From assembly GCA_001829415.1 (NCBI GenBank), contig MIBE01000005.1:9470-73469 (forward strand): a DNA stretch of 64,000 nucleotides, given 5' to 3'. How positions within the stretch are numbered: the stretch's first letter is position 1; each line of letters starts with the position of its first letter. The notes below the pieces were generated by a model. That model searched no databases. It saw only the letters and a list, made by a program, of their open reading frames with translations, and was not told the DNA's origin. This document shows positions 1 to 64,000 of the stretch, piece by piece. The stretch is from Spirochaetes bacterium GWF1_51_8 (GTDB lineage: Bacteria; Spirochaetota; Brevinematia; Brevinematales; GWF1-51-8). Made by a program: the position numbers and the translations under genes.

Positions 1-885
1 TTGATCGTGCACCTCGCCGAGGCCTCGATGCTCGAAATGGCGGCGCGCGACATCCCCCCGCAGGCATACCGCTTATTCGAATGCTTCGCGCCGGGGCCGT
101 TATCGATAGTCCTTCCTAAACGCCTGGAAATCCCGGATACCGTCACGGGCGGACTCGATACGGTCGCGGTCCGGATACCCGCCCACCCCATGGCGCGGGA
201 ACTGATCGCGCTCGCCGGTGTGCCGGTCGCCGCGCCCTCGGCGAACCGTTCGGGCAGGCCGAGCCCCACCGGTTTCGCGGCGGCGTGCGCGGAGATGGAC
301 GGCTTGGCGGACTGCATTCTCGACGGAGGCGATTGCGAGATCGGGATCGAGTCGACTGTCGCCGCGCTCGATAACGGGCGGATTGTGATTCTCCGCCCCG
401 GCGCGGTCACCGCCGAAATGATTAAAAACCGCCTGCATATCGAAGTCGCCGGCGCGCCCGACAGTCCCGATGCGCCCCGTTCGCCGGGCACAAAGTACGC
501 CCATTACAAGCCCGACGCCGAGGTGATTGTCGCGCCGCGTATGAACGACGGCCTGCTGTTCGGGTGGATGGAACGCCTCGCCGGGAAGACCCTCGGCATC
601 CTCCGTCTCTTTCCCGAGGTGATGACCGACGACAGCACCGCGATCCGCGCGCGGCTCGAGAAACTTTCGGCGCATGAGGCCTCGACCGGATGCCGTGTGA
701 TCGAACGCGCGTTCTACTCGTTCGAGGAATACGCCCGCGAGCTATACCGCTCGTTCGCGGAGCTGGACGGGATGGGCGCGGACAGAATTGTCGCGGAGGC
801 GGTCGAGACGAACGGCCTCGGCCGGGCGATCATGGACAGATTGGGCAAGGCGAGCGGCGGGAAAATAATAGAGAGAATTTTTTAG
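1..885 (+). CDS. tsaC: L-threonylcarbamoyladenylate synthase, Sua5/TsaC type (5' end outside window)
   Basis: Motifs PLSIVLPK, VAVRIPAHP and APSANRSGRPSPT, plus a C-terminal Sua5-type extension. The frame is GC-rich. The last ~9 codons (GGKIIERIF) switch abruptly to AT-rich sequence. Confidence 0.85.
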   Translation: MIVHLAEASMLEMAARDIPPQAYRLFECFAPGPLSIVLPKRLEIPDTVTGGLDTVAVRIPAHPMARELIALAGVPVAAPSANRSGRPSPTGFAAACAEMDGLADCILDGGDCEIGIESTVAALDNGRIVILRPGAVTAEMIKNRLHIEVAGAPDSPDAPRSPGTKYAHYKPDAEVIVAPRMNDGLLFGWMERLAGKTLGILRLFPEVMTDDSTAIRARLEKLSAHEASTGCRVIERAFYSFEEYARELYRSFAELDGMGADRIVAEAVETNGLGRAIMDRLGKASGGKIIERIF

Positions 886-886
886 G

Positions 887-1771
887 ATGCACAATAAAAA
901 GCAACATTTTCTACCAAAGTTTTATCTTAAGGGATTTACTTCAAAACATTTCTTTAAAGGAAACGAATCAGAATGTTTCTGGGTTTATGATAAAGTAAAC
1001 AAAGGGATTACCAAAGGTTCTCCAGAAAAGGATTTTACCGCTTCATACTATTATTCATATATAAAACCCGATGGTTCATATGATCATGATTTAGAAAAAC
1101 AGCTAAGCAAAGTTGAATATAATGCATCTAAGGCTATAAAAAATATCATTAGAATTATTCATAAAAAAATTAAAAACGAATCAATATCCGAAATAATTTC
1201 TGAAGAAGATTTGGATGCAATTATAGAATTTACTGTCTGGCAAATAAAAAGAGTTCCTAGTATCGTGGATTTAATAAATTCAAAAATAGATGAGTTTAAA
1301 AATAATCTGGTTGATGAATACTCCTTTCTATATGGTGTTGATGCGAGTAATGAAATGGTTAACAAAGTACTGCATCCAGATTCTATTAATAAAAAGAAAC
1401 TAGATTTGATAAAAGAATTGGGAAATGATGACATGATTAATTTCTTCTCAGCGATAAAAAGAAAAAATATTAGGATATTTTATATTTCAAAAAATGAATT
1501 TTCTTTTATTACCTCAGATAATCCGGTTATTAGAATAAATAATAATGAACCAAATGGATTAAATATTGCATCAACAAGAATTTTCTTTCCATTACATAAA
1601 AAATTATTAATATTGTTCTATGAACACGGGAAAAGCATAGATTTTTATAAAGTTGCCAATTATCAAGAATTACTTTATATAAATAAAAGTATCTCTCTAT
1701 TTTGTCATCAGAAATTAATTTCTAGGGATAAAGAAATGCTTGAAACAATAAGAGAAGAATTATATCGTTAA
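887..1771 (+). CDS. DUF4238-family protein (AT-rich island gene)
   Basis: The N-terminal HFLPKFYLKGF matches the H-x-x-P-x-F-Y-L-x-x-F signature I associate with DUF4238. A spot count gives ~28% GC against ~68% in the adjacent sua5. The ATG lies 1 nt after the sua5 stop. Confidence 0.65.
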   Translation: MHNKKQHFLPKFYLKGFTSKHFFKGNESECFWVYDKVNKGITKGSPEKDFTASYYYSYIKPDGSYDHDLEKQLSKVEYNASKAIKNIIRIIHKKIKNESISEIISEEDLDAIIEFTVWQIKRVPSIVDLINSKIDEFKNNLVDEYSFLYGVDASNEMVNKVLHPDSINKKKLDLIKELGNDDMINFFSAIKRKNIRIFYISKNEFSFITSDNPVIRINNNEPNGLNIASTRIFFPLHKKLLILFYEHGKSIDFYKVANYQELLYINKSISLFCHQKLISRDKEMLETIREELYR

Positions 1772-1831
1772 GATCACAATAATTCTCTTAAAATAGACAT
1801 GTTAATATTAAACAGAAATGGAAACCATCCG

Positions 1832-1978
1832 CCCTTCGGCATCCCTCGTTCCGCACACCGCCGACACTTCAGGAAAGGAAATCCGTTTCACACGGAGGAC
1901 ACAGAGGTCATACAACAGTCTCTCTTTGAAGAGAGTCTTTTATCCTTCTCTCCGCGTGCTCTGCGTGAAATTCTTCCT
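1832..1978. repeat. Intergenic repeat modules Y1 (1832-1888) and Z1 (1891-1978)
   Basis: Y is cccttcggcatccctcgttccgcacaccgccgaca... Z is cacggaggacacagaggtcatacaacagtctctctttgaagagagtctttt...ctgcgtgaaa and contains the hairpin agactctct/agagagtct. Z recurs at 2712-2799, and in diverged form at 43134-43210. Confidence 0.85.
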
Positions 1979-2015
1979 TTCATGCCGCGTACTTAACATA
2001 TGCGCTTTTTGTTCG

Positions 2016-2072
2016 CCCTTCGGCATCCCTCGTTCCGCACACCGCCGACACTTCAGAAAAGAAAATCCGTTT
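2016..2072. repeat. Repeat module Y2
   Basis: Near-identical second copy of cccttcggcatccctcgttccgcacaccgccgacacttcag.aaa.gaaa.tccgttt. Confidence 0.85.
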
Positions 2073-2149
2073 ATTCCGTCACCTTAAGCAATTAAGTCAT
2101 TTACCCGTCCTTCGTCAGACTCACAGTGATGCGCTTCACTCCCGTTTAT

Positions 2150-2178
2150 TTGCCTTTCCTGCCGGGATTAAGTAGAAT
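2150..2178 (+). promoter_or_regulatory. Putative sigma70-type promoter of hicBA-1 (TTGCCT-N17-TAGAAT)
   Basis: Hexamers with a 17-nt spacer, ending 29 nt upstream of the hicB start. Confidence 0.35.
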
Positions 2179-2206
2179 ATAACATCCATGTTAACGGGAG
2201 TAGCAG

Positions 2207-2419
2207 ATGAAAAAGCAGAAGTTTACCGCCATCATCCATCAGGAAGGGAAACTATTTGTCGCGGAATGCTCTGAAGTCGGAACCGTCAGTCAGGGTGAGA
2301 CCGAGGATGAAGCGTTGAAAAACCTGATCGAAGCGACGGAATTGTATCTCGAAGATTTCCCCATGCCTGTCATAATGAAAACTATCATAAAAACTTTCGA
2401 TATGGTTTCACATGCCTAA
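2207..2419 (+). CDS. hicB: HicB-like antitoxin (short form, no DNA-binding tail)
   Basis: 70 aa with FTAIIHQEG..FVAECSEVGTVSQGETEDEALKNLIEATELYLE, the typical HicB/UPF0150 fold signature. It overlaps the downstream hicA by 8 nt. Confidence 0.8.
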   Translation: MKKQKFTAIIHQEGKLFVAECSEVGTVSQGETEDEALKNLIEATELYLEDFPMPVIMKTIIKTFDMVSHA

Positions 2420-2639
2420 AGTCCCGCAATTATCCGGTGAAGAAATCATCCGTATCCTAGAAAAACTCGGATTTGTAAAACTGCGACAAAAGGGAAGCCA
2501 TGTTTCTTTGAAAAAACAGACTCCCTCCGGCGCTGTGGGATGTGTCGTTCCAAACCATAAGGAAGTCGCCGCAGGGACACTGAGAGGAATTCTTAAACAA
2601 GCGGGAATTACACTCGACGAATTTATCAAGCATATCTGA
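2412..2639 (+). CDS. hicA: HicA mRNA-interferase toxin
   Basis: LSGEEIIRILEKLGFVKLRQKGSHVSLKK is the YcfA/HicA signature (G-F-x-x-x-R-x-x-GSH). Confidence 0.85.
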   Translation: MPKVPQLSGEEIIRILEKLGFVKLRQKGSHVSLKKQTPSGAVGCVVPNHKEVAAGTLRGILKQAGITLDEFIKHI

Positions 2640-2653
2640 ACCCTCTGTAACCC

Positions 2654-2799
2654 ACTTCGGCATCCCTCGTTCCGCACACCGCCGACAACGCAAAGAACTA
2701 ACTACAATTCGCACGGAGGACATAGAGGTCATACAACAGTCTCTCTTTGAAGAGAGTCTTTTATCCTTCTCTCCGCGTGCTCTGCGTGAAATCCTTCCT
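2654..2799. repeat. Repeat modules Y3 (2654-~2700) and Z2 (2712-2799)
   Basis: Z2 differs from Z1 at only a few positions over ~88 bp. It is in direct orientation, so hicBA-1 is bracketed by Z1 and Z2. Confidence 0.85.
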
Positions 2800-2938
2800 G
2801 CCATACCGCACATTTAAACATGTTCGACATTTACCCTCACTTCGGCATCCCGTTCGCAATGCTCGCGGGACAAGCGCTCAGTGTGACGAGATGTGATTCG
2901 GGCATCGCAAAAGAACAAAAAATCAAACGAATCCCGCG

Positions 2939-2967
2939 TTGACAAAAACCCCGCGTAATGCTAACAT
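2939..2967 (+). promoter_or_regulatory. Putative promoter TTGACA-N17-TAACAT
   Basis: Consensus -35 hexamer with a 17-nt spacer, ~47 nt upstream of the small membrane protein gene. Confidence 0.45.
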
Positions 2968-3013
2968 GAATTAGCCTGAATGCTTAAGGCGTTCGGAAAT
3001 ACAGGAGGTTTCA

Positions 3014-3214
3014 ATGAAAATTATCTCCGGCATCTTCACCACATTGGGTGGTCTCGGGGCGTTGTCGCTGATTTATCCGCTCTTCGGGTATAAAATCGTC
3101 GGAATGCCCGACGAATTTATCTATTCCGTCCTGCACTTTATAATCGCCGGTGTTCTGATCGTATTGGGCGTCGTGTTCCTGGTCCTTCGCGGGAAAAGCG
3201 CGACCGGTAAGTAA
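3014..3214 (+). CDS. Small two-TM membrane protein (paralogue of 6089-6307)
   Basis: 66 aa with two hydrophobic helices and an aggagg RBS. It shares P-D-x-[FW]-x-Y-x-x-x-HFIIAG-x-L...LG...GK with the 72-aa protein at 6089-6307. Confidence 0.7.
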   Translation: MKIISGIFTTLGGLGALSLIYPLFGYKIVGMPDEFIYSVLHFIIAGVLIVLGVVFLVLRGKSATGK

Positions 3215-3233
3215 CCGGAACCGAGTACGGGTG

Positions 3234-3280
3234 ATCCGGCGGCTTCCTGTTTTTTGCAGGCGGGCGCCGGATATTTTTTG
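3234..3280 (+). terminator. Putative intrinsic terminator or attenuator
   Basis: Stem atccggcg...cgccggat with inner pairing cctg/cagg, followed by tattttttg. Confidence 0.45.
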
Positions 3281-3285
3281 CGCGG

Positions 3286-3314
3286 TTGACTCTTGGGGGA
3301 ATGGATGATAAACT
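3286..3314 (+). promoter_or_regulatory. Putative promoter TTGACT-N17-TAAACT
   Basis: Hexamers with a 17-nt spacer, 18 nt upstream of the ggagg RBS and the ATG at 3332. Confidence 0.4.
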
Positions 3315-3331
3315 TACCTGCGGAGGCGTCC

Positions 3332-4276
3332 ATGAATAGAATCGCCCTGTTTTTATTATTCGTCTGCTCGCAAGCCTATTCCGCGGTACACACCATCACG
3401 GAACTCAACCTCAAGATCGATATCCCGTCAGGGTGGTCTGTTAAAACCACGCCGTACACCCTCGATGCCGTCGATCCGTCGGGCGCGCACCATATCGAGA
3501 TCAACCTCGACTTCGTCCCGAACCCGAATACATTCAGCGAGAAGGACAAGCTGAAGGAACTGGAGAAATTCTGTCTGGCGTACGCGGGCACGAATATCGG
3601 GATCGTCGACTCAGGGCGCGTGACGTTCATGGGGCTCCCGGCGCTTTTCGCGGGGTACCGTTACACCGCCCCCGACGGCAAGCTCCATTGCGCGGTCACG
3701 TATGTGTTCGACAACAAGGCGGGCAAGGCGCAGATCACTATCGACAGTACGCGGGAATCGCTTGTCATGGCGGGATATGCTATCGAGGATATCGTGAAAA
3801 CCCTCGCCCCGGCGGCCGGGCCCGCGGGGTATCACCCGAAAACGCAGGATATGTATTTCTACACCGCCAACCTGAAAGTGACATTCCCCTACGACTGGAA
3901 ACCCGCGCTCACGGGCAATACCATCTCCGGCGAGACGAAAAGCGGGGTGAAATGGGCGCTCGAGATTTTCCCGGAGAGCGTGTTCGAGATGAAATCCCAG
4001 TTCGAGATTACGGCGTTATTGAAGAAGCACGCGACAGCGCGTTACGGTAAACTCCTGCAATTCTTCGGCGAGAGCGCGATCGGCGGGAAAGGGATGACGG
4101 TTGCGGCGCTGCATTTCAGCTTGGCCGATTCAAAAAAAATTTGGATGTACTATCTTGTCGATACCGGACTCGGGACTTTCCTTTTTTCAACCCAAGCGGA
4201 GGGAACGGGATTTACCATGTCGTCCAAAGACATCGAGTCGTTTATGAAGAGTTTCAAGAAACTGACGGATTGGTGA
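3332..4276 (+). CDS. Secreted hypothetical protein
   Basis: Start chosen at MNRIALFLLFVCSQAYSA (signal peptide) after a ggagg RBS. GC-rich coding frame. No family recognised. Confidence 0.7.
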   Translation: MNRIALFLLFVCSQAYSAVHTITELNLKIDIPSGWSVKTTPYTLDAVDPSGAHHIEINLDFVPNPNTFSEKDKLKELEKFCLAYAGTNIGIVDSGRVTFMGLPALFAGYRYTAPDGKLHCAVTYVFDNKAGKAQITIDSTRESLVMAGYAIEDIVKTLAPAAGPAGYHPKTQDMYFYTANLKVTFPYDWKPALTGNTISGETKSGVKWALEIFPESVFEMKSQFEITALLKKHATARYGKLLQFFGESAIGGKGMTVAALHFSLADSKKIWMYYLVDTGLGTFLFSTQAEGTGFTMSSKDIESFMKSFKKLTDW

Positions 4277-5125
4277 TTATTTCCATACGCCCTCATGGAC
4301 GAGATAGAGGGGGTAACCTGCCTTCTCCATTTTCGCCAGACATTCGATCCACACACCCCACGCCGTTCCCGGCTGAACGATCTTATTCGTACCGTATGCC
4401 GAGAAATAGAGCTTTTGAGTTTCGTCCGGCGTCTTCCCCGCCCATTCCGGAATGGCCTTCACTGAGTATTTCAGACAGATTTCCATATCCGCCGGAAGCG
4501 ATACGAACGAAGCATCGAGTTTAACAGGATAGTACCATAACGCAAGCCGGGCGAATTTTTCGGCATATTTTTGAAACTCTTCCATAGTATGGCCGTTCTG
4601 CCCGATCATCTTCTTCATCATGAGAAGCGGGAACGGCAAAGAGATGTCGCCGGTAAACTTCGAGAAATCGGACGACCCGCCCGTATGCGCCTTCAGCCAT
4701 GACGAGTAGTCCTTGCTGAGTACGGTCACGCCCGCGACATTGACAATATCCGCGCCGTAGGTATTGGAAAAGCAATTGTAGAACAGGATACGGAATCCGC
4801 CCTGCCAATGGTTGGCGGGGTTCGGCTGAAACTCCTCATACTCGTCATACGGCCCCATGAGCGAACGGTAATATGCGGCGACCGCTTCCAGACTGTCGGC
4901 GGTCAGGCGCATCTGCGATGTCAGCTTCTTGGTTCCGTCGTTGTCCGCGGATTGCCCCGACGGGAGACTCCCGAACGGCACCGATTTAGGGTAGTATGAA
5001 TGAACCGGATGGGAGTAGATGAACGTCGTCTCGATCTCCGAGAGTGCTGTCACCCGCGATGAAGCGGATAACATCAAAGCGATAATATATACGAAGCAAA
5101 GGAACCGCATCCGTTCTCCTTTCAT
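4277..5125 (-). CDS. Secreted hypothetical protein, tandem paralogue A
   Basis: Signal peptide MRFLCFVYIIALMLSASS. Shares DSLE-x-V-x-AYY-x-x-LM, [LM]PFPL[LM]MM, GHT and the C-terminal VHEG..WK with 5183-6004. Confidence 0.75.
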   Translation of the reverse strand: MKGERMRFLCFVYIIALMLSASSRVTALSEIETTFIYSHPVHSYYPKSVPFGSLPSGQSADNDGTKKLTSQMRLTADSLEAVAAYYRSLMGPYDEYEEFQPNPANHWQGGFRILFYNCFSNTYGADIVNVAGVTVLSKDYSSWLKAHTGGSSDFSKFTGDISLPFPLLMMKKMIGQNGHTMEEFQKYAEKFARLALWYYPVKLDASFVSLPADMEICLKYSVKAIPEWAGKTPDETQKLYFSAYGTNKIVQPGTAWGVWIECLAKMEKAGYPLYLVHEGVWK

Positions 5126-5182
5126 TTATCGATTACCCCGCTGAGTGTCCGAAACAGGAAAGTTATGATCTATCCGAACCTG

Positions 5183-6004
5183 CTACTTCCAGAAGGCCGA
5201 GCCCTCATGAACAATCTTCACCGGGTAAGCAAGCTTGTCCAGTTCGATGAGAGAATCCAGCCAGATCGCCCAACTGTCTTTCTGGTAGAGTTTCGAGACC
5301 GAGGCCATTCCCTCTTTCTGAAGCCACTGATCGAACTGTTTGGGAGTCATCTTCTTATCTACCCCGGCGGCCTTCTGGTATGCGTGCATAATCGTCTTGT
5401 CGTAATCGTCAGCCAACTCGTCTTCCATATCCTTCTGGTAGGAACGGTAGAACATCGAGCTGAGTTTCATATATTTCTTCTTCGCATCGTCGAGGTCTTT
5501 TTGCGTATGCCCGAACATGAGTCCGGTTGTGGACATCATCATGAGAGGAAACGGCATCAGCGAGTATTCCATCGCGGACGTATCGCCGCCGGTATATTTC
5601 GCGAGGTCTTTCATCTTCGTATCGTTATCGTTCATAAAAATCGTCACCTTCGCGGCTTCGTTTCCCTCACCGTCCTTGAAAATGATTTCCCAGCCCTTCT
5701 TATATTCGTTCTCCTGACCGGGGACGATCTCATTGATCACGTCAGTTCCCGTCATCAGCTTTTTATAATATGCGGTCACGGTCTCGAGACTATCCTTAGA
5801 AAGCTTGGTCAGGCGGTAATCGGTTTCGCTGACATTGCCGGGATTTTCTCCCTCGATGTATGACTTCAGGATATCGAGGCCGGTCACGGTGATCATCGGT
5901 ACGGTTTTGTCGTACATCTTCATCGCGCCTTTCGGGGCGGCATTCAGCATTAACGGAATCCCAGAAAGTAATATAAGCGTAAGCATCGAATAGACTCTTT
6001 TCAT
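5183..6004 (-). CDS. Secreted hypothetical protein, tandem paralogue B
   Basis: Signal peptide MLTLILLSGIPLMLNA. Same motif series as 4277-5125. Confidence 0.75.
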   Translation of the reverse strand: MKRVYSMLTLILLSGIPLMLNAAPKGAMKMYDKTVPMITVTGLDILKSYIEGENPGNVSETDYRLTKLSKDSLETVTAYYKKLMTGTDVINEIVPGQENEYKKGWEIIFKDGEGNEAAKVTIFMNDNDTKMKDLAKYTGGDTSAMEYSLMPFPLMMMSTTGLMFGHTQKDLDDAKKKYMKLSSMFYRSYQKDMEDELADDYDKTIMHAYQKAAGVDKKMTPKQFDQWLQKEGMASVSKLYQKDSWAIWLDSLIELDKLAYPVKIVHEGSAFWK

Positions 6005-6088
6005 ATTAAACCTCCACCAAATATAGATAAATTTACTTTATTCGCGGGAATTATCAACCTAACCGGCGAACATAATTCTTCCGCCGAT

Positions 6089-6307
6089 TTACTTTTGAGT
6101 TTCTTTGCCCTTGATAGCGAAAAGAATGATTGTACAAATCGCTCCCAATCCGCTGAGACTTCCCGCGATAATAAAATGTTCGGGGGTATAAGTCCATTTA
6201 TCCGGGAATAAAACGAGCTGACGTTCGAGCAGAGGCAGAAGCAATGTCAACCCGGAGAAAAGTCCTAAAATTCCGATAATTCCCCAGACAGCCTTCATTC
6301 CAGACAT
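6089..6307 (-). CDS. Small two-TM membrane protein (paralogue of 3014-3214)
   Basis: 72 aa with two hydrophobic helices. Carries the HFIIAG motif shared with 3014-3214. Confidence 0.7.
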   Translation of the reverse strand: MSGMKAVWGIIGILGLFSGLTLLLPLLERQLVLFPDKWTYTPEHFIIAGSLSGLGAICTIILFAIKGKETQK

Positions 6308-6361
6308 CCTTATTGTAATATTTGCATTACTCCGGGAATAATCTCTTTCAAACAGAGCATC

Positions 6362-6390
6362 ATTTTACTGTCCGGGGCAGATATTGTCAA
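6362..6390 (-). promoter_or_regulatory. Putative promoter TTGACA-N17-TAAAAT (minus strand)
   Basis: The reverse complement reads cTTGACAatatctgccccggacagTAAAATg, ~55 nt upstream of the 6307 start. Confidence 0.45.
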
Positions 6391-6411
6391 GAGGAGCCGT
6401 GGAGAAAGGTA

Positions 6412-6446
6412 TAAATTTGCCCCGTCCGCCGATTCCGGTTATAATA
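6412..6446 (+). repeat. 35-bp direct repeat copy 1, carrying a promoter (TTGCCC-N17-TATAAT)
   Basis: taaatttgccccgtccgccgattccggttataata is identical to 6990-7024. It lies upstream of hicB-2. Confidence 0.9.
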
Positions 6447-6472
6447 GGATTACCTCAAAATGAGGAGAGAAT

Positions 6473-6754
6473 ATGGAAAATGTATTGACTTTTACCGCGG
6501 TAATCCTTCGGGAAGAAGAAGTTTACTCGGCATTATGTATCGATACCGATATCGCTTCCGACGGTGTTACCGCCGAGGAAGCGAAAAATAACCTACTGGA
6601 AGCAGTCGACCTTTATATCGAGTCCGCGCTTGAAAACAACCTGCCGATCATCCGCCCCGTACCCGCAAGCGATAACCCGGTATTATCGAACGACCCCCGG
6701 ATCGTTTCGGTGTTTAAACTCCATGTAAATCTTCAGGTTCGAACTTATGCCTGA
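6473..6754 (+). CDS. hicB: HicB-like antitoxin
   Basis: 93 aa with FTAVILREEEVYSALCIDTDIASDGVTAEEAKNNLLEAVDLYIE (HicB/UPF0150-like). 8-nt overlap with hicA. Confidence 0.75.
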   Translation: MENVLTFTAVILREEEVYSALCIDTDIASDGVTAEEAKNNLLEAVDLYIESALENNLPIIRPVPASDNPVLSNDPRIVSVFKLHVNLQVRTYA

Positions 6755-6968
6755 GTATCCTCTTTTGAAGGCTAGAGAAATAATAAAAGTCTTGGAAAAA
6801 ATCGGATTTTCTATTGTTCGATCAAAAGGAAGTCATCAACAAATGAAAAAAGGAAACCTGTTAGTCACCGTTCCGGTTCATAACAGGGATATCCCATTAA
6901 GCATATTAAAATCGATCATTCGCCAGTCCGGTTTGTCGGCTGAAGAATTTATCGAATTGTTGAAGTAG
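6747..6968 (+). CDS. hicA: HicA mRNA-interferase toxin
   Basis: [27 protein letters not shown] matches the HicA signature. Confidence 0.85.
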
Positions 6969-6989
6969 TTTATCCGCTCCTCCTTATTC

Positions 6990-7024
6990 TAAATTTGCCC
7001 CGTCCGCCGATTCCGGTTATAATA
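6990..7024 (+). repeat. 35-bp direct repeat copy 2, the putative glyQ promoter
   Basis: Perfect copy of 6412-6446. The -10 TATAAT sits at 7018-7023, 28 nt before the glyQ ATG. Confidence 0.9.
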
Positions 7025-7050
7025 TCACACCGTTTATCGAGGAGCGAAAA

Positions 7051-7935
7051 ATGAACTTCCAGGAAGTCATCTTCAGGCTGAAAGAGTTTTGGGCGAAGCA
7101 AGGCTGTCTGATCCGTGAGCCGTACGACCTCGAAAAGGGCGCGGGCACGTTCAATCCCGACACATTCCTGCGGGCGCTCGGCCCCGAACCATGGAACGTC
7201 GCCTATGTCGAGCCGTGCAGACGTCCCGCCGACGGGCGTTATGGCGAAAACCCCAACCGCTTAGGCTACTACTTCCAGTTCCAAGTCATTATGAAACCCT
7301 CGCCCGACAACATACAGGACCTTTACCTTCAAAGTCTCCAATACCTCGGCCTCAATCTTCAGGAGCACGATATCCGTTTCGTCCATGACGATTGGGAAAG
7401 TCCGACCTTGGGCGCGTGGGGGCTCGGGTGGGAAGTGTGGCTGAACGGGATGGAGATCACGCAGTTCACTTACTTCCAGCAATGCGGCGGTATCGACCTC
7501 GTGTCCATTCCCGCCGAGATCACCTACGGCACCGAACGGATCGCGATGTACCTTCAAAACAAGAAGACAATCTTCGATATCCAGTGGAACGACGAGTTCA
7601 CCTACGGCGACCTGCACCACCAGCTCGAGTACGAGTTCTCGAAATACAACTTCGAGATCGCGGATATCGCGCTCAATAACCGTTGGTTCGACGAGTACGA
7701 GGGCGAATGCTTCCGCGCGCTTGAGATGGGCGCGGTGCTGCCGGCGTTCGACTTCACGATGAAGTGCTCGCACACGTTCAATACGCTGGACGCCCGCGGG
7801 GCGATCTCGGTCACCCAACGCGAGTCTTACATCCTGCGCGTGCGGAAAATGGCGGCGGCGGTCGCGGCGGCGTTCCTGAAGAAGCGCGAAGAACTCGGTT
7901 TCCCGCTCCTTAAACGGCAAAGTAAGAGCGCGTAA
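7051..7935 (+). CDS. glyQ: Glycine--tRNA ligase alpha subunit
   Basis: [19 protein letters not shown]...[18 protein letters not shown]...[15 protein letters not shown] is highly characteristic of GlyQ. Confidence 0.95.
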
Positions 7936-7955
7936 AGCAACGAGGTAGGTATAAT

Positions 7956-8255
7956 ATGCCCGAACTTTCCCGGATCGAATATTTCCTGACAGAACATATG
8001 AAGCACTTCCGTGAGGAGTATAAGGTCAAACGGCTCGGTATCTTCGGCTCGGTCGCGAGAAACGAGAGTACCGGGGAAAGCGACCTCGACCTCCTCGTAG
8101 AATTTGAAGAGGGTGAGGCTACTTTCGATCATTATATGGATTTAAAGTTTTATATCGAGGATAATCTTGAAATCAAAGTCGATTTGGTGACAAAAGCCGC
8201 ACTAAGAAAAGAGTACCGGGATCAGGTACTGGAAGAGACAATCTATGTCGGGTAG
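7956..8255 (+). CDS. mntA: MntA-type nucleotidyltransferase antitoxin
   Basis: GIFGSVARNESTGESDLDLLVEF is the minimal nucleotidyltransferase motif (GS-x10-DxD). It overlaps the next gene by 11 nt. Confidence 0.8.
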   Translation: MPELSRIEYFLTEHMKHFREEYKVKRLGIFGSVARNESTGESDLDLLVEFEEGEATFDHYMDLKFYIEDNLEIKVDLVTKAALRKEYRDQVLEETIYVG

Positions 8256-8577
8256 ACGCAGAGAATTCTCATTCCTCATCGACGATATCCTTAAATCAGC
8301 AGAGAAGATTGTAAAACTTGTTGAATACTCAAGTTTTGAGAGATTTCAAGATGATTGGAAAGGATATGATGCGGTTCTAAGAAATTTAGAAATCATCGGA
8401 GAAGCAGTAAAAAATCTTCCGCAGGAATATAAAGATGTTCACCCTGAAATAGAATGGAGAAAAATCGCCGGATTACGCGACGTAATCATCCATAGGTATT
8501 TCGGTATCGATGATTTTATTATTTGGGATATTGTCACGAATAAAATTCCAGTTTTGATACAAGTACTCTCAAAATAA
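8245..8577 (+). CDS. hepT: HepT (DUF86/HEPN) toxin
   Basis: RDVIIHRYFGIDDFIIWDIV contains the HEPN R-x4-H motif. AT-rich. Confidence 0.8.
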   Translation: MSGRRREFSFLIDDILKSAEKIVKLVEYSSFERFQDDWKGYDAVLRNLEIIGEAVKNLPQEYKDVHPEIEWRKIAGLRDVIIHRYFGIDDFIIWDIVTNKIPVLIQVLSK

Positions 8578-8635
8578 CCTATTTCTCATAGATCGGCCCA
8601 CTGAGGTCGGCCTTATTGTTATAGCCCCGTTCTTC

Positions 8636-9286
8636 CTAATAGCCCTTATAGTTCGTGTTGTCCGACAGCTCCAGCTCCGTGATCCATCTCGCCCATTTAT
8701 AGCCCCATTTATCCTCGGCGACGAGTATCAACGGGAACCCCAGCTTCGCGGGCAGTTCCAGCCCGTTCGCCTTGTACGCGAGGATCATGTCCTTGCCGAG
8801 CACCTCGTGTAACGGAAGCGATGTCGAATAGCCGTCGGCGGCGCGCAGGATCAATGTCTTGGGCTTGCCGGGCACGCCCGACTTCTGCAGGATCGACTTC
8901 ACCGTCACTCCCTCCCAGAGCACGTTGACCGACCAGCCCTCGACACAGTAGATCGTGACGAGTTTCTTGACCGGCGGCAGGTTCGTGATATCCGCATACC
9001 CGAGCGAGAGCTTTTTCGTGACAAGCCCCTTGACCTTGAGGGTGTACTTCGACGGATCGATCTGCTGCACGCCCTTGATCGAGTTCTCGCGGAAGCTGTT
9101 GACGGACTGGAGCGGGATACCGTTGTAGTTCGTCATCTCGCCCGGCGAGTATTTCGACGTGGACGCAGTCGCGCCCGATGCCGCGTCTGCCTTCGCCTGG
9201 CTTCCGGCGTTCGCCTTCCCCGTGCATCCGCCTAAGGTCACAGCCGCCGCGATGATCGCGGCAATAAAAAATATTCCTGTCTTCAT
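8636..9286 (-). CDS. Molybdopterin-dependent oxidoreductase-like lipoprotein (YedY/MsrP-type Moco-binding domain)
   Basis: Lipobox LGGC. YCVEGWSVNVLWEGV...ADGYSTSLPL...LAYKANGLELP...GFPLILV...KWARWI is typical of the sulfite-oxidase-fold Moco domain. Confidence 0.7.
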   Translation of the reverse strand: MKTGIFFIAAIIAAAVTLGGCTGKANAGSQAKADAASGATASTSKYSPGEMTNYNGIPLQSVNSFRENSIKGVQQIDPSKYTLKVKGLVTKKLSLGYADITNLPPVKKLVTIYCVEGWSVNVLWEGVTVKSILQKSGVPGKPKTLILRAADGYSTSLPLHEVLGKDMILAYKANGLELPAKLGFPLILVAEDKWGYKWARWITELELSDNTNYKGY

Positions 9287-9316
9287 GACGTAATTTAACC
9301 TCCTGCGGGGAATAAA

Positions 9317-10483
9317 TCAAATAATCCGAGGGTTGAGCACGACGATATCCATCCCGAGTTTATGAGCGAGAGGCGCGGTCTTCTCCGATGCCGCAGCGTC
9401 CGGCACGACAACCGCCGCGTTCCCCTTCGGGATTTCGCCGAGCCGGAGATCGCCCGGTATCCGCCATTCGTTCTCCTTCACCCAACGTCCCTCCCGCCCT
9501 CGGAACTGGAAGAACGGCTTGTCCTCGTCGTACATGTCGTCATAGTCCTCGTCGCCGCCGTAGACCACAGGGCGCGCCCCGAGTGTCTCCATATACCCCC
9601 GCGCGATGGCTATCCCGTAAGGCTCGTAGGTATAACGGTCTTTCCGGCTTCGCCAACGGACTATCGAGAGCGACAACTCGGGCTGGTCGGCGGTCATCGA
9701 TACCCCGGCATACCCGCCGCGTATCCCGTCGGAACTCGCGAACACCGTTCCGGTTTCGAGGATGCGCTCGAGCGTGTGCGCCGCCGAATGGGAGTATCCC
9801 GATGGATCGGCGAAAACGGACGCGTAGTACTCCGCGCGCGTCTCGCCCGGGAACGGCGTGTGGAACGAACGTGTCCAATGCACAAGGTAGTCCCAACTCT
9901 CGAAGCGCCTGCTTCCGGCCTGCGCGATACCGGCTCGTCCGCGTCCGGACCCAGCCTCATAGTCGATCCGGAAGTCGCCGCGCACCCTCGCCGGCGGAAG
10001 CGAGGCGATCAGTTCTTCCAGCCCGCCGCCGGGGCGTATCGACACCGGAGCGATAGCGTCGGCGGATAACGCGAGCGCCCGGTCGCGTTCGGGCCAAAAG
10101 TCCTTGTGCCTCTGCGCCGGAATCCCGGTGATGCACGGCAGGAAAAAGACTTTTTCCGCATTAAGCGCGAAATCGTCCATCACACGCGCGGCCGCCTCGC
10201 GCGCATCGTCCGTACCCCACACCGGAATGAAAACCGCGAGCGGATATCCTTTCGACCCGGCATACCACAGCGCAAACTCGTAGGTGTTCATTTCGACCGA
10301 TGCGAGGATCGTGTAGCCGAGCGACGTGTAGGTGTCGATCGCGCGCGCGGTTCCTGTCATCCACCCGTCGCAACCGCGCGGGAACTTCGTCTGCCGCGAG
10401 TTCAGGATGAGCGCGAGCGGGCGTTCTTTCGCCTCCGCGATCTGTAACGGGATATTGCCCGGTTTCAGGATTTTGTACCGCAT
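9317..10483 (-). CDS. Fusion protein: N-terminal LOG/DprA-type (SLOG) Rossmann domain and C-terminal AbiGi-like domain
   Basis: Start chosen at MRYKILK after a gagggaaaag RBS. N-terminal motif FWPERDRALALSADAIAPVSIRPGGGLEELI. C-terminal motifs LVHWTRS, YEPYGIAIARGY..GARPVVY and ENEWRIPGDL. Confidence 0.55.
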   Translation of the reverse strand: MRYKILKPGNIPLQIAEAKERPLALILNSRQTKFPRGCDGWMTGTARAIDTYTSLGYTILASVEMNTYEFALWYAGSKGYPLAVFIPVWGTDDAREAAARVMDDFALNAEKVFFLPCITGIPAQRHKDFWPERDRALALSADAIAPVSIRPGGGLEELIASLPPARVRGDFRIDYEAGSGRGRAGIAQAGSRRFESWDYLVHWTRSFHTPFPGETRAEYYASVFADPSGYSHSAAHTLERILETGTVFASSDGIRGGYAGVSMTADQPELSLSIVRWRSRKDRYTYEPYGIAIARGYMETLGARPVVYGGDEDYDDMYDEDKPFFQFRGREGRWVKENEWRIPGDLRLGEIPKGNAAVVVPDAAASEKTAPLAHKLGMDIVVLNPRII

Positions 10484-10579
10484 ATTCTTTTCCCTCGGGA
10501 TAATTATAACAGACACGGAAAAACTTTCAATCTCCCGTAATGTTATATACACGTGTTTATTTACATAGCACGGCAATAA

Positions 10580-10608
10580 TTGACTATTCGCCCCGAATAT
10601 GTTAAAAT
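10580..10608 (+). promoter_or_regulatory. Putative promoter TTGACT-N17-TAAAAT
   Basis: Hexamers with a 17-nt spacer, 31 nt upstream of the leuD ATG. Confidence 0.4.
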
Positions 10609-10638
10609 TTCACTTAATAGTTTAACGGGAGTAGACAG

Positions 10639-11133
10639 ATGAATTACAAAGGGAAAACATGGAAGTACGGCGACAATATCGACACCGACAAGATCATACC
10701 CGCGCGTTACCTGAACACATCCGATCCCGTCGAGCTCGCGAAGCATTGTCTCGAGGATGAGGACACGACGTTCGCCGGGAAAGTCGGCAAGGGCGATATC
10801 CTGATCGCCGGCGAGAACTTCGGTTCCGGTTCCTCGCGCGAACACGCCCCTATCGCGATCAAGGCCTGCGGCGTCTCTCTTGTAATAGCGAAGTCATTCG
10901 CGAGGATATTTTTCCGCAACTCGATCAACATCGCGCTTCCCGTGATCGAAGACGCAAGGATAGTCAACGAGACCGAGACCGGCGACATCATCGAAGCCGA
11001 TTTCGATAAAGGATATGTCAAGAATATCACAAAGAACAAGGAATACAAGATTCATCCCCTTCCCGAAATGATGAAGAACATCATGTCGAAAGGCGGCCTG
11101 ATGGAATATGCCAAGGACTTTATTAATTTATAA
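10639..11133 (+). CDS. leuD: 3-isopropylmalate/homoaconitate dehydratase small subunit (LeuD family)
   Basis: DNIDTDKIIPARYL...AGENFGSGSSREHAPIAIKACGV..VIAKSFARIFFRNSIN. Confidence 0.85.
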   Translation: MNYKGKTWKYGDNIDTDKIIPARYLNTSDPVELAKHCLEDEDTTFAGKVGKGDILIAGENFGSGSSREHAPIAIKACGVSLVIAKSFARIFFRNSINIALPVIEDARIVNETETGDIIEADFDKGYVKNITKNKEYKIHPLPEMMKNIMSKGGLMEYAKDFINL

Positions 11134-11148
11134 TATACTGAGGTGCGC

Positions 11149-12180
11149 ATGTCTAAAACATTGCAGAGAAGGATTATCGTCCTCGCCGGATATATTCTTC
11201 TCGGCGCTATTCATTATTTAATCCGCGGGAAAATCGCCGAACAGGCTCCCGTGCAGATCGGAGATTTCTGGGTACTCCTGATCGCACTCGCTTTCGCGAT
11301 TATCACTTTGCTTCTCGAAGCCGTTTTTTATTCCAAGCGCGGGATATTTCTTTATGCGCTTGTCGGACTGATCGCAGGTTTTTATTCCGGCGACGTTCTC
11401 TATAAACTGTTCTGCATGCTGTTCGGGAATTACTGCATCCCGGAGATTCAGCCCTATTTCATGCTGGCGTTCGCCTATCTCGGGTTCTTCCTTCCTATCA
11501 ACGCTACGCAGAAGGGCGGGTACGCGTTCCAGTTCCCTACGGGTCTCCCCGACAGCGAGAAGAAGGCCACCGAGATCAAACTGCTCGATACGAGCGTGAT
11601 AATCGACGGGCGTATTTTCGATATCGCCGAAACCGGATTTGTCTCCGGGTCGCTTGTCGTGCCGAAGTTCGTGCTGAACGAGATCCAGGCGCTCGCGGAT
11701 TCTCAGGACCCGATCAAGCGTTCGCGCGCCCGCAGGGGACTCGATGTCCTGAATAAACTGAAAGAGATCACCACAGTCGAGCTCCGTATCTCCTCGCGCG
11801 ATTTCCCCGAACTGCGCGGTGTCGACACCAAGCTCATCCAGCTCGCGAAGGAAATCCACGCGAGTATCCTGACCAACGATTATAACCTGAACAAGATCGC
11901 CCAGCTCGAGGGTATCCAGATACTGAACCTGAACGACCTCGCCAACGCCATGAAGCCGTTACTGCTCCCCGGCGAGGAGTTCGAGATCGACGTTATTAAA
12001 GAAGGGAAAGAGAACAACCAGGGCGTGGGGTATCTCGCCGACGGTACGATGGTGGTGGTCGCGAGCGGATTGAACCAGATCGGCAAAAAGCTGATGGTGC
12101 GTGTGACCAGTATCCTCCAGACATCGGCGGGAAGGATCATTTTTACCGAACCGAAAGATTTTAAAGACCTGAGGAAATAG
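11149..12180 (+). CDS. Membrane-anchored PIN/TRAM domain protein (YacL-like)
   Basis: N-terminal TM helices, a PIN core (LLDTSVIIDGRI...TNDYNLNK) and a C-terminal TRAM-like beta domain. Lies upstream of ispF, as in many bacteria. Confidence 0.75.
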   Translation: MSKTLQRRIIVLAGYILLGAIHYLIRGKIAEQAPVQIGDFWVLLIALAFAIITLLLEAVFYSKRGIFLYALVGLIAGFYSGDVLYKLFCMLFGNYCIPEIQPYFMLAFAYLGFFLPINATQKGGYAFQFPTGLPDSEKKATEIKLLDTSVIIDGRIFDIAETGFVSGSLVVPKFVLNEIQALADSQDPIKRSRARRGLDVLNKLKEITTVELRISSRDFPELRGVDTKLIQLAKEIHASILTNDYNLNKIAQLEGIQILNLNDLANAMKPLLLPGEEFEIDVIKEGKENNQGVGYLADGTMVVVASGLNQIGKKLMVRVTSILQTSAGRIIFTEPKDFKDLRK

Positions 12181-12648
12181 ATGCCCGGGGTAGCGCTCGG
12201 ATACGACCTGCATAAGCTGGTGCCGGGACGTGAACTGATAGTCGGCGGGGTGAAGCTCGAATCGAAGTTCGGCGCGGAAGCCCATTCCGACGGAGACGCG
12301 CTCCTTCACGCGGTGATCGACACATTGCTGTCGGCGGCCGGTTTAGACGATATCGGCGTCCAGTTCCCGGATAACGATCCCGCCTATCGCGGGATATCGA
12401 GCCTCGAACTTCTCCGCGAGGTCTGGAAACGAGTTTCCGGCAAAATCGTATTGTACAATATCGATACCGTCGTGATCCTCGAACAGCCGAAAATCGCTCC
12501 CCATATTGCGGAGATGAAACAGAACATCGCCTCGATCCTTGGAATTTCAACGGATAAGATCGGCATAAAGGGAAAGACCGCAGAGAATACCAGGCTCTTC
12601 ACTATCGAAGCTCACGCGGTTTGTCTTTTCGAACAGTCTTCACCCTAA
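12181..12648 (+). CDS. ispF: 2-C-methyl-D-erythritol 2,4-cyclodiphosphate synthase
   Basis: GYDLHKLVPGR.L..GGV......G..AHSDGDALLHAVIDTLL. Confidence 0.92.
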   Translation: MPGVALGYDLHKLVPGRELIVGGVKLESKFGAEAHSDGDALLHAVIDTLLSAAGLDDIGVQFPDNDPAYRGISSLELLREVWKRVSGKIVLYNIDTVVILEQPKIAPHIAEMKQNIASILGISTDKIGIKGKTAENTRLFTIEAHAVCLFEQSSP

Positions 12649-12689
12649 CCGAATCCGGTAACCATACTCTAATAGCACAGGAGAAAAAA

Positions 12690-13742
12690 GTGTTCGAAAA
12701 GATCAAAAGCTTTTTCACCGGCAAAAAACCGGACGGCGCCGATTCCGGCAAGAAGAAAAAAGATAAAAAGGATATGACGCTCAAAGAAAAGATCGTCGAT
12801 AATGTGAAGGTTTTCTTTTCCGCCTACCTGATCGCGTTCGTGATCCGCCTTTTCCTGATCGAGGCCTACCAGATTCCTTCGCAGTCGATGGTTCCGAACC
12901 TGATGGTGCAGGACATCCTGATGGTGGAGAAGTTTTCCTACGGCTCGATCCTTCCGATCGCGCACCTGAAGCTTCCTTCCATCTTTAAGCCGGCCGCCGG
13001 GGATATCATCGTCTTCGTTTCGCCGGAATGGACATCGCCGGGCTGGGGGCAGGAACTGATTACCCTTTTGACCCTCTCGCTCGTCAACCTCGACAATACG
13101 GCCGAAAACCCGAAGAACCTTGTCAAACGCCTGATCGGCATGCCGGGCGATAAGATCATGATGACAAACCGCCAGCTTTTTATCAACGGCCAGCCGGTGG
13201 GCACGGCCTACATCACCAACCTCAGCCAGATCACCTATAACAATTTCAACCAGAGCGGCATTAACTTTTTCGACCTCTATGAGGAGAAGTTCAACGGCAG
13301 GACGCGCGTGATCCAGTACCTGCATTTCGAGAACAACTACTTCTCGCCCGCGTCGTCGCTCCATCTCGATGTCCGCAAGAGCTTCCCCGAAATCGTCGTC
13401 CCGCAGAAGGATGTCCAAATCGTACTGACGAATATCAACGCTTACTATAAGGAGCTCGTCCTGATGCTGATCGAGCGTGAGACCGGAAAGGACGTGATCG
13501 AGGGCGTGGACGGCACTCTCTACCTCGACGGTGCCATCCTCACAAGCTACACCCCGAAAGAGAACTATTATTTCGGGATGGGCGATAACCGCGACAACAG
13601 CCAGGACTGCCGCTACTTCGGGTTCATCCCGGAGCAGAATATCTTCGGCCGCATCCTGTTCCGTTACTTCCCGTTCAACAGGCTGGCGTTCAACGCCGAT
13701 GAATCGGCGAAGTCCGTCCTGAATGTGAAGTTTAATAAGTAG
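12690..13742 (+). CDS. lepB: Signal peptidase I
   Basis: SQSMVPNL (catalytic Ser box), VKRLIGMPGD and GDNRDNSQDCRYFGF. A GTG start at 12690 after a caggag RBS is preferred over the ORF-track start, which overlaps ispF. The start remains uncertain. Confidence 0.88.
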   Translation: MFEKIKSFFTGKKPDGADSGKKKKDKKDMTLKEKIVDNVKVFFSAYLIAFVIRLFLIEAYQIPSQSMVPNLMVQDILMVEKFSYGSILPIAHLKLPSIFKPAAGDIIVFVSPEWTSPGWGQELITLLTLSLVNLDNTAENPKNLVKRLIGMPGDKIMMTNRQLFINGQPVGTAYITNLSQITYNNFNQSGINFFDLYEEKFNGRTRVIQYLHFENNYFSPASSLHLDVRKSFPEIVVPQKDVQIVLTNINAYYKELVLMLIERETGKDVIEGVDGTLYLDGAILTSYTPKENYYFGMGDNRDNSQDCRYFGFIPEQNIFGRILFRYFPFNRLAFNADESAKSVLNVKFNK

Positions 13743-13763
13743 AGTATAGTCATAAATAAAATA

Positions 13764-13791
13764 GGCCGGGAAATTTCCCGGTCTTTTTTTT
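13764..13791 (+). terminator. Intrinsic terminator after lepB
   Basis: Perfect palindrome ccgggaaatttcccgg followed by a T8 run. Confidence 0.75.
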
Positions 13792-13867
13792 GAATAGTTT
13801 TTAAAAATATAGTGCAATAGATAATTTTCTAAGATTTGCGAAGTAAGTAGATAATAGAATATGTGAA

Positions 13868-14350
13868 GTCAAATCAGAAGGACTCTTCTTTCTTTCCACA
13901 TAGGAAAGAAAGAAGCAAAGAAAGTATGCCGCGCAGGATAAAGCTTAAGAGAAGAACCGGGAATTCCGTTTCGGGCGTAACTCGCCTGAATGTCCTTTAA
14001 AAGCGATAACGGGTCTGCGTCGGACATACGCCCTCTGACGGAATTCCCGGTGAGCATAAATCGCTTTAAAGCGCGCGGGAAAAAATAAAACCTATTAAAT
14101 CCTTTCTCTTGTCTTTGGCTGTTATTCCCCCGCCTCTATGCCGGGATTGATCTTTCGCTATGAGAAATTATTGACTTCCCCGCGAAACGTTAAAAACGCC
14201 GTCTGTCTGACGACCCCGCTTGCGGGGGAGGAGTTACGGCGTTTTCGTTTCGCGCATTTACTTTCTCAGTCGTGCAAACACACTCGACCGGCATCAAGGC
14301 GGAGCAGCCTTTCTTTGCATACTTTCTTTCCCCTGAGGGAAAGAAAGTAT
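13868..14350. repeat. Composite intergenic repeat cluster (modules B, long hairpin, element X at 14127-14350)
   Basis: Module B is cttctttctttcc-acata-ggaaagaaagaag. Element X runs cccccgcctctatgccgg ... long hairpin 14178-14254 (cgcgaaacg..aaaacgccgt / acggcgttttcgtttcgcg) ... ccggcatcaaggcgg ... hairpin atactttctttcccctgagggaaagaaagtat. Copies occur at 22443-22655 (inverted) and 43288-43526. Confidence 0.85.
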
Positions 14351-14574
14351 GAATCGCTAATTAGGGATACCCCGTCACGGAAGACGGGGCAAGAAAGGGA
14401 TAGTTTTTCGGCGCTTTTTTACATATTTCACACTCCTCATTCCTGCTGAAATATTGAAAAACTTTTCTCCCTATAGATTCGCCAATCTTGGACTATTATT
14501 TCTTACACTTTTTTGACACAACACTTTTTACGGATGTATAATAGCCAAATAAAGTATTTTAGAGGAAAGTGATA

Positions 14575-15579
14575 ATGTATTTTTCTATATCTGCAAAAAC
14601 ATATAGTGATATACTATATGCAATATTTGAGGGTTTAAAGAAATCCATTCCAGAACCTAATCTTTCTGAACCTCAGTTAGTCGCAAATATAGTTTATAAT
14701 ATTCCGAATGAAATAAATAGAGTATCGGGAGCGATAAAATGTGGCGGAATTTTTGTTCATCAACAACCATTTGTAGAATATAGTAATATGCCAGATCCTA
14801 AACAAAAATCAGTTGAAATTGGTGATTTACTATTACTCAGATCAGAAATAAATAATGGTAGAGAAATTTCTACTTCAGCAATGTTACTTCAGGCGAAGAA
14901 GAATGATAAATTCCCAATAATTCCCGATAATGAGAACCAACACTACCTATATGCTCATTGGCCGGTTTTTAAATACTGTAAAAAATCGGGTGATCTTACA
15001 GGTCAGCAAAGATGTATAAATGGATTAGATGTATATAATGCATGTAAATATCTAATATTTTCCGAATCATATATTCCATTTTGCTATCCCGATTCGAATC
15101 CTCCGGCAATTCGAAGGTGCTTTTTTGATTTTATAAAACTTCCTTTGAACACATACACTGCACATCCCTCATGGCCATATCTATCATCGTTTATTAGTTT
15201 TCCGCAGGAGTTGTTAAATTTTATTATTGGAAATGCGGGAAAATTATATATATCCTCACCGCCTCAAAATGATGGAAATTGGAGTGGGGTTATCAATGAT
15301 TTAAAAACTATAACTGCAAACCATACTTCAGTGATTATTTCTCGTACTACCGGCATCCCTCATACAAAAAGAGGTGTTTCGTTGTTTTTCTCCGGAGATT
15401 CATCTTGTTTATCTTTCATTAGTAAAGATAATAAACAATCAATATTAATCTCTGATGAACCACCAAATGTATCTAATTTGGAGAACGATATAATTGAGGA
15501 AGAAGAAGGTGGTATTTCAATCATAGAGTTTATTGTTGATACATCTGATGAGAGTCACACACGTCTTCGAATGGAGTAG
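14575..15579 (+). CDS. AT-rich orphan protein with a possible PD-(D/E)xK-like nuclease motif
   Basis: ~25-30% GC. The agagga RBS favours the ATG at 14575. The motif VEIGDLLLL-x19-LLQAKK resembles the E-x-x-D ... Q-x-K arrangement of Cap4/Mrr-type nucleases. No other family recognised. Confidence 0.5.
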   Translation: MYFSISAKTYSDILYAIFEGLKKSIPEPNLSEPQLVANIVYNIPNEINRVSGAIKCGGIFVHQQPFVEYSNMPDPKQKSVEIGDLLLLRSEINNGREISTSAMLLQAKKNDKFPIIPDNENQHYLYAHWPVFKYCKKSGDLTGQQRCINGLDVYNACKYLIFSESYIPFCYPDSNPPAIRRCFFDFIKLPLNTYTAHPSWPYLSSFISFPQELLNFIIGNAGKLYISSPPQNDGNWSGVINDLKTITANHTSVIISRTTGIPHTKRGVSLFFSGDSSCLSFISKDNKQSILISDEPPNVSNLENDIIEEEEGGISIIEFIVDTSDESHTRLRME

Positions 15580-15604
15580 AAGCGGATGAAAAGCCGCCGG
15601 CGCC

Positions 15605-17572
15605 TTACCCGATATCGTCGATGTTCGTCACGAAGTTGACGTTCGACAGGATGAACTTCTTCCGCTCGCCGTCCTGCGCGTCGTCCGACATCAGCACCTT
15701 CAGCAGGCGCTCCGACTCCTCGAAGTCCGTGATCGACATCCTGAGCATCTTCCGCCGTTCGGGGTCCATCGTCGTATCCCAGAGCTGTTCGGGGTTCATT
15801 TCGCCCAACCCCTTATACCGCTGGATATCCGGCGTCTTGTTCTCGAAACGGGTCTTGAGCAGTTTTTCCTTCTCTTCGTCGGAATAGGCGTACTCGGTGA
15901 TCTTCCCCGCGGTAATCTTGTAGAGGGGAGGAAGCGCGATATAGAGATGCCCCTGCTCGATGAGTTCGCGCATAAAGCGGTAGAAGAAGGTGAGCAGAAG
16001 GGTGCGGATATGCGAGCCGTCCACATCGGCGTCGGTCATGATGACGATCTTATCGTACTGGAGCTTGGAAAGTTCGAAATTCTGGTAGTACCCCGCACCC
16101 AATACGGCGATCAGGGTCTTGATTTCCTCGTTGGCGAGGATCGACTGGAGCGATTTCTTCTCGATCTTTTTCTCGACATTGAGGATTTTTCCGCGCAGGG
16201 GAAGGATGGCCTGCGTCTCACGGTTTCTGCCCTGTTTGGCGGAACCGCCCGCGGAATCCCCCTCGACGATAAAGATTTCACGGAGTTCGCGCCTGCGTGT
16301 CGAACAGTCCGCGAGCTTTCCCGCGATGATCGCGAGAGTCTCTTTCTTGCCGCGTCCGAGGTTTGTGCGGACACCCTCGCGGGCGCGTTCGGCTTCCTGC
16401 AGGGCTTTCAGTTCGAGGACGGCTTTTTTCAGCACCTTGTCCGCGATATCCATGTGCGTCTCGAAGTATAACGACATCGCCTTCTCGACGATATCGCGGC
16501 ATATCCTGCGCGCTTCCAACGGCTCGGTCAGTTTGTCCTTCGTCTGCCCCTTGAATTCGGCGTTGGGGATGCGTGTGTTGATTACGCAGGTCAGGCCGAA
16601 CGAGAGAGTCTTTTTATTGATCTTGTCGCCTTTTTTATCGATATTGAGACGTTCCGCGAACTTCTGCATGACCTTTTCATACGCCATCCAGAATCCGTCC
16701 ACATGCACGCCGTGGTTTTTCGTGTGGATACTGTTCACATAGCTGAATATCTCGGGGTCTTCGCCGGAGTTGCGGTACTGGAGCACCACTTCCGCAGTCA
16801 GCCCTTCTAGCTGTCCGATCACCTTCACGGGGTCGGGGAAAATCACATCCTGGTCCCGGTTCAGCTCGTTCTTCATAAACTCGTAGATTCCTTCGTCGTA
16901 ACGGAACACCTGTGTGGCGAAACCGGACGGCTGGTCGGTATCGGGCTGCATCTTGTCCTCGAATGTGACCTCGAGACCGGGATTGAGGAAGGCTACTTCG
17001 CGCAGACGGCCCGCGAGCGAGCTGGAACTGAACTTGGTTATCTGGAAGATGGTGTCGTCCGGCTTGAAGCGGATGATCGTACCGCGCTTGTCGGACTTAC
17101 CGGTTATTTTTAACGGAACAGTCTTCACACCTCGCTCGAAACGGATCAGGTAAGCCTTGCCGTCGAGGAATACTTCCGCCTCGAGGTATTCGGATAACGC
17201 GTTCACCACCGAAAGCCCAACGCCGTGAAGGCCGCCGGAGACCTGGTAGGACTCACGGTCGAACTTACCGCCGGAATGGAGATGCGACATGACGACTTCG
17301 ATAGCGGGAACGCCTTCTTTATGCAGGCCGACAGGAATACCGCGCCCGTTATCCTCGATCTCGAGCGTATCGTGCGCGATCAGGCTCACCCTGATCTTGT
17401 CCGCGTGCCCCGCGAGATGTTCGTCCACCGAGTTATCGATGATCTCGATCGCGAGATGATGGTATCCTTCGACATCGCGGTCGCCGATATACATATCAGG
17501 GCGTTTCCGGACATTATCGGGATAGCTTAACGACGCGATTGAATCGGCATTATACTCTTTTTCTTTCGGCAT
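15605..17572 (-). CDS. Type IIA DNA topoisomerase subunit B (GyrB/ParE family)
   Basis: VRKRPDMYIGD, DNGRGIPV, GGKFD..YQVSGGLHGVG, EGDSAGGSAKQGR and the TOPRIM motif IMTDADVDGSHI. There is no adjacent A subunit, so gyrB and parE cannot be distinguished. Confidence 0.9.
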   Translation of the reverse strand: MPKEKEYNADSIASLSYPDNVRKRPDMYIGDRDVEGYHHLAIEIIDNSVDEHLAGHADKIRVSLIAHDTLEIEDNGRGIPVGLHKEGVPAIEVVMSHLHSGGKFDRESYQVSGGLHGVGLSVVNALSEYLEAEVFLDGKAYLIRFERGVKTVPLKITGKSDKRGTIIRFKPDDTIFQITKFSSSSLAGRLREVAFLNPGLEVTFEDKMQPDTDQPSGFATQVFRYDEGIYEFMKNELNRDQDVIFPDPVKVIGQLEGLTAEVVLQYRNSGEDPEIFSYVNSIHTKNHGVHVDGFWMAYEKVMQKFAERLNIDKKGDKINKKTLSFGLTCVINTRIPNAEFKGQTKDKLTEPLEARRICRDIVEKAMSLYFETHMDIADKVLKKAVLELKALQEAERAREGVRTNLGRGKKETLAIIAGKLADCSTRRRELREIFIVEGDSAGGSAKQGRNRETQAILPLRGKILNVEKKIEKKSLQSILANEEIKTLIAVLGAGYYQNFELSKLQYDKIVIMTDADVDGSHIRTLLLTFFYRFMRELIEQGHLYIALPPLYKITAGKITEYAYSDEEKEKLLKTRFENKTPDIQRYKGLGEMNPEQLWDTTMDPERRKMLRMSITDFEESERLLKVLMSDDAQDGERKKFILSNVNFVTNIDDIG

Positions 17573-17734
17573 GTTCCCCTCTCAATGCGGGCAGTATATT
17601 ATCGTTTATTATAACATATTCCGGCGGAAAAAGGAATTTTTACATCCCTTGTTTTTGCGATATATCTCTTTATTTTATAATAAATTAGCTCGCTTCTTGG
17701 CTGTGCGCGGAAACCTTTCCGCTCCGCCCTCTTT

Positions 17735-17763
17735 TTGACATCTGAAGCGTTTCCGGTTATCCT
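17735..17763 (+). promoter_or_regulatory. Putative promoter TTGACA-N17-TATCCT
   Basis: Consensus -35 hexamer with a 17-nt spacer, upstream of the tcggag RBS and the ATG at 17789. Confidence 0.35.
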
Positions 17764-17788
17764 ATTCGATCATCATTTCGGAGTTATT

Positions 17789-20560
17789 ATGCGCGCAGTA
17801 ATCGTATATCTCATTTTATCAGCCGCACTTCCGCTGTATCCGGCGGTCTTTGAGCCCGGAAGCCCGCTCTCGGTCTACGAAACCAAGCACTTCGAGATCG
17901 TGTTCACGCCGTCATCGCAAGCCGCAGCCGCCGAACTCGCGTCCTACGCCGACAGCGTCTACGAGCAGATGACCGCCGCTCTCCCCACACTCGACACGCA
18001 GAAGATCACCGTCGTCCTGACCGCAGATTACTACGACGCCAACGGTTTCAGCCGCACAGTGCCGTACAACCATATCCTTCTGTATGCCTATCCGCCGGAG
18101 TTCGACGGCAGTATCGGGAACTACTCGCACTGGCTGAAAGACTTGTTCACGCACGAGCTCGCGCACGCGGTATCGCTCAACATCCGTTCGCCGTTCGTGC
18201 AGGCGCTCTCGTCCCTCTTCGGGCCGTGGGTGCAGACACAGGTCTACATGATGCCGTGGTTTATGGTCGAGGGCGTCACGGTCAGCTTCGAGAGCCTCGG
18301 CGGTTTCGGGCGCGCGAACAACCCGCTTGTCATCGCCCAGCTTCAGCAGAATATCATCGAGAACAAGTTTAAAGATACCGCGCAGGCTTCCGGCGCGTTC
18401 GACCTCTATCCCGGCGGCAATATCCATTATCACTACGGCGGGATGTTCAGCCGCTTCCTTCAATTGGAGTATGGGATGGAGAAATACGGCAAGCTCTGGC
18501 AGACTACGGGTAACGGGAATATCTTCGCGATACTGCCGGGAAGCTTCGCGGAAGTCTACGGAGTCTCGGTCTATGACGAATGGGAGCTTTTCCGGCAATC
18601 GCTCGCGCCGAAGTTCGAGACTGTGTTCAATACCAACAAGCTCCTGCCTGAAATAGCGTCTATTCCGTTCGCGGTGCAGGCGGGGGGGAAGATCGTCTAC
18701 GCCGATCAATTCCTTCAATTAATCCGTGAGTACGACCCGGCGTCCGACATGACAAGTGACCTTTTCGGCTACTACTACGACATCGTTTCGATGAACGCCT
18801 CCTCCGACGGCACGCTTCTCGTGCTGAACCGCTACGCGCTCGAAAACACGCTCCCGGTGCTGTTCGCCGAGTTTTACAGCCTCGCCGGTCATAGCTTCAC
18901 CGGGCCGAAGTACGCGGGTGTCCGTGAGGCGTCGTTCTTCCAAACCCCCGGCGGCTCGCCCTACGACGTGACCGCTATCCGCGTCCTCGACCGTTACACC
19001 GACCTCGTGCTGATCGTGAACGGCGCGGTCCAAGTCCTTATCGAGGGCGATTACGATACCTACTACGGCCACCCCAAACAGCTCGATACGAACCGGATCG
19101 TCTTTATCCTGAAGGACAAGGGCACGAACTCGCTCGCGGTATACAGTCTCGCCGATCATCAGGTGACAGTCTACCGGACGCCCGGGATGGAATTCCGCTA
19201 TATCCGCGATATCTCGGTCACCGGCGGGAAGGTCTGGTTCTCCTACGGCGAGTCGGGCGGGCTTTACAAGGCCGGATATACCGACCTCGCGACCGCATCC
19301 CTCCAGACAAACAACATCTCCGGCGGAGTCTACTCCCCGCTTCCATTCGATAATACGTTATTCTATGTCGCGCAGTTCTCTGAGGGTTCTCAACTGATGA
19401 AGATTCCGGGCGGATTCGCCGCGCTGCCGTCCGAAGTGACAATGCTGTCCGGCTCGCCCTACACCCCATCGAAGGACTCGCCCGTTTCCGATAAGGCCGC
19501 GGTCGAGGCGAAGCCTTACCATCCGCTCGGCTACCTCGTTCCCCATGTCTGGATGCCGTATCTGGTGATGGACGGCCGGGGCGCGTTCGAGACGATAGGC
19601 TTCATCTCCTACCTTGCCGACCCGATCCGCAACAACCAGTCCGTCATGCCGACCGTGCTCATGAACGTCGTCAAACCGTTCGCGGATATCGAGCTCGAGT
19701 GGGACAACTCGGCCTTTCCGGTACAGTTCTCACTCTATTTCCGCGACTGGGTCGATTTCTCGACTTACTACGACGACTATTACCGCCAGACCGCCGGCTC
19801 GTTCAACCTCTGGTACCTGCACACGTTCACACCGCAGTGCAATTATTTCCTGATCGGCGCGGGCATCTCCCATAACAGCTTCGCGTTCGACAACAGGATC
19901 GACAGTTCACCCTACTACTGGAAGTATACGTCGGACACGACTCTCGCGAGCCTGTATCTCAATATCTCGACCTTCACATCGCTCTACCGTTTTTATCATT
20001 ACCGCGGCTGGACTCTCGGCCTCTACGGCGACTATAACATCCAGAAGAACCGTTACAAGGCGGAGTTCGCGATGACCATCGCGCCGTACATCATCCCGCT
20101 CGTGATCGGCCTGAACGGTGCCTACTCGGACTCGCCCGTCCTGAATACCTCGTCGGCGAATAACGTCTTCTGGGGCAACCGTTACCCGGTGTTCAGGGAA
20201 TACACCGGCATCCCCATCCAGCGGAATTACTACCTCGCGCTCTCGGCGTCGTTCCCGGTGTTCGATATAGAGATACAATGGGGACCGGGCCTCATCCCGG
20301 TCTACTTCAACCGGTTCTATCTCCTCATGGGGTATAGGGCGGCGTGGCTCGAACCGCTCTATCTCCATTCGGCCTACGCGCGTCTGAAACTCGTGACGAC
20401 GTTCTTCGCGAACCTCGACTTCTCGATTTACGCCGAGGGCTATTACGCGTTCAACTACAGCACGCCCGGTTTCACATGGGGGATGTCGTTCGACCTGTGG
20501 TTCCTGTCGCTGGGCAAGCCCGGCGCGGAAGAGAAGAAGATTGAGAAGGATATGTGGTAA
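17789..20560 (+). CDS. Large secreted protein: HEXXH metallopeptidase-like N-terminal region and aromatic-rich C-terminal putative beta-barrel
   Basis: Signal peptide MRAVIVYLILSAALPLYPA. FTHELAHAV is an HExxH motif. The C-terminal ~350 aa are rich in alternating Y/F/W-containing strands. Confidence 0.7.
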   Translation: MRAVIVYLILSAALPLYPAVFEPGSPLSVYETKHFEIVFTPSSQAAAAELASYADSVYEQMTAALPTLDTQKITVVLTADYYDANGFSRTVPYNHILLYAYPPEFDGSIGNYSHWLKDLFTHELAHAVSLNIRSPFVQALSSLFGPWVQTQVYMMPWFMVEGVTVSFESLGGFGRANNPLVIAQLQQNIIENKFKDTAQASGAFDLYPGGNIHYHYGGMFSRFLQLEYGMEKYGKLWQTTGNGNIFAILPGSFAEVYGVSVYDEWELFRQSLAPKFETVFNTNKLLPEIASIPFAVQAGGKIVYADQFLQLIREYDPASDMTSDLFGYYYDIVSMNASSDGTLLVLNRYALENTLPVLFAEFYSLAGHSFTGPKYAGVREASFFQTPGGSPYDVTAIRVLDRYTDLVLIVNGAVQVLIEGDYDTYYGHPKQLDTNRIVFILKDKGTNSLAVYSLADHQVTVYRTPGMEFRYIRDISVTGGKVWFSYGESGGLYKAGYTDLATASLQTNNISGGVYSPLPFDNTLFYVAQFSEGSQLMKIPGGFAALPSEVTMLSGSPYTPSKDSPVSDKAAVEAKPYHPLGYLVPHVWMPYLVMDGRGAFETIGFISYLADPIRNNQSVMPTVLMNVVKPFADIELEWDNSAFPVQFSLYFRDWVDFSTYYDDYYRQTAGSFNLWYLHTFTPQCNYFLIGAGISHNSFAFDNRIDSSPYYWKYTSDTTLASLYLNISTFTSLYRFYHYRGWTLGLYGDYNIQKNRYKAEFAMTIAPYIIPLVIGLNGAYSDSPVLNTSSANNVFWGNRYPVFREYTGIPIQRNYYLALSASFPVFDIEIQWGPGLIPVYFNRFYLLMGYRAAWLEPLYLHSAYARLKLVTTFFANLDFSIYAEGYYAFNYSTPGFTWGMSFDLWFLSLGKPGAEEKKIEKDMW

Positions 20561-20744
20561 ATGGGTATTAAAAGGCGCGGATATGTTAAAATACGGGACA
20601 AACGGCTGGCTCGGCGGCGGGCTGAAGAATTAAATATGCCGGGGAAATGAATCAATTCTTCTTTCTGCGTAAATCCGTGCAATCCGTGACATCCGTGCCG
20701 AATTGGGGTATAATCATTTAGCATAATAGAACGCCGAGAAGACG

Positions 20745-21989
20745 ATGGAGCAGTTCGGCGAAATGGATGAGAATTTCAGGATACTCGCGAAGGCGATCAA
20801 CTATTTCGATAAGTCGGTGAAAGGCGCGGAAGGGACGGCGCAGATCAAGGAGATGCTGAAAGCGCAATTCGCCAACCAGCTCGGCGACGTGATGAAGAAC
20901 GGTTTCCCCAGCCCCACCGGCGAAAAGGACGCCGACGGCAACCTGATCGTCTATACCGGGCAGGACGCGGTCGACAAGTTCATGGAGCATCGCAGGCGAC
21001 ACGCAGGATGCGTTAGTCCCGAGCGAGCCACGGACGGCGAAAGCGAGGGGGAGAAACAGGCGAAAGACGCGCAGATGGCGTCATGGCAGAACTGGGACAC
21101 AGCGGAAGCGAAAAAGGCCGCGAAAGAACAAGCCGCGAAGCTCGCGGCGATGCAGGCGTATGCGGCTCAGAATGAAATAGGTAAGAAGCTGGGTAATGTT
21201 TTTAATATGATTCATAATTTGGGCGGAGGTTCGGGCTATGACGGATTTACCCCGCCCTCCTTGAATGGTAACGGACCCGCAAACTTTGCACCAATTGGTA
21301 ATCCATGGGGAATTTTCGATGGAGAAAGTATGATTCCCGATCCATCTGCGATGAATTATCCTCTCAATCATCAGTTCTTATTCCCCGAAGGAATTGGATT
21401 ACCTTACAGCGGCCCATTTGCCGGGTCGAATACTCTTTCAATGAACGGCATTAACTTTAATCAGACACATAATTATATGAGTCCTGGTGTAATGAGTCTC
21501 GAACAGGAATATAAGAACTTGGCGGATCTTTCATCGGCTGGAAGTACTATTTGCTCAGTAGGCGGTATTATCGCAACCGCGCTCGGCCAACTCGAATTTG
21601 CGGCTCCTTTGTTTATGGCGGCTACGGCATTAGGCGCCTCGTCTACTGCTTATCGTATTGGGGCTTATGCCACCAATCCAACTGATGAAAATGGAATAGG
21701 AGTTCTTGCTGCTGGGGTGAATACTGTATTTGATATTGTGACGGGTAAATTAGGAAGTATTTATATGGATCAATTCATAAAAAATTCAAGTAAAGTGAAA
21801 AGTTCATATATCATATCGGCGGAAAAAATGCAGTTGGAACTCTATAACTACGCTCGTCCGTCCTTTTATGGGCTTGTCTATTCAGGCATAAGTTATGTTA
21901 ACGATAACTTAAAGAAACCGGATAACAGCTATGCGGAGTATTTGAAAAGGTTGGAGTATTCAAAAAAGTTTTGGGACAGTTTACCATAA
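20745..21989 (+). CDS. Hypothetical chimeric ORF: GC-rich N-terminus, in-frame repeat module, AT-rich glycine-zipper/TM C-terminus
   Basis: A continuous 414-codon ORF behind gggtataat. Repeat module F (20996-21066) is read in frame. The C-terminal segments GGIIATALGQLEFAAPLFMAATALGASS and GIGVLAAGVNTVF are membrane-like. The true start could be the internal ATG at 21074. Confidence 0.5.
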   Translation: MEQFGEMDENFRILAKAINYFDKSVKGAEGTAQIKEMLKAQFANQLGDVMKNGFPSPTGEKDADGNLIVYTGQDAVDKFMEHRRRHAGCVSPERATDGESEGEKQAKDAQMASWQNWDTAEAKKAAKEQAAKLAAMQAYAAQNEIGKKLGNVFNMIHNLGGGSGYDGFTPPSLNGNGPANFAPIGNPWGIFDGESMIPDPSAMNYPLNHQFLFPEGIGLPYSGPFAGSNTLSMNGINFNQTHNYMSPGVMSLEQEYKNLADLSSAGSTICSVGGIIATALGQLEFAAPLFMAATALGASSTAYRIGAYATNPTDENGIGVLAAGVNTVFDIVTGKLGSIYMDQFIKNSSKVKSSYIISAEKMQLELYNYARPSFYGLVYSGISYVNDNLKKPDNSYAEYLKRLEYSKKFWDSLP

Positions 21990-22009
21990 AATAACCGCGG
22001 AGATAAATC

Positions 22010-22351
22010 ATGCTGGAATCCTTACCGTTGATACTCACCAATCATCCTATTGTTACTAATCAGGTTGTAACCAACCCTCAAGGATTAAACCTTTACAATC
22101 CGAAATTTGAATTTTTTAAATTCATTTCTGCTCCAATTTATAGTTTTTTCAAAACTTATAATATAAGTGGTTTATGGTTTGCAGTATTACTTGCGATTCT
22201 TTTTTTCTACTTTTTCGAATACCGACCATTTAAAAGAGATAAAGTAAAAAGCAGTGCTTTTTATAGTACTCTTTTAATTACGATATTTTTGATAATCGGG
22301 TCAATAATTATGCAAAGTATAATGTGCTCCCAAGTACAGCAAAACAAATAA
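22010..22351 (+). CDS. Small two-TM membrane protein (immunity-like partner candidate)
   Basis: 113 aa at ~25-30% GC. TM helices WFAVLLAILFFYFF and LLITIFLIIGSIIMQSI. RBS gcggag, 20 nt after the upstream stop. Confidence 0.55.
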   Translation: MLESLPLILTNHPIVTNQVVTNPQGLNLYNPKFEFFKFISAPIYSFFKTYNISGLWFAVLLAILFFYFFEYRPFKRDKVKSSAFYSTLLITIFLIIGSIIMQSIMCSQVQQNK

Positions 22352-22396
22352 CTGGAGTCCCCCGTTGCCCGAAGCAAATAATACCGCTAACAACCT

Positions 22397-23410
22397 TAAA
22401 ATCAGCCTTCCGAAGGACGTGGGGTGAGAGGGAAGTTATATGATACTTTCTGTCACCAGAAAGTATCCAAAGAGTGCCCCGCCTTGATGCCGAATGAGTA
22501 TACTTGCACGGCTGAGTAGTAAGATGCGCGAAACGAAAACGCCGTAACTCCTCCCCCGCTCTGCGGGGTCGTCAAACAAACGGCGTTTTTTACGTTTCGC
22601 GGGGAAAAAATATAGGATGCGAAGAATTGATTTCATTCCGGCATAGAGGCGGGGGAGAAACAGCCGGAAAGCATAAACAAGAGAGCAAATCCCGTTCCTT
22701 GTGTTCTTATCGCCTCGGACACCGAGCTTGTCCCAAACGCATGTTAGGGGCGTAGTCGAGATGTCAGGAAGTAAAACGCGACTCCCACGGATGGGAGAAG
22801 TGCCTGCGGGAGCCATGGACGGTACCGGCGCGAGGGGAAAAACAGTCGAAAGGCAAAACGGTCAAGAAAAAAGAAACTGATTATAACAGAATAATATAAC
22901 AAACAAGGAGCTTTTCATGGCGGAACAGGGGAATAATCAGAATAACATAAAAATCAAGCTTCCGAAGGACTTGGGGTGAGAGGGGGGGAGGAGAAATCTT
23001 CTTTCTTTCCGCATAGGAAAGAAAGAAGCAAAGAAAGTATGCCGCGCCGGATGAAGCTTGGGAGAAGAGCCGAGAAATCCGAAAAAGGCATAACTCCTCC
23101 CTTCGGTCGTCAAACAAATGCCTTTTTCTTGGATTTCCCGGGAGTACAACGCGCTTCAAAGCGCGCGGGCGACACGCAAGGATGCGTTAGTTCCGGGCAC
23201 GCCATGGACGGCACCAGCGCGAGGAAGAAAAACAGCCCAATACAAAACAGCCGATGATTAAAATAATTAGCCGCCACGCCCCCTGACGGTGACTAGCTGT
23301 GACTGTGAGGGAACGCTGTACAAGTGAGTGCCCGCGCATTAAGTCCGAATGAGTATACTTGCACGGCAGAGTAGTAAAATGCGCGAAACGAAAACGCCGT
23401 TTTTTCCCGC
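22397..23410. repeat. 1-kb repeat-only tract (inverted element X, modules A/B/F, internal tandem duplication)
   Basis: 22443-22655 is the inverted copy of 14127-14350. Module A (ccgaaggac.tggggtgagaggg) occurs at 22409 and 22963. Module B is at 22995-23065. Module F is at 22806-22860 and 23168-23240. A half copy of the long hairpin is at 23345-23400. Confidence 0.85.
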
Positions 23411-23417
23411 GCAAACC

Positions 23418-23446
23418 TTGACATGGAAGCGTTTCCATGATACGAT
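23418..23446 (+). promoter_or_regulatory. Putative promoter TTGACA-N17-TACGAT with an embedded LacI-type palindromic operator (23424-23437)
   Basis: TGGAAGCGTTTCCA fits the LacI/GalR operator consensus TGNAANCGNTTNCA and fills the promoter spacer. Confidence 0.55.
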
Positions 23447-23462
23447 TCTTATGGAGTGACGA

Positions 23463-24404
23463 ATGGCAACAATCAAAGATATCGCCCGGATCGCCGGGGT
23501 GGGACTGGGCACGGTTTCACGCGCGCTGAACGGCGAACCGAATATCCGGCCCGACACGCGCGACCGAATCCTCGAAACCGCGCGCAGACTGCATTACCGT
23601 CCCAACGAATCCGCCCGCCGTCTCGCCCGACGCGAGTTCTCCTCGGCCACTGTCGGCATCGTCATCCCAGTCGTCAGTCACCCGTTCTATTTCGAAATCC
23701 TGCGCGGTATCTATTTCGCGCTTAACGAATCCGACAAGAACCTGCTCGTCTTCAACCTCGGCAGGTACGAAGAGCTGGTGGTCGAGCATATCTCGAAGGA
23801 AAACCTCGCGGGAATCATCGTGGTCTCGGCGGGCATCTCCCCCGAAAGTAAAAATCTCCTTTCCGCGCTCGGCACCCCCGTCGCCTATATAGACCGTTAC
23901 GAAAAAGACGCCGCCTGTTTCCGGATAGACAACACTCTCGGCGGCAATCTCGCCGCGAAGTACCTGGCCGGAGCGGGATGCCGTTCTATCGTCTACCTCG
24001 GCGAAGAGTCGCCCAGCCAGCAGCAGGACGAACGCCTCGGCGGATTCCGCGATACGCTCAAAGCGGCGGGAATCCCGCTCCGTGAGAAGTTTATCTATGT
24101 CGACGACAAGACCGCCTATGAGGCTGTCGGCGAGATGCTCAAGGAAGAACCGTTCGACGGTATATTCTGTTTCTGCGACAGGCTCGCCTATGGGGCGAGG
24201 AGCGCGATCCAGGAAAGCGGCCTGCCTGTCAGGGTGATCGGCTATGACGACGCGCCCGCGTCGCAGTACCTGGGGCTATCGTCGGTCCGCCAGCCCGCGT
24301 TCGAAATAGGCTACGAGGGCGGAATCTATATTTCGGCCGCCGCCGCGCCCGGAGACAAGTCCGACCGTGTCTTTCAGCCCGAGGTCGTCGACCGGGGTTC
24401 TTAA
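23463..24404 (+). CDS. LacI-family transcriptional regulator
   Basis: The N-terminal HTH MATIKDIARIAGVGLGTVSRALNG, followed by a periplasmic-binding-protein-like sugar-binding domain. Confidence 0.9.
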   Translation: MATIKDIARIAGVGLGTVSRALNGEPNIRPDTRDRILETARRLHYRPNESARRLARREFSSATVGIVIPVVSHPFYFEILRGIYFALNESDKNLLVFNLGRYEELVVEHISKENLAGIIVVSAGISPESKNLLSALGTPVAYIDRYEKDAACFRIDNTLGGNLAAKYLAGAGCRSIVYLGEESPSQQQDERLGGFRDTLKAAGIPLREKFIYVDDKTAYEAVGEMLKEEPFDGIFCFCDRLAYGARSAIQESGLPVRVIGYDDAPASQYLGLSSVRQPAFEIGYEGGIYISAAAAPGDKSDRVFQPEVVDRGS

Positions 24405-24445
24405 GGCTTATTTCAATCAGTACAAAATAGATCATGGAGGTGTTT

Positions 24446-26824
24446 ATGAAAAAGCTATTCTCCGTTTTCCTCATGTTATTCATCCTCGGATTCACCGCGC
24501 TCTGCCAGCAGGCGACTGTTAAGCCGGGCACATTCGGCGAGATGGGAAAGCTATTATCGTATGATTACAACTATGGAAAGCTTGTCCTAAACTATGATAA
24601 CATCTCCGCGGTCATCGAGATTCTCGATGGTCCCGCGGTAAAGGTTACCGCCGCCTATGGATCATCCCTGCCGTACCACTATTCCTACTCGGTAGTATCG
24701 GAAAAGCCGCTTTCCGGTGCGGAAAAGCTGCTTTTCATATCGAACGGGATGTATGTGATCCGATGGAACGATTACGAAGTTCGTGTTCCCGAAAAAGGAA
24801 CTTTCGGCGTGACCGTCCTGCAGAAAGGAAAAAAAATATTTAAGGGTTCGATTGTCGAGGACGAGGAGGAGGAGAAGCTCTATCTCGTCAGTCCGGTCGA
24901 AAAAGAACGCTACTTCGGTCTCGGCGAAAAAACCGGCGCATTCGAACTGACCCACCGCAGTTTCACGATGTACAACTCGGACACCTATAAGTACCACACT
25001 TCGACCGATCCGGTCTATGTCTCCATCCCGTTCTATCTCGCGATGGGCGACGGGTACTCCTACGGCGTCTTCGTGGATAACCCCGCGAAGAGCGAGTTCT
25101 GCTTCCTGAAGGGCGACGAGTACTATTCGGCGGTCTACGACGACCGGATCGATTTCTACATCTTCCCCGGCGAGCCGAAGACCGTGATCGGGAACTACAC
25201 CTCGCTCACCGGAAAGCCCAACCTTCCGCCGCTCTGGGGCTTCGGCTTCCACCAGTGCCGTTACAGCTATATGAGCCAGCAGGACGTGATGACGGTCGCG
25301 GACAGCTTCAAGAAGTTCGGCCTGCCTATCGACGTCCTCTATCTCGATATCGACTTCATGAGCAACAATATGGCATTCACCTACAACCCCAAGTCGTTCC
25401 CCGACCCGAAGGGAATGGCCGACGCGCTCGACAAGCAGGGTATCCGGCTCGTGGCGATAGTCGACCCGGGGATCAAGAACGATAAGAAGTACCCCGTGTA
25501 CACTTCCGGAACTAACGCCCAGATATTCGTGAAGATCACCAATAAGAGCAAGACCGCCGCGTCGCCGTGGAAGACCTATACCGGAAGCGTCTGGCCGGGA
25601 GTCTGCGCCTTTCCCGACTTCACCAACCCCGCCTCGTTCGCATGGTGGCAGAACCAGCACCCGGCGCTGCTGAAACTCGGGATCGACGGCTTCTGGAACG
25701 ATATGAACGAGCCGAGCGTGTTCAATGTCCCCGGCGGAACGATGGCGCCCGAGGCTATCCAGAACAACCACGGCACCCCGACCGAACACAAGTACCTTCA
25801 CAATATCTACGGCCTTACGATGATCTCCGCGACCTTCGAGGCGGTCAAGAACCTCCTGCCGAATAAGCGCATCTTCATCCTGACACGCGCGGCATACTCC
25901 GGCGCACAGCGTTACGCCTTCGTCTGGACCGGCGACAACTCCGCCGATTGGTCGCATCTCGGGATGAATCTCAGCATGTCGATGAACCTCGGCCTCTCGG
26001 GGATACCGTTCAACGGCGCGGATATCGGCGGGTACACGGGCAGCCCGAACGAGGAACTGTTCACACGCTGGATTCAGCTCGGGACGTTCATGCCGTTCAT
26101 GCGCGACCACACCGAGAAGAACACCCTCCCGCAGGAGCCGTACGTTTTCACGAAAAACCTGCCCATCATCAAGAAATACATGACGATCCGTTATACGCTC
26201 ATGCCGTACCTCTACACGATGGCTTATGAGGCAAGTGTGAGCGGCGTCCCGGTAGTCCGTCCGCTCTTCCTCGAGTTCGGCGATAAGTACCTCGATGTCG
26301 ATAAGGAGTTCCTGTTCGGCGACAGCATCCTCGTCGTCCCGGCGCTCGACCCGTTATCGAAGTCCAAGACGCTGAACGCCGTCCTCCCGGGTGAGGCATG
26401 GTACGACTACCATACCGGAAAGACCGTGAAGGGCGACCAGAAGATCACCGCCGTGATCGACGACATCCCCGTCTTCGTGAAGGGCGGGACTATCCTGCCG
26501 ACCTATGCGTTCGAGTACAAGAGCACGATGGAGCTCGACAAGACACGCGACGTCACGCTGACTGTCTATCCCGACTCTGCGGGTAACGCAGCGGGCCGCC
26601 TGTTCGAGGACGACTTCGTCAGCTTCGACTACCAGAAGGGAATGTACCTCTATTCCAAGTTCAGTTATACTTCGAAAGGGAACACTGCGGAAATGACTTC
26701 CGCCGCCGAGGGGAAAATGGTCCTCAAACGGAAGCTGATCGTCGTCCTGCCGAAGGACATCACAGCGCTCACCTTTAACGGAAAACCCGTCGCGGTAAAG
26801 GACGGCAAGGCGGTGATCGAGTAG
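24446..26824 (+). CDS. Secreted glycoside hydrolase family 31 (alpha-glucosidase/alpha-xylosidase-like)
   Basis: Signal peptide MKKLFSVFLMLFILG. LPPLWGFGFHQCRYSY, DGFWNDMNEPS (nucleophile region), WTGDN and GADIGG. Confidence 0.9.
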   Translation: MKKLFSVFLMLFILGFTALCQQATVKPGTFGEMGKLLSYDYNYGKLVLNYDNISAVIEILDGPAVKVTAAYGSSLPYHYSYSVVSEKPLSGAEKLLFISNGMYVIRWNDYEVRVPEKGTFGVTVLQKGKKIFKGSIVEDEEEEKLYLVSPVEKERYFGLGEKTGAFELTHRSFTMYNSDTYKYHTSTDPVYVSIPFYLAMGDGYSYGVFVDNPAKSEFCFLKGDEYYSAVYDDRIDFYIFPGEPKTVIGNYTSLTGKPNLPPLWGFGFHQCRYSYMSQQDVMTVADSFKKFGLPIDVLYLDIDFMSNNMAFTYNPKSFPDPKGMADALDKQGIRLVAIVDPGIKNDKKYPVYTSGTNAQIFVKITNKSKTAASPWKTYTGSVWPGVCAFPDFTNPASFAWWQNQHPALLKLGIDGFWNDMNEPSVFNVPGGTMAPEAIQNNHGTPTEHKYLHNIYGLTMISATFEAVKNLLPNKRIFILTRAAYSGAQRYAFVWTGDNSADWSHLGMNLSMSMNLGLSGIPFNGADIGGYTGSPNEELFTRWIQLGTFMPFMRDHTEKNTLPQEPYVFTKNLPIIKKYMTIRYTLMPYLYTMAYEASVSGVPVVRPLFLEFGDKYLDVDKEFLFGDSILVVPALDPLSKSKTLNAVLPGEAWYDYHTGKTVKGDQKITAVIDDIPVFVKGGTILPTYAFEYKSTMELDKTRDVTLTVYPDSAGNAAGRLFEDDFVSFDYQKGMYLYSKFSYTSKGNTAEMTSAAEGKMVLKRKLIVVLPKDITALTFNGKPVAVKDGKAVIE

Positions 26825-26865
26825 AGTTTTAGTATTACGGTAAATCAATAAATCAGGAGGCGGCA

Positions 26866-29241
26866 ATGAAAAAAGGATTCATGGCATTACTGATCCTCGC
26901 GGCGCTACTCGTCTGCGGGGTGTCGACTGGGTATACAAAGACTTACCAGGTTTCCGGCGGCTTGACCGGATTCGTTTTTACCAATAACACGCTGCGGGTG
27001 AACTACACGAATATGTATTTCGAGTTCTCCATTTCGTCGAACGGCATCGTACATCTCTACGGGCAGTCGGCGAAAGACCAGTTACCCCATCCCTCCTACG
27101 CCGTGACGTCTCCGGTGAAACCCGCGAAGGTCTTCCTCAAGAATGACGCGGCTTCCTTTACACTGGAATCGGGTAAGACCGCGGTCAAGATCGACAAGAA
27201 GGACCTTCGTTTCACCGTGACCTACGCCGGGAAACAGGTTTTCTCTTCGAGAGTCGTCTATCTCAAGATCGGGAAAACCGATTCATTCAACTTCGATTTC
27301 GATTACAACAACGAGAAGTTCTTCGGCGCGGGCGGGCAGTCCACTATGCTCAACCTGAACGGGTCGACGATCATGAACTACAACGCCGACAGGTACCCGT
27401 ACTATTCGTCATTCCCGACCTATATCGCGATGCACCCCGAGTACAGTTGCGGTGTCTTCCTCGATATGCCGTCGGTGGGCGCGTTCTCGTTCAACGACAC
27501 CAACAAGGGCAAGAATCACATCCTCAAGGACTTCAAGGACGCGTCGTTCGCCACCTGTTTCGGTGCGAACGGCAACTATACCGAGCTCTACATCATGCCG
27601 GGAAGCCCTGCCGAAGTGCTCGACAAGCTGACCTCGATCACCGGAAGGCCCTACCTTCCGCCGCTCTGGGCGTTCGGCTTCCACCAGTGCCGTTATTCCT
27701 ACATGAGCGAAACATCGATCAACTCGGTCGTGAAAAATTTCGAGGCAAACGATATCCCGATCGAGTCCATCTGGCTCGATATCGACTATATGGAAGAGTA
27801 CAAGACGTTCACCGTGAACTCCGGGACGTTCCCCGACATTAAAAAAATGACCGCCGGGCTGATGGAAAAAGGGATCAAGACCGTGACCATCATCGATCCG
27901 GGTGTAAAGGTCGAGGACGGATACTGGGTCTGCGAGAGCGGTAAGGACTTCGACGTCTTCATGTATGATAAGACCGGCGAGGATTACTTTATCGGGAAAG
28001 TGTGGCCGGGAATGTGCTATTTCCCCGATTTCACCTATCCCCTAACCCGGGCTTGGTGGGGCAATCTCTATAAGATCATGAAGGATTGGGGCGTCTCCGG
28101 GCAATGGATCGATATGAACGAACCGAGCGTCTTTCAGTCCGAAGTCAGCGGATGGGGAATGGACGCAGGCGCGATGATGGATTGGGAAGGCAATGTCGCC
28201 GATTACGACGCATTGCACAATATATACGGCCTCACCATGGCGATGGCCACCTCGGCCGGTATCTACAGCGCCGATCCGTCGAACCGCGTATTCCTGCTGA
28301 CACGTTCAGCCTATCCCGGAATCCAGCGTTACGCGTTCATGTGGACGGGCGACAACGTATCCCGTTGGCCGGATATCCTTCATGTCGTCCCGATGATCCT
28401 GAACCTCGGACTCTCGGGCATGCCCTACTCCGGCTCGGATATCGGAGGCTTCTCGGCGAGTACCACGGCCGAGCTTTTCACACGCTGGATGCAGCTCGGC
28501 GCGTTTATGCCCTTTATGCGGAACCATTCGGCTAAGGGTTCGATGATGCAGGAACCTTACGTCAAGGCATTCAAGAACTACCACCCGATTATCTGGAAAT
28601 ACATCCGCCTGCGCTATCAGCTTCTGCCCTATCTCTATACACAGGTCTATCACGCCACATTGACCGGTACGCCGATCATGCGCCCGCTCTTTTTCGACTA
28701 CGGCTACGACTACTGCGATGCCGACGAAGTGTTCCTGTTCGGCAAGAATATGCTGGTCTGCCCGGTGCTCAGTTCGAATACCGCATCGGTGCAGGTCGCT
28801 CTTCCCGGCGGGGAATGGATCGACTTCTGGAGCGGGAAGCGTTACGCCGCCGGGAAGTATACTCTCCCGGTCACTATGGAGAACATCCCGGTATTTGTCC
28901 GGGCGGGCGCGATCCTGCCGACCTATGAGTTCAAGATGAAGAATACCGCCGATCTCGCCAAACTTCGTGACGTCACGCTGACGGTCTATCCCGACTCTTC
29001 GGGGTACGCGTTCGGCGCGGTCTACGAGGACGACGGCTCGAGCTGGAGCTTCATGCACGGCGGCTACCGCCTCACGGCGGTGACATGCAATATCGACGGG
29101 GATAAGGCGGCGGTGACGATCAAGACCGACGGCGGCTACGATCCCGGCCGGAAACTGATATTCGTATTTCCGGCGCAAGTCAAGTCCGCTGTAGTGAACG
29201 GCGCGCTCCTAAGTGTGACCGGCGGGAAGCTGGAGTACTAG
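26866..29241 (+). CDS. Secreted glycoside hydrolase family 31, tandem paralogue
   Basis: Signal peptide. LPPLWAFGFHQCRYSY, GQWIDMNEPS, WTGDN and GSDIGGF. RBS caggagg. Confidence 0.9.
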   Translation: MKKGFMALLILAALLVCGVSTGYTKTYQVSGGLTGFVFTNNTLRVNYTNMYFEFSISSNGIVHLYGQSAKDQLPHPSYAVTSPVKPAKVFLKNDAASFTLESGKTAVKIDKKDLRFTVTYAGKQVFSSRVVYLKIGKTDSFNFDFDYNNEKFFGAGGQSTMLNLNGSTIMNYNADRYPYYSSFPTYIAMHPEYSCGVFLDMPSVGAFSFNDTNKGKNHILKDFKDASFATCFGANGNYTELYIMPGSPAEVLDKLTSITGRPYLPPLWAFGFHQCRYSYMSETSINSVVKNFEANDIPIESIWLDIDYMEEYKTFTVNSGTFPDIKKMTAGLMEKGIKTVTIIDPGVKVEDGYWVCESGKDFDVFMYDKTGEDYFIGKVWPGMCYFPDFTYPLTRAWWGNLYKIMKDWGVSGQWIDMNEPSVFQSEVSGWGMDAGAMMDWEGNVADYDALHNIYGLTMAMATSAGIYSADPSNRVFLLTRSAYPGIQRYAFMWTGDNVSRWPDILHVVPMILNLGLSGMPYSGSDIGGFSASTTAELFTRWMQLGAFMPFMRNHSAKGSMMQEPYVKAFKNYHPIIWKYIRLRYQLLPYLYTQVYHATLTGTPIMRPLFFDYGYDYCDADEVFLFGKNMLVCPVLSSNTASVQVALPGGEWIDFWSGKRYAAGKYTLPVTMENIPVFVRAGAILPTYEFKMKNTADLAKLRDVTLTVYPDSSGYAFGAVYEDDGSSWSFMHGGYRLTAVTCNIDGDKAAVTIKTDGGYDPGRKLIFVFPAQVKSAVVNGALLSVTGGKLEY

Positions 29242-29263
29242 ATTAACGAAATCATCCTCAACG

Positions 29264-29292
29264 AAAAGGAGCGGTTTTTTCCCGCTCCTTTT
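29264..29292. terminator. Bidirectional intrinsic terminator between convergent genes
   Basis: The stem aaaggagcgg / ccgctccttt has T-runs on both strands. Confidence 0.65.
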
Positions 29293-29309
29293 CTATAACA
29301 GCCCGGCTA

Positions 29310-30077
29310 TTAGAATTTTCCGTTCTTATTTGCCCATTTTTCAGCGGGCGGAATTTCCTCGATGACGTCCCAATGCTCGACAATTTTATTATTCTTTAGC
29401 CTGAATAAGTCATAGTAGGCGACGGGTTTTCCGGCGAAAGTTCCCTCGCTTACTGTGAGAACGAAGTTTCCCTCGCCAAAAACCATGCGTATTTTAATTA
29501 GCACCATATGGATACCCTGTTTCGCCATCGCCTCAACCGCTTTAATCAACCCGGAAATCCCATCGCCGATATTCGGATTATGCTGGATGTATTTCTCACC
29601 GTCAATATAATGAGCGAGTTTGTCGAATTGCCCGCCTATCAGTACGGTTTTCAGGAAATCGCCGGCGATTTGTTTATTCGTGTGTGTCATATCGAGATCG
29701 GTAATCTCTGTTTCCCCGTCAAACTGGGTGTGTCCGCTCGGATTCGGAGTTTTGGCCTTTTCAGCGAGATTATCCCAGTGCTCGACAATTTTACCATTCT
29801 CAAATCTGAAAACATCAAATCCCGCCTTTGGCCCGAAGAAATCGTAATCCGTCTGAGTAAACACATAGTCGCCGTCGGAAAAAGCCCGGACCACCTTCGC
29901 TTTCACACTGCCATGAGGTAATTTGTGAAGAAGTTCGCCGAAACCCTGTAGACCGTCCCCTGCCATCAGGTTGTGCTGGATATACTTTTCGGGATTGATA
30001 TACCCGATTGCCGTCTTGTCGCCCGTTTCGAGACTGGTGATCAACGCTACGACCTTCTCTTTGTTCGTCATTTCCAT
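29310..30077 (-). CDS. Tandem SnoaL-like / NTF2-fold domain protein
   Basis: Two repeats of the motif series YIQHN.(M/N).GDG ... FR..NGKIVEHWD. Moderately AT-rich. Confidence 0.7.
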   Translation of the reverse strand: MEMTNKEKVVALITSLETGDKTAIGYINPEKYIQHNLMAGDGLQGFGELLHKLPHGSVKAKVVRAFSDGDYVFTQTDYDFFGPKAGFDVFRFENGKIVEHWDNLAEKAKTPNPSGHTQFDGETEITDLDMTHTNKQIAGDFLKTVLIGGQFDKLAHYIDGEKYIQHNPNIGDGISGLIKAVEAMAKQGIHMVLIKIRMVFGEGNFVLTVSEGTFAGKPVAYYDLFRLKNNKIVEHWDVIEEIPPAEKWANKNGKF

Positions 30078-30102
30078 TCTATCCTCCTTGGAAAGTTTAT
30101 AT

Positions 30103-30120
30103 TAGTTCTATATAGAACTA
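30103..30120. promoter_or_regulatory. 18-bp perfect palindrome TAGTTCTATATAGAACTA (putative MarR operator 1)
   Basis: Lies 26 nt upstream of the SnoaL-like gene start. Identical to 30567-30584. Confidence 0.6.
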
Positions 30121-30134
30121 TTAGATAAAATTTT

Positions 30135-30557
30135 TTAAAGGTTTTTATACATTTTTTCTAATAATTCCATCAGCTTTTCCTGATCGGCCTCTGAAAACCC
30201 GGTATAAATCAGCGAGTACACGTTCGTAGAAATCTCCTCAAAATCCTTCTGAAAGAGGCGGCCCTTTTCTGTTAGGGTGATATAAAAAAACCGTCCGTCC
30301 TCCGGGCTTGGTGTTTTTTCGACATAATCAAATTCGATCAGTTTCTCCACTAAAACAGTCAGTGTATTCTTTCGCTTATCGATTTTTCCCGCCAGTTCTT
30401 TCATGCTTAATCTCTGGTAACGATAGAGATTGACCAGGATTTCCCCATGTGAAACGACTAATCCCCTGATCCCACGTTTCTCAAGTTCCTGCGTAATATA
30501 CTCGTTCGCCTTCGAATGAATCCTGCCGATTAATGCAAGCACTGCTTTTTTATCCAT
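30135..30557 (-). CDS. MarR-family transcriptional regulator
   Basis: 140-aa winged HTH: LSMKELAGKIDKRKNTLTVLVEKLIEFDYVEK..SPEDGRFFYITLTEKG. Confidence 0.85.
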   Translation of the reverse strand: MDKKAVLALIGRIHSKANEYITQELEKRGIRGLVVSHGEILVNLYRYQRLSMKELAGKIDKRKNTLTVLVEKLIEFDYVEKTPSPEDGRFFYITLTEKGRLFQKDFEEISTNVYSLIYTGFSEADQEKLMELLEKMYKNL

Positions 30558-30566
30558 ACACTATTA

Positions 30567-30584
30567 TAGTTCTATATAGAACTA
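30567..30584. promoter_or_regulatory. 18-bp perfect palindrome TAGTTCTATATAGAACTA (putative MarR operator 2)
   Basis: Lies 10 nt upstream of the marR-like start codon. Identical to 30103-30120. Confidence 0.6.
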
Positions 30585-30742
30585 TAGTCAAGGTATTCGC
30601 GAAATATTTTTTTCATTTTTGCGAGGATCCACAGAATAAGGGGCATGTCCCTTTTCATACGGTCTTATAATAGAATAAGGGGCGCCCATCGAGGACGCCC
30701 CTTCATTCTGTATGATTTGGAGGCATTGGCTATTTTCGATTT

Positions 30743-30943
30743 TTAGCCGAGGGGATTCATGTGCATAGGACGGGGCCGGGAAGTCTTCCGGTGCATCCGG
30801 TACTGGAATATCCGGCAATCCTTATTCAATAAGAAAAGCTCCGAGTCGCAGAAAACCTTTTTCATCAAGCCCACTTCGTTCGTCGAGAGTTTGGCGCTCT
30901 GGTTCAAACGGTAGAAACTACAGTTTTCTTTTAAGGGGCACAT
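30743..30943 (-). CDS. Small Cys-rich protein (C-x5-C ... C-x10-C)
   Basis: 66 aa, MCPLKENCSFY...VFCDSELFLLNKDCRIF. Strong RBS (gaggagga, 5-6 nt before the ATG). A GC-rich hairpin (aggggcg/cgcccct, 30678-30702) lies downstream on the minus strand. Confidence 0.5.
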   Translation of the reverse strand: MCPLKENCSFYRLNQSAKLSTNEVGLMKKVFCDSELFLLNKDCRIFQYRMHRKTSRPRPMHMNPLG

Positions 30944-31099
30944 CTTTATCCTCCTCGTGACATGTTACACCTATATAGAGCATAAAGCGTGCCAACCCCC
31001 ATTCCAGCCGTTCCGGAGAGACGCCCCGTTTTACAGCGGCGCGCATAAAAATCCGCCCATTTCGGGCGTATTTTGGGGCTTTTTTCATCTTTTTCAAAA

Positions 31100-31146
31100 A
31101 AGGGGAGAGATAAAAGAACGGGGTGTGCTTTTTTGGATACACCCCG
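31100..31146 (-). terminator. Putative intrinsic terminator after the OMP gene
   Basis: The minus strand has the stem ggggtgt...acacccc followed by T-rich sequence. Confidence 0.45.
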
Positions 31147-31197
31147 GTGATTACTTTCGGAACAATCCGCTTATTTCCGCCCGAAAATGATGCGGTT

Positions 31198-32688
31198 TCA
31201 GAACGCGTACTCGAACGACGTATAGACGAGGTCGTAGCTTTTCATCTTCCCTATCGTGCATTCCGCGCCGCCATCGAAGAGCATGACCCCGAGGGTGAAT
31301 GTCAGGTCGAGCGACGGGGCATAGGACGCGGCAAGCTGGAGCACTTCTCCGCTATGCGAGGCGAAATACGCCCCGAAGTCCGGCGCGCCGAACGCGTCGC
31401 CCCACGTATTGACATTGAGTATGCCCGTCACCATCAGCTTCAGTTTGTCGCTGAAGAGCGTCTTCTCGCCGTGCACGATCAGGAAGTCCGACAGGCGTTC
31501 CATCCCGCTCACCCCGCGTTCGGTAAAATACCCGTGCGCGAACTGAAGGTTCAAGTACCATCCGCCCTCGAAATGGCAGTCTCCGCCGAGAGTGTACTTG
31601 ACATACGCCTGGTTCGAGATATAGGGCTGTTCCTGCACCACCGTGACATTGCTGGAAATGGGCGGGAATATCACGCTCACCGCCGTATCGACTACCGCCG
31701 TCGTGACCGCTACCCCGGGGAAGAACACCCCGACTTCGAGCCACGTCACGAAAAACCCGTTGTTCCACGTGAAGTCCAGCCCGACCTCGGTCTCATGGTA
31801 ATAAGCGAGTTCGTAGGACTTACTGATCAGCGTCAGGTTCGTGTCCCCGCCGAACAAATCGATCTCCGCTCCCATATTCGCCTCGAGCTTTCTCACAAAC
31901 GGCAGATCGTTCATCCTGCTGACTATGTTCGCAGAGAGATCGATCATCCCGAGGCTGAGGGTATAGCGCAGTCCGAACGAACTTCCCAGAAGAGACGGGA
32001 TAGGCGTTTCAACAATCGGATCGAGCCATCCCGATGAAAGGTTCGTAAACGACGTGCCCTGATTCGTGATCTGCCCCAGAAGCTGGCCTTCCAGCTCGCT
32101 CTCGATTGTGTCGATCAGCAGTTTGTTGATCCTCGCGACCGGGCTGTACGGCTGGTAGACGAACTGGATGCTCGACTGGTACTCAATGATATAGAAGTAA
32201 TAGATCATATTGAGCGAGAGCGACGGCGACTTTTTCCCGAAACTCAGGAAGTCCGACAGGTCGCCAGCGTTCATGAGGTCGGTCGGGTTGAACATATCCG
32301 CCGCGCCCCAGTTGATCCTCTGCTTCCCGACAGTCAGGTCGATACCCTCGGTAATGAAATTGTTGTAGGTGAAGTAGACTTCCTCGACTAATATCTCGAC
32401 CGGCATCATCGTGCTCGACCATGCCAGTTCCTGCGGGGTCAGGATATTGTTCAACGTATCCTTGCCGACCGGATTGCCGATATACCTCACCCCAAGCTGG
32501 AATAGCGCATACAGGTTGTCGTTGATCTGCTGGTCGAACTTCAGGTAGCCGTTGATCTCGTTAAACAGGAAGTCGCCGTTAGTCAAGGACAGCCTTAGCT
32601 CGGTCTTGAATTTCCCGAGGATATCGATACCCCACCCCGGCGCGAACACCAAGAGGAGCATCGAGATCGCGAGGATTCTCCGCATCAT
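31198..32688 (-). CDS. Predicted outer-membrane beta-barrel protein
   Basis: Signal peptide MMRRILAISMLLLVFA. Alternating amphipathic strands and a C-terminal ...YTSFEYAF with terminal Phe. Last gene of the exporter operon. Confidence 0.7.
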   Translation of the reverse strand: MMRRILAISMLLLVFAPGWGIDILGKFKTELRLSLTNGDFLFNEINGYLKFDQQINDNLYALFQLGVRYIGNPVGKDTLNNILTPQELAWSSTMMPVEILVEEVYFTYNNFITEGIDLTVGKQRINWGAADMFNPTDLMNAGDLSDFLSFGKKSPSLSLNMIYYFYIIEYQSSIQFVYQPYSPVARINKLLIDTIESELEGQLLGQITNQGTSFTNLSSGWLDPIVETPIPSLLGSSFGLRYTLSLGMIDLSANIVSRMNDLPFVRKLEANMGAEIDLFGGDTNLTLISKSYELAYYHETEVGLDFTWNNGFFVTWLEVGVFFPGVAVTTAVVDTAVSVIFPPISSNVTVVQEQPYISNQAYVKYTLGGDCHFEGGWYLNLQFAHGYFTERGVSGMERLSDFLIVHGEKTLFSDKLKLMVTGILNVNTWGDAFGAPDFGAYFASHSGEVLQLAASYAPSLDLTFTLGVMLFDGGAECTIGKMKSYDLVYTSFEYAF

Positions 32689-32697
32689 ATTATCCTT

Positions 32698-33444
32698 TTA
32701 TTCCTTTTTCTTCAGGTACTGCTGGGTGAATATGCCCTTGTCCTTCAGTCCCTGGTCGAACTTGATGTCCTTGATCTCCATATCGGTGTAATGGTTCTTC
32801 GACTTGTCGGTGACTTTGATCTTCACGGGCGTGGTGTACTTCCCGATCACCTTCACATCGAGTATCTCGAGCACCTTGATTAATGTCGCGCCCTTGTAGA
32901 ACTCGACCTTAGTCGGGATGAAGTTCTCCTTGCTGACATCCATCGTCACCTTGTCGTATATCTTCTCCGAGCCGGGTTTGCGCGTCATCACGAGGGAATA
33001 CATTTTGTCATCCTCCTTGATGATCTCGGCGGCGTAGTCCTTTTCGTACTCATAACTGCCGATCTCGTCATAGGAGAAGTCCGTCCCCTGGAAACTGTCG
33101 TTCTTGAACGAGCCTTGGATCATCTTGATCTTCTTGGTCTCGGGCAGATAGACCCATATCTGGTCTTCGCCGGTCACGAGAAGCGAGATACCGTTGACAC
33201 TCGCGGGCTTGGTGAACTTCACGACACGCATATCCTTTCCGGCGAGGTACATCTTCATCTCACGGATTTCCTTACCGCTACCGTCGAGATTCGCGAGCAC
33301 CATCGTGTTCAGCGATTCGACGTCCTGCGGCCCGGTCATCGCGTTCTCCACCTTATCGAGCACTTCCTGCCCGGTCAGGGCAAACCCGCCGGACACCCCA
33401 ATTGCTAACAGAACGGCTGCAAATAAGCATTTTACGCTTGTCAT
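32698..33444 (-). CDS. LolA-like outer-membrane lipoprotein-sorting protein
   Basis: Signal peptide. LTGQEVLDKV......M.......G..R.M..Y......K.....F..P....G...L and the later DFSYDE segment are typical of the LolA-like family that pairs with RND/MMPL exporters. ATGA overlap with the upstream MMPL gene. Confidence 0.7.
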   Translation of the reverse strand: MTSVKCLFAAVLLAIGVSGGFALTGQEVLDKVENAMTGPQDVESLNTMVLANLDGSGKEIREMKMYLAGKDMRVVKFTKPASVNGISLLVTGEDQIWVYLPETKKIKMIQGSFKNDSFQGTDFSYDEIGSYEYEKDYAAEIIKEDDKMYSLVMTRKPGSEKIYDKVTMDVSKENFIPTKVEFYKGATLIKVLEILDVKVIGKYTTPVKIKVTDKSKNHYTDMEIKDIKFDQGLKDKGIFTQQYLKKKE

Positions 33445-36290
33445 TTATTTCCTCCTGAAATAGTTTTTTCCTTCACACGGAACACGCCGGAAATCTTATA
33501 CATCACCGGGAGAAGCGTCAGCGCCGAAAGGGAACTAACCAGCATACTGATCGCCAGAAGCATCCCGAGAGTGCGGATCGGGCTGAGGCCGGAGATGAGA
33601 AGCACCACAAACCCGAGGCCGACCGCGAGCGCGTTGGCGAGGATCCCGAGCCCTGTCGTGGACAACGTGACCGCGGCCGCCATATGCTCGTCGCCGCCGT
33701 TCCGCTCCATCTCGAGGCTGAACCTCGATGTGAAATGGATGCTGTAATCGATCCCCGTCCCGATAGCGATACTCGCGATAGTCACCGTGACCAGATCGAG
33801 CGGGATACCCAACACGCCCATCACGCCGAAGTTCACGACCAGCGTGAATACGACCGCGGTGATCGACACAAGCCCCTTGAGCGCCGAACGGAAGGTGAGC
33901 GAGTTAAGGATCAGCACCGCCACAAGCGCGAGGATCAGGCTCGCCATCTGGCTCGTAAACAGGCGCTCCTTCAACTGCGAGATCAGGTACGCGTAGCCGC
34001 TCACCTCGAGCGTTTCGATAGGCGCCGTGTTCGCCACAGGCCCGGCATAGTCGCGTTCGACCGGCATCGTATGCCAGAACATCGGCGCGACTGCGTACAT
34101 CAGCCGCCCCCGGTCGATTTCGATTCCCATGGACTGGTACACCATCTCTACCGCAAAGTTGTACCGTTGGAGCTTGATATCCTCGGCGTAACGAAACGCG
34201 AGGCTGTCCGCGAGCGCGGCGATGTCGTTTGTCGTGACATCCGCGCTTAACTGTACGAGCGGCAGAATAGCCTTATAAATCCCATCGACCGAATAGTCCT
34301 GAGCGGTTTTCAGTTTCGATACGATCCTTCCGGCCTGCTGCCCGGAAAGGGTAATTTCACACTCGGGGCCGGAGAGATACTTATAGAGGGTCTCCGCGGG
34401 ATAGAACGGCTCAAAGCCGAGGACCGCGTTCCCGGCGGACAGCGCGAGTTCTTCGAGGCTCGCGATATCGAGGGTGATCTTGCCCTCCTTAGCGTATGCG
34501 TTAGAGAGCATGAGCGCCACGAGTCGGACAAGCCGCTCGTTAGTATAGTACACAGGTGCCATCGTGATCGCGCCCTGGAAATTCGTCACATAGTCCTTGA
34601 GCGGCCCGAAAATCTGTTTCTCGTACCCGCTCGACACCGACGGCAAAAGGAACGTGATCACGCCCTCGGTCTTGTCCTTCGTCACCATGCTTTTCAGTTC
34701 GGGCTGGCCGTCGATAAAGAACCAGAGGTTTTCTATCTCGCCCTTTGTATCCGGAATAGTCTTGATCCCGCTCCAGAGCGAGTTGAGCTCGGAGATCATC
34801 CCGTGAACCCCGCCCATCGCGGCTATCTTCTTGATCGACTTCGCTTTCTCTTCAAGCAGAACCATCGTCTTCTGGATGTCCGAGTCCGTCATATCGCCCT
34901 TGAGGTAGATCGAGAACGCGCTGTATCCGCCGAAATGGTCGTTGATGACCTTGCTGACTTCGACCGGCTTGCTGTCTTTATTGAAATAGGAGAGGTAATC
35001 CATCTCGGGGTAAAGTTTATAGAACTGGGAGATACACAGCGCGGCGATCGCGCCGAACACGATGAGCACCCAGACTTTTCTCTCGACCATCGTCCGCGAA
35101 AGAAACTCCGCGAACTTCCCGATCTTATGGTTCTTCCCTTCCTGCTGGGCGGCGATCTTCTGGAGCTGGGGCTTCATCCGCGAGAGCATAGCCGGGATGA
35201 AGAGGAGCGTAATCACAAGCGCAAGCACCACCCCGATAGACGTATAGATACCGAAATCCTGAATCATTTGGAGATCGGAGATGATAATCGAAACGAAGCC
35301 GAAGAAGGTTGTCAGTCCCGCCATCAGGATCGGCATGCCCACGTCGCGAACCGTCATATGGGTCAGCCGCAGCGGATCGGTGATTCCCTTCGACGTCTCC
35401 TCGTAATACTTCGCCATTACATGGATGCCGTATGCGTTACCCACCGCGATCAGCACCACCGGGATGGCCGAGCCGATCATTGTGAAATTCACCTTGAATA
35501 CGCCCATAATGCCTATCGCGATGATTGTCGCGAAACCGACGGCGGTCAGCGGGAGAATCACCCCGCGTATCCTGCCGAATGACATAAAGAGCACGCCAGC
35601 GACTATAAGCGCGACGAACGGCACGAGGATGATCAGGTCGCCCGCCACCACTTCCGAAAGCGCGTTCATGATCGTCGGGCTTCCGCCGTAATAGAGCTTG
35701 ACATTCTTTCCGGCCACGAGCTCGTCGACACGCTTCTGTATCTCGAGCGATATCTTATCGATCCTGTTTCCGCCCTTCGCGGTCACAAGCACCATCGCGT
35801 ATTTTCCGTCGGCTGAAATCAGCCGCCCGATATACATATCTTTGGAAAGGATATATTTCTTCTTCGCCTCGATCTCGTTCGCGTTAGTCGGGATGTTCTC
35901 CTTGAACATATCGTCCACGACAATCCCGTACTTGTTGGAAGTCAAGTCCTTGGTGTCCGTGATACTGATGACGTTCTCGATCCCGTCCATCGATTCGATC
36001 AGGCGGGTGATATTCCGGATGAGCGTCAGGTTTTCATGGGTGAATATCCCATCGCTCTCGATCACGATAATCAACGGCGATACTCCGCCGAACGTCTCGT
36101 TGATGTGATGCGGATAGTAGCCGATATCGCTTGCGGGCGAAACCTGCTTGAGGAGGTCGTTATTCATTTCCAAGCGGAGGATGCAGAGGCCGACGCCGAC
36201 AGTAAGGACGATAGTACCGATAATAATCCATAAGGAGTTTCGAGTCGAGAATTCCGCCAGACGTTCGAAGAAGTTCTTTTTCATATTCAC
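33441..36290 (-). CDS. MMPL/RND-superfamily exporter (12-TM, two large periplasmic loops)
   Basis: 949 aa with two 6-TM bundles (e.g. GVILPLTAVGFATIIAIGIMG, GIDYSIHFTSRF) separated by large soluble domains. Confidence 0.85.
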   Translation of the reverse strand: MNMKKNFFERLAEFSTRNSLWIIIGTIVLTVGVGLCILRLEMNNDLLKQVSPASDIGYYPHHINETFGGVSPLIIVIESDGIFTHENLTLIRNITRLIESMDGIENVISITDTKDLTSNKYGIVVDDMFKENIPTNANEIEAKKKYILSKDMYIGRLISADGKYAMVLVTAKGGNRIDKISLEIQKRVDELVAGKNVKLYYGGSPTIMNALSEVVAGDLIILVPFVALIVAGVLFMSFGRIRGVILPLTAVGFATIIAIGIMGVFKVNFTMIGSAIPVVLIAVGNAYGIHVMAKYYEETSKGITDPLRLTHMTVRDVGMPILMAGLTTFFGFVSIIISDLQMIQDFGIYTSIGVVLALVITLLFIPAMLSRMKPQLQKIAAQQEGKNHKIGKFAEFLSRTMVERKVWVLIVFGAIAALCISQFYKLYPEMDYLSYFNKDSKPVEVSKVINDHFGGYSAFSIYLKGDMTDSDIQKTMVLLEEKAKSIKKIAAMGGVHGMISELNSLWSGIKTIPDTKGEIENLWFFIDGQPELKSMVTKDKTEGVITFLLPSVSSGYEKQIFGPLKDYVTNFQGAITMAPVYYTNERLVRLVALMLSNAYAKEGKITLDIASLEELALSAGNAVLGFEPFYPAETLYKYLSGPECEITLSGQQAGRIVSKLKTAQDYSVDGIYKAILPLVQLSADVTTNDIAALADSLAFRYAEDIKLQRYNFAVEMVYQSMGIEIDRGRLMYAVAPMFWHTMPVERDYAGPVANTAPIETLEVSGYAYLISQLKERLFTSQMASLILALVAVLILNSLTFRSALKGLVSITAVVFTLVVNFGVMGVLGIPLDLVTVTIASIAIGTGIDYSIHFTSRFSLEMERNGGDEHMAAAVTLSTTGLGILANALAVGLGFVVLLISGLSPIRTLGMLLAISMLVSSLSALTLLPVMYKISGVFRVKEKTISGGNK

Positions 36291-36299
36291 CCCGTACTT

Positions 36300-36998
36300 T
36301 TATTTACACTTTTCTTTCAATGCCGCGAGCTTCTCTTTCATCTTCTTGTGATCCGGGTTGAGCGGATCGTACTTGATCTTCAGCCCTTTTTCTATCAGCG
36401 CGAGCGCCTCGGGCTTCTTTCCCTTCTCCACCAGAAACTCCGCGTAGTAGAGATACAGCACGGGGATTTCCTTGCCGTACTTGTACGCGAGCTGGTAGTT
36501 GGCAAGCGCCTTGTCGTGGTCGCCGATACTGATCGGCCACCCGGGGGCCTTGTGGTACAGACGGGCCTTCATCAGATAAGCCGTGCCGCCGCCGAACGAG
36601 GGATCGATCGCGATGATCTTATCCGCGATCTCGATCACCTTCGTCACACCGGCCGGATCCATATTCAGCTCGGTCAGTTTCCCGTAAACCGCGCCGTACC
36701 AGAGAAGCCCCTCGAGCCCCTTAGGCTTGAGCTTTACCGCCTTCTCGCCAGCCTTGACCGCGATCTCGAGCCACTGTTTCTTCTCTTCCTTTTTCACATA
36801 GTTCTTGCTGTAGAACTCCAACGCCTCGACATACTTCCAGCAGGAATCGTAATCGCCGGCCTTGGTGTATAAATCCTTGTAGTAGTTCACGATCAGCTTC
36901 GCCCCGGGCTCGGAACCCCTGTTCGTCCAGATATCGTCCTTTGCCGAGAGTAATGCCGGTATCATCAGCGCTGTTAAGACAAACAATATCCATCTCAT
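36300..36998 (-). CDS. Secreted TPR-like helical-repeat protein
   Basis: Signal peptide MRWILFVLTALMIPALLSA, then helical-repeat composition. Confidence 0.65.
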   Translation of the reverse strand: MRWILFVLTALMIPALLSAKDDIWTNRGSEPGAKLIVNYYKDLYTKAGDYDSCWKYVEALEFYSKNYVKKEEKKQWLEIAVKAGEKAVKLKPKGLEGLLWYGAVYGKLTELNMDPAGVTKVIEIADKIIAIDPSFGGGTAYLMKARLYHKAPGWPISIGDHDKALANYQLAYKYGKEIPVLYLYYAEFLVEKGKKPEALALIEKGLKIKYDPLNPDHKKMKEKLAALKEKCK

Positions 36999-37011
36999 AC
37001 CCCGCTCCTGT

Positions 37012-37650
37012 CTATAAAAGATTTTTTTTATCTAGAAGCACCGCGATCTCTTTCATCGCGCCAAGGAACTTGATCTGGAACTCGGCCTCGCCGATCTTGT
37101 GGAACGCCTTCCATTCATCGCCGATCACCACGCTCAGCATGAGCGGCGCGGTGTAGATAAAGAACAGTTTGATCCTGAGATAGTTCGTATCGACCGGGTC
37201 GGTGAAACCGTCGATCTCGCGGAGCTTCTTCTGCGCAAGTTCGTACACCGGCGAGAGCAGTTCGAAAATGTAGGCATTTTCCCTGTCCGCCCGCATAATC
37301 TCATTCAGCATGATCTTGAGCGAGTTCTTTTTCGAACGCAGGAACAGGAGCACGTCGCCCATGAACGCCGCGATTGCGTCGATATCCGCGACTCCGATCT
37401 TCGAGAAACTCTGCTCGACAACGGCCACCGCCTCACGTACCGCCGACGCCATCAGCTCGTGAAGGATTGCTTCCTTGTTCGTGAAATAGTAATACAGCAG
37501 GGCGGAATTCACCCCGGCCTGTTTTCCGATCCCGCCTATGGTCGCGGCGTCGAAACCCTTCGCCGAAAAAAGGTTCTCCGCCGCCTCGAGGATTCGCTTC
37601 TTGGCGGATTCCTCGTCGTGTTTCGGCGCCTCGCTCTTCGGTCTCGCCAT
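37012..37650 (-). CDS. TetR/AcrR-family transcriptional regulator
   Basis: The N-terminal HTH ILEAAENLFSAKGFDAATIGGIGKQAGVNSALLYYYFTNKEAI. Confidence 0.9.
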   Translation of the reverse strand: MARPKSEAPKHDEESAKKRILEAAENLFSAKGFDAATIGGIGKQAGVNSALLYYYFTNKEAILHELMASAVREAVAVVEQSFSKIGVADIDAIAAFMGDVLLFLRSKKNSLKIMLNEIMRADRENAYIFELLSPVYELAQKKLREIDGFTDPVDTNYLRIKLFFIYTAPLMLSVVIGDEWKAFHKIGEAEFQIKFLGAMKEIAVLLDKKNLL

Positions 37651-37664
37651 AGCCGCCTCCCAAT

Positions 37665-37684
37665 TTAATTAATTAGTTAATTAA
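37665..37684. promoter_or_regulatory. Two palindromic TTAATTAA octamers spaced by 4 nt (candidate TetR operator or promoter element)
   Basis: ttaattaa-ttag-ttaattaa lies 15 nt upstream of the TetR start codon. Confidence 0.35.
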
Positions 37685-37745
37685 TAATACACCTATATTC
37701 TATCACGTCCATATACAAACGTCAAGGGTAAAAAGGAAAATATTT

Positions 37746-38714
37746 TCAATATAGAAGATTTCCCTGAAAACGGGATTTAAGTTCACATACAATACTGTTT
37801 CTCATATCTTCGGCTGAATTATAAAATAATGACCGATATGTAGCCGAATCCAAATCGGAGGAATGAGAATCCATGTATCCGTAGAGAATTCCCCTGGATG
37901 AATTAATAATCGCACCGAGCCCATTTTCCCCGAAACAATTTGTTACACTCAAAACAGTTCCGCCCTGCGCCCCGAAACCCGGGACAAGGAAAAATGAATG
38001 AGGCAAGTATTTCCGCATTTCTGCCGCCTCACCGGGATAGGTCGCCCCTATGACCGCCCCGGTCAATGAGTAACCATACTTACCGATTGTTCTTTCACCA
38101 ACGCGATTAATATAATCCGCGACATGATAATACAGTTTTTTGCCATTCGATAACACTAAATCCTGAAAATCACTGCTCGATGGATTAGAAGTCTTAACCA
38201 AAACAAAGATCCCTTTTCCATGCTTCTCGCAAGTCGTAACAAACGGGTCTATACTATCGCTTCCGAGATAGGGTGATACTGTCAGAAAATCAACATCAAA
38301 AGATTTATAGAGCTTTCCTTCAATATTCACTTCGCCTAAATATCCATCCGCATACGCTTGTGCCGTGCTGCCGATATCGTTTCTTTTTCCATCTTCGATG
38401 ACAGTTAATCCCGCTTTTTTCGCGAGTTTGATGGTTTGCTCAAAAGCCTTTATTCCTTCGCTGCCATATTTCTCATAATATGCAATTTGAGGTTTGACCG
38501 CGGGAATGATATCTTTAAGCTTAGAAATCACTATTTCATTAAACTCGGTAATAACTTCAAATACACTATGAAATCCAAGATTTCCTTGAAAATGTTTCCT
38601 TTTTATAAAAGATGGGATATGATCGAGAATGGGGTCTAATCCCACTACAATGGGGCTTTTTTTTTCGATAATTCTTTCGATGAGTAAATCAACAGCATGC
38701 ATATTACTATTCAA
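37746..38714 (-). CDS. pyrF: Orotidine 5'-phosphate decarboxylase, long (type 2) form
   Basis: PIVVGLDP, DGKRNDIGSTA and VPGFGAQGG. A spot count gives ~33% GC, against ~58% in the adjacent pfk. Confidence 0.88.
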   Translation of the reverse strand: MNSNMHAVDLLIERIIEKKSPIVVGLDPILDHIPSFIKRKHFQGNLGFHSVFEVITEFNEIVISKLKDIIPAVKPQIAYYEKYGSEGIKAFEQTIKLAKKAGLTVIEDGKRNDIGSTAQAYADGYLGEVNIEGKLYKSFDVDFLTVSPYLGSDSIDPFVTTCEKHGKGIFVLVKTSNPSSSDFQDLVLSNGKKLYYHVADYINRVGERTIGKYGYSLTGAVIGATYPGEAAEMRKYLPHSFFLVPGFGAQGGTVLSVTNCFGENGLGAIINSSRGILYGYMDSHSSDLDSATYRSLFYNSAEDMRNSIVCELKSRFQGNLLY

Positions 38715-38724
38715 TGAATTATTC

Positions 38725-40038
38725 CTATCTCGTCAGGTCGGTGTCCCACGACACGGGCTGGCCGGTCGCCTCGATCACGTTATTCCAGAAGAGCGAGTTG
38801 ATATCCACAAACTTCCTCTGCGAAATCGCGAGCTCGATCGGGACATGGGTGAACATATTGTTCCACCGGCCGATCACGATATCCGTCTTCCCCGCCATCC
38901 CGGCATGCACCGCGTACTGTCCGAGTTGGGCGCAGAATATCGCGTCCATCGGACACGACGGGGCGCTCCGGATTATATAGCTCGGGTCGATATATTTCAG
39001 GTTGATCTCGATACCCTTTTTATCGAAGTACTCGTTGATTTTCGTCTTGAGGAACACACCGATATCCTTGAACACGACGTTATTCGACGCGTCGCGCGCG
39101 GCCTTATTGCTCGTGTTATCGAGAAGGTCCTGCCCTACCCCTTCCGCCGCGCAGATCACCGCATGCCCGCGCCGGAGTATCCGGTCTTCGAGCGCCGAGA
39201 AGAACGCGTCCAGCTTGAGCGGGACTTCGGGGATGAGGCAGAAATTCACATCGTTCATCGCGAGGGTCGTGCTCGCGGCGATAAATCCCGAATAGCGGCC
39301 CATCAGTTTGACAAGGCCGATCCCGTTGGGCGCGCCTTCCGCTTCGACATGCGCCGCGTAGATCGAATGCACCGCTTCGGCGACCGCGGTCTGGTAGCCG
39401 AACGAACGGTCGATGAAGCTGATATCGTTATCGATGGTCTTGGGGATGCCGACTACCGCGAGGTCGAGACCCCGTTTTCGCGCCACCTCGGCGATTTCCT
39501 TCGCCCCGCGCAATGTCCCGTCGCCGCCTATAGTATAGAGGATATTGATCTTCCACTTCTCCAATGTATCGACAAGAAGCCCGATATCCTCGGTGCCGCC
39601 GCGCGACGAACCGAGCATCGTCCCACCCATCGTATGGATATTCCGCACAAGCTGAGGAGTCAGCATGACCGGCTCGATGGCTTTGTTGGGATTGAGCCCG
39701 TTGTAGCCGTAACGGATGCCGGTGATGGAGCGCACTCCGTAACGGTAATAGGACTGCATGACTATCGAACGGATGACGTCGTTGAGGCCGGGGCATAACC
39801 CGCCGCATGTCACAATCCCGCAGTTGACCCTTGCGGGATCGAAGTAGATTTTTTCACGGGGCCCGGCGAGCTCGAAGCTGTGGGTGAAGTCTATCGCGGG
39901 ACTATGCCCGCCGTCGAATTCGGGATTGTATAAGACTTTCCGGCTGTCGGAGACAAAGACGCTTTTCGGGGAAAGGAATTTTTCCAAAAGGGGCGATATA
40001 TGACGGCATTCGCCGAGGTTTCTGATCCCGAATTCCAT
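38725..40038 (-). CDS. 6-phosphofructokinase (ATP- or PPi-dependent, long group)
   Basis: GIVTCGGLCPGLNDVIRSIV, TIGGDGTLRGA, GIPKTIDNDI and MGRYSGFIA. Confidence 0.9.
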   Translation of the reverse strand: MEFGIRNLGECRHISPLLEKFLSPKSVFVSDSRKVLYNPEFDGGHSPAIDFTHSFELAGPREKIYFDPARVNCGIVTCGGLCPGLNDVIRSIVMQSYYRYGVRSITGIRYGYNGLNPNKAIEPVMLTPQLVRNIHTMGGTMLGSSRGGTEDIGLLVDTLEKWKINILYTIGGDGTLRGAKEIAEVARKRGLDLAVVGIPKTIDNDISFIDRSFGYQTAVAEAVHSIYAAHVEAEGAPNGIGLVKLMGRYSGFIAASTTLAMNDVNFCLIPEVPLKLDAFFSALEDRILRRGHAVICAAEGVGQDLLDNTSNKAARDASNNVVFKDIGVFLKTKINEYFDKKGIEINLKYIDPSYIIRSAPSCPMDAIFCAQLGQYAVHAGMAGKTDIVIGRWNNMFTHVPIELAISQRKFVDINSLFWNNVIEATGQPVSWDTDLTR

Positions 40039-40108
40039 GGAGCGCTCCTCGTTGATATGGAACTCCCTATTTTACATAAAACAGGGGCACTTGTTAAAAT
40101 CCCCGCGA

Positions 40109-40648
40109 TTAATCGGCGATCTTGCTGAATACAAACTCGGTGTCGTAGTAGGAGAAATAATCAGCGCCGATGTTGGTGGTAAACACGGGATGCACCGCGT
40201 AGTTCGTCCCGTTGCTCAGGATCATGAAGTCCTTCAGGGTCAAACCGCCGCCGGAGGAAATAAGGTATTTCACCTGAAGGGTGGTGGAAGAATAAAGCGT
40301 GATCTTATCGCTGAACTGGTTGATGATATAAGTGCCGGTTTCGGAGTCGTTGGTGACATTCGTCTTGAACGTGATCCATTCGTACTGGCCGTAGGGTTTG
40401 AATTTAAAAATCCAGGAAAAATTACTGACGCGGCTATTCGTTACATTGATTGTGAAATTGTAGTTGGTGGTGGCGTTGGTTTTGTTGCAATAGGTGATTT
40501 CGTAGGCGGTTTCCCAGTTCGTGATGATCTTCTGGATATCCGTCTCGCCGAAAATATTTCCGGAACAGTTCGAATTGAAGAATACTATGACCGCCAGCAG
40601 AATACCCGACCAGAAGACGATCAACTTTCTCATAACAGCCTCCGCCAC
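40109..40648 (-). CDS. Hypothetical lipoprotein (Asn/Thr-rich)
   Basis: MRKLIVFWSGILLAVIVFFNSNC has a lipobox-like ending. An alternative start is at 40633. No family recognised. Confidence 0.6.
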   Translation of the reverse strand: MAEAVMRKLIVFWSGILLAVIVFFNSNCSGNIFGETDIQKIITNWETAYEITYCNKTNATTNYNFTINVTNSRVSNFSWIFKFKPYGQYEWITFKTNVTNDSETGTYIINQFSDKITLYSSTTLQVKYLISSGGGLTLKDFMILSNGTNYAVHPVFTTNIGADYFSYYDTEFVFSKIAD

Positions 40649-40694
40649 GGAAAAATCAACAATAGTATATCACAAGATTACCTAACTTCCAATT

Positions 40695-42080
40695 TTAAGA
40701 AAGAGTTTCGGCCGCTTTTTTCAGCTTTTTCAACAGTTCGTCCCGTTCGATCACATCCGACGTCTTCCTCCACGGGTGGACGGATGTGTCGTTATCCGTG
40801 CCGTATAGCGCGTATATCTCGCACCCGCCGAACGCCTCGCGCCTCGCGCCGATCAACGTCTCGAGTGCGCTCATCTGGGCGTAGTTGATCGGGTCGATAT
40901 GCCGGAAGAAGACCGCGTAGTTCCCGCCCCGCAGGTAGATATACTGGTCGAGCCCCCTGTGAACAAGCTGGTACGACGGATTCGTGAGAATGTTCCGACA
41001 GACCTTGTCGAACATCTCCTCATCGCTCGTGAAGTATTTCGAGAGGATGGAGTGCTGGACAAGCTTCTCGTACTTCTTCGCGATCATCCCGGCGTCACGG
41101 AAACCCGGATCGATACGCGCGATTTCGTTAAACATCAGCACCGATTTATATTCCTCGCCGAGTTCCTTTTTCAGGTTCGCGCAGAGGTACATGATCTCCT
41201 TTTTCGTCCCGTCGGTCAGCTCGCCGCCGAGGAACTTCTCGGCCTTCTCCACGCCAGTCCTGTGCTGTTTGGACTTGAGGAGCATCTGGAGCATGGACGT
41301 CATCGCTCGTTCGCGCTGTTCGGCGATCAGGTCCTCGAACGAGAGATAGGTCTCGAGCGCGTTCACAGCGTCGTTGAACATCTTCAGGTTCTCCAGACAG
41401 CGCCCCTTGAGGAAGAAAACCTCGCGGTTCTCCGGGTCGTATTTTTCCAGAAGTTCGAACTGCTTGAGCGCGGACGCGAACTGTCCGGTCTCGAAGAGCG
41501 TCTTCCCGTACAGGAAACGCGCGTCGATCAGGCCCGGCCGGAATTTCAGGAGCTGTTCGATGTACTCACGCGCCTTCTTGAGGTTGCGGGTGTCGTAATG
41601 GTGCACGGCGATCTCGTACAGCACCTCGGCGTTACTGCCGTCGGCCTCGAGGATCATCAGGTAGTACGACAGCGCGTCCTTATGCCGTCCGAGCCGTTCG
41701 CACACCCTCGCGAGCCGCACCACGACCGAATGATACACCGCTTTATTTTTTCCCGCCGTGATACTCGCATCGGAATAGTACTTGAGCGCCTTCGTCCAGT
41801 CCTGCATCATGTCGTAAGCCTCGCCGAGCGCGATCAGCACCGCGAACTCCGGCTTATGCCGTTTGAGGTACTCCTCGCCGAGCGCGGCCGCCGCCTCATA
41901 CTTTTTCGCGGCGATTAGCAGTTTCATCTCATGGTCGACCCGTTTGACAGTCACGAGCCTCACGATAACGAAGACGATGATCCCCGCCAGAAGCGCGGCG
42001 ATCACCCCGAGGACTATGATAAGAATATCGTCGGTAAGCTGGGGAATGCCCCACATCGATCCCTCCCATAATACGCCCAT
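40695..42080 (-). CDS. Membrane-anchored TPR-repeat protein
   Basis: N-terminal TM helix IIVLGVIAALLAGIIVFVIV, followed by multiple TPR-like A-x-x-Y repeats. Confidence 0.75.
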   Translation of the reverse strand: MGVLWEGSMWGIPQLTDDILIIVLGVIAALLAGIIVFVIVRLVTVKRVDHEMKLLIAAKKYEAAAALGEEYLKRHKPEFAVLIALGEAYDMMQDWTKALKYYSDASITAGKNKAVYHSVVVRLARVCERLGRHKDALSYYLMILEADGSNAEVLYEIAVHHYDTRNLKKAREYIEQLLKFRPGLIDARFLYGKTLFETGQFASALKQFELLEKYDPENREVFFLKGRCLENLKMFNDAVNALETYLSFEDLIAEQRERAMTSMLQMLLKSKQHRTGVEKAEKFLGGELTDGTKKEIMYLCANLKKELGEEYKSVLMFNEIARIDPGFRDAGMIAKKYEKLVQHSILSKYFTSDEEMFDKVCRNILTNPSYQLVHRGLDQYIYLRGGNYAVFFRHIDPINYAQMSALETLIGARREAFGGCEIYALYGTDNDTSVHPWRKTSDVIERDELLKKLKKAAETLS

Positions 42081-42308
42081 ATTTTAATGACGGGACGGGA
42101 ATAACGCAAAGAATTGAGGGGCATCACGACGCCCTTCGATTAAAGCTGGGATATAGAATTTATGCCTCGATACGTCCTTCGGACACTCGGCATCCGGTAT
42201 GTATCTGTCATCGAGTTCCGTAAATCGGAGTATCGAGGCCGTCCCGCGAGGTGCGGGGATAAGCGAAGTAAGTCCGGTTTGTTCTTTAGTAGGGTGAATT
42301 CTACTGGG

Positions 42309-42479
42309 CTATTTTCCCACGATGCTGACTGTATTTATTCCCATCTTTTTCACCGTAACCGCAGATTTTTCCAACCTTGCCCTCAGAGCTTCTTTTAATC
42401 CCAGATTTTCCACCTCTTTATAGGCAATTTCTTTCCATTCCCAAACTTCTATCTGCGCTTTCGATTCCTTACTACTCAT
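42309..42479 (-). CDS. 56-aa ORF overlapping the 3' end of the PIN gene (candidate cognate antitoxin; not in the ORF track)
   Basis: Reverse-strand translation: MSSKESKAQIEVWEWKEIAYKEVENLGLKEALRARLEKSAVTVKKMGINTVSIVGK. Its ATG lies inside ...TATGAGTAG, an 8-nt overlap with the PIN stop. It has the same AT-rich composition as the PIN gene. Confidence 0.45.
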   Translation of the reverse strand: MSSKESKAQIEVWEWKEIAYKEVENLGLKEALRARLEKSAVTVKKMGINTVSIVGK

Positions 42480-42960
42480 AAATCGCCTCCATGGGAGTGA
42501 TAATTCTTAACTGTAAATGATAACCTTCATTTATGTTTACCGCTGTAATCCTGCTTTCCTTATTTACATTAGCCATATGCTTGTAATTCCAGCTTAACAA
42601 TAAATCAAAACCGAAGACGGTGCAAATCGCGATATGCAAAGCGTCTTCAACTTTATTTCTCGGAATAACACCCTCTTCGATGTAAGTATAAGCAAGATTG
42701 TTAATTTCGTCCATGTTTCTGAAAATGTCCAGAACCTCGATTTCATAGTCTTCAATAATTTTTAGAAGTTTCTGTTTCTTGGTCTCATCACGGGTATTCC
42801 CTATTTCATCGATCACAAGAGGCGAAATACACACCTCATAAATACTTGTTCTGATGTAATTCTCGAAAAAGTCTATAGTGATATCCCTCTTCTCCGGGGC
42901 ATCATCCGCGAAAATAAAATTAATTACCGAGGTATCTAAATAGGCTTTCAGTTTTCTCAT
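42472..42960 (-). CDS. PIN-domain ribonuclease toxin (VapC-like)
   Basis: AYLDTSVINFIF (first acidic residue), DEIGNT, EDALHIAICTVFGFDLLLSWNYKHM. AT-rich. Start chosen at MRKLK, 6 nt after a ggagga RBS. Confidence 0.75.
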   Translation of the reverse strand: MRKLKAYLDTSVINFIFADDAPEKRDITIDFFENYIRTSIYEVCISPLVIDEIGNTRDETKKQKLLKIIEDYEIEVLDIFRNMDEINNLAYTYIEEGVIPRNKVEDALHIAICTVFGFDLLLSWNYKHMANVNKESRITAVNINEGYHLQLRIITPMEAIYE

Positions 42961-43053
42961 CCCCATTCCTCCGCACTTATATCTAATTCCTTTGCCGATC
43001 AGTTCAACAATATTCCTTTCCGCTCTTTAGTTTATTCTCACTTAACTACCACA

Positions 43054-43082
43054 ATAATACTATCGAGATTATCCCGTGTCAA
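43054..43082 (-). promoter_or_regulatory. Putative promoter TTGACA-N17-TATTAT (minus strand) for the PIN operon
   Basis: The reverse complement reads TTGACAcgggataatctcgatagTATTAT. No ORF lies between it and the PIN gene. Confidence 0.45.
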
Positions 43083-43133
43083 TTAATCGTTCAATATATC
43101 ACAAATCTCCGCGCCTTTGCGGTTAAGATTTCT

Positions 43134-43210
43134 CACGCAGAGGACACAGAGAAGCGGACAATAGACTCTCTTAAAAGAGAGACTGTTAGTTTTCCTCAGC
43201 GTACTCCGCG
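43134..43210. repeat. Diverged copy of repeat module Z (Z3)
   Basis: cacgcagaggacacagagaagcggacaatagactctcttaaaagagagactgtt... aligns with Z1 and Z2. It is followed by an inverted Y-like segment at 43209-43270. Confidence 0.7.
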
Positions 43211-43287
43211 TTCTTTGCGTCTTCGCGACGGTGTTTATCCCGGACGGAGCGAGAGATGGTGTTTCCGAATGTTTTTTCCCTTTTTCT

Positions 43288-43526
43288 CCCCCGCCTCTAT
43301 GCCGTACTAAGAATCTAAGTCTTGGGTCACAAATAGTCTTCCCCGCGAAACGGTAAAAAACGCCGTTTGTCCGAGCCTTGCTTTATTTCTGTATAGTACA
43401 GCTTAACATGGCGAGTTACGGCGTTTTCGTTTCGCGTAGTTTATGCTAACGCTATGCAATCAGTAAGAACCGGCATCAAGGCGGCAGGGTTTCTTTGCAT
43501 GCTTTCTTTCCCCTGAAAGAAAGCAT
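43288..43526 (+). repeat. Element X, third full copy
   Basis: The same ordered modules as 14127-14350: cccccgcctctatgccg, a long hairpin at 43341-43436 with a different loop insert, ccggcatcaaggcgg, and the hairpin atgctttctttcccctgaaagaaagcat. Confidence 0.85.
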
Positions 43527-43615
43527 GTTTTGGGCACTGCCGAAGGGCTCTTTTTTTGACGATTTGGCGGTTTCCCTTTATCCTTATTCACTCAAGAAAT
43601 CGGAGGTACGTTATC

Positions 43616-44515
43616 ATGAAAGCGTTTTTATTTCCCGGACAGGGCTCGCAAAAAGTCGGAATGGGGAAGGACCTGATCGAAGAGTTTCCCGCCGCGCAGG
43701 AGATTTACGCCCGCGCCGACGAGGTGCTCGGCTTCTCGGTGTCCAACCTGAGTATGGAAGGCCCCGAGGACCAGCTCACCGACACACGGAACGCCCAGCC
43801 CGCGATCCTGACATATAACCATATCTCGGCGATGCTCCTGAAACAGAAGGGCATCAAGCCGGACTATGTCGCGGGGCATTCGCTCGGCGAGTTCTCGGCG
43901 CTCGTCGCCTCGGAGATGCTCGATTTTGAAACCGGCCTCAAGGTTGTCCGCAAGCGCGGTGAACTGATGGCCGCCGCCGATCCCGACGGCAAGGGCGGTA
44001 TGGCAGCGGTGCTCGGGCTCGACGACGATGTCGTGAAAAAGATTTGCGCCGATATATCGAAGACCGACTATGTCGAGCCGGTGAACTACAACTCGCCCGG
44101 CCAGGTCGTGATCTCCGGCCTCAAGACCGCTATCGAGAAATCGGTCGCGATCCTCGAAGAAGCCGGCGCGATGCGTGTGGTGGTGCTCAATACGTCGGGC
44201 GCGTTCCACTCGAAGCTGATGGAAAACGCCGCGAACGAATTCGGCAAGTTCCTCGAGGGCGTGGAGTTCAAAAAACCCGTGTGTAAAATCGTCTCCAATG
44301 TCACCGCCGAGCCGTATGACGAAGCGACGGTGCGCGACCTTCTCGTGCGCCAAATGAAGAGTCCTGTGCTGTGGACGACATCGGTGCTCAATATGCGGAA
44401 GGCCGGGGTGACCGAGGGCGTGGAGTGCGGTTTCGGCAACGTGATCCGCGGGCTGATTAAGAAGATCGACCGCGAGTTTGTTGTCGCCGCATGGAACCAG
44501 GCGCTCGGGGCGTAA
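43616..44515 (+). CDS. fabD: Malonyl-CoA:ACP transacylase
   Basis: MKAFLFPGQGSQKVGMG, GHSLGEFSAL and AFHS. Start chosen after a ggagg RBS. Confidence 0.92.
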   Translation: MKAFLFPGQGSQKVGMGKDLIEEFPAAQEIYARADEVLGFSVSNLSMEGPEDQLTDTRNAQPAILTYNHISAMLLKQKGIKPDYVAGHSLGEFSALVASEMLDFETGLKVVRKRGELMAAADPDGKGGMAAVLGLDDDVVKKICADISKTDYVEPVNYNSPGQVVISGLKTAIEKSVAILEEAGAMRVVVLNTSGAFHSKLMENAANEFGKFLEGVEFKKPVCKIVSNVTAEPYDEATVRDLLVRQMKSPVLWTTSVLNMRKAGVTEGVECGFGNVIRGLIKKIDREFVVAAWNQALGA

Positions 44516-44603
44516 AAACAATTTTCGTTTTTAACAGGAGTATTCTTCATATTTTTTGCATTCCTATGGTATAATAGATATCGAAGTAAAGGAGGGCGGG
44601 GAT

Positions 44604-45644
44604 ATGAAGAAATACTCCTTTTTATTTGTTTTTATCTTACTCTTTTCGAACTGCGCAATTCATTCCGATAATTATTTCGAGTACTATATCGATGCCGTCG
44701 TAGTCCCATATTTCGAAGACGGCTGGAACGGCGTTTGCCCTGTAAACGGGTACAGGTATATACAAATAAGCCAATTCCTAATCGTTCCGATAAATGTCGA
44801 GAAACACTCCGAATTTCGCGGTTTCGTTAAATCGGAGTATCCTGAGTATAAGACTAAAATATATATCGATTTTTATAACGCTATCCGAATCACGGATATG
44901 GATAATAATCCTGTCAATGATTCATATGACACAAACACCACCATGCTAATCAGCTATCACTTTACGACAGAAAATTTTTACGATGTTTGGGACGAGGTCG
45001 GTTCAATCTATTATGACTCAAAATACTACCCTGTTTATAGCACCTATGCCGGAGTTTTGTTTTATTCCGGGTTCGGTGAGGGTGCTTGGTTACGCTTAGA
45101 TGATTATCTTTATGGATTTCCTTTTATTACCAATGGAGTTCAGTTAAAGGTATGCAATTCTCCCGATCCGGGAAAACTTACAGAAACAGAAAACGGATTA
45201 CTTGCCGGGCTTTATTCTCAACTGTCCAACATGCTGAAAAATATCAATTTCTCCACATGTTCCAATTCGCAGAATTATGTTCATCTTTCCAATACCATTT
45301 CCCAGATTAGCAATTCGACATATAAGATCGAAGCATTTTTTGAAAACACATACAATAAAGATTTTGGCGCCATAGTATGGCTCAGAAATGAATTGGGTTC
45401 CGGTATCCAATCCGTTTCATGCGACGGGACAAATTGGCTGAACATTATTAAATATTGGCTGCCATATTATGCTAGAACGGAAATCACCAATACTTCTCCG
45501 TCTGTGTTCAAAATTACATATTTTATAAAAAAGGATTTTTCTTCCGCCTTTGAGAATCCGCTGTACCCGGACATCACAAATTCCCTCGGTATGCTACAAC
45601 TCGCCGCATACATAGAATCGGAATTCTTTGCTATTTCCCTTTAA
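44604..45644 (+). CDS. AT-rich hypothetical lipoprotein
   Basis: MKKYSFLFVFILLFSNC carries a lipobox. RBS aggaggg. No family recognised. It sits between fabD and fabZ. Confidence 0.65.
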   Translation: MKKYSFLFVFILLFSNCAIHSDNYFEYYIDAVVVPYFEDGWNGVCPVNGYRYIQISQFLIVPINVEKHSEFRGFVKSEYPEYKTKIYIDFYNAIRITDMDNNPVNDSYDTNTTMLISYHFTTENFYDVWDEVGSIYYDSKYYPVYSTYAGVLFYSGFGEGAWLRLDDYLYGFPFITNGVQLKVCNSPDPGKLTETENGLLAGLYSQLSNMLKNINFSTCSNSQNYVHLSNTISQISNSTYKIEAFFENTYNKDFGAIVWLRNELGSGIQSVSCDGTNWLNIIKYWLPYYARTEITNTSPSVFKITYFIKKDFSSAFENPLYPDITNSLGMLQLAAYIESEFFAISL

Positions 45645-45761
45645 AATACTAATTGAAAACTCTTTTAGTCATATTTATCAGTTAAAATCTAATAGGAATT
45701 ATTTGAGAAACATTGCATCTCTCATTATAATATCCCCAGTCAATAAATGGAGGTTGCCGGT

Positions 45762-46235
45762 ATGGCGGACAAGAAATTTTACGATGTCGTAGATATTATG
45801 AAGGTGCTCCCTCACCGTTTCCCTATACTGCTCGTCGACCGTGTGACCGAAGTACGCGAGGACGGCGGTAAGGGATATAAGAACGTCACTATCAACGAGG
45901 ACTTCTTCAACGGCCACTTTCCCGGCGCCCCGGTGATGCCGGGCGTATTGCAGGTGGAAGGGATGGCGCAGTGCGCCGGGTATGTCGTGATGAAGTCGCT
46001 GATGGACAAGGGCGAATTCAACCCGGAAGAGAATGTTATCTTCTTCATGAAGATAGACGGGGTGAAATTCCGCAAGCCGGTACGCCCAGGCGACCGTCTG
46101 GACTACGAGATCACCATCACGAAGATGCGCGGCAAGATCGGCGTTTTCGCCGGGGTCTGTAAGGTCGACGGCGAGGTCTCGTGCGAGGCCGAGATGACCG
46201 CGATGATCGTGAAAAAAGACGAAGCAAACAAATAG
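45762..46235 (+). CDS. fabZ: 3-hydroxyacyl-ACP dehydratase
   Basis: LPHRFPILLVDRV...NEDFFNGHFPGAPVMPGVLQVEGMAQ. Confidence 0.92.
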   Translation: MADKKFYDVVDIMKVLPHRFPILLVDRVTEVREDGGKGYKNVTINEDFFNGHFPGAPVMPGVLQVEGMAQCAGYVVMKSLMDKGEFNPEENVIFFMKIDGVKFRKPVRPGDRLDYEITITKMRGKIGVFAGVCKVDGEVSCEAEMTAMIVKKDEANK

Positions 46236-46242
46236 CATACGA

Positions 46243-46269
46243 CAGCCGGGGAAACCCGGCTGATATTTT
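46243..46269 (+). terminator. Intrinsic terminator after fabZ
   Basis: Stem cagccggg-gaaa-cccggctg followed by atatttt. Confidence 0.6.
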
Positions 46270-46283
46270 GTAAGGATAAACTA

Positions 46284-47147
46284 TTGAAGCCGATCACAAT
46301 CTCCGGGTTATCGTTCCGCAATCCCGTCCTCACCGCGTCGGGCACGTTCGGGATGGGCGGCGAGTTCGAAGGCCTTGTCGACTACTCCAGACTCGGCGGG
46401 ATCACGCTGAAAACCGTGACGCCTAATCCCCGCGCGGGCAACCTTCCGCCCCGGATTATCGAAACGCCGTGCGGCCTCCTGAACTCTATCGGCCTCGAGA
46501 ATCCCGGTATCGACGCGGCCGTCGCGGAGATCGAAACCCATCGCCCGTTCGCTAAAATGGACACCAATATCATATTCAGTATCGCGGGCGAGAGCACTGC
46601 CGATTTCGTCAGGATGGCGGAACGTGTGATCGAAACAGGCGCGGTCGATATGCTCGAACTGAACCTGAGCTGTCCCAATCTCCACGCGGGCGGTGCGACG
46701 TTCGACTCCGACTGCGTGAATGTCCGCGAGATCGTATCCGCCGTCGAGCGCCTCGGGTTTCCGTTCACAGTCAAGCTCAGTCCTAATAACGATATCATCG
46801 CATCGTCGCTCGCCGCCGAAGACGCGGGCGCGCCGTGCCTCACCATCTCAAACACCTACCTCGGGATGGCGTTCGACAGGAAGACCGGCGAGCCTCTTTT
46901 CCGTAATAAAGTCGCGGGCTTTTCGGGCCCCGCGGTCAAGCCTATCGCGCTCTATAACGTCTACCGCGTGGCGAACAAGGTGAAAGTCCCGATCATCGCA
47001 TCGGGCGGGGTAGCGTGCACCGAAGACGCCGTCGACTTCATTCTCGCCGGGGCGGCGCTCGTCTCTATCGGCACGATGAACTTCGTCGAGCCGGATATCG
47101 CGGAAACGATAGCCATGGGGCTTACAGCCTATTTTAAGGAGAAATAA
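46284..47147 (+). CDS. pyrD: Dihydroorotate dehydrogenase, class 1 catalytic subunit
   Basis: LSFRNPVLTASGTFG, NSIGLENPG, ELNLSCPN and a C-terminal IASGG. A TTG start is inferred. No pyrK lies adjacent. Confidence 0.88.
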   Translation: MKPITISGLSFRNPVLTASGTFGMGGEFEGLVDYSRLGGITLKTVTPNPRAGNLPPRIIETPCGLLNSIGLENPGIDAAVAEIETHRPFAKMDTNIIFSIAGESTADFVRMAERVIETGAVDMLELNLSCPNLHAGGATFDSDCVNVREIVSAVERLGFPFTVKLSPNNDIIASSLAAEDAGAPCLTISNTYLGMAFDRKTGEPLFRNKVAGFSGPAVKPIALYNVYRVANKVKVPIIASGGVACTEDAVDFILAGAALVSIGTMNFVEPDIAETIAMGLTAYFKEK

Positions 47148-47150
47148 CCG

Positions 47151-48272
47151 ATGGATTCGACCGTCTCGATAGTCCGCTGCGGGGAATATGACAGAAAGCC
47201 CGTGTACGATAAGATCGGCGAAGCGATCGCTCTCGCGGGCGGGCTTTCGGAGTTCAAGGGCAAAAAGGTGCTCCTGAAACCGAACATCCTCTTCCCGGTC
47301 GGGCCGGAACGCCCGTTGACGACAAATCCCGTTTTCGCGGGCGAAGCGGCGCGTCATTTTCTCGAAGCGGGCGCATATGTCTATGTCGGCGATTCCCCCG
47401 GGGTGCACCCGTCTCACACCGCCGGGCGCGCGAGCGGGATTATGCAGGCCGTGCTTGACGCCGGGGCGCACTGGGTCGATTTCCACAAGGGAGTCGAACT
47501 TCCCAACCCCGACGGCAGAATGGTCAAGCGTTTCCTGATCGCGGACATCATCCAGGCGGTCGACGCCGTGGTCTCGCTGCCGAAACTGAAAACCCACGGG
47601 ATGATGTACTACACGGGCGGGATGAAGAACCTCTACGGAATGATCCCCGGCCTCAATAAAGCCCAGCTCCATGTCCGTTTCCCCGAACGCGAGAATTTCG
47701 CGGCGATGATTGTCGATCTCAATCTGCTCCTGAAGCCAGCGATGTGTATTATGGACGGGGTCGTCGCGATGGAAGGGCCGGGCCCCAGTAACGGCTACCC
47801 GCGCAATACGGGGGTGATTCTTGCCTCGAAGAACATCCTCGCCCTCGATATCACTGCCTGCCGGATCATCAACTACAAGCCCGAGCATATTCCGATCCTC
47901 GCCGACGCGCTCACCCGCAAATACTGGCTCACGTCCCCGGACGAGATTACAGTCAAAGGTGAGACTGTCGAAAGCGTCTTCGTCAAAGACTTCAAGCATG
48001 TCAAGATCGTCCATGACGCCGGGTTTATCAAGAAAAGCCTGCCGTGGCTCTTCAATTTCATCAATAAACTGATCGTACCGAAGCCCCGTTTCCTCCACGA
48101 CAAATGTATCCGCTGCGGGGAGTGCATCAAGATATGCAAGTCGAACGCTCTGGTGTTCAAGCACGACCCGAAGTCCTCGCGGGGGAAAAAGGTCGAGGTC
48201 GATTACCGGAAATGTATCCGGTGCTACTGCTGTCACGAGATTTGCCCGGCGGACGCTATCCGCCTGAAATAG
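47151..48272 (+). CDS. DUF362 domain protein with C-terminal 2x[4Fe-4S] ferredoxin motifs
   Basis: VLLKPNI... DUF362-like core, then CIRCGECIKIC and CIRCYCCHEICP. Confidence 0.75.
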   Translation: MDSTVSIVRCGEYDRKPVYDKIGEAIALAGGLSEFKGKKVLLKPNILFPVGPERPLTTNPVFAGEAARHFLEAGAYVYVGDSPGVHPSHTAGRASGIMQAVLDAGAHWVDFHKGVELPNPDGRMVKRFLIADIIQAVDAVVSLPKLKTHGMMYYTGGMKNLYGMIPGLNKAQLHVRFPERENFAAMIVDLNLLLKPAMCIMDGVVAMEGPGPSNGYPRNTGVILASKNILALDITACRIINYKPEHIPILADALTRKYWLTSPDEITVKGETVESVFVKDFKHVKIVHDAGFIKKSLPWLFNFINKLIVPKPRFLHDKCIRCGECIKICKSNALVFKHDPKSSRGKKVEVDYRKCIRCYCCHEICPADAIRLK

Positions 48273-48296
48273 AAACCGGAATCGATAGGGGGAGAT

Positions 48297-48773
48297 ATGC
48301 GGAACGATATCATCATCCGTCCGGCCGCCGCGGGCGATATCGACGGGATCATCCCGGTCTGGAAGGAGTTCGCGGAATTGCACGGAGGACTCGATCCCCG
48401 TGAACGGAAAAAGCCCAAGGCCGAACAGGCCTTCCGTCAGACGCTCGCGGAGAAGATCGGCGGGGACAAGTCGGGCGTGCTAGCCGCGTTAGTCGATAAC
48501 GAGATCACCGGGTTTGCACTGTTGTCGGTCAGGAAGGACGATCCTGTTTTCCCCGATCCGGACTTCGGGTTCGTGGAGATTCTCGCGGTATCGGATAAAT
48601 GGCGGCGGCACGGGATCGGCGAACTGCTCTATCTCGAAGCGGAGAAGTGGTTCAGAAGCCAAGGGCTGACCCATATCGAGCTTTTCATCGTCCCCGCGAA
48701 CATCCTCGCCTCGTCGTTCTGGAAAAAGATGGGTTATTCGCCCTATCTGGAACTGCTCTACAAAAAGATTTGA
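48297..48773 (+). CDS. GNAT-family N-acetyltransferase
   Basis: ILAVSDKWRRHGIGELLYLEAEKWFRSQG is the acetyl-CoA-binding R-x-x-G-x-G motif. Confidence 0.85.
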   Translation: MRNDIIIRPAAAGDIDGIIPVWKEFAELHGGLDPRERKKPKAEQAFRQTLAEKIGGDKSGVLAALVDNEITGFALLSVRKDDPVFPDPDFGFVEILAVSDKWRRHGIGELLYLEAEKWFRSQGLTHIELFIVPANILASSFWKKMGYSPYLELLYKKI

Positions 48774-48789
48774 CGGCTCCGCCCTGAGA

Positions 48790-48911
48790 GTGTTGACAAA
48801 CTCATTATGTCATTGCGAGGCGTCATAGTGAGCAGGTCATCCCGAGCTTGCCGAGGGACGAACCATAGCCACAGTGACATAAAATCATGTATTTTATCAG
48901 TATGTCAACAC
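48790..48911. repeat. 122-bp palindromic MITE-like element
   Basis: Outer inverted repeat gtgttgaca / tgtcaacac. Inner inverted repeat ttatgtcat / gtgacataa. The core tgtcattgcgagg...cccgag is REP-like. Confidence 0.6.
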
Positions 48912-48988
48912 GCCGCCCGTATGCAATATTTCTTTATTTCCGCCGCGATTATGATATAATATAGAGACTGATACGACATGGGGTAACT

Positions 48989-50368
48989 ATGAGAAAAGTT
49001 TTCGCCTCGCTTGCGCTGATCGCGGGTTTGACCGTCTCCGCGCTCTATGCCGATCCTATCGACAACGAGATCGAGAAGGCGATGCAGCTATATCCGAAGA
49101 ACAAAACCGCCGCGCTCACGATTATGACCAATCTTTACCATTACTCGTCGGGGCAGATCCTGAAAATCCGGCAGGTACTGACCTCACGCGGTTTCTATAC
49201 GTTTTATATGGAATTCCTGCGCCTACTCCCGAAAACAAAGCCGGTGGCCGGCGAGATCATCTATCAGGTCTTCGCCACGTCCGATTTCGAGTTCCTCGCG
49301 GACGATATCCGCGGCTACCTCGGGTTCTACGATAAGGAAATCCTCATCAACTACTACTACAAGGGCATCGCCGAGGACAAGGCAGTTACCGCGCTCGCGG
49401 GCGAGATCGGCGACCCGGTTTTCTTCGAGCTCCTTAAGCGAAGTCTCATCCTCGCCGGCACCCCCGAGAAGTTCGATAAAGTCCTGATCGAGCACAAGAG
49501 TAAATCGATCCTGCCCGACACGGTGAAAAAGTTCATCATCGAAAGCTGGCGCTACAAGATACGCGACCTCGGCCCGCTGATCGCCGCCTACGGCCTCGCG
49601 GACGATACCGTCCTACGCCCGTTCTATCTCTATTCGCTCTTCGTTAATAACCGTTTCGCCGAGATTATCGAGCTCTACCTGAAAGACCCGTCGCTGTACC
49701 CGAAAGACGCGATGACTTCCTACCAGATCGACGTCCCGTATTATGTCGCCTATTCCTACTACCGGACAGGCGACTATGCCAAGGCGATGGAAATGATCGG
49801 CAAAATCTACATGCCGTGGAACGTCGATATCAATAAATTCATCACTCTCTGCTACCTCGGCAAGAGCGATTACAAGCAGGTCAAGATGTGGATGCCGAAG
49901 ATGAAGAGTAACGATACCTTCCAGTTCATCAAGGGGTTTACGGCGATACTCGAGGGAAGAACTAACGAGGGCATCCAATCGCTCGAACTTTACCTCTCGG
50001 ACACTTCCGCCGCGCACCTGTTTACGGTCGAGGCGCTCCTGCTGGCGTTCACCTACTATAACAATCCGTCCGAACTGCCGGAAGTCGCGGGGCTTGTCAA
50101 GCTCGCGCTCCTGGATCAGCCGCTGCCCGGTACGGCGGACGTGTCGTTATCGCAGGCATACGCCGCCGGAAAGGACACTCCGGTCCAGCCCTCGCAGTCG
50201 AAGATCATCGACGATTTCGTCGTATACAAGAATTGCGTTCAGATGATGAAAAAGGGCAAGTACGACGAGGCGTCGCAGGCGCTGACAAAGCTCATCAAGT
50301 CGCCGGAGACTTCCCCCCTCATCCGCGCGCTCGCCGTGTTCCAGCTGAGAAAAATTCCGCAGGGTTAA
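48989..50368 (+). CDS. Secreted helical-repeat (TPR-like) hypothetical protein
   Basis: Signal peptide MRKVFASLALIAGLTVSALYA, with helical-repeat composition. Its stop lies 2 nt before the MFS start. Confidence 0.65.
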   Translation: MRKVFASLALIAGLTVSALYADPIDNEIEKAMQLYPKNKTAALTIMTNLYHYSSGQILKIRQVLTSRGFYTFYMEFLRLLPKTKPVAGEIIYQVFATSDFEFLADDIRGYLGFYDKEILINYYYKGIAEDKAVTALAGEIGDPVFFELLKRSLILAGTPEKFDKVLIEHKSKSILPDTVKKFIIESWRYKIRDLGPLIAAYGLADDTVLRPFYLYSLFVNNRFAEIIELYLKDPSLYPKDAMTSYQIDVPYYVAYSYYRTGDYAKAMEMIGKIYMPWNVDINKFITLCYLGKSDYKQVKMWMPKMKSNDTFQFIKGFTAILEGRTNEGIQSLELYLSDTSAAHLFTVEALLLAFTYYNNPSELPEVAGLVKLALLDQPLPGTADVSLSQAYAAGKDTPVQPSQSKIIDDFVVYKNCVQMMKKGKYDEASQALTKLIKSPETSPLIRALAVFQLRKIPQG

Positions 50369-50370
50369 AT

Positions 50371-51633
50371 ATGAGTACGCTTTTCTACCACCGTAAAAAC
50401 TCGCTGATTCATCTCGTCGACGCCGGGAGCTTTTTTATCGGGATCAGCCTTTGCTCGTTCTCAGTCATCATCCCGTCGTATGTGAAATCGTATACCGATA
50501 ACGTCCTTCTTCTCGCGCTCCTGCCGATCATCTGGGAATGCGGGAGCTATGTTCCCCAGCTTTTCTCGATCTTTCACGCGCAGAAGAAACGCACCCAGAA
50601 TCCGATCCGCACCTATTTTATCTACGAGGGCATCCACCGTCTCAGCTTCATCCTGATCGGCATCTCCATCCTGATCTTCGGGAACAATCCCCTGCTCTCG
50701 CTCATCAGCTTCTACGTCTTTTTCATCCTTTCAAACCTGTCGTGGGGGTTGTCGATCCCGCATTGGATCGATACGCTTTCGATGACCATCCCGGACAACA
50801 TCTTCGCGTCGTTCATCGGGAAGCGCGATATGGTCGCGCGGTTTATCGGAATCGCCTCGTCGTTCGCCCTGCCTCTTCTTCTATCCCTCGCCGTCTTCCC
50901 GTGGAACTACGGCTACCTCTTCCTGATATCGGGCATCTTTTTTACCGGCGGGTCGTTCGCGATCCCGTTCCTCGACGTACTCTACCCGATGAAGCGGGAA
51001 CCGCTCCACCCCGAGCTTAAGTTTATGCGGTTTATCCGCGACGGCCTCAAGACCATCGTGTCGAACTCCGAGCTCCGGTTTTACCTCCTGATCTTCTGGC
51101 TGATGGGGAGCGCGAGGATTACCTACGCGTATATGGCGCCGTATGTCAAGGACAACATCATCACGCTCTACCCGCCGGAGTCCGCAGGGTTTATGTTCAG
51201 TTGGTATAACACCTCGTTCCTGATCGCGGTCGCGGTCACCTCGTGGCTGATCGGCGAAGTGGCGCACAGGTTCAAACAGAAGGTCACCGCGATTGTCGGC
51301 GTAGTCTCATTGGTCGCCGCGAACCTCCTTCTCGTCTTCATCCCGAGTTATATCTCCGCCATCGCCGCGAACATCTTCCTGGGGGCGTTCATGAACGCGG
51401 CATATCTCGTGACAATGACCAGTATCATGGAAAGCTCCGCGCCGGACCGCCGCGCCACCCTTTACGCGGTCAACAACACGGTGACAGCGGTGTTCATCGT
51501 GGCGTTCTCCCTGCTGGGGAGTGTCTTCGCGTCGTTATGGAAGTACCGGGGCGCGCTGCTGCTGTCGGCGTTCCTGCCGCTCGCCCTGCTCGTCCCGCTA
51601 TTAATCAGGAAACCCGCGAAGTTCCGGGACTGA
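50371..51633 (+). CDS. MFS-type transporter (about 12 TM)
   Basis: Start chosen at MSTLFYH. The ORF-track N-terminal extension overlaps the previous gene. There are about 12 hydrophobic helices. Confidence 0.7.
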   Translation: MSTLFYHRKNSLIHLVDAGSFFIGISLCSFSVIIPSYVKSYTDNVLLLALLPIIWECGSYVPQLFSIFHAQKKRTQNPIRTYFIYEGIHRLSFILIGISILIFGNNPLLSLISFYVFFILSNLSWGLSIPHWIDTLSMTIPDNIFASFIGKRDMVARFIGIASSFALPLLLSLAVFPWNYGYLFLISGIFFTGGSFAIPFLDVLYPMKREPLHPELKFMRFIRDGLKTIVSNSELRFYLLIFWLMGSARITYAYMAPYVKDNIITLYPPESAGFMFSWYNTSFLIAVAVTSWLIGEVAHRFKQKVTAIVGVVSLVAANLLLVFIPSYISAIAANIFLGAFMNAAYLVTMTSIMESSAPDRRATLYAVNNTVTAVFIVAFSLLGSVFASLWKYRGALLLSAFLPLALLVPLLIRKPAKFRD

Positions 51634-51664
51634 TTTTCCGATACTATTCTATCGAGGGGGCCGT

Positions 51665-52303
51665 ATGTCCCAGCCGAACAAGTATGACGAATTGACCGAC
51701 GAAGAACTGCTGAAAATTATCAAGACCGATAAAAACGCCGAGAGTAAGTTTTACGCGCGTTATAAGAACAAGGTGAAGTTCTTTATCCGGAAGTACCGGA
51801 TGAACTCTCTCGAGCGCGAGGATTTGATTCAGGAAGGGATGATCGGGCTTTTCAACGCTATCGAGACGTTCGATACCGGAAAGGGCATTAAGTTCGTGAC
51901 CTACGCAAGTGTGTGTATCAAAAACCGCATCCATAACACGGTCAACTCGATGTGGAACCGCCGGAAAAACGAGGGTTTTCTCCAGGAAGACGAGGACGTC
52001 CCGACCGAGTTTTCGCCCGAGGAGAACGCCATCCTGGGCGAGATTTCGGAGAACTTGAAGAAGGCCGTGCTGGGTTTCAACCCTGTCGAGAAATCCGTCC
52101 TGCAGATGTACCTGGATAAAAAATCATATCAGGAAATCGCTTCAAGTCTTGATATTTCAACTAAAAAAGTGGATAATATTTTGATGAAGATTAAGAGCAT
52201 CCTCGCGGAAAAGGTCGGCGATTCCGATATCGACCTGCGAAGCGAGTTCTGGGACGAACAATTAAAGAATTCGATTCACAAGGGGTTAGAAGATGAAACT
52301 TGA
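51665..52303 (+). CDS. Sigma-70-family RNA polymerase sigma factor (regions 2 and 4 only)
   Basis: Region 2: EDLIQEGMIGLFNAIETFDTGKGIKFVTYASVCIKNRI. Region 4 HTH: SYQEIASSLDISTKKVDNILMKIK. Confidence 0.85.
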   Translation: MSQPNKYDELTDEELLKIIKTDKNAESKFYARYKNKVKFFIRKYRMNSLEREDLIQEGMIGLFNAIETFDTGKGIKFVTYASVCIKNRIHNTVNSMWNRRKNEGFLQEDEDVPTEFSPEENAILGEISENLKKAVLGFNPVEKSVLQMYLDKKSYQEIASSLDISTKKVDNILMKIKSILAEKVGDSDIDLRSEFWDEQLKNSIHKGLEDET

Positions 52304-52616
52304 TATTAAGGCTACAGCGTTAACGGCGGCGGTAATGATCGCGGCGGTAACTTTCCTGATTACGCTCTGGTATTCCCTCACAGGCTACGGCGCCGAGTTG
52401 ATCGTTCTTTTCGAATCGTTCTACGGTAAGATGACGATCGTCGATCTCGAGTATGCCAAGTCTGTCGGGTTCCTCCAGAACTTCTGGAAGGTCATCGTGC
52501 TTTCGATTTTCTCGTTTGTAGACGGATTCATCCTCGGCTCCCTCTCGGCGATCCTGTATAATTTATTTATCCAGAAACAGAAATCCGACAAAGAAGCGAA
52601 AAAAGAAGGCAAATGA
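52293..52616 (+). CDS. Small three-TM membrane protein, translationally coupled to the sigma factor
   Basis: 11-nt overlap with the sigma gene and an ATGA overlap with mlaE. No family recognised. Confidence 0.6.
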   Translation: MKLDIKATALTAAVMIAAVTFLITLWYSLTGYGAELIVLFESFYGKMTIVDLEYAKSVGFLQNFWKVIVLSIFSFVDGFILGSLSAILYNLFIQKQKSDKEAKKEGK

Positions 52617-53398
52617 AAAACCCGATTACAAGCTTTATCAAATGGATTAAAGCGAAGATCAAATTCTACGGCGGTATTACCGCGCTGATCATCTTCTCGA
52701 TTGTCGATTATGTAAAAAATCCGCGCGGACGGAAGATCGCGAACCGTGTCCTGACGATGCAGGTGTTTTTTACCGCGAACCTCGCGATTAAGATAATCGG
52801 CGTGGTCGCGCTTGCGCTCGGCGCTGTTACGGTATTGCAGTTATTCACCCAGTTGTCGAAGTTCGGCGCATTGGGGCTGGTCGGCCAGATACTGAACCTT
52901 GTCATCGTCCGCGAGCTCGGCCCGTTGATCACCGCGCTGATCGTCATCAGCCGTTCGGGTACGGCTATCGCAGCGGAAATCGCCACTATGAATATCAATA
53001 ACGAGATGGACGCCATCGAAATGCTGGGCGTCGATTCCCTTAAAATGATCGTTTTCCCGCGTATCGCCGGGATGACTGTCAGCCTGATGCTGCTCAGCGT
53101 GTTTTTCAGCGGGGTTGGTATCCTCGGCGGGTTCGTTGTCGGCAACCTTCTGGGCGGGATCACCTTCGACAACTTCATCGCCTACGTCATCAAGGCTATT
53201 ACGTTCATGGATATATTCGCCGCGGTATTCAAAGCCTTTACTTTCGGAATCTTTATCTCGGCGATTTCCATTTACCATGGCTTCCAGGCGTTTTCGTCCA
53301 CTCAGGTCCCGATAGTTACTACGAACGCCGTAGTCAGTTCCATTTTCGCAATGTTCCTTTTGGACATCATCATCACGATCATGTTTTATATGGGGTAA
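52613..53398 (+). CDS. mlaE: MlaE-family ABC transporter permease
   Basis: VRELGPLITALIVISRSGTAIAAEIATMNINNEMDAIEMLGVD is the MlaE signature. Confidence 0.88.
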   Translation: MKNPITSFIKWIKAKIKFYGGITALIIFSIVDYVKNPRGRKIANRVLTMQVFFTANLAIKIIGVVALALGAVTVLQLFTQLSKFGALGLVGQILNLVIVRELGPLITALIVISRSGTAIAAEIATMNINNEMDAIEMLGVDSLKMIVFPRIAGMTVSLMLLSVFFSGVGILGGFVVGNLLGGITFDNFIAYVIKAITFMDIFAAVFKAFTFGIFISAISIYHGFQAFSSTQVPIVTTNAVVSSIFAMFLLDIIITIMFYMG

Positions 53399-53400
53399 CG

Positions 53401-54120
53401 ATGGGTACGATATTTTTGAAGAATATATGCCTGACATTCGGCGATCATATGCTTTTCGATAACCTGTCCGAACGGATCGAGGACGGGGAAACGTATGTCC
53501 TCTTGGGTTATTCCGGGAGCGGAAAGAGCACTTTGCTGAAAACGATCTCAGGACTCCTTTTCCCGAACAAGGGCGAAGTCATCATCGGCGGGAAAAACAT
53601 TTTCAGCTATACAAAATCCGAGATGCTCAACCTGCATAAGCATTCCGGGTTTGTGTTCCAGAACGCCGCGCTGATCAGCAATCTCAGTATTTTTGAGAAT
53701 CTCGCCCTTTTCTACCAGTACCATTACGGGTGGAAGGACGACGCAGTGATGGAACGGATCCAGCCGCATCTCGACAGCGTGGGATGGGACGACGATCTGA
53801 GTCTACGTCCGGGTACATTGAGCACAGGGGAAAGGATACTCGTATCGATCATCCGTGCGATCTCGCACGATCCGGAATTCGTATTCTGGGACGAGCCATC
53901 GGCGAACCTCGACAACCTGACTATGAAAAAAGCGAATGAAATATTCCTCAAGCTGAAGAAGCAGGGGAAAACAATGATCCTCGTGACTAACGACATCCGT
54001 TTCGGACTGCCGTTGGCGGATAAGATAGGTATTCTGCACCAGGGCAAAATTATCGAAAGCGGGAGGCCGGCGGATTTGAAGAAATCCGACAACGAGGTCA
54101 CCCGCAGTCTATTGTCATAG
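53401..54120 (+). CDS. mlaF: MlaF-like ABC ATPase (atypical signature motif)
   Basis: Walker A GYSGSGKST and Walker B FVFWDEP. The signature motif reads LSTGE instead of LSGGQ. Confidence 0.8.
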   Translation: MGTIFLKNICLTFGDHMLFDNLSERIEDGETYVLLGYSGSGKSTLLKTISGLLFPNKGEVIIGGKNIFSYTKSEMLNLHKHSGFVFQNAALISNLSIFENLALFYQYHYGWKDDAVMERIQPHLDSVGWDDDLSLRPGTLSTGERILVSIIRAISHDPEFVFWDEPSANLDNLTMKKANEIFLKLKKQGKTMILVTNDIRFGLPLADKIGILHQGKIIESGRPADLKKSDNEVTRSLLS

Positions 54121-54136
54121 AGTTTAGGAGGAGTCC

Positions 54137-55108
54137 ATGCCGTTCACATTTAAATCCGCGCAAAAAGCGGTGGCGAGCTTCATTATCATCGCCATCTTTC
54201 TCCTGATCACCATGCTGATCCTGATCGGGAAGGGAAGCGATCTCTTCGAGCGGAAGAGCGTCTTCTATACCTTCCTGAACAAGGGCTACGGCCTCCAGGC
54301 AGGCACGGCGATCAAGTATAAGGATTTCGTGGTCGGCAAGATCACCGGGATCGACCTCCAGGACAACGACACTATCCGCGTGGATATCATGATCCTCGAA
54401 AAATACCAGCGCCTAATGGAAAAGGACTGCGTGATCAAAGTCGCGAGCGCCCTGCTCGGCGGCGCGTCGCTCGAGCTCCTCTCCCATCCGGATAAAAACC
54501 TGACAAACAACCTGTTATCCGGCTCGCTCCTTCTCTCCTCCGATATGGAGCAGGGCCAGACCATCATGACACAGTATATCGGCTCTCCTACCGGCGGCGC
54601 GGACGAGCTGATGGTTAAAGTCGGCGACGTCCTCGATATGATCAATAACATGGAACCGGTGCTCTACTCCACCCTGCTCAATGTCCGCGATATGTCCACG
54701 AGCTTCAAGGAGATTATGGGCGGACTCGCCGGGACCGACAAAACCCTTGTCTCCGATAAGCTGATCGGTATCCTTGACGATGTCCGGAACATGACCACCG
54801 GTCTGAAGAACATTATGACTGAAATAGACCAGAAGAAGAATTCGATAGGCGCGCTCATCTACGACAACAAGAAACTCTATACTTATATCGAGAGCATGGC
54901 GAATAACGCCGACCAGACGATGAAGAAGGTCGATACGATCTTCTCCGAACTCAAGGGGATGCCGTCCGACCTGAAGCAAATTCTCCTGCTCCTGAAAGAA
55001 GATATGATCGAACTGAAGAAGGTCATGGAAAACCTGCCGTTCGGTATCGGCTCGAAGAGTAAGAAGGAAGAACAGAATACTACCATTATCGGAGGCGACA
55101 GAGAATGA
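54137..55108 (+). CDS. mlaD: MlaD-like MCE-domain protein
   Basis: An N-terminal TM helix, the MCE core YTFLNKGYGLQAGTAIKYKDFVVGKITGIDL and a C-terminal coiled coil. Confidence 0.8.
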   Translation: MPFTFKSAQKAVASFIIIAIFLLITMLILIGKGSDLFERKSVFYTFLNKGYGLQAGTAIKYKDFVVGKITGIDLQDNDTIRVDIMILEKYQRLMEKDCVIKVASALLGGASLELLSHPDKNLTNNLLSGSLLLSSDMEQGQTIMTQYIGSPTGGADELMVKVGDVLDMINNMEPVLYSTLLNVRDMSTSFKEIMGGLAGTDKTLVSDKLIGILDDVRNMTTGLKNIMTEIDQKKNSIGALIYDNKKLYTYIESMANNADQTMKKVDTIFSELKGMPSDLKQILLLLKEDMIELKKVMENLPFGIGSKSKKEEQNTTIIGGDRE

Positions 55109-56073
55109 GAAAACTAATCGCCGCGTTTGCGATAACTATAATCGCCGCCGGATGTACGAAGACGGTCCAGCCGATGGTGAAGACGAACGTCCTGCAGAGG
55201 ATCACGGACAATCTCGCGATAGGTGTCGAGGAGTACGGCAAGGGGAACTACGATAACGCGAAGAGCTTCCTCGAGACCGCGCTCGCACTCGCTTATTCGG
55301 TCGACAATATCGACGAACAGATCAGCGCGATGGTCAACCTCGCGGAACTCCATATGGCGTTCAAGAAACCCGCGCAGGCGTCGAACTATCTCTTTACCGC
55401 CGAGAACCTCGCGATGATCACCGAAAGTAAAAAGTACCTTTTCCAGCTTCACGTCTCGATCGGGAAGTATTACAATACGGTCGGCAAGGTCGATAAGGCT
55501 ATCGAGTTTTACCAGACCGCGTTAAGCGACACCAAGTCCGAGCTCCAGCAGGCGATCGTGTACAACAACCTCGGCATTATCTACCGCAAGAACGGCGACG
55601 ACCTGAACGCACTCACCACGCTCGAGATCGCTCAGGTGATCAATAAAAAGTACGGGATCAGCGACAAACTCGCGGATAACTATTACAATATCGGGGAAAT
55701 CTACCGCAAGCAGCAGAACTGGGACAGCGCCTACCGTTACTACCAGCTTGCCCTAGAAAACGACAAGCTCGTGGAGAACTCTGTGGGGATCATCGAGGAC
55801 CTTATCAAGCTCGCGATGGTCTCTTACGAACTGGATGAGACCGCGATGGTGGCGTTCTATCTCGACCGTGCGCTGAAGGTGGCGTTAGGCATAAACCACG
55901 AAAAGTACGCCGAGGCAATCGGAAAACTGATGAAGAAGTACGAGATCATTCAGGCGACCAAGACACTGATCTCGGATAAGCCGTTAGATAAACCGGCGAA
56001 GGTGACGAATACCGCCGACATCCCCGACCTGGTCGAGGAGATCGAAAAGCTCGGCAGCGAAACGAATAAGTAG
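55105..56073 (+). CDS. TPR-repeat lipoprotein
   Basis: Lipobox IIAAGC and several TPR units (A..YY.LA). ATGA overlap with mlaD. Confidence 0.75.
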   Translation: MRKLIAAFAITIIAAGCTKTVQPMVKTNVLQRITDNLAIGVEEYGKGNYDNAKSFLETALALAYSVDNIDEQISAMVNLAELHMAFKKPAQASNYLFTAENLAMITESKKYLFQLHVSIGKYYNTVGKVDKAIEFYQTALSDTKSELQQAIVYNNLGIIYRKNGDDLNALTTLEIAQVINKKYGISDKLADNYYNIGEIYRKQQNWDSAYRYYQLALENDKLVENSVGIIEDLIKLAMVSYELDETAMVAFYLDRALKVALGINHEKYAEAIGKLMKKYEIIQATKTLISDKPLDKPAKVTNTADIPDLVEEIEKLGSETNK

Positions 56074-56357
56074 ACTGTTCTTTCACATTTGTGTTCGATA
56101 AAAGGTTTGCTTTACCCCGTTTGTTCCTCGATAAACTCGGAATGACGGGGCTTGCTTGTTTTCTGCCGAGGCAGACAGGCTATCACATATGAGTTTGTCA
56201 ATAAGCTCTTCTCAGCTCCTTCCGTCGCGGATTATGTCTCACTCATATTGAATAGTGTATATAACGGAATTGCCCGCTTCTGCTCTTTATCCCATCACGG
56301 ACTGTCTCCCCCATCACATATTACTGTGCCGTATCGGGATTGCCCCCGCTCAGCGGG

Positions 56358-57224
56358 TTAGTCGAAGATGACGGTTTTGTTTCCGAACACGACGATCTTA
56401 TTTTCAAGATGAAGCTGGACCGCGCGAGACAAGACGTTCTTTTCAAGGTTCTTACCCTTTCGGATCAAATCTTCCACACTGTCGCGGTGGCTGACCTGCG
56501 CGACATCCTGCGCGATGATCGGCCCTTGGTCGAGTTCGGCGGTCACATAATGACTGGTCGCGCCGATAATCTTCACTCCGCGCGAATACGCCTGGTGATA
56601 CGGTTTCGCGCCCACAAACGCGGGCAGAAACGAATGATGGATATTGATGATGCGGTTCTTATACTTGCCGACTAACCCCTCGCCGATAATCTGCATATAC
56701 CTCGCGAGCACGATCAGATCGATACCCATTTCGTCCATCAGCCCGGCCGTCAACGCCTCGTCAGCGGATTTGTTCGCGGGATCGGACGGAAGGCATCGGA
56801 ACGGGATGGAGAAATAGTCAGCGACCGTTTTCAAGTCCTCGTGGTTCGCGATGACAGTGACGACATCCGCGGCAAGTTCGCCGGACTTGATCCTGAGAAG
56901 GAGGTCGTACAGACAATGGTCGGTTTTCGAAACGAATACCGCGATCTTCGGGCGGCAGTCCGAGAAATGGAGCGACCAGTTCATCTTGAACATCCGGGCG
57001 ATTGAATCGAAGCTCGCGGCGATCCCGCCGCGCGGAACCCGAAACCCGTCCAGTTCCCATTCGATCCGCATAAAATAGGTCGAGGTTTCTCTGTCGGTGT
57101 GCTGGTCGGAGTGGATGATATTCCCGTTGTTCTCGAAGATATAGCGCGAGACTTCCGCGACAATCCCGCGCGTATCCGGACATGACAATAGCAGTACAGC
57201 GGTGGGTTTCTCCTTGTTCATCAC
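56358..57224 (-). CDS. purU: Formyltetrahydrofolate deformylase
   Basis: N-terminal ACT domain (LLLSCPDTRGIVAEV) and formyltransferase core IINIHHSFLPAF.GA.PY.QA...GVK.IGAT.HYVT..LD.GPII. Confidence 0.92.
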   Translation of the reverse strand: MMNKEKPTAVLLLSCPDTRGIVAEVSRYIFENNGNIIHSDQHTDRETSTYFMRIEWELDGFRVPRGGIAASFDSIARMFKMNWSLHFSDCRPKIAVFVSKTDHCLYDLLLRIKSGELAADVVTVIANHEDLKTVADYFSIPFRCLPSDPANKSADEALTAGLMDEMGIDLIVLARYMQIIGEGLVGKYKNRIINIHHSFLPAFVGAKPYHQAYSRGVKIIGATSHYVTAELDQGPIIAQDVAQVSHRDSVEDLIRKGKNLEKNVLSRAVQLHLENKIVVFGNKTVIFD

Positions 57225-57226
57225 GC

Positions 57227-57616
57227 TTATTTCAATTCAAAGGACTCGACTTCAATCGTCCCGCTGTAGGCTCCGGTTTTGGAAATCTTTCCCTTCGCCG
57301 TCACGATTTTCCCGTCCAGTTTCGCCAGTTCGGCTTTTTTCGCTCCGAGCACCTGATAATCGGCCGCGGACTTGGTTTCCCAGTTCTTCACGATCGATAC
57401 GATGCCGTCGTCATAGACCGCGACCTTTCCCTCGAGCGTCTGGTAGGTTTTATTAATCATCACTTCGTTGGTAGTCCCTTCTTTAACAAGCACCAATCCG
57501 TCGCCGGGAAACGTGATCGCGCTTTGATTACCCGCGTTGGTCTCGTCCTTAGTGCTCTGCCCCTGCCCGCAGGAAAGCGTCAGCAGAATCGCTGAAAGAA
57601 TAATAAACGTCCGCAT
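57227..57616 (-). CDS. Small hypothetical lipoprotein
   Basis: Lipobox LTLSCG. 129 aa. Its stop lies 2 nt before the start of purU. Confidence 0.6.
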   Translation of the reverse strand: MRTFIILSAILLTLSCGQGQSTKDETNAGNQSAITFPGDGLVLVKEGTTNEVMINKTYQTLEGKVAVYDDGIVSIVKNWETKSAADYQVLGAKKAELAKLDGKIVTAKGKISKTGAYSGTIEVESFELK

Positions 57617-57986
57617 AGGTTCCTCCTTCCATATATTTTACCGTAAGCCGCTGTTTTGTCAACTCGCCGGATAGATTCTTTCCCCGCCGCTGAATATTGA
57701 CACATCGCGGAAAAAGGTTAACTAGACACCTTTACAATCCGATCGTTTTTCCATTGAAATCTTCTTCCGGAGATATTTTTCAAACGGTTCTTGAGACATA
57801 CCGGGGAAATTGGCTGAATGAAAGTCTGAAATTCCCTGAGAACAAGAATCTCCAAATTATGCAGGTAGTGATAATCCGGAAGAAGATCAACTGACAGCCT
57901 GCTTTAACCTCTTCATCCCTGCCGGCTTATTTGAAAATATGTCGGTATCATGTTAAGCTTAATCAAATAGATTTTTGGAGTGCTGT

Positions 57987-59387
57987 ATGAAGAAATGCGC
58001 GGTACTGATCGGTATTATGATGTTTGTGACGGAAATCTACGCTGCCCCCGTGAAACAGGGTATTTTCGACAATGTCCCCAAGGACGACAAAGAGCCCCAA
58101 GTCAACCCGGATAATTCAAAAAAAACGGGGTTTAATTCTCAAATTGAAATTACAAAAATCGATATTTCCCCATTGAAGCACGCATACGGCACGAACATTA
58201 TTTACGGAATGCTTACTACCGATGGGACGCCCGACTGTGTCTTGCGGTTTGCCCCTGACGGTATGGCGTATCTCGGCTTCTCGGATAAAGATTTTAACAC
58301 CTATATCTATAAACTCGATTCGAAAATGAAGATTTCAGGAAAACCGCTCATCAAAATCGCTGCTAAACGTTTCGAGAATTTTATTATCACGGAAAACGGG
58401 ATTGCGCTTGCAGTGGCTTCTTGGGTTAATGAAAGTCTCGGAACCGAATACTATACTTACTTTAATCATCTTTATTTCAGACTTTACTCGATGAACGGAA
58501 GCCTCATTCATGAAAACTATGTCGTAGGCTGCGGAATTTGGGAAAATATAGGAGATCAGTCCTACGGCGGCGACGGGATCGATATTGTCTGGACAGGGGA
58601 TTACTACGCGCTCTATTTTACTACGTATAAAAAAGCATATGACGGTGTTGTCCATGAAAGCGAGTACCTGACGTTTCTCAATCCCGACGGTGAACAGCTC
58701 AAAGACCAAAAAGGATATGATCTCCGTTTTCCGTGGAATGTCAGCCATAGCTTCCGTCCTCACTTGGAATACTACGAGACCGAAGAAACATTGATGATGG
58801 TTACGATGGGAGATGCCTATCCTATCGGTATGGCGGCCTATACCCACAAGAAAGAACTCGAGAATTTTTACGAAAACGGAATAACCAAAGTGATCTATGA
58901 TGTAAGTATCGAGCAGGGCGATAACGATACCCATGTCTCGATTGGCGATACGATGATTGTCGACGAGGGGATGCTGATTGTCGCCGACAACAAGGAAGGT
59001 CTTTCCGGCTACGACCTCTGCATGTTTTATCTTTACCCTGACTGCACCCACAAAGGACCGATATGGCTTACCAAGACCCCGAATAACTTTGAACGTCTGC
59101 CGAAAGTGGCGATGTACGGCAAGAACTACTTCATCGCATGGGGCGAACAGGCAGAATGGTCGGATTTCAAGAGCCACAATGGTGAGTACTTAGGCTCCTC
59201 GTTTACCGAGTGTTATGCGATGGTCGTTTCCCCCGATGGGAAGGTGATAGTTCCCAAGCAGAAGCTCGATGTTCATTTCCGCGGGAACTCGGAATTTTTC
59301 AATTACGAAAACGGCGATATCGGGTGGATCGACTCGACACAGTCCGATCAGTACTTCAACCTGATCCGGCTGAAAGTCGCGGAATAG
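57987..59387 (+). CDS. Secreted hypothetical protein (moderately AT-rich)
   Basis: Signal peptide MKKCAVLIGIMMFVTEIYA. RBS ggag. No family recognised. Confidence 0.65.
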   Translation: MKKCAVLIGIMMFVTEIYAAPVKQGIFDNVPKDDKEPQVNPDNSKKTGFNSQIEITKIDISPLKHAYGTNIIYGMLTTDGTPDCVLRFAPDGMAYLGFSDKDFNTYIYKLDSKMKISGKPLIKIAAKRFENFIITENGIALAVASWVNESLGTEYYTYFNHLYFRLYSMNGSLIHENYVVGCGIWENIGDQSYGGDGIDIVWTGDYYALYFTTYKKAYDGVVHESEYLTFLNPDGEQLKDQKGYDLRFPWNVSHSFRPHLEYYETEETLMMVTMGDAYPIGMAAYTHKKELENFYENGITKVIYDVSIEQGDNDTHVSIGDTMIVDEGMLIVADNKEGLSGYDLCMFYLYPDCTHKGPIWLTKTPNNFERLPKVAMYGKNYFIAWGEQAEWSDFKSHNGEYLGSSFTECYAMVVSPDGKVIVPKQKLDVHFRGNSEFFNYENGDIGWIDSTQSDQYFNLIRLKVAE

Positions 59388-59420
59388 CTGGAATTCCCGA
59401 TCCTATATATTTCAGTAAAC

Positions 59421-59454
59421 GGGACGGTGTTCGTCATGAATACCGTCCTTTTTC
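59421..59454 (+). terminator. Intrinsic terminator
   Basis: Stem gggacggt...accgtcc followed by T5. Confidence 0.6.
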
Positions 59455-59572
59455 ATTCCACGGTAAAAACCCAAAAAATTCAGCAATACTATTTACAAAA
59501 TTCGATTTTGGGTGCATAATCAACTCAAAAAGTGAGGAGTATCGTTAAGAATACTCTTACGCGAGGAAATTG

Positions 59573-60958
59573 ATGAAGGGATTTTTCGGTAAAGCCGGGC
59601 ATCGTATCATGGGGCTATTATCGGCATTTAAGAAAATGGTGGCTAAACTCCGGACGGAACGGATTATCCTCTTGGGATTTTTAGGCTACGTCCTGTTCGG
59701 CGTCCTATTTCTCAGTCTGCCAATCTCGCAAAAAGTCCCTGTGGGGGTATTCGATAATCTCTTCGTGGCGTCATCGGCTGTTTCCACAACCGGATTGGTG
59801 ACGGTCAGTGTCGCGGATAGTTATACCTTCTTCGGGCAATTGATTATCCTGATCCTCATCCAGCTCGGCGGTATCGGCTACATGGCGGTAGGGTCATTTC
59901 TTGTTATTTTCAGCGGGAAATCACTTTCGGAGATCCGCAGGCGGATTTTGGAAAACGAGTATCCGCTGCCGGAAGGCTTCTCTGTGGGGGTACTGATAAA
60001 AAATATTATCGCATTCACTTTGATAATCGAAGCGGTCGGGGCAATCGCGCTGTTTCTGATATTCAGTTCGCAAAGTGTCCCGGATGCCGCGTGGAGCGCC
60101 ATCTTTCACAGTATCTCAGCCTTCTGTACCGCCGGTTTCGGCTTATACAACACAAGCATGGAAGGGTTTTACAACAACTACGCGCTGAATATCGTCATTC
60201 TCATCCTGACCTACATCGGCGCAATCGGGTTTATCGTAATCACTGACTTGTTTTACCGGATTAACGGAAAGGTGAAAAAGATCACCTTCACGAGCAAGAT
60301 CATCCTGTTCATTACCTTCGCGGGAACCATAGCGGGAACACTTATTATTTTTTTCAGCGAACCGAAAATCGCGGGGTTTCCGGTTATCGACCGGATTTTT
60401 ATATCGCTCTTCCAGAGCGTGAATGCGATGACCACAGCGGGATTTGATTCGTTCGCGATAGGCAATCTTTCCATGTCGTCTATTATCGCATTATGGTTTC
60501 TTATGGTAATCGGAGCTTCACCGTCGGGAACGGGCGGCGGGTTGAAAACCACGACGTTTTCCGCGATCATCGCGGTCGTAAAATCTAAAATGCGCGGCGG
60601 GGAGAAGGTGGCGTTTTTCAAGCATATCATCCCGGAACACAGGATATGGACTGCCGTGACCGTCTTTATCGCATACTTCGGGATTCTGTTTCTTGGGGCG
60701 TTTCTTTTGACCTTCAGCGAACCGAACCGAGATTTTCTGAGCCTCATCTTCGAGACCGCATCGGGTCTGGGCACGGTTGGGTTGAGTATGGGGATCACTG
60801 GAAGTTTGACCGATATCTCGAAGGTCATCCTGACGGTCATCATGTTTATCGGAAGAGTGGGTGTTCTGACATTCGGAATCTCGATTTTCGCCGGGAATAT
60901 GGACTTGCAGTTCTTCCGGGATAAATCGATGAACCAGAAAGAAGATTTGGCGCTATAA
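59573..60958 (+). CDS. trkH: TrkH/KtrB-family potassium transporter
   Basis: Repeated M1-P-M2 units with selectivity-filter-like segments: SSAVSTTGL, ISAFCTAGF, VNAMTTAGF and ASGLGTVGLS. Confidence 0.88.
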   Translation: MKGFFGKAGHRIMGLLSAFKKMVAKLRTERIILLGFLGYVLFGVLFLSLPISQKVPVGVFDNLFVASSAVSTTGLVTVSVADSYTFFGQLIILILIQLGGIGYMAVGSFLVIFSGKSLSEIRRRILENEYPLPEGFSVGVLIKNIIAFTLIIEAVGAIALFLIFSSQSVPDAAWSAIFHSISAFCTAGFGLYNTSMEGFYNNYALNIVILILTYIGAIGFIVITDLFYRINGKVKKITFTSKIILFITFAGTIAGTLIIFFSEPKIAGFPVIDRIFISLFQSVNAMTTAGFDSFAIGNLSMSSIIALWFLMVIGASPSGTGGGLKTTTFSAIIAVVKSKMRGGEKVAFFKHIIPEHRIWTAVTVFIAYFGILFLGAFLLTFSEPNRDFLSLIFETASGLGTVGLSMGITGSLTDISKVILTVIMFIGRVGVLTFGISIFAGNMDLQFFRDKSMNQKEDLAL

Positions 60959-60964
60959 GTTACC

Positions 60965-61753
60965 CTATTTCTTGAAGCCCTGCTCCAGACTTGTGCCGAC
61001 AATCACCGGGACGACCTCGGCGGGATAGCCGGAGTAGCTCGGGATGTACTTCGAGATCACGACCGCGATATATTCGCTTAACGGGCTCTGGAAATAACCT
61101 TCGACCTTGCCGCCGTACGCTTTGATCCCGTGCTCGCCCCAGACCGGCTTGATGCCCTTCTTCAGCGACACCATCGTCACTGAAAGCGCGGTCTTGACCT
61201 GCGCTTCGGCCTCGGATGAATTGCCGAGATTGAGTCCGCAATCGACGATGTCGTTTTTCCGCTTCAACGGGAATTGCTTGAGGGGATTTTTCCCCTGCGA
61301 TATCTCGTACTTGACCAGTTTTTCGGTGAAGAGTTTCTCATTCTTGCTCCATATCTTCCGCATCAATTGTTCGCTTCCGATATAAATTTTCATCCCGTCG
61401 CTTTTCAGGTTATAAAGCTCGTATTCCTTCGGGATTTCCATATCGTAAGCGAGCTGGAACTCCCAGAGCGTCTTGTTGTTCTTGACATCCTGTATGACAA
61501 AACGGAAGTGGATGATGTTGCCGATCGCGTCGTCCCAGTCGTTAAGCACCGCATAGGCGAATCTGCCGTCAAACGACCAGCCGATAGGGAAAATCTTATA
61601 GGGATTGAACGTATCGTTCGGGATGTAGTACTGGGCGTAATAGGGTATCGCGAGCATTTTCGGCGGAACGTATTCCGTGGTGAGGAATTTCGCCCAAAGG
61701 ATGCCCGAGAGACCGAGGAGAATGCCGGTTATCAGGATGCGGCGGGGAGTCAT
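60965..61753 (-). CDS. Hypothetical membrane-anchored or secreted protein
   Basis: N-terminal hydrophobic segment ILITGILLGLSGILWA. ATGA overlap with the upstream SRPBCC gene. Confidence 0.6.
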   Translation of the reverse strand: MTPRRILITGILLGLSGILWAKFLTTEYVPPKMLAIPYYAQYYIPNDTFNPYKIFPIGWSFDGRFAYAVLNDWDDAIGNIIHFRFVIQDVKNNKTLWEFQLAYDMEIPKEYELYNLKSDGMKIYIGSEQLMRKIWSKNEKLFTEKLVKYEISQGKNPLKQFPLKRKNDIVDCGLNLGNSSEAEAQVKTALSVTMVSLKKGIKPVWGEHGIKAYGGKVEGYFQSPLSEYIAVVISKYIPSYSGYPAEVVPVIVGTSLEQGFKK

Positions 61754-62151
61754 TTTTTCCTCCCGTTGAAGTAGTCGTGCATCGGGTCAAGGTAGAACTC
61801 GTTCCAGCCCTCGAGGTATTCTTCCATCTGTCCGTCAGGGATGTTGTCATGAATCAGGACGAACTCGGTCTCGCCGTTCTTTTCGGTAAGCTGAATTTCA
61901 ATTTTCGAATCCCTGTCGTCGCGGCCGAAATCGGAAGTCCGCCACACCTGAACAATTCTCTTATAGGGTGCGAGTTCCAGGGTGATACCCCAGATATAGC
62001 CGTCCCATGCCGAGAATTTCCCCCCGACCTTGGAATCGACTAACGCCGGACTGCCGGTCATCGCGGTATGCCCCGCGCTCGACATCCACGCCTCATAGAT
62101 ATCTTTCGCCGCCGCCCGGAAACTGCTTTTTATCTTACACGATTCGCTCAT
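61750..62151 (-). CDS. SRPBCC / AHSA1-like domain protein
   Basis: KSSFRAAAKDIYEAWMSSAGHTAMTGSPA.VD.KVGGKFSAWDGYI.G..LEL.P.KRIVQ.WR is the typical Aha1/SRPBCC pattern. Confidence 0.75.
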   Translation of the reverse strand: MSESCKIKSSFRAAAKDIYEAWMSSAGHTAMTGSPALVDSKVGGKFSAWDGYIWGITLELAPYKRIVQVWRTSDFGRDDRDSKIEIQLTEKNGETEFVLIHDNIPDGQMEEYLEGWNEFYLDPMHDYFNGRKK

Positions 62152-62231
62152 GCTTACCCCTTTTTTTCGGATATATGATTATCGGTAGAATTCCAAAGGG
62201 TTTTACATTCCGGCAAGGGAAAAAGGAAATA

Positions 62232-62636
62232 TCAGACGTTGAGGTCGAAACCGATATCCGTTTCAGACGCGATCTGCCCCCCGCGAATTCCCCAACACTC
62301 GAGGCCGGGCTCGTAAAGCACGATCGAAATGTCGTTCACGGGGATGCCGAATCCGGCGGAGATATCGTCGGCCAGACGGCGGTAGAGTTTCTTCTTAGTT
62401 TCGGTTTTACGCCCCGGAAAAACAGTGATCTCGATCAGGACAGAGTCCGGTGTCCGGTTTGTCGAGATTTCCATATCGTCCGTGGAATAGATATCCAGAC
62501 GCTGGGAACGGTCGAAGTCCGGGATTTTAAAGATTTCGACAAGCGCAGTATGCAGGATGTCGAAGAGCTTCTTTTTCGATTCGCTATCCGCCGCGGCGGG
62601 ATTGGTATCGCGCAGAGACACTTTTACTAACGGCAT
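62232..62636 (-). CDS. Tautomerase-superfamily protein (about 130-aa form, Pro-1)
   Basis: MPLVKVSL... gives an N-terminal Pro after Met removal. The second ATG is chosen as the start. The length and beta-alpha-beta repeat pattern fit the cis-CaaD/MSAD-like group. Confidence 0.7.
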   Translation of the reverse strand: MPLVKVSLRDTNPAAADSESKKKLFDILHTALVEIFKIPDFDRSQRLDIYSTDDMEISTNRTPDSVLIEITVFPGRKTETKKKLYRRLADDISAGFGIPVNDISIVLYEPGLECWGIRGGQIASETDIGFDLNV

Positions 62637-62652
62637 CATAGTCCTCCTCAGA

Positions 62653-62680
62653 TAAAAAAACGCCCCCGTATCGGAGGCGT
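62653..62680 (-). terminator. Putative terminator after tRNA-Gly
   Basis: The minus strand reads acgcctccgatacgggggcg followed by T7. The stem is imperfect. Confidence 0.45.
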
Positions 62681-62683
62681 ATG

Positions 62684-62755
62684 AGCGGGAAACGGGATTT
62701 GAACCCGCGACTCCCAGCTTGGGAAGCTAGTACTCTACCACTGAGTTATTCCCGC
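62684..62755 (-). tRNA. tRNA-Gly (anticodon CCC)
   Basis: The reverse complement GCGGGAATAACTCAGTGGTAGAGTACTAGCTTCCCAAGCTGGGAGTCGCGGGTTCAAATCCCGTTTCCCGCT folds by hand into a cloverleaf: 7-bp acceptor, D arm ACTC/GAGT, anticodon loop TTCCCAA, T arm GCGGG/CCCGT with loop TTCAAAT. No CCA is encoded. Confidence 0.9.
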
Positions 62756-62820
62756 GTTTCATTACCGTTTATTATAGCATAGTCCGTACCGGAAATCAAT
62801 ATTTGTCGGCATTCATACTT

Positions 62821-63390
62821 TCATACTTTCAGCCTGTAGGATTTCGGCGAGTACCCGTTGAGGTAATCGATAACTTCCTTCGGCTCGGCGGCGATATAGT
62901 ACAAGTCGCGGAAGAGCTCGTCGATAAACCGTTCGCGGAAAAGCTCGTCGAAAAGGTCGCTCAGGCTGGAATAAAACCCCGATGTATTGAGGAAAACGAT
63001 AGGTTTTCTGTGATAGCCGAGCTGCTTCAATGTGATCACCTCGAGTATCTCCTCGAGCGTACCGAATCCGCCGGGGAGCGCGATGAACGCGTCCGCGCGG
63101 GTTTCCATGATCTCCTTCCGCTCGCCCATCGTCTTTGTCACGACAAGTTCGTCGGGGTTCTCGAACACGATCCCCTTACGGTTCAACACCTCAGGGATGA
63201 CGCCTATGACGCGCCCGCCGCCGGATTTTACCGCGCGCCCGACCGCGCCCATCAGGCCGATCTCCCCCGCGCCGAAGATGACATGGTCGCCCGATGCGGC
63301 GATCAGACGGCCGAGTTCCTCGGACTTCTCGAAAAACGTCCGCCTGACATGGTCGCTCGACGACGCGAATACGCAGATTGTTCTATTCAT
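62821..63390 (-). CDS. LOG-family (TIGR00730-type) nucleotide 5'-monophosphate nucleosidase
   Basis: GGGRVIGVIP ... ALPGGFGTLEEILEVITL is the PGGxGTxxE LOG signature. Confidence 0.88.
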   Translation of the reverse strand: MNRTICVFASSSDHVRRTFFEKSEELGRLIAASGDHVIFGAGEIGLMGAVGRAVKSGGGRVIGVIPEVLNRKGIVFENPDELVVTKTMGERKEIMETRADAFIALPGGFGTLEEILEVITLKQLGYHRKPIVFLNTSGFYSSLSDLFDELFRERFIDELFRDLYYIAAEPKEVIDYLNGYSPKSYRLKV

Positions 63391-63400
63391 AGTACGCCGC

Positions 63401-64000
63401 TCAACTAAAGTTTTTAAGACGTTCGACAGCCGGTTTCAGCCCAAGGTCTGCGGATTTCCGGTAATTATCCTTCGCCTTCTCGGTCTCGCCCATCCGTTCG
63501 TAGGTCAGCCCGAGATTGTAGTAGGGCACCGGATGCTTGTCGTTCATTTTGATCACCTTCTCGAAATCGGCGATGGCCTTTTTGTGCTCGGACATCTCCT
63601 CGAAGATCGCCCCCCGGAACAGGTAGCCGTTGGGATCGCCGGGGACATGTTTGATATAAAGATTCATCGCGGAAACGGCCTCGGTGTAACGCTTCATCTG
63701 GAAGTACGACTCGCTTTTGTAATAGTAAGCCGCGCCGAGGTCTTTCTTCCGGGCTATCGCCAGATCGAAGTTTTCAATAGCCTCGCTGTAACGGGTTTTC
63801 GACTTGAGGATCATCGCGATATTGAGGTACGCGAGCGCCTGCCCGGGTTCGATCTCGAGCACCCTGCGGTAATCGCGAAGCGCCTCGTCGGCCTTCCCGG
63901 TCTCGAAATAAGCGGCCGCTCGGAAAAAATATGTATCCACTGTCTGCTCGTCGTCACGGATCACCGACGAGAACTCTTTAATCGACTCGGGATAATTCTG
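63401..64000 (-). CDS. TPR-repeat protein (N-terminus probably beyond the window edge)
   Basis: Consecutive TPR units (A..Y..AI....A..DF.KVI..NP...). The frame stays open to position 64000. Confidence 0.75.
   Translation of the reverse strand, partial: QNYPESIKEFSSVIRDDEQTVDTYFFRAAAYFETGKADEALRDYRRVLEIEPGQALAYLNIAMILKSKTRYSEAIENFDLAIARKKDLGAAYYYKSESYFQMKRYTEAVSAMNLYIKHVPGDPNGYLFRGAIFEEMSEHKKAIADFEKVIKMNDKHPVPYYNLGLTYERMGETEKAKDNYRKSADLGLKPAVERLKNFS

Follow-up and report, generated by a model that had tools for sequence, protein, structure and literature searches.

We analyzed a 64,000-nucleotide stretch of contig MIBE01000005.1 from Spirochaetes bacterium GWF1_51_8, called the window in the following. 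The gene under study lies on the minus strand and encodes a protein of 388 aa in which a predicted DprA-like domain is fused to a predicted AbiGi-like domain (Table 1). The enclosing minus-strand open reading frame extends over 9317-10576, and in the list of open reading frames the ATG at 10483 yields the 388 aa. This ATG was taken as the start because the TTG at 10576 lies upstream of the promoter-like site; the N-termini of the homologues agree with this position in the alignment. The promoter-like site is a near-consensus match, from which its function is predicted. Upstream lies a divergent leuD-like gene (Aconitase_C), and an Oxidored_molyb gene starts 30 nt downstream, as already noted in a preliminary description of this DNA. 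The LOG gene at 62821-63390, which had been used there for comparison, is genuine (Pfam Lysine_decarbox, 8.5e-39). All motifs quoted in that description were found in the translation: FWPERDRALALSADAIAPVSIRPGGGLEELI, LVHWTRS, VSMTADQPELS, YEPYGIAIARGY...GARPVVY and ENEWRIPGDL.

Table 1. Features of the fusion gene and of its predicted product (window positions).
Feature	Position	Strand	Basis
CDS of the 388-aa DprA-like/AbiGi-like fusion	9317..10483	(-)	Stop codon 9317-9319
Shine-Dalgarno-like GAGGGA	10491..10496	(-)	7 nt before ATG, read from sequence
Sigma-70-type promoter-like site, extended -10, TTGAAA-16-TATAAT	10503..10530	(-)	11/12 consensus matches
Predicted SLOG Rossmann fold, DprA clade, residues 1-170	9974..10483	(-)	Foldseek, hhalign
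Codons S29-R30 (LNSRQ), putative equivalent of DprA motif 1 G-[STA]-R	10394..10399	(-)	hhalign alignment to GSR
Codons R133-D134 (W-P-E-R-D), putative equivalent of DprA motif 2 [FLY]-x-x-R-[ND]	10082..10087	(-)	hhalign alignment to FPRRN
Variable inter-domain linker, residues 171-196	9896..9973	(-)	Model pLDDT 58-88 (lowest block), high column entropy, gap-rich alignment
Predicted AbiGi-like domain, ADP-ribosyltransferase-type fold, residues 197-388	9320..9895	(-)	Domain model, Pfam matches of relatives
Codons H202-W-T204 (HWT), candidate ART motif I	9872..9880	(-)	Model strand 199-204, first of the C-domain
Codons E337-N-E339, followed by W-R341; candidate catalytic ART motif III	9467..9475	(-)	Start of model strand 339-343

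Judged by its sequence, the CDS is a real gene with its own promoter-like site and ribosome-binding site. It is not regarded as a chance open reading frame because the best homologues of the 388-aa protein reach E = 1e-124 at equal two-domain length, a profile of the C-terminal domain finds 2,588 representative relatives (about 2,600 clusters at 50% identity), and dN/dS is 0.05-0.23 in close pairs of family members. The latter values indicate that the gene is under purifying selection. The AlphaFold2 model of the whole protein has a pLDDT of 93.6 and a pTM of 0.90, and we propose that the protein is a cytoplasmic two-domain enzyme. Pfam, by which the preliminary description had suggested to place each half, gave no match for the window protein, neither as a whole nor by halves. 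The same was found with PADLOC and NCBIfam, and for the consensus sequences against Pfam. When PDB sequences were searched by HMMER, only chance matches such as HisF and CobU came up, whether the query was the protein, a long family member or the profile of the family or of the C-domain. The domain assignments stated here rest on profiles, relatives and predicted structure.

For the N-terminal domain, these data point to a SLOG fold of the DprA clade and not of the LOG clade. A Foldseek search of the modelled domain (residues ~1-170) against PDB returned ShosA (8zva, 6.9e-5) first, followed by DprA (4ljr, 1.3e-4), a Moco-carrier protein and LOG, with probabilities of 0.94-1.00, as expected for a member of the SLOG superfamily. 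Small DprA, LOG and Tpt1 profiles were built from PDB alignments for comparison with hhalign. The N-domain profile matches the five-sequence DprA-domain profile at 94.5% (E = 7.9e-8, 134 columns), whereas the match to the LOG profile is only 0.7%. Single sequences (E. coli Smf, E. coli KptA and the window LOG) gave no significant match with hhalign. Of the earlier assignment of this half as LOG/DprA-type SLOG, the fold and the DprA likeness are borne out, the LOG type is not. A LOG-type hydrolase was also rejected because the PGGxGTxxE motif of LOG (PF03641) is absent. The family consensus at this site reads IRPGGxLxxLL with only G153 kept and no conserved T or E; the string GGG-L-EE, which had been proposed as a motif, is not kept in the family.

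The window protein has no match to the Pfam family DNA_processg_A (PF02481) at E <= 10. Such matches occur in 4/36 and 4/10 relatives (best 9.2e-7), mostly below the gathering score (14-21 bits vs 29.6), and a precomputed PF02481 match exists for one relative (P0032). In longer members of the family (500-560 aa), the match extends over most of the Pfam DprA domain, again below the gathering score. The ssDNA-binding motifs of DprA, G-[STA]-R and [FLY]-x-x-R-[ND], and further pocket residues were defined experimentally (PMC3950713). In the fusion family, the counterpart of motif 1 reads N-S-R, with S in 97% and R in 79% of 112 members and the G absent. The counterpart of motif 2 is W-x-x-R-D, in which R is found in 111 and D in all 112 members; at the aromatic position W occurs in only 50%. 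The alignment shows that the DprA residues which hold the ssDNA base and phosphate appear to be kept, namely S-R after the first strand, R-D and an invariant Gly, and binding of ssDNA is predicted. The incomplete conservation of R30, the counterpart of the key Arg52 of DprA, and the variable aromatic position of motif 2 count against this reading. The DprA-type pocket could take a free nucleotide rather than DNA.

The C-terminal domain is AbiGi-like and has a predicted ADP-ribosyltransferase (ART) fold. Modelled alone, it reached a pLDDT of 93.8. Its best PDB folds are Tpt1 (7yw4, probability 0.92, E = 0.063, TM 0.56 on target), exotoxin A (E = 0.5-0.9) and Tpt1 (8tg3), all of them weak. The proposed modelling and Foldseek search led to DprA-type proteins for the N-terminal half and to this group of ART folds for the C-terminal half. 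The Pfam AbiGi model (PF10899) gave no match for the window protein, either half or the family consensus. However, six close relatives pass it with 25.9-28.6 bits (gathering score 22.4), and these match the C-domain profile at E = 1e-36 to 1e-51; among the first 36 relatives, four match AbiGi weakly. The match covers only model positions ~22-82, about 60/185, from strand 2 to strand 4. This is the VxFS / EPYGI / PVxY stretch on which the AbiGi-like reading had been based, and the reading is upheld by it. The motif order of the window protein, H-x-T ... EPYG ... PVxY ... ExEWR, agrees with the one given for the AbiGi family in the preliminary description. AbiGi is counted among the ART families in the literature, and for DUF2971 a similarity to AbiGi and DarT was reported, together with a Tyr and an ExE motif (motif III).

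Conservation of the candidate ART motifs is very high. H202, E339 and R341 are found in 112/112 members, E337 in 111 and T204 in 109; E287-P288, Y308, W334 and [ST]264 are invariant as well. The catalytic signature of ARTs consists of H or R on strand 1, Y or S-x-S, and E or ExE on strand 5. In the model, H202, [ST]264, Y308 and E339 lie on predicted strands in an order that may correspond to this signature. The mean identity is 0.29 for the N-domain vs 0.39 for the C-domain, i.e., the N-domain diverges faster. It is very improbable that the C-domain is an inert binding or oligomerisation module and the whole protein a recombination mediator of the DprA type. The N-domain is indeed DprA-like and canonical DprA likewise has a variable C-terminal domain, but the invariant H, Y and E-x-E-W-R together with the better conservation of the C-domain argue for catalysis.

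By sequence relationship, the fusion defines a large unnamed and uncharacterised family. Members were found in Zixibacteria- and Ignavibacteria-labelled MAGs, in Planctomycetota, in Brevinematales and in others. The cultured Rhodopirellula maiorica SM1 also has a relative. The taxon labels of the MAGs are inconsistent, and vertical inheritance was judged by synteny. The two-domain fusion is the rule (79/84 loci). A genuine two-gene split form is not claimed, since most short proteins with a lone C-domain are truncated gene calls or come from frameshifted long-read contigs.

No conserved partner gene was found across the 84 loci, in agreement with the earlier description of a stand-alone protein. 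The neighbourhoods of the family are lineage-conserved and of housekeeping type; in some lineages, the gene lies beside tsaD, rlmN or glyQ. On a related contig with flanking genes of 67-91% identity, an orthologue is located between the same neighbours, so the locus is not the non-syntenic spot it was first taken for. The GC3 of the fusion gene (0.77) resembles that of host genes, from which the adjacent MNT/HepT pair differs. Based on this GC3 and the orthologue with the same flanks, a recent horizontal acquisition was rejected. A linkage to nadA, seen on two Planctomycete contigs, does not generalise. Co-localisation with defence genes had been suggested as a check: PADLOC applied to 142 flanking proteins gave scattered, non-recurrent matches only. 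With this result and the housekeeping neighbours, location in a defence island is unsupported. Searches of plasmids, phages and IMG/VR viral contigs found no copy of the family. The family neighbourhoods also showed no link to genes for competence or DNA uptake, the synteny which the preliminary description had named as an argument against its own proposal. We infer that the fusion gene is a stable chromosomal gene, vertically inherited within several uncultured lineages, and not a mobile defence cassette.

The stable chromosomal positions beside housekeeping genes, the Tpt1 fold match and the Tpt1-like pairing of an ART lobe with a lobe that binds nucleic acid could also be explained by a housekeeping enzyme acting on RNA ends or nucleotides. 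Such an enzyme would remove 2'-phosphates from RNA or DNA ends like Tpt1/KptA, or cap 5'-phosphates with NAD+. Its SLOG domain would hold the nucleic acid or process the ADP-ribose by-product, and SLOG domains were indeed predicted in the literature to process ADPr derivatives. However, the C-domain profile matches the Tpt1 profile at only 0.4% with hhalign, for which reason membership in the Tpt1 family was rejected. The LOG-type catalytic motif is lacking and the gene outpaces typical housekeeping neighbours. We regard this explanation as quite unlikely.

The rate of divergence is relevant for a second alternative. In 47/56 syntenic pairs the fusion gene evolves faster than its neighbours, and because of this the protein may have a defence or conflict role. 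The preliminary description had assumed a nucleotide-sensing conflict protein. In a sensor-effector arrangement of this kind, the SLOG domain would bind a signal molecule, either a small nucleotide or a derivative of ADP-ribose, and thereby activate the AbiGi-like domain, which would abort the infection as an NADase or ART, comparable to ThsA in one chain. In ThsA, the SLOG domain is reported to be the ligand sensor. Further, single-gene defence by an ART-fold protein is known from Aristaios, and both the rapid evolution of the gene and the faster divergence of the N-domain compared to the catalytic domain are consistent with sensing. On the other hand, neither a signal-making TIR (ThsB) nor a cyclase gene is present among the recurrent neighbours. 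The N-domain falls into the DprA clade with putative counterparts of the ssDNA motifs kept, the syntenic housekeeping neighbourhoods are not islands, and copies on plasmids, phages or viral contigs were not detected. These findings do not support the sensing reading, and we consider the sensor-effector arrangement unlikely.

For the fusion protein, we favour, with a rough probability of 0.4, an activity in which single-stranded nucleic acid is ADP-ribosylated at the expense of NAD+ under the guidance of the DprA-like domain. The DprA-like domain would capture the substrate and the AbiGi-like domain would be responsible for catalysis. The acceptor of the ADP-ribose from NAD+ would be the nucleic acid itself, most probably ssDNA, or a factor attached to it. 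The protein may thereby be likened to an ssDNA-directed DarT, or to Tpt1 with its two lobes, in a single chain. Its role could be to mark or block ssDNA intermediates, either of incoming or phage DNA or of the cell's own replication and recombination. An ssDNA-modifying toxin would normally require a reversing partner such as DarG, and the absence of a conserved neighbour counts against the favoured activity; the Macro family is not among the 25 commonest neighbour families. The missing Pfam match of the window protein, the weak ART fold matches of the C-domain and its negative hhalign comparison with Tpt1 likewise speak against it.

It is also conceivable, at rather low odds, that the ART modifies a protein instead. 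Here the DprA-like domain would dock on ssDNA, RecA or SSB, and the modification of RecA, SSB or RNA polymerase would tune recombination or transcription. Besides ssDNA, DprA and ShosA also bind RecA, proteins are the targets of most characterised bacterial ARTs, and phage transcription is affected by AbiG and Aristaios. Against this, the nearest described relatives of AbiGi include DarT, which modifies DNA.

The wider form of the favoured nucleic-acid reading is put forward tentatively and is rather doubtful as a whole. In this form, the family would comprise DprA-guided nucleic-acid ARTs encoded by vertically inherited chromosomal genes of several uncultured phyla (Zixibacteria and relatives, Planctomycetota, Brevinematales). 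They would be unrecognised single-chain enzymes that mark ssDNA and either control replication and recombination or provide self-contained innate immunity without an antitoxin. That DarT ADP-ribosylates DNA bases was discovered only recently, few enzyme families of this kind are known, and DprA-like modules, e.g., ShosA, are only now appearing outside natural transformation. To our knowledge, AbiGi has been an orphan without a known mechanism since 1996. The coupling of a DprA-type domain to an AbiGi-like domain in a family of thousands leads to the testable prediction that AbiGi-type domains act on single-stranded nucleic acid. If true, this would be a new architecture for NAD+-dependent nucleic-acid modification and possibly a means to direct ADP-ribosylation to chosen sites or strands. 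The stable chromosomal positions in uncultured phyla suggest a role beyond that of a mobile defence cassette.

In line with the preliminary description, no system with this DprA-like/AbiGi-like architecture was found in the literature searched, and the fusion was compared with known systems that share parts of it. DprA/Smf is the recombination-mediator protein of natural transformation. With DprA/Smf (PF02481), the fusion shares the Rossmann (SLOG) fold, the 94.5% profile match and putative counterparts of both ssDNA motifs. It differs by a score below the Pfam threshold, by N in place of G in G-S-R and by an R found in only 79%. The short family form lacks the SAM-like N-terminal domain, and the AbiGi-like domain stands in place of the winged-helix C-terminus. 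Among solved structures, Tpt1/KptA matches the C-domain best, with a similar two-lobed layout and H-x-T on the first ART strand. There is, however, no profile-level relationship (0.4%), and its nucleic-acid lobe has a different fold. ThsA (SIR2-SLOG) of Thoeris likewise combines SLOG and an NAD+-consuming domain in one chain. As described, the SLOG domain of ThsA is C-terminal and senses cADPR isomers, the effector is SIR2, and the TIR partner ThsB is needed, of which none was seen at the fusion loci.

For AbiGi (PF10899), relatives of the C-domain pass the gathering score, whereas the window protein itself is below detection. The mechanism of abortive infection by lactococcal AbiG is unknown. 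In contrast to AbiG, a two-gene plasmid module, the window fusion lacks an AbiGii partner and does not lie on a plasmid. ShosA (8zva, 9vzo) ranks first among the structural matches of the N-domain. It is a case of a DprA-like module that binds ssDNA and is employed outside transformation, and it was described as the antitoxin of the ShosTA antiphage system. ShosA acts with the separate PRTase toxin ShosT; here, no neighbour resembling ShosT was seen, and the partner is an ART-like domain in the same chain. Aristaios, a DUF2971 protein with an ART fold, forms a single-gene antiphage system. The candidate His/Tyr/ExE-type signature of the fusion resembles that reported for DUF2971. DarT and the DUF2971 proteins have no DprA-like domain, and no DarG-like macrodomain partner was seen at the fusion loci. 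The activity of DarT, ADP-ribosylation of ssDNA, is the one proposed for the window fusion.

In an initial homology search 36 proteins (360-550 aa, E down to 1e-124) were retrieved, one of them from a Brevinematales MAG. Almost all of them share the two-part layout of the target, and those that carry names are hypothetical proteins. A search of 1.84 billion representative proteins with a profile made from the C-terminal half gave 2,588 relatives with E ≤ 1e-3, of which 1,413 have E ≤ 1e-30. In most of the best 150 relatives the C-terminal domain lies behind an N-terminal region of about 175-225 residues or, in a longer form, of 300-350. In close family pairs dN/dS ranges from 0.05 to 0.23, therefore the family is under purifying selection. 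The target is a real, conserved gene, and the fusion joins two known domain superfamilies in a new architecture, forming a large unnamed family. The AlphaFold2 model of the whole target reached a pLDDT of 93.6 (pTM 0.90), that of the C-terminal domain alone a pLDDT of 93.8. Several database proteins that appear as stand-alone C-terminal domains are truncated gene calls or come from contigs with multiple frameshifts: locus L089 (4179-5537) holds one open frame with both domains and a truncated call, and L090 and L091 carry several frameshifts. In two Planctomycetota contigs (L007, 5382-6618; L008, 5189-6606) the two halves lie in different frames, which overlap at the linker and are followed by nadA, a linkage not recurring in the other loci. 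The change of frame could be a genuine two-gene split or the result of long-read indel errors.

The start of the target was placed at 10483, because the TTG at the upstream end of the frame precedes the promoter; the N-termini of the closest homologues agree with this start. All peptide strings quoted in the preliminary description were found in the translation, and the LOG gene used there for comparison (62821-63390) is genuine (Lysine_decarbox, 8.5e-39). The divergent upstream neighbour, called leuD, encodes a LeuD-like Aconitase_C protein, and the downstream molybdenum cofactor lipoprotein was confirmed as an Oxidored_molyb protein. Between the target and the latter gene no terminator-like site was detected on the minus strand, so that both may share a transcript. 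The two genes are also adjacent in a contig of a related, Brevinematales-like genome (L001), but their pairing was not seen outside this lineage.

Positions of the target gene, its signals and other features in the window
Feature	Position	Strand	Remarks
Target open reading frame	9317-10576	-	ATG at 10483, 388 aa
Target ribosome-binding site GAGGGA	7 nt before ATG	-	from the sequence
Target promoter-like site, extended -10, TTGAAA-16-TATAAT	10530-10503	-	near-consensus, 11/12 matches
Oxidored_molyb lipoprotein gene	8636-9286	-	starts 30 nt past the target stop; GGAGG ribosome-binding site
MNT/HepT (nucleotidyltransferase/HEPN) toxin-antitoxin pair	7956-8577	+	between glyQ and the Oxidored_molyb gene
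DUF4238 ORF (PF14022, 1e-33), AT-rich	887-1771	+	GC about 0.30 vs 0.51 in the window
Two AT-rich ORFs, lepB-gyrB interval	14138-15579	+	without Pfam match
Single tRNA gene	62684-62755	-	sole Rfam gathering-score match in the 64-kb window; beside the LOG gene

Scans with Pfam, PADLOC and NCBIfam gave no match for the target protein. The model of its N-terminal domain (residues ~1-170) matched ShosA (8zva, E = 6.9e-5), DprA proteins of three species and, more weakly, a molybdenum cofactor carrier protein and LOG. Since this set of matches defines the SLOG fold, the proposed N-terminal SLOG Rossmann domain is borne out. Some relatives match Pfam DNA_processg_A, the best at 9.2e-7 and with listed scores short of the gathering score; for the relative P0032 a PF02481 match is precomputed. 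For assignment to a clade, hhalign was run against small profiles of equal size made from PDB-derived DprA and LOG sequences. The DprA-domain profile gave a probability of 94.5% (E = 7.9e-8, 134 columns), the LOG profile only 0.7%. Nor do the 112 full-length family members conserve the LOG signature PGGxGTxxE; LOG membership is thus ruled out, and the GGGLEEL of the target, previously read as a SLOG signature, is a local coincidence. In the DprA alignment, the family motif LNSRQ falls on G-S-R and W-P-E-R-D on F-x-x-R-N, motifs which hold single-stranded DNA in Helicobacter pylori DprA according to structure and mutagenesis (PMC3950713). Among the 112 members, S29 is 97% and R30 79% conserved, R133 is present in 111 and G153 in 110, and D134 is invariant. 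By profile comparison the domain is a DprA-clade SLOG, and it keeps counterparts of the ssDNA-pocket residues. It diverges faster than the C-terminal domain.

As regards the C-terminal domain (residues ~197-388), weak Pfam AbiGi matches came from four of the initial 36 relatives and DUF2971 matches from two. When homologues were searched a second time, with the profile of this domain, PF10899-bearing relatives were recovered at E = 1e-36 to 1e-51, six of which scored 25.9-28.6 bits on rescanning (gathering score 22.4), aligned over the VxFS ... EPYG[IV]A ... PVxY stretch. The family thus reaches into the margin of Pfam AbiGi, which supports the AbiGi-like domain of the preliminary description, although the target itself stays below detection. 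AbiGi is counted among the ADP-ribosyltransferase (ART) families in the literature, and DUF2971, which has a conserved Tyr and an ExE motif, is reported to resemble both AbiGi and DarT. Aristaios, a lactococcal DUF2971 protein, is a single-gene antiphage protein of ART fold. Among PDB structures the domain model fits Tpt1 (from yeast, probability 0.92, E = 0.063; a second Tpt1 also scored) and exotoxin A best; heat-labile enterotoxin and CopC follow far lower with negligible probability (0.02). These are ART folds throughout, and each match is weak. A BFVD search returned solely phage proteins that are uncharacterised, with E-values down to 1e-4. A rival reading as a Tpt1-like end-processing enzyme draws on the fold resemblance to Tpt1 but is opposed by the Tpt1 sequence profile, which gave 0.4% and thus no profile homology. 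In all 112 members H202 (first strand), E287-P288, Y308, W334, E339 and R341 are invariant and position 264 is S or T; E337 is found in 111, and Y289 is 90% conserved. These residues form a candidate H-Y-E/ExE-type ART pattern in what is predicted to be its active form, and such invariant catalytic-type residues make an inert DprA paralogue unlikely. We infer, with a probability of roughly 0.4, that the protein would transfer ADP-ribose from NAD+ to single-stranded nucleic acid or to a molecule bound there, with the DprA-like domain capturing the substrate. A protein-targeting ART brought to ssDNA or RecA is a rival to this reading.

The target had been described as lying in a non-syntenic spot, but in L001 its orthologue is found between the same leuD-like, Oxidored_molyb, HepT/MNT and glyQ genes. 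The flanking proteins are 67-91% identical between both contigs, the target only 51%. With its GC3 of 0.77 the target agrees with the host genes, in contrast to the adjacent MNT/HepT pair (0.55 and 0.31; neighbours 0.65-0.83). Given the shared flanks and the host-like GC3, the gene is resident, and recent acquisition is ruled out. L001 likewise has a HepT/MNT pair between glyQ and the Oxidored_molyb gene, whose HepT shares only 55% identity with that of the window. The lepB-gyrB interval of L001 contains a HEPN/MNT pair and a 191-aa ORF in place of the two ORFs of the window, and is therefore a variable hot spot between conserved genes. The DUF4238 ORF, directly behind a Sua5/TsaC-like ORF, looks like a foreign insertion. 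A second Brevinematales-type context (L002, L003 and L009) has the order purE-guaA-target-MptE-like-radical SAM, thus the position of the target is not fixed across the order; in L002 an AAA_15/DUF3696 and an AbiEii gene are present at a distance of 3-6 kb.

With one genome scanned for each species, 80 loci were obtained from Zixibacteria- and Ignavibacteria-labelled MAGs, Planctomycetota, Calditrichaeota, Latescibacter, Syntrophales, Desulfomonile and Brevinematales. Four pairs of these MAGs (L024/L025, L048/L063, L057/L060, L061/L062), labelled Ignavibacteria in one case and Zixibacteria in the other, have target proteins 82-95% identical and the same neighbour genes wherever comparable; their public taxon labels are inconsistent. 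The fused protein occurs in 79 of 84 loci. Clustering of four genes on either side revealed no universal partner among the 84 loci (commonest cluster 11/84), and those neighbours that recur are housekeeping genes. GH3 (NagZ-like), AnmK and SpoIID, in this order, precede the target in one set of loci, elsewhere its neighbours include TsaD, glycosyltransferases and urocanase. PADLOC gave only scattered single-component generic matches (for example to MotB-like and cyclase-like models), none recurrent, among 142 immediately flanking proteins. Searches of 72,556 plasmids, of 50,697 phage genomes and of the IMG/VR contigs, collections poor in these phyla, gave no family copies. Compared across 56 syntenic, non-independent locus pairs, the target has diverged further than the median neighbour in 47 and further than all neighbours in 30. 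It is a single, chromosomal, relatively fast-evolving gene under purifying selection without a conserved partner. Its role may lie in defence or in the cell's own DNA metabolism. The stable, syntenic position speaks against a mobile defence cassette; the faster evolution would be consistent with a role in conflict. The DprA-clade assignment, the housekeeping context and the absence of a partner that would make a signal all weaken the proposal that a ligand-sensing SLOG domain activates an NADase or ART effector.

In line with the preliminary description, no single SLOG-AbiGi polypeptide was found described in the literature searched, a scope outside which the 2015 SLOG-defining paper lies. By thresholds and profiles the target is not a member of LOG or Tpt1; it also falls outside Pfam DprA and AbiGi, yet is a distant relative of both. 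It can be likened to a single chain which joins an ssDNA binder of the DprA/ShosA type with an ART of the DarT/AbiGi/DUF2971 type in its C-terminal part.
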